From: Candidatus Odinarchaeia archaeon
Lineage (GTDB): Archaea > Asgardarchaeota > Odinarchaeia > Odinarchaeales > Odinarchaeaceae
Length of the DNA stretch: 10,510 nt
Assembly (NCBI GenBank): GCA_029856525.1
Contig: JAHQXC010000047.1
Location: 1-10,510 of the forward strand
Direction: 5' to 3'
Shown here: one piece after another, positions 1-10,510 of the stretch
Layout of the letters: each line of letters begins with the position of its first letter
Numbering within the stretch: the first letter of the stretch is position 1
Position numbers and translations under genes: made by a program
The notes under the pieces: generated by a model
Databases searched by the model: none
Told to the model about the DNA's origin: nothing
Seen by the model: only the letters and a program-made list of their open reading frames with translations

Positions 1-627
1 GCTTCTGAAGAGGATTTAAGCCTCGTTCACACTAAAGCGCATATAGAGAGTGTTAAAGGAAGCCGCTTATATGAGATAGCTAGACTGGCTGCAGGCGGAG
101 CTATTAAAGCAGCTGAAATAGCTTATAGCGGTGAACCGGCTTTCGCCTTAATCCGACCGCCAGGTCATCACGCAGGCGCTGATTTCTACTGGGGGTTCTG
201 TTACTTTAACAATGTCGCTGTATCTGTTCAAAAACTTAGAAGAGAAGGTAAAGTGAAAAAAGCGTTAATAGTGGATTTCGACCTCCACTACGGTGATGGA
301 ACAGCGAATATATTTGTGAATGACCCTCAAGTCGCCTACTACCATCTTCTTCGAAGATCTAAAACACAGCAGCTTTACACCTTCTCAAAATATCTTTCAA
401 AAATAAAAGGCTATGATATTGTAGCTGTATCCGCGGGCTTCGACGCTCATGTAGAGGACTGGGGGCGCTGGCTTGAAACCGAAGATTACACTGAAATAGG
501 AAGTTTAATAAGAGACTTCGCTAAGCGTGAATGCCAGGGTAGAAGATACGCTGTTCTAGAAGGAGGATATAATAGAAAAGTGCTTGGTAGAAATGTTAAA
601 GCATTTATAGACGGCTTCAAAGATTAA
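1..627 (+). CDS. Histone deacetylase/AcuC-family Zn-dependent deacylase, 5'-truncated by the window edge (compact form)
   Basis: Frame +1 is open from base 1 (ASEEDLSLVHTKAHIESVKG...), so the 253..627 ORF call is only its C-terminal part. Family motifs: RPPGHHA (154-174), GFCYFNN, DFDLHYGDGT (Zn ligands D and H, 274-303), SAGFDAH (430-450), LEGGY (catalytic Tyr 568-570). TAA at 625-627. Confidence 0.93.
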   Translation, partial: ASEEDLSLVHTKAHIESVKGSRLYEIARLAAGGAIKAAEIAYSGEPAFALIRPPGHHAGADFYWGFCYFNNVAVSVQKLRREGKVKKALIVDFDLHYGDGTANIFVNDPQVAYYHLLRRSKTQQLYTFSKYLSKIKGYDIVAVSAGFDAHVEDWGRWLETEDYTEIGSLIRDFAKRECQGRRYAVLEGGYNRKVLGRNVKAFIDGFKD

Positions 628-681
628 ATTATAGATGACGCTTAACTTTACTATTATGAATTGAAAGAGGTGTTAATATTA

Positions 682-1752
682 ATGGAAGCAGGATGCGAGT
701 TACAACCTCAGCTTAGTTTTGAAAGCCCCGACTATGTTAGAACAAGTCTAGCCGCGGCTATGACTCTTAAACTTCTCCCAGGTCGTTTCTACAGAGGCGC
801 TAAATTATATTGTATTAACCTATTGCTTACATACTCTGAGGGCTGTGCGGCTAACTGCGCTTACTGCGGTCTTTCAAGAAGCCGCGGCGGTCAATGGGTT
901 GAAAACAGTTTTATCCGAGTTGACTGGCCTACATATCCTTTAACCGAGATCATCGATAGAATGATAAAATATAAGCGGAGTATTAGACGCGTCTGCGTTT
1001 CAATGATTACAAGGCCTAAAGCAGTACAGGACACGATAACCATAGTGAGAAGGATAAGAGATAAACTGGATACCCCGATATCAGCGCTTATCACCCCGAC
1101 TGTGATGAATAGAAGAGATCTCGAAGCACTAAAAGAATCAGGTTGCGATCATATTGGTGTAGCTATCGACGCGGCTACACCTGATCTCTTCGATAAATAT
1201 AGGGGTACCGGTGTTAAAGGCCCTCATAAATGGGATAAATACTGGGAGACTGTTAAACAGGCGGTTGAAGTCTACGGGGACGCGGTTGGAGTTCATTTAA
1301 TAGTAGGATTAGGGGAGACTGAAAAAGATATGATTGAAATAATTCAATACGCTCAAGACATAGGCGCATCCACGCATCTATTCTCATTTTACCCTGAAGA
1401 AAACAGTCAGATGTCTAACTATCAACCTCCACCGATAGAGCAGTATCGTAGAATTCAAATAGCCCGCTATTTAATAAACGAGAAGATTAAAACAATACAT
1501 GACATGAAGTTTACACCTGAGGGTAGACTTGAAGCCGTGAACATCAGCTTAGAGGAGTTTGAAAGAATTGTTGAAAGCGGGATACCTTTTATGACAAGCG
1601 GGTGTCCTGGAGTGAACGGGGAGGTTGCATGTAATAGACCCTACGCGAATGAGAAACCTGGAGAGGTAATTAGAAATTATCCGTTTAAACCAGGTAAAAC
1701 AGATATAAAACTTATAAGAAAACAGTTAAAACTTAAGGTTCAGAGCTGGTAA
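682..1752 (+). CDS. lipS2: Radical SAM protein, biotin-synthase-related family; LipS2-like lipoyl synthase subunit
   Basis: CAANCAYC (844-867) is the radical SAM CxxxCxxC. C-terminal TSGCPGVNGEVACNRP (1594-1641) resembles the TXGCPXC(N/D)RP auxiliary-cluster motif described for LipS2. ATG 682 is preferred over TTG 661 because GAGGTG (667-672) sits 9 nt upstream. Radical SAM call is strong; LipS2 assignment is from motif recall only. Confidence 0.7.
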   Translation: MEAGCELQPQLSFESPDYVRTSLAAAMTLKLLPGRFYRGAKLYCINLLLTYSEGCAANCAYCGLSRSRGGQWVENSFIRVDWPTYPLTEIIDRMIKYKRSIRRVCVSMITRPKAVQDTITIVRRIRDKLDTPISALITPTVMNRRDLEALKESGCDHIGVAIDAATPDLFDKYRGTGVKGPHKWDKYWETVKQAVEVYGDAVGVHLIVGLGETEKDMIEIIQYAQDIGASTHLFSFYPEENSQMSNYQPPPIEQYRRIQIARYLINEKIKTIHDMKFTPEGRLEAVNISLEEFERIVESGIPFMTSGCPGVNGEVACNRPYANEKPGEVIRNYPFKPGKTDIKLIRKQLKLKVQSW

Positions 1753-1753
1753 A

Positions 1754-2848
1754 TTGACGGTTAAAAAATACGATGCAGTTATAATAGGCGCCGGTCCAGC
1801 CGGCTGTGCAGCAGCTTTAAAACTAGCAGGTGAAGGGTTAAACGTAATCATATTAGAGAAAAAAACGCTACCCAGGGTGAAGGTCTGCGCTGGACTATTA
1901 CCGGAAGCTGCAATCAACGTTTTAGAAGAGTATTTAAACTTGAAAATACCTGAAACAGTTTTCGAACACCCTTCAACTGTAGGGCTCGTCTATATACCGC
2001 CTTCAGGTGTTAAAAACGCGGTTTTAAAGTTAAACTATAAGCTATATAATATAAACCGCGCTGTATTCGATAACTGGCTTGCCTCTGAAGCCGGAAATAA
2101 AGGTGTTAGAATCTTTCAAAACATGAGACCTGAAAGAATAATATTTAAGGATAATAGAATAATGTTAAAAACAAGCAGCGGAGTGATTTTTAATACAGGT
2201 TATTTAATAGGCTGCGACGGGGTTAAAAGCTGGGTTAGACGTCAACTACTTAATAAAGACCCTCCAACAGCGCCAGTATATCAGGAAGCATACTCTCTGA
2301 AGAAAGAATATGACGGTTTTGTTAAACCCTATTTTTATATTTTCCTGAACAGTCGAGTATGCAATCTCTACTCTTATATAATAATAAAAGGCGGGAGCGT
2401 GATACTCGGAGTAGGGGATTTCAACAATGGAAGAAATTCGAAGGAGATTATTAGTAAAATGATTAATTTTAAAAAACTTTTAACAGCTGAGATACCAGTG
2501 TTCAAGAAGCTATTAGAGAGTAAACCTTTAAGACAGTTATGGTTTATACCGTTCTTTCCACCTCAAATAGGGGCTAGAAACATTCTACTAGCAGGCGACG
2601 CAGCCGGGTTCGTTAACTCTTTCAGCGGTGAAGGTGTAAGACTTGCAGTTGAAAGCGGTTTTTACGCAGGTGAAGCTGTTAAAAAAAGCATTGAAAAAGG
2701 CGTGGAAGTATTAGAATACTATCGTAAACAGGTTCAACAGTTAATAGATTTCTGTAATAATATGCGTGATTATACTATTTCTCTAACCGAGGAGAAAAGG
2801 GAAAGCTATGTTAAAGAGCTTAAAAACGTAGTGAAAGCTGAGCTTTAA
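1754..2848 (+). CDS. FAD-dependent oxidoreductase, geranylgeranyl reductase-like family (possibly LipT-like)
   Basis: N-terminal GAGPAG dinucleotide-binding motif (1787-1804), KVCAG, RAVFD, GCDG, GDAAG...SGEG motifs typical of the GGR family. TTG start 1 nt after the radical SAM stop codon. Confidence 0.85.
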   Translation: MTVKKYDAVIIGAGPAGCAAALKLAGEGLNVIILEKKTLPRVKVCAGLLPEAAINVLEEYLNLKIPETVFEHPSTVGLVYIPPSGVKNAVLKLNYKLYNINRAVFDNWLASEAGNKGVRIFQNMRPERIIFKDNRIMLKTSSGVIFNTGYLIGCDGVKSWVRRQLLNKDPPTAPVYQEAYSLKKEYDGFVKPYFYIFLNSRVCNLYSYIIIKGGSVILGVGDFNNGRNSKEIISKMINFKKLLTAEIPVFKKLLESKPLRQLWFIPFFPPQIGARNILLAGDAAGFVNSFSGEGVRLAVESGFYAGEAVKKSIEKGVEVLEYYRKQVQQLIDFCNNMRDYTISLTEEKRESYVKELKNVVKAEL

Positions 2849-3012
2849 AATAGCATCTCATTCTGTAAATTTATGAAATCGGAAAGCTGTTAAGCTCCCG
2901 GCGCATAGATTTTAATCGCCACGTATACTGCTTAGTAATAATGGAATATTAATAATTATTCTCATGACGCTCGCTTAATAATTTCTTTGAATAGGTTTTA
3001 ACGTTTTTAATA

Positions 3013-3023
3013 TTTATATTATA
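3013..3023 (+). promoter_or_regulatory. Putative TATA box for the HTH regulator gene
   Basis: TTTATATTATA in a very AT-rich spacer about 50 nt upstream of ATG 3071; alternative TATA-like runs exist nearby. Confidence 0.35.
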
Positions 3024-3070
3024 GTTAATATCATAATTATTATAAAAAATCTTAGAATACGGGGTGTTAA

Positions 3071-3772
3071 ATGTCTCTCATAGAGAAGTTTAAAGCTTTA
3101 TCATGTGAAACCCGGTATAACATATATAATCTACTGCGACAGCGTCAAATGTCTATTGAAGAAATCGCTAAGCTAACTAATTTGAAACCTATAACAATCC
3201 GCCATCATATAAGCGAGTTAGAGCGGTCGGGTTTGGTCTGTAAAAGATTAAGTAGGCTTAGCTTAGTAGGGCGCCCACGCATTGTTTACGGAGTTAACTC
3301 TGATCTTTTAGAAACACCTTTAACAACAAGGAATTATGCTCTTCTACAGAGAATTTTTTTCACATCTCTCCACGACTTCTTTAAGGAGGCGGGTAAACTT
3401 TTAGAATTCTATAGTTTTATGGGCCGTCAACTAGTTCACACACTTCTATCAGGGTTTAACACTAGTGAATTCGCTGAATGGGGTTTAAAAGATTTTAAAG
3501 AGCGAATTTTCTTAGACCGTTTTCAAGAATACGCGCCGATGCCGGAGCTTGTCGAGGAGAACGAGGATTCTTTTACTATAAGATTATACACCTGCCCTTT
3601 CTTAGAGCATACTCTCCCATTCTTCGAATCTATCTGTAGAATTTTATCAGATATATATGTGGCTGAAATGACGAGGATCATAGGAGTTGTAGATATCTCT
3701 ATTATATGTAGGCGGAGCGTGGATAAACCTTTCTGCGAGTTTAAAGTTTCCTTGAAAAACCGGGCTCTATAA
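3071..3772 (+). CDS. ArsR-type winged-helix transcriptional regulator (COG2345/SufR-like) with Cys-containing C-terminal sensor domain
   Basis: N-terminal ALSCETRYNIYNLL...MSIEEIAKLTNLKPITIRHHISELERSGLV...GRPRIVY is an ArsR-like wHTH; RNY linker; C-terminal TCPF..C..C..C (C175, C189, C213, C222). SD GGGGTG at 3061-3066. Confidence 0.82.
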   Translation: MSLIEKFKALSCETRYNIYNLLRQRQMSIEEIAKLTNLKPITIRHHISELERSGLVCKRLSRLSLVGRPRIVYGVNSDLLETPLTTRNYALLQRIFFTSLHDFFKEAGKLLEFYSFMGRQLVHTLLSGFNTSEFAEWGLKDFKERIFLDRFQEYAPMPELVEENEDSFTIRLYTCPFLEHTLPFFESICRILSDIYVAEMTRIIGVVDISIICRRSVDKPFCEFKVSLKNRAL

Positions 3773-3786
3773 GAAAAACTTAAAAT
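3773..3786 (+). promoter_or_regulatory. Putative archaeal BRE/TATA promoter for nrdJ
   Basis: GAAAAA immediately followed by CTTAAAA(T), about 70 nt upstream of the ATG, leaving room for a leader carrying the GGAGGT SD. Confidence 0.45.
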
Positions 3787-3853
3787 GTACGCTCCACCAC
3801 ATTATAGGCTGAACAATTAATTACTTTTATTATACTAGTATTGGAGGTAAAAG

Positions 3854-6800
3854 ATGCCTATAACTAAGATTATAAAACGTGATGGTAGAGAAGTACCGTT
3901 CGATCAGTCTAAGATAACTAACGCAATATTTAAAGCAATGCAGGCTGTCGGCGAAGGCGACTATCTGTTAGCTCAAAAACTCTCAGATAAGGTTGTTGAA
4001 ATACTTGAAAAATCTTTTAAAACCAGGATCCCTCATGTTGAAGATGTTCAAGATATCGTCGAACTAGTCCTCATAGAAGAGGGGCAGGCTAAAACAGCTA
4101 AAGCTTATATCCTATACCGTCAGAAGAGGAAAGAGCTCCGCGAGGCTAAAATGCTTTTAGGTGTCACAGATGAGCTTAAACTTCCTTTAAACGCTGTTAA
4201 AGTATTAGCTAACAGGTATCTGCGTAAAGATGAAAACGGGCGGGTTATCGAATCTACAGCTCAGCTTTTCAGACGTGTAGCTAAAGCGATAGCTGAAGCT
4301 GATAGAATATACGATAAGGACGCGGATATAAAAGCTGTTGAAGAGAAATTCTATAATTTAATGACTAGCTTCCGTTTTCTACCAAACTCTCCGACTCTTA
4401 TGAACGCAGGCTTAGAGCTCGGTCAACTATCAGCATGCTTCGTGATCCCGATAGAAGACTCTATGGAGAGTATATTCGACGCTGTAAAATACACGGCGTT
4501 AATTCACCGCTCAGGAGGTGGAACAGGCTTCTCGTTTTCAAAGCTTCGACCTAAAGGGGATGTTGTGAAGTCCACAGGCGGAATCGCTTCAGGCCCCCTC
4601 TCCTTCATGAAGGTTTTCGACGCTACAACAGATGTTGTGAAGCAGGGTGGTAAACGCAGAGGCGCTAATATGGGTATACTGAGAGTAGACCACCCTGATA
4701 TTCTCGAATTTATCACAGCTAAGGAACGTAACGATGTTTTAAATAATTTTAATATTTCCGTGGCTATCACAGACGAGTTCATGGAGGCTGTGAAAAACGA
4801 TAAAGAATACCCGTTAATAAACCCTAGAACAGGTAAAGTTGTTAAAACTCTCCCAGCTAGAAAAGTATTCGATTTAATAGTTACAATGGCTTGGAAGAAC
4901 GGGGAGCCTGGAGTTGTTTTCATAGACCGCATAAACCAGTTTAACCCTACCCCGCATATAGGGAAAATAGAGAGCACGAATCCGTGTGTAACCTCAGACA
5001 CATGGATTATGACAGAACGGGGGCCGCTTCAAGTTAAAGATCTCCTGGGTAGAAAATTCAAAGCCGTCGTGAACGGTGAGAGATGGGAGACCTCTGAGGA
5101 GGGATTCTTCTCTAACGGATTTAAGCCAGTTTATAGATTGAAAACTATGGAAGGCTTCGAACTCCGTCTCACAGGAGATCATCCTGTTATGAAATTGGAG
5201 GAAACGGGAAGTCGTAGTGTTGAAGCAAGATGGGTGGCCGCGGAGAATCTAAAACCGGGGGATAGAGTTGTTTTAAACAATCATCGAAACCTTAACGGTT
5301 GGAGAGGAAAATATAGTAGAGGTGAAGGTTATATTATAGGACTGCTTTTAGGAAGCAGATTGCTTGCAAAAAATAATTTAACGCCTACCAAAGAAGGATG
5401 TGAGGGGGATCCGGGAATAACCGGGGTTTTAGCTTTTACATACTCAGGGGCTATCCCTCACAGCTTCAACTTCAACGGATTGGAAACTGGGGACCACGGT
5501 TATCAAATACTTTTTAACCGTTTAGAAAAGCTGGCTGCTAAGCTTAAACTGACGCCTGAAATGGACGCAATCACCCCGGAGATGGAGAAAGCTTCCTCCG
5601 ATTTTTGTACAGGTTTACTTCAAGGATTATTCGATGCAGCAGGCTCAGTGCACGCTGACCCGTCTAAAGGTGTTACCGTAAAATTAACTTTACCCAGCTT
5701 GGAAACCCTGAAGGCTGTTCAGCGTATTCTCTTAAGGCTTGGAGTGTTTTCGAAAATTTGCGTGGAACAGAGAAGCGAATACGGTTCGACGATATTGAAT
5801 GACATGGGTGAGATAGATGAAGGTTCGCGTAAACCTCGGTGTGAATTAACTATCTCCGGTGAAAGCATAGTTTATTTCTATGAGAGGATTAAATTTGGAA
5901 GTCTAGATAAAATGAGGAGGCTCGAAGAAGCTGTAGACTCCTATAGAAAAGAATCCGGCGGCGAGTTTTTCACAGCCACCGTGGATGAAGTAGCTCTAAG
6001 CGGTGTAGAGGAGGTGTTCGATGTTAAAATCCCCGGTGTGAACGCTTTCGACGCGAATGGTTTTTACGTTCATAACTGCGGTGAACAGCCTTTACTGCCT
6101 TTTGAAAGCTGTAATCTAGGGAGTATAAACCTATCTAAATTCGTTAAAGACGGTAAAATCGACTTTGAAGCTTTGAGGGAAACCGTCTGGGATGCCGTTC
6201 ACTTTCTAGATAACGTGATAGACGTTAACAAGTACCCGCTTCCGGAGATAGAGAAGATGACTAAAGGGAATCGTAAGATAGGGTTAGGTGTTATGGGATT
6301 CGCTGACATGTTAATCGAGTTGGGGATACCTTACAATAGCGAAGAAGCCTTACAGGTAGCTGAACAGGTTATGAAATTTATTAACGAGGAGGGTCATAAA
6401 GCTTCAAGAGCTTTAGCTGAGAAGCGTGGGGCGTTCCCGAATTTTAAAGGCAGCGTATACGATCAGAGAGGTGAACCTCCTATTCGAAACGCGACTGTGA
6501 CAACTATCGCTCCAACCGGTAGTATTAGTATCATAGCCGGTTGCAGTAGTGGTATTGAACCTATATTCGCGATAAGCTATATTCGCCGTGTTATGGAGGG
6601 AACTGAGCTTATTGAAATAAACCCTATTTTTGAAAGAATTGCAAGGCAGCGCGGCTTCTACTCTGATGAGCTTATGAAAGCGATCGCTAAACACGGTTCG
6701 ATACAAAGATTTCAGAATATACCTGAAGACGTGCGGCGTATATTCGTTACAGCTCACGATATTGAACCTATATGGCATGTGCGAATGCAAGCTGCTTTCC

Positions 6801-7090
6801 AGAAGTACACGGATAACGCGGTTTCGAAAACAGTTAATCTGCCTTTCAACGCTACACCCCACGACGTTGAGTTGATATTCTTTAAAGCTTATGAACTAGG
6901 CTGTAAAGGTATAACAGTTTACCGGGATAGAAGCCGGGAATCCCAGGTTCTCAACATCGAGCCTTTACCTGATGAAGTTTTTTCGCAAACCCAGAGAAAC
7001 TCAGAGAAATGCCCTACATGCGGCGGTGAACTAGTCAACCAGGAAGGCTGTGTTACATGCCCTAGCTGCGGTTACGGTAGGTGCGGTTAA
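3854..7090 (+). CDS. nrdJ: Class II (adenosylcobalamin-dependent) ribonucleotide reductase with N-terminal ATP-cone; intein-containing precursor (1078 aa, about 714 aa after splicing)
   Basis: ATP-cone ([23 protein letters not shown]), [35 protein letters not shown], split NP|CGEQPL active-site motif, [30 protein letters not shown], and a C-terminal CPTC...[14 protein letters not shown] zinc-ribbon/Cys tail. No NrdB in the window and a cobalamin adenosyltransferase directly downstream. SD GGAGGT at 3843-3848. Confidence 0.95.
4985..6076 (+). mobile_element. Intein (364 aa, residues C378-N741) in the RNR NP|C site, with a degenerate LAGLIDADG homing endonuclease domain
   Basis: Block [11 protein letters not shown], block [10 protein letters not shown] (TxxH), blocks [23 protein letters not shown] followed by C+1. 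Removing 4985-6076 restores [21 protein letters not shown]. Central LAGLIDADG-like helices GLLLGSR and GLFDAAG plus block [10 protein letters not shown]. Confidence 0.96.
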
Positions 7091-7618
7091 ATGAGAAACG
7101 GCGGTGGTAGAGTGATCACCTATTACGGTGACGGGGACGGTAAGACTACAGCGGCTTTAGGGCACGCTGTGAGAGCGGCTGGACAGGATCGGAAGGTTAT
7201 CATCTTTCATTTTCTTAAAGGACGTAAAAATGTAGGCGAATACATGTATTTTCAAAGAAACTGTGATAACATTGAAGTACACTTATGCGGTCGACCTGAA
7301 TTCTTTATTCCCGGAAACGATCCTAAACCTTACATCGAAGACATAGAGAAGTGTATGGCTCAAATAGAGGAGATCATTAAAGATAATAAATGTGACATGC
7401 TCATCTTAGATGAAATTTTATACGCTATAGAATATAATATGGTTTCAACAAGTAAGCTTTTAGAGATACTCAGTAGACGCGGTGACATGCATGTGATTTT
7501 AACAGGCGGTAAAATAACCGATGAAATAAAAGGTATCTCCGATATTATAACTGAAATGAAAGAAATCCACCATCACTATAAACATGACAGGGAGACTATT
7601 GAAGGCTTAGATTATTAA
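7091..7618 (+). CDS. cobA: ATP:cob(I)alamin adenosyltransferase, CobA/BtuR/CobO family
   Basis: YYGDGDGKTTAALGHAVRAAG (canonical YTGNGKGKTTAAxGxAxRA), FLKG...GE, LILDE, VILTG, ITEM...H...GLDY C-terminus. ATG directly follows the nrdJ TAA; AGGTG SD at 7079-7083. Confidence 0.88.
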   Translation: MRNGGGRVITYYGDGDGKTTAALGHAVRAAGQDRKVIIFHFLKGRKNVGEYMYFQRNCDNIEVHLCGRPEFFIPGNDPKPYIEDIEKCMAQIEEIIKDNKCDMLILDEILYAIEYNMVSTSKLLEILSRRGDMHVILTGGKITDEIKGISDIITEMKEIHHHYKHDRETIEGLDY

Positions 7619-7639
7619 ATTTACCCTCAAATTCTAAAA

Positions 7640-8632
7640 ATGATTTATATGTCGAATTCAACTTCGCTTAACAGGATTAAAATCAGCATTATAAATCTTC
7701 CTAAAGCGTCATCTCTTCTAGTTCAGAGAAATATTATCACAGTTGAAGTGAAATCTAGTAATCCTGGACCCGTAGTCTGGCTTATAGCAGGCAGCCACGG
7801 TGATGAAATAGGTTCTGTGGTTGTGGTTCAAGAAATTGTTAAGAAACTTAGAAAAAATCCTTTAATAAAAGGCGCTGTATTCGCGATACCTGTAGTTAAC
7901 CCATCTGGATTCGAATCAGGGAAAAGAGAGTTCGATTTAACCGGCGAGGATATTAATAGAAGCTATCCAGGAAACGTTAACGGTTCTTTAGCTGAACGAC
8001 TCGCTTTCAAAGTATTCAACGCGATTCTTCAATCAAACCCGGCTGTCGTATTAGACTTACATAATGACTGGCGTAAATCAATCCCTTACACTTTAATAGA
8101 CACTCCTTTAATAGAGGATGACAGTTTTAAAATGAAGCTCGTCGAGTATGCTAGACAGCTCGGTTTCGTAATCGTAGAGGAGAAATATGAGCCGAGTCTT
8201 CTAAAAACTTTAACCGGTAACCTTATTTTAAAAAATATTCCAGCTTTATCAGTTGAGTTAGGTGAATCTTATGTAGTGAATGAGGTTAACGTCGAATACG
8301 GTGTTAAATCCATCTGGAATATTCTAGCATATCTCGGTATGGTTAACACCACCGGTGAATTCTTCAAATACCCTCTTCCAAACCGGTTTGAGAATAAAAT
8401 ATTATATTACGAGGATGAGCCTGCTAGTCAGACACTTGGCATAATCAGATTTAACGTTAAACCAGGGGATTGTATAAGCAAAGACCAGGTTATAGCTAGA
8501 ATCTATGATGTTCTAGGAAATCTTAAAGAAACAGTTAAATCCCCTAAAAACGGGATTCTATTAGGGTACTCGGATTCATCTGCAGTTTACCCTGGTTCTA
8601 AAAACTTTGCTTTCGCTTTCATTAAAGAATAA
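7640..8632 (+). CDS. Succinylglutamate desuccinylase/aspartoacylase (AstE/AspA, M14-like) family Zn hydrolase
   Basis: GSHGDE (HxxE), DINRSYPG, LDLH and ELG motifs; C-terminal beta-sandwich segment VKPGD...V..P..G. Start could be ATG 7640 or 7649. Substrate unknown. Confidence 0.85.
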   Translation: MIYMSNSTSLNRIKISIINLPKASSLLVQRNIITVEVKSSNPGPVVWLIAGSHGDEIGSVVVVQEIVKKLRKNPLIKGAVFAIPVVNPSGFESGKREFDLTGEDINRSYPGNVNGSLAERLAFKVFNAILQSNPAVVLDLHNDWRKSIPYTLIDTPLIEDDSFKMKLVEYARQLGFVIVEEKYEPSLLKTLTGNLILKNIPALSVELGESYVVNEVNVEYGVKSIWNILAYLGMVNTTGEFFKYPLPNRFENKILYYEDEPASQTLGIIRFNVKPGDCISKDQVIARIYDVLGNLKETVKSPKNGILLGYSDSSAVYPGSKNFAFAFIKE

Positions 8633-8635
8633 ACT

Positions 8636-8656
8636 CTTTTATTAAACTTGTTTTTA
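8636..8656 (+). terminator. Possible oligo-T archaeal terminator after the AstE/AspA gene
   Basis: CTTTT and GTTTTT tracts within 25 nt after the stop at 8632. Confidence 0.35.
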
Positions 8657-8979
8657 CTTAACTCATCTAAAAATGTTTTAATAAAATAATTTAATCGGCT
8701 GAAAGCCTTCTTCTCATACGAAGAGGATTTAGAAGATAATATAGAGGACTGCGGGGACTATAGGGGTTTTGAGAAGTCTGTGAAACGAGTTAACGGGTAA
8801 CCTTCTCAAGTAGCCGGGGCTGATCTATGAAAGCTGGAAGTGGTTTACTACCATACTTAGACTTATATTTCTCTATCTTCTAACCGCTTCTTTTTTAAGA
8901 GACCTATACTTTATGTGACAGGTTTTCAAGTTAACTTTAAACTCCCTGTGATAATAGACTGGTAAAATCAAGGTTTTAT

Positions 8980-8997
8980 GAAATAATCTTATAAATA
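8980..8997 (+). promoter_or_regulatory. Putative BRE/TATA promoter for adh
   Basis: GAAATAATC followed by TTATAAATA (8989-8997), about 45 nt upstream of ATG 9042. Confidence 0.5.
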
Positions 8998-9041
8998 TTT
9001 TAAAGCTAATCTTTAACTGTAAGAAACAAGGGGTTAGAATA

Positions 9042-10055
9042 ATGTTAGCTCAGGTTCTTAGAAGAGTTTCGAGAGTTGAAGATAACCCTTTAGAATTAGT
9101 GGAGCTTCCTACTCCTACGCCTGGACGCGGTGAAATTCTTATTAAAATATCTGCGTGCGGTGTCTGCCACACTGAACTTGATGAAGTTGAGGGCAGGCTG
9201 CCATGTAGGCTACCTGTTATATTAGGTCACCAAGTGGTCGGCAGAGTCGAACAGCTCGGTGAAGGGGTTAACAGGTTTAATATAGGAGATCGAGTGGGTG
9301 TCGCCTGGATATATTATGCGTGTGGGCGTTGCTATCACTGCGTGAACGGTGAGGAAAATCTTTGTGATAATTTCAAGGGAACCGGCTGCGATGTGAACGG
9401 CGGGTACGCTGAATACATGACTGTTTCAGAAGACTTCGCCTACCATATTCCCGGCGGATTAGATGACACTCATACAGCTCCTCTCCTATGCGCTGGAGCT
9501 ATAGGCTACCGTGCTTTAAAGCTTACCGGTATGAGAAACGGAGAGACCATCGGGCTTTACGGCTACGGGGCTTCCGCTCATATCATCCACCAGGTGATTA
9601 AAAGCATGTATCCTGATTCTAAAATATATGTTTTCACAAGGAGGAGGAACGACGCTTCAAGCCAGCTTGCTGAGAAACTTGGAGCTGATTGGATTGGTGT
9701 GACCGGGGATACTCCTCCTAGTAGACTTCACAGGGCTATTGATACAACACCGAGCGGTCTAGTTATAAAAGAGGCTTTGAGAAATCTTGAAAAAGGTGGT
9801 CGTCTTGTAGTAAACGTTATTAGAAAGGAGACGCCGGTGCCTGAAATAGAGTACAGTGAATATTTATGGGGTGAAAGAGAGGTTAAAAGCGTTGCTAATA
9901 TAACTAGAAGGGATGTTCAAGAATTTCTAGTCGCGGCAGCTCGAACACCTTTAAAAATAAACGTCACAGAGTTTAAGCTATCTGAGGCCGGCTCCGCTCT
10001 CCTATCATTGAAGTATGGGAGGCATACTGGAGCTGCTGTTTTAAAAATATTTTAA
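9042..10055 (+). CDS. Zinc-dependent alcohol dehydrogenase (MDR superfamily)
   Basis: CGVCHT, GHQVVG, structural-Zn CGRCYHC...NLC, PLLCAG, and nucleotide-binding GLYGYGASAH. SD-like GGGGT at 9030-9034. Confidence 0.92.
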   Translation: MLAQVLRRVSRVEDNPLELVELPTPTPGRGEILIKISACGVCHTELDEVEGRLPCRLPVILGHQVVGRVEQLGEGVNRFNIGDRVGVAWIYYACGRCYHCVNGEENLCDNFKGTGCDVNGGYAEYMTVSEDFAYHIPGGLDDTHTAPLLCAGAIGYRALKLTGMRNGETIGLYGYGASAHIIHQVIKSMYPDSKIYVFTRRRNDASSQLAEKLGADWIGVTGDTPPSRLHRAIDTTPSGLVIKEALRNLEKGGRLVVNVIRKETPVPEIEYSEYLWGEREVKSVANITRRDVQEFLVAAARTPLKINVTEFKLSEAGSALLSLKYGRHTGAAVLKIF

Positions 10056-10063
10056 ACTCTACG

Positions 10064-10459
10064 TTAACTTATAATAGTCCAGGGGTAGCCTCGCCCTGAA
10101 ACTATTATCTCCCCTGTTAAAGAACCTAAAGCAATGATTTGAATACTGTAATTTTCTGTTATCGTTATCCATGGGCTGTTAACTGTTAAAGCTCCTTTTG
10201 AAAGCGCGGAGTAACTCCATATAATATCGCCTGTTGAATTATATAGTCGAATCGTCCATATCGCTGAGCTCCCTGTCACTACTATGTTTAACTGGACCTG
10301 TGTTTGGAGTAGTTGCAGGCTTCCGGTGTTCGAGCGGCTTCCAGCTGTTTCAATATTTAGACTTATCCTAGCCACTTCTCTAGGGTAAGTTAAAGCCAGC
10401 CATCCTCCTACACCGGCTATTATAATAACTAAAACAGCGATCGCCGTTTTCTTACCCAA
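10064..10459 (-). CDS. Hypothetical protein with N-terminal signal/anchor helix and a beta-rich extracellular domain
   Basis: TTG start with AGGTGG SD (complement of 10464-10469) and an upstream TATA-like box; MGKK followed by a hydrophobic stretch (TAIAVLVIIIAGVGGWLAL); does not overlap other genes; converges on adh with an 8-bp gap. Confidence 0.8.
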   Translation of the reverse strand: MGKKTAIAVLVIIIAGVGGWLALTYPREVARISLNIETAGSRSNTGSLQLLQTQVQLNIVVTGSSAIWTIRLYNSTGDIIWSYSALSKGALTVNSPWITITENYSIQIIALGSLTGEIIVSGRGYPWTIIS

Positions 10460-10491
10460 TAAACCACCTTGAAATATTTTTTATCTCCAAG

Positions 10492-10506
10492 TATATAAGT
10501 GCTTTC
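10492..10506 (-). promoter_or_regulatory. Putative BRE/TATA promoter for the minus-strand hypothetical gene
   Basis: Minus strand reads GAAAGCA-CTTATATA, about 33 nt upstream of the TTG at 10459. Confidence 0.5.
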
Positions 10507-10510
10507 AAAA

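Follow-up and report, generated by a model that had tools for sequence, protein, structure and literature searches.

Half of a probable second set of lipoate assembly genes of the LipS1/LipS2 type in an Odinarchaeia-like Asgard archaeon

Why should a radical SAM gene of an Odinarchaeia-like archaeon be followed, after a single base, by a gene for a flavoprotein of the geranylgeranyl reductase (GGR) type? The two open reading frames lie near the start of the window, by which is meant the whole stretch of 10,510 nucleotides analysed, and they are preceded there by the remnant of an HDAC-family deacylase gene (Table 1). That they stand together is not chance, since two further genomes of the genus, G001 and G002, have the HDAC / radical SAM / GGR block too (84–88% identity for the radical SAM protein, 64–72% for the GGR) while the genes downstream of the block in the window have no synteny in those two genomes. 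The original prediction was of a lipS2-lipT module, and the observations from which it set out, the CxxxCxxC and C-terminal TSGC...CNRP motifs of the radical SAM frame and a GGR-like gene beginning 1 nt past its stop, are borne out by direct reading, the TAA at 1750-1752 being separated from the TTG at 1754 by base 1753 alone. The products are here called LipS2' and LipT'. The answer that we favour, with a probability of roughly 0.85, bears that prediction out: the two genes are half of a second lipoate assembly system of the LipS1/LipS2 kind.

Table 1. Features of the head of the window, with the basis on which each was placed.
Feature	Positions	Strand	Basis
HDAC-family Zn-deacylase, 3' part (208 aa)	1..627	+	Pfam Hist_deacetyl E 3e-45; 5' end lost at contig edge
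Spacer, 54 nt, with GAGGTG ribosome-binding site 8 nt ahead of the ATG at 682	628..681	+	Direct reading
LipS2', 356 aa, ATG start	682..1752	+	NF053743 profile, trees, orthologue operons, AlphaFold2 model
Radical SAM cluster motif C55-x3-C59-x2-C62	844..867	+	Invariant in 36 aligned LipS2
C105, auxiliary-cluster ligand equivalent of TkLipS2 C85	994..996	+	Invariant column R-x-C; ligand role from PMC9585515
Auxiliary-cluster motif T-S-G-C308-(8 residues)-C317-N-R-P	1594..1641	+	C308 and C317 invariant
LipT', FAD flavoprotein with GGR fold, 364 aa, start codon TTG	1754..2848	+	TIGR02032, structure model, clade linked to lipoate genes
FAD dinucleotide-binding fingerprint I-I-G-A-G-P-A-G (GxGxxG)	1781..1804	+	Pfam FAD_binding_3 and DAO
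GGR-type conserved Cys motif K43-V-C45-A-G47	1880..1894	+	Invariant in LipT' clade (alignments)

The radical SAM protein matches the LipS2 profile NF053743 along practically its whole length (249.9 bits, E 3.5e-74, profile positions 2-292 of 292), though it misses the equivalog cut-off of 270 bits by about 20 bits, and its score against the LipS1 profile is 19.3 bits. In a tree in which the LipS1 and LipS2 clades separate with 100% SH-aLRT support it falls on the LipS2 side, as had been predicted; this tree was built without BioB, HydE and PylB outgroups, for which the profile scores (41.8 bits for BioB) stand in. Within LipS2 its place is in the type-2, or sLpl-type, subclade, alongside bacterial LipS2 from lipS1-slpl(AB)-lipT-lipS2 clusters. 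LipS2 from 13 gammaproteobacterial genomes with the order lipS1-slpl-lipT-lipS2, which served as proxies for the Thioalkalivibrio and Hyphomicrobium reference sequences in that they share a published gene order, lie inside the type-2 clade with a branch support of 95. A search of solved structures with the LipS2' sequence returned nothing at E <= 0.001; the AlphaFold2 model (pLDDT 87) has a predicted barrel like that of BioB, HydE and LipA.

In the Thermococcus kodakarensis enzyme the auxiliary cluster is held by C85, C276 and C279 (PMC9585515), to which C105, C308 and C317 of LipS2' correspond, and the radical SAM motif is also kept; all six cysteines (C55, C59, C62, C105, C308 and C317) are invariant across the 36 aligned LipS2 sequences. 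The distance between the last two ligands differs, being Cx2C in TkLipS2 and Cx8C in the window protein. The original prediction remarked on this spacing as a departure, and it is indeed there, but it is not peculiar to the gene: the gammaproteobacterial type-2 proteins have Cx10C, and a long Cx8-10C auxiliary motif is, on the aligned sequences, a trait of the entire subclade and no oddity of the one protein. The Thermococcus-like copy of the host is another one, encoded on contig C9 (336 bits, Cx2C), to which LipS2' is 36% identical.

Where, then, are the partners that a lipoyl synthase subunit of this type calls for? The host genome is of 1.32 Mb, in an assembly that is 93% complete, and a profile search of its contigs shows that C9 carries the canonical archaeal operon lipS2-lplA-lplB-lipS1, its LipS1 scoring 287 bits with the NCBIfam profile. 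A different contig, C24, encodes a further LipS1 (LipS1', 222 bits, about 8 bits short of the NCBIfam equivalog cut-off) divergent from a ligase that consists of a complete Lpl(AB) fused to a C-terminal DUF116 domain, whose 8 cysteines are all invariant. The same contig encodes a 528-aa B12/MiaB-like radical SAM protein that is a conserved neighbour of the set. A Rieske ferredoxin gene also adjoins that for LipS1'; as a candidate electron carrier of the set it was dropped, being missing from every other related locus searched. No LipA was found in the host genome. The host genome thus holds two complete LipS1/LipS2 sets, and LipS2'-LipT' of the window belong to the second, divergent one.

The original prediction had the module parted from lipS1 and the ligase, and the closed genomes of the relatives show by how much. 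The ligase and LipT'/LipS2' lie at 1,212,409-1,213,965 and 1,245,123-1,247,268 in G002, and at 81,808-83,364 and 53,305-55,450 in G001, so the two loci of the second set are separated by 26-31 kb. Other archaea and a Desulfosarcina have a single four-gene operon, lipS2'-lipS1'-lpl(AB)DUF116-lipT'. It is this operon that the Odin genus has split into two loci.

The acceptor was looked for with the same genomes, and the check that the prediction had called for, of lipS1, ligase and acceptor, thereby found all three, the acceptor being an H-protein. No E2 lipoyl domains were found in the genus (G000, G001 and G002 searched), and a search for Biotin_lipoyl-domain proteins found none in G000 and, in G001 and G002, the H-protein as sole match. 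G001 and G002 each have two H-proteins, GcvH1 with E-S-V-K-A, its gene near gcvT, and GcvH2 with E-T-G-K-W, the latter being the type encoded on contig C96 of the host; GcvH1 was not found in the 93% complete host assembly. GcvH2 scores 87 bits with GcvH1 but 115 bits with the Desulfatiglandales H-protein whose gene lies beside lpl-lipS2', and is thus closer to the latter. The divergent 'K-W' GcvH2, rather than the glycine-cleavage GcvH1, is likely to be the dedicated acceptor of the second set. The 40 Asgard genomes surveyed carry 1-8 GcvH-like genes each, a spread too wide for H-protein copy number to be set against presence of the second set.

The flavoprotein is linked to lipoate assembly by the company that its relatives keep. 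LipT' sits in a clade with 97-99% support whose members adjoin Lpl-DUF116 or lipS genes. Across 6 Asgard families, 10 genomes have their best GGR match on the contig of LipS2', at most about 9 kb off, and outside the Odin genus a GGR gene abuts Lpl-DUF116 in all eight loci examined (L072-L077, L089, L091). Orthologues, taken as the 12 best hits at E <= 1e-40 in an alignment-based scan, come from Desulfosarcina, Thor-, Bathy-, Jord- and Prometh-archaeota and Altiarchaeales, and 11 of the 12 are linked to lipoate assembly: ten adjoin the ligase, seven of these in full four-gene operons, and of the remaining two one adjoins an orthologue of the 528-aa radical SAM protein and one is at a contig edge. 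Among weaker GGR hits, none of 68 had any lip gene inside 6 kb. The comparison with lipid GGRs that had been proposed sets LipT' apart from the other GGR paralogue of the host, a separate 406-aa protein encoded on C125 that falls in another clade, and places it in the lip-linked one.

Is it, though, LipT in the sense in which that name is used for bacteria? The GGR fold and the lip-linked clade agree with the original prediction, but in a maximum likelihood (ML) tree of the GGR family that took in 12 additional gammaproteobacterial LipT sequences, these group with the C125-type paralogue (99%) and are not sister to the LipT' clade. An AU test did not reject a tree in which LipT and LipT' share one clade (delta lnL 4.45, p 0.408), and in the Desulfosarcina genome it is the lip-linked GGR' that best matches gammaproteobacterial LipT. 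From the sequences, 'LipT' may be a label that covers two separate recruitments from the GGR family.

More prosaic identities for the two genes have little left to recommend them. Older-style annotation would make ORF 682-1752 a biotin synthase, and the fold of LipS2' does resemble those of BioB and HydE, with a weak match to the BioB profile (TIGR00433; 41.8 bits against a cut-off of 225). The LipS2 profile gives 250 bits for the same protein, however, the H-proteins are the sole biotinyl/lipoyl-domain proteins found in the genus, and orthologues of the gene always accompany a lipoate ligase and LipS1, being next to the genes for LipS1' and Lpl in Asgard archaea, Bathyarchaeota, Actinomycetota, Desulfobacterota and Gammaproteobacteria. 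Profile scores, carrier search and orthologue neighbourhoods all contradict a BioB, and we give that reading practically no credence. Scarcely better placed, and very improbable, is the suggestion that ORF 1754-2848 is the lipid geranylgeranyl reductase of the host, beside a radical SAM gene by chance. The cut-off of the geranylgeranyl-reductase subfamily model TIGR02032 (158.8 bits) is reached with 0.1 bit to spare at 158.9, and the structures that fit best are lipid GGRs of archaea, from Sulfolobus acidocaldarius (3ATQ/4OPx) and Thermoplasma acidophilum (Ta0516, 3OZ2), which share with LipT' its FAD fingerprint and conserved Cys motif as well as RxxFD and GDAAG. Identity to these enzymes is 20-21%, though, and the digeranylgeranylglycerophospholipid reductase models NF041080 and NF041160 return 65.3 and 38.5 bits where their equivalog cut-offs are 580 and 780. 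The C125 paralogue is encoded separately, the gene neighbourhood is that of lipoate assembly and not of lipid synthesis, and lip-gene linkage is specific to the LipT' clade over five or more phyla compared with 0/68 for the controls, so synteny contradicts the idea.

How would such a second system work? In T. kodakarensis LipS2 acts at C8, then LipS1 at C6, with Lpl-N/Lpl-C as the ligase (PMC9585515), and family and, by analogy, predicted chemistry are common to that pair (TK2109 for LipS1, TK2248 for LipS2) and to the second set. On the model of the Thermococcus enzyme, LipS2' would act on an octanoyl-lysine of a carrier of the H-protein type and place the first sulfur on its C8, presumably drawing it from the auxiliary [4Fe-4S] cluster that C105, C308 and C317 ligate, and LipS1' would add that at C6, with Lpl(AB)-DUF116 as the partner ligase. 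LipT', translationally coupled to LipS2', belongs to the same system and would most likely feed reducing equivalents to SAM cleavage or cluster turnover, possibly by way of the 8-Cys DUF116 domain fused to the ligase. A precedent of a kind is offered by FixC of FixABCX (7KOE chain C), the best sequence match of LipT' among solved structures (E 1.2e-13; TM 0.75 to the LipT' model). This GGR-like flavoprotein passes electrons to an Fe-S partner, FixX, and may by analogy be a model for a LipT'-to-DUF116/LipS relay, with the differences that near LipT' there are no ETF or FixX genes and that the similarity is chiefly in the FAD-binding parts. A three-chain prediction of a complex of LipS2', the DUF116 domain and LipT', run without controls, scored 0.00, which tells in neither direction on binding.

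Does LipT' instead act on a substrate, as reductase or oxidase, for instance on an unsaturated C8 acyl precursor or in dithiol/dithiolane interconversion? This is the alternative that we take most seriously, even if we think it unlikely. The model of LipT' (pLDDT 91) has what is predicted to be a full GGR fold, with TM 0.82-0.83 to the solved S. acidocaldarius and T. acidophilum enzymes, and the catalytic-core motifs KxCxG, RxxFD and GDAAG show little or no variation within its clade, which suits a substrate-reducing enzyme as well as an electron donor. Moreover, GGR-family proteins are without a separate NAD(P)H domain, and PMC10332631 puts forward the role of an NAD(P)H-dependent donor as a proposal. 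Against this stand the electron-transfer flavoprotein FixC as best sequence match and a length, 364 aa compared with 397-453, that leaves LipT' about 40-90 aa shorter than lipid GGRs. Lipid GGRs have an aromatic substrate motif, Y-x-W-x-F-P, and at its position LipT' reads Y-x-Y-x-I-P-K. That many LipS1/S2 systems function without LipT (PMC10332631) is also consistent with an accessory redox supplier. A more radical departure, and a decidedly less probable one, is that the second set has diverged to put sulfur into another acyl chain or onto a non-lipoyl carrier, LipS2' then being a paralogue and not a lipoyl synthase. LipS2' and LipS1' are both slightly under the NCBIfam equivalog cut-offs, which counts against assignment to lipoate assembly, the genus keeps two full sets for just two H-type carriers with no E2 lipoyl domains, and there are extra conserved neighbours in the HDAC, the 528-aa radical SAM protein and DUF116. 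Yet bacterial proteins of the subclade of LipS2', which have the long Cys spacing too, are encoded in an arrangement of genes whose products have been shown to lipoylate LbpA (PMC10332631), the cluster ligands are all conserved in LipS2', and the ligase linked to the second set is a full Lpl(AB).

The deacylase at the head of the block is a minimal member of the HDAC family. The fragment in the window shows the catalytic motifs HH, DxH, D and GGY, and in G001 and G002 the full-length gene, of 252-261 aa, is directly upstream of the LipS2' orthologue, so that the HDAC gene is the first member of a conserved three-gene block. In Thor-like archaea and at about 16 gammaproteobacterial loci, too, an HDAC-family gene immediately precedes a type-2 lip cluster. 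An NCBIfam search put no name to the family of these lip-linked proteins, and in their tree they form three separate groups rather than a single orthologous clade. We found no mention in the literature of an HDAC neighbour of lip clusters, and its recurrence upstream of them in three lineages, Odin, Thor-like archaea and Gammaproteobacteria, is a new detail.

The nearest known counterpart is the bacterial sLpl(AB)-LipS1/LipS2-LipT pathway, which has been shown to function in vivo, with electron delivery by LipT to LipS1/LipS2 as a proposed role only; its published gene orders are lipS1-slpl(AB)-lipT-lipS2 in Thioalkalivibrio sp. K90mix and lipS1-lipT-lipS2-slpl(AB) in Hyphomicrobium denitrificans (PMC10332631). 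In common with it the second Odin set has a fused Lpl(AB), LipS1, LipS2 and a GGR-like flavoprotein, and the LipS2 subclade with its long motif, and it too exists next to another route of lipoylation and a further carrier of the H type. It differs in that its host belongs to the Asgard archaea and shows no sHdr evidence, its genes are spread over two loci with an HDAC-family gene leading one block, the ligase has its C-terminal 8-Cys DUF116 domain, the LipT' clade is not the ML sister of gammaproteobacterial LipT (a joint clade not being rejected), and the other route is also LipS1/S2 and not LipA/LipB.

As LipS1/LipS2 with an sLpl-type ligase and LipT was already described in 2018-2023, Asgard archaea included, the core assignment is an annotation gain and not a discovery; the NCBI LipS2 and LipS1 models would pass over both genes of the second set, which fall about 20 and 8 bits short. 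What is distinctive is the split layout and the undescribed deacylase neighbour. A bolder extrapolation, offered as speculation that we consider doubtful as a whole, is that Odinarchaeia and many other Asgard archaea run two non-redundant LipS1/LipS2 systems, each with its own ligase and H-type carrier. At the centre of the second would stand HDAC-LipS2'-LipT', the HDAC removing octanoyl or lipoyl groups from lysine so as to edit the carrier, to recycle it or to set its lysine free, LipT' and DUF116 would be the long-sought physiological source of electrons or Fe-S for the sacrificial auxiliary clusters, and the LipT' clade would have been recruited independently of bacterial LipT. Genomes of 1.3-1.4 Mb with no LipA and no E2 lipoyl domains, and yet with LipS1/S2 in two full sets that apparently serve two H-type carriers, are a natural system for how pairs of ligase and synthase select their carriers, and LipT', in forming its own clade that travels with the DUF116-fused ligase, is a candidate for a route of electron or Fe-S supply to LipS enzymes.

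How far is the left end of the window concerned with lipoate assembly? Read directly, the CxxxCxxC motif, the C-terminal cysteine motif and the GGR-like (geranylgeranyl reductase family) gene 1 nt past the radical SAM stop are, in every detail, as originally described, and the overall LipS2-LipT interpretation is supported. The host genome, in which the window is contig C79, has 1.32 Mb in 127 contigs and is 93% complete. A 'Candidatus Odinarchaeota archaeon' MAG encodes proteins with 88% identity to the radical SAM protein and 72% to the flavoprotein, and topoisomerase VI, Arf-like GTPases and genome sizes of 1.3-1.4 Mb in the genus agree with an Odin-type assignment. ORF A matches the NCBIfam LipS2 profile (NF053743) end to end with 249.9 bits, slightly short of the 270-bit equivalog cut-off, as against 41.8 bits for BioB and 19.3 for LipS1. 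ORF B exceeds the geranylgeranyl-reductase subfamily threshold by 0.1 bit and stays far under the archaeal lipid-reductase equivalogs (65 vs 580 bits and 38 vs 780 bits). AlphaFold2 models from custom-built alignments are confident for both products, LipT' (ORF B, pLDDT 91.1) and LipS2' (ORF A, 87.0), the primes denoting a second set. The LipT' model superposes most closely on the GGRs of S. acidocaldarius and T. acidophilum (TM 0.82-0.83), with FixC, the nearest solved-structure relative by sequence, slightly behind; that of LipS2' resembles the HydE, BioB, PylB and LipA barrels.

Features of the window and of linked loci in the same genome and its relatives
Feature	Location	Strand	Remarks
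HDAC-family gene	window 1-627	+	cut by contig start; catalytic set intact
HDAC-family gene, full length	L050:602-1387		minimal deacylase, 252-261 aa; every catalytic motif intact
ORF A, LipS2'	window 682-1752	+	356 aa; ATG start, GAGGTG ahead of it
ORF A, radical SAM motif			C55-x3-C59-x2-C62
ORF A, near C-terminus			T-S-G-C308-(8 residues)-C317-N-R-P
ORF A, stop	last base 1752		TAA; one base, then TTG of ORF B
ORF B, LipT'	window 1754-2848	+	364 aa; TTG start; GxGxxG FAD fingerprint
ArsR/Lrs14-like winged-helix regulator	window 3071-3772	+	233 aa, C-terminal region of ~170 aa without family assignment; 222 nt 3' of LipT'
Class II ribonucleotide reductase	window 3854-7090	+	B12-dependent; ATP-cone; LAGLIDADG intein (about residues 417-741)
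Cob(I)alamin adenosyltransferase	window 7091-7618	+	zero spacer after reductase stop
131-aa ORF	window 10064-10459	-	no match in Pfam or NCBIfam
Lpl-DUF116 ligase	L013 (C24) 4721-6283	-	DUF116: eight invariant Cys, two invariant His
B12-binding/MiaB-like radical SAM gene	L013 (C24) 3038-4624	-	528 aa; downstream of ligase
GcvH2	L015 (C96) 8511-8939	-	divergent, E-T-G-K-W, no Cys; beside PHP-like TIGR00375 gene
GcvH2 in relatives	L102 (G002), L103 (G001)

The block conserved in the genus is HDAC-LipS2'-LipT'; window genes 3' of it are not syntenic in G001, a closed or near-closed genome of the genus, which makes a connection of the regulator with the lip block improbable. The adjoining ribonucleotide reductase and adenosyltransferase genes couple an enzyme to its cofactor.

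The tree splits LipS1 from LipS2 at 100% support and puts the window protein, as predicted, inside LipS2. There it belongs not to the canonical archaeal group, which includes the copy on contig C9 (36% identity), but to a 'type-2' group (branch support 92-95) together with many Asgard proteins (44-60% identity) and others from Actinomycetota, Desulfobacterota and Gammaproteobacteria (43-49%). The order lipS1-slpl(AB)-lipT-lipS2, published for Thioalkalivibrio (PMC10332631), was located in 13 gammaproteobacterial genomes, whose LipS2 are of type-2 and carry C-P-G-K...S-A-C, i.e., Cx10C; the sLpl-type subfamily pathway has been validated in vivo (PMC10332631). The Cx8C spacing, in place of Cx2C, is thus as originally described; judged by these relatives, it is to be read as a signature of the sLpl-type subfamily and no anomaly. 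The auxiliary-cluster ligands of T. kodakarensis LipS2, C85, C276 and C279 (PMC9585515), correspond to C105, C308 and C317 here, invariant among the aligned LipS2 sequences. Three LipS2 from the host's order (L059, L061 and L062 in G004-G006) are basal in the type-2 clade and keep the short Cx2C, so the insert of 8-10 residues is younger than the type-1/type-2 split; the GGR-like genes linked to them diverge most within the lip-linked clade.

The genome search that had been proposed for lipS1, ligase and acceptors finds two sets, and GcvH2 on contig C96, but no LipA. Contig C9 has lipS2 (336 bits), lplA, lplB and lipS1 (287 bits) in a same-strand operon of the arrangement described as typical for archaea. 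Contig C24 has a LipS1-like gene (222 bits vs a cut-off of 230) and, divergent from it, a 520-aa ligase comprising LplA, LplB and a DUF116 domain, a fusion common to Thor-, Jord-, Prometh- and Bathyarchaeota, Actinomycetota and one Desulfosarcina. The LipS2 partner that this second set needs is LipS2' of the window. That the lipS2-lipT module is detached from lipS1 and ligase holds beyond a fragmented assembly: on single replicons the ligase and LipS2'-LipT' loci are 31 kb (G002) and 26 kb (G001) apart, so the split is real and genus-wide. Downstream of the ligase come the 528-aa radical SAM gene and then an AIM24 gene. An orthologue of the former (36% identity; L119:4502-5905, Bathyarchaeia MAG) lies directly 5' of a LipT' orthologue, and the protein is a candidate for a third radical SAM enzyme in the system; conservation at other loci was not found for the AIM24 and Rieske genes beside the C24 locus.

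Is the flavoprotein LipT? By context it is part of the lipoate-assembly system. Across 40 relatives its top match lies on the LipS2' contig, at most about 9 kb away, in 10 genomes of six families; these matches (25-39% identity) have 346-367 aa, other GGR paralogues about 400-420. A position immediately 3' of LipS2' is, among the loci compared, confined to the Odin genus, and in the eight loci examined outside it the GGR' gene adjoins the DUF116-fused ligase. Scanning with an alignment of lip-linked GGR' proteins gave 12 strong hits (E <= 1e-40; Desulfosarcina, Thor-, Bathy-, Jord- and Promethearchaeota, Altiarchaeales), of which ten adjoin the ligase, seven within a complete lipS2'-lipS1'-lpl(AB)DUF116-GGR' operon; one of the other two is beside an orthologue of the 528-aa protein, the other at a contig edge. 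Within 6 kb of 68 weaker GGR hits there were no lipoate genes (0/68). One lip-linked clade member (L083, G027:C1:1504927-1505886) is from a genome where only canonical LipS2 was found. The host's other GGR paralogue (C125, 406 aa) is of a different clade. As to descent, a 66-sequence ML tree sets the archaeal/Desulfosarcina lip-linked clade (97%) apart from gammaproteobacterial LipT (100%), which it joins to the C125-type paralogue with 99% support. A tree joining both lip-linked groups is not rejected (AU test, delta lnL 4.45, p 0.408), and the Desulfosarcina genome's top match to gammaproteobacterial LipT is its lip-linked gene. For these reasons ORF B is filed only as probably working like LipT, leaving strict orthology aside.

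The data show which family LipS2' belongs to, that its ligands are conserved, how the genes are linked, and that partners and acceptors exist. Beyond this, a mechanism can be proposed from characterised relatives (PMC9585515), in which LipS2' would thiolate C8 of octanoyl-lysine, its auxiliary cluster serving the sulfur step, and LipS1' would act second, at C6. From context and a literature proposal, LipT' would supply the electrons. The ligase-fused DUF116 domain, with its eight invariant cysteines, co-travels with LipT', which by analogy with the flavin-to-Fe-S pair FixC/FixX suggests a possible relay from flavin to Fe-S; a literature search combining DUF116 and lipoate found no paper linking them. 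The GGR core motifs are conserved in LipT', so action on an acyl or dithiol substrate, instead of electron donation, is retained as an unlikely though not negligible alternative.

Candidate acceptors are two H-proteins in the genus, which also has glycine cleavage genes (gcvT, gcvP); no other lipoyl or biotinyl domains were found in the host genome, G001 or G002. GcvH1, near gcvT with the classic E-S-V-K-A motif, was not found in the 93% complete host assembly. GcvH2 falls short of the GcvH cut-offs and is the less acidic of the two (pI 5.8-6.3 vs 4.7-4.9); it is nearer to the H-protein beside lpl-lipS2' in Desulfatiglandales than to GcvH1. Asgard relatives have 1-8 GcvH-like genes each. We infer that the two assembly sets may be matched to the two carriers, in parallel to the sLpl/LbpA versus Lpl/GcvH discrimination reported in bacteria.

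HDAC-family genes also lie directly 5' of type-2 clusters in Thor-like G010, a Thorarchaeota MAG (L118), an uncultured archaeon MAG (L116) and about 16 gammaproteobacterial loci. The lip-linked proteins form three separate groups in their tree, which suggests that HDACs were recruited repeatedly and are not one orthologous lineage. Besides the minimal HDAC, a candidate octanoyl/lipoyl-lysine deacylase, Odin genomes encode two of full size; a literature search for HDAC-type enzymes linked to lipoate assembly found no paper.

Published work already describes the pathway and LipT, records the pathway in Asgard archaea and reports sLpl-type ligases that were transferred back to Asgard lineages; the trees of PMC10332631 omitted genomes with paralogous LipS copies. 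In the Odin genus a known pathway takes a variant form, as a second, paralogous set that is split and has a flavoprotein from a clade of its own and an HDAC partner that has gone unremarked.
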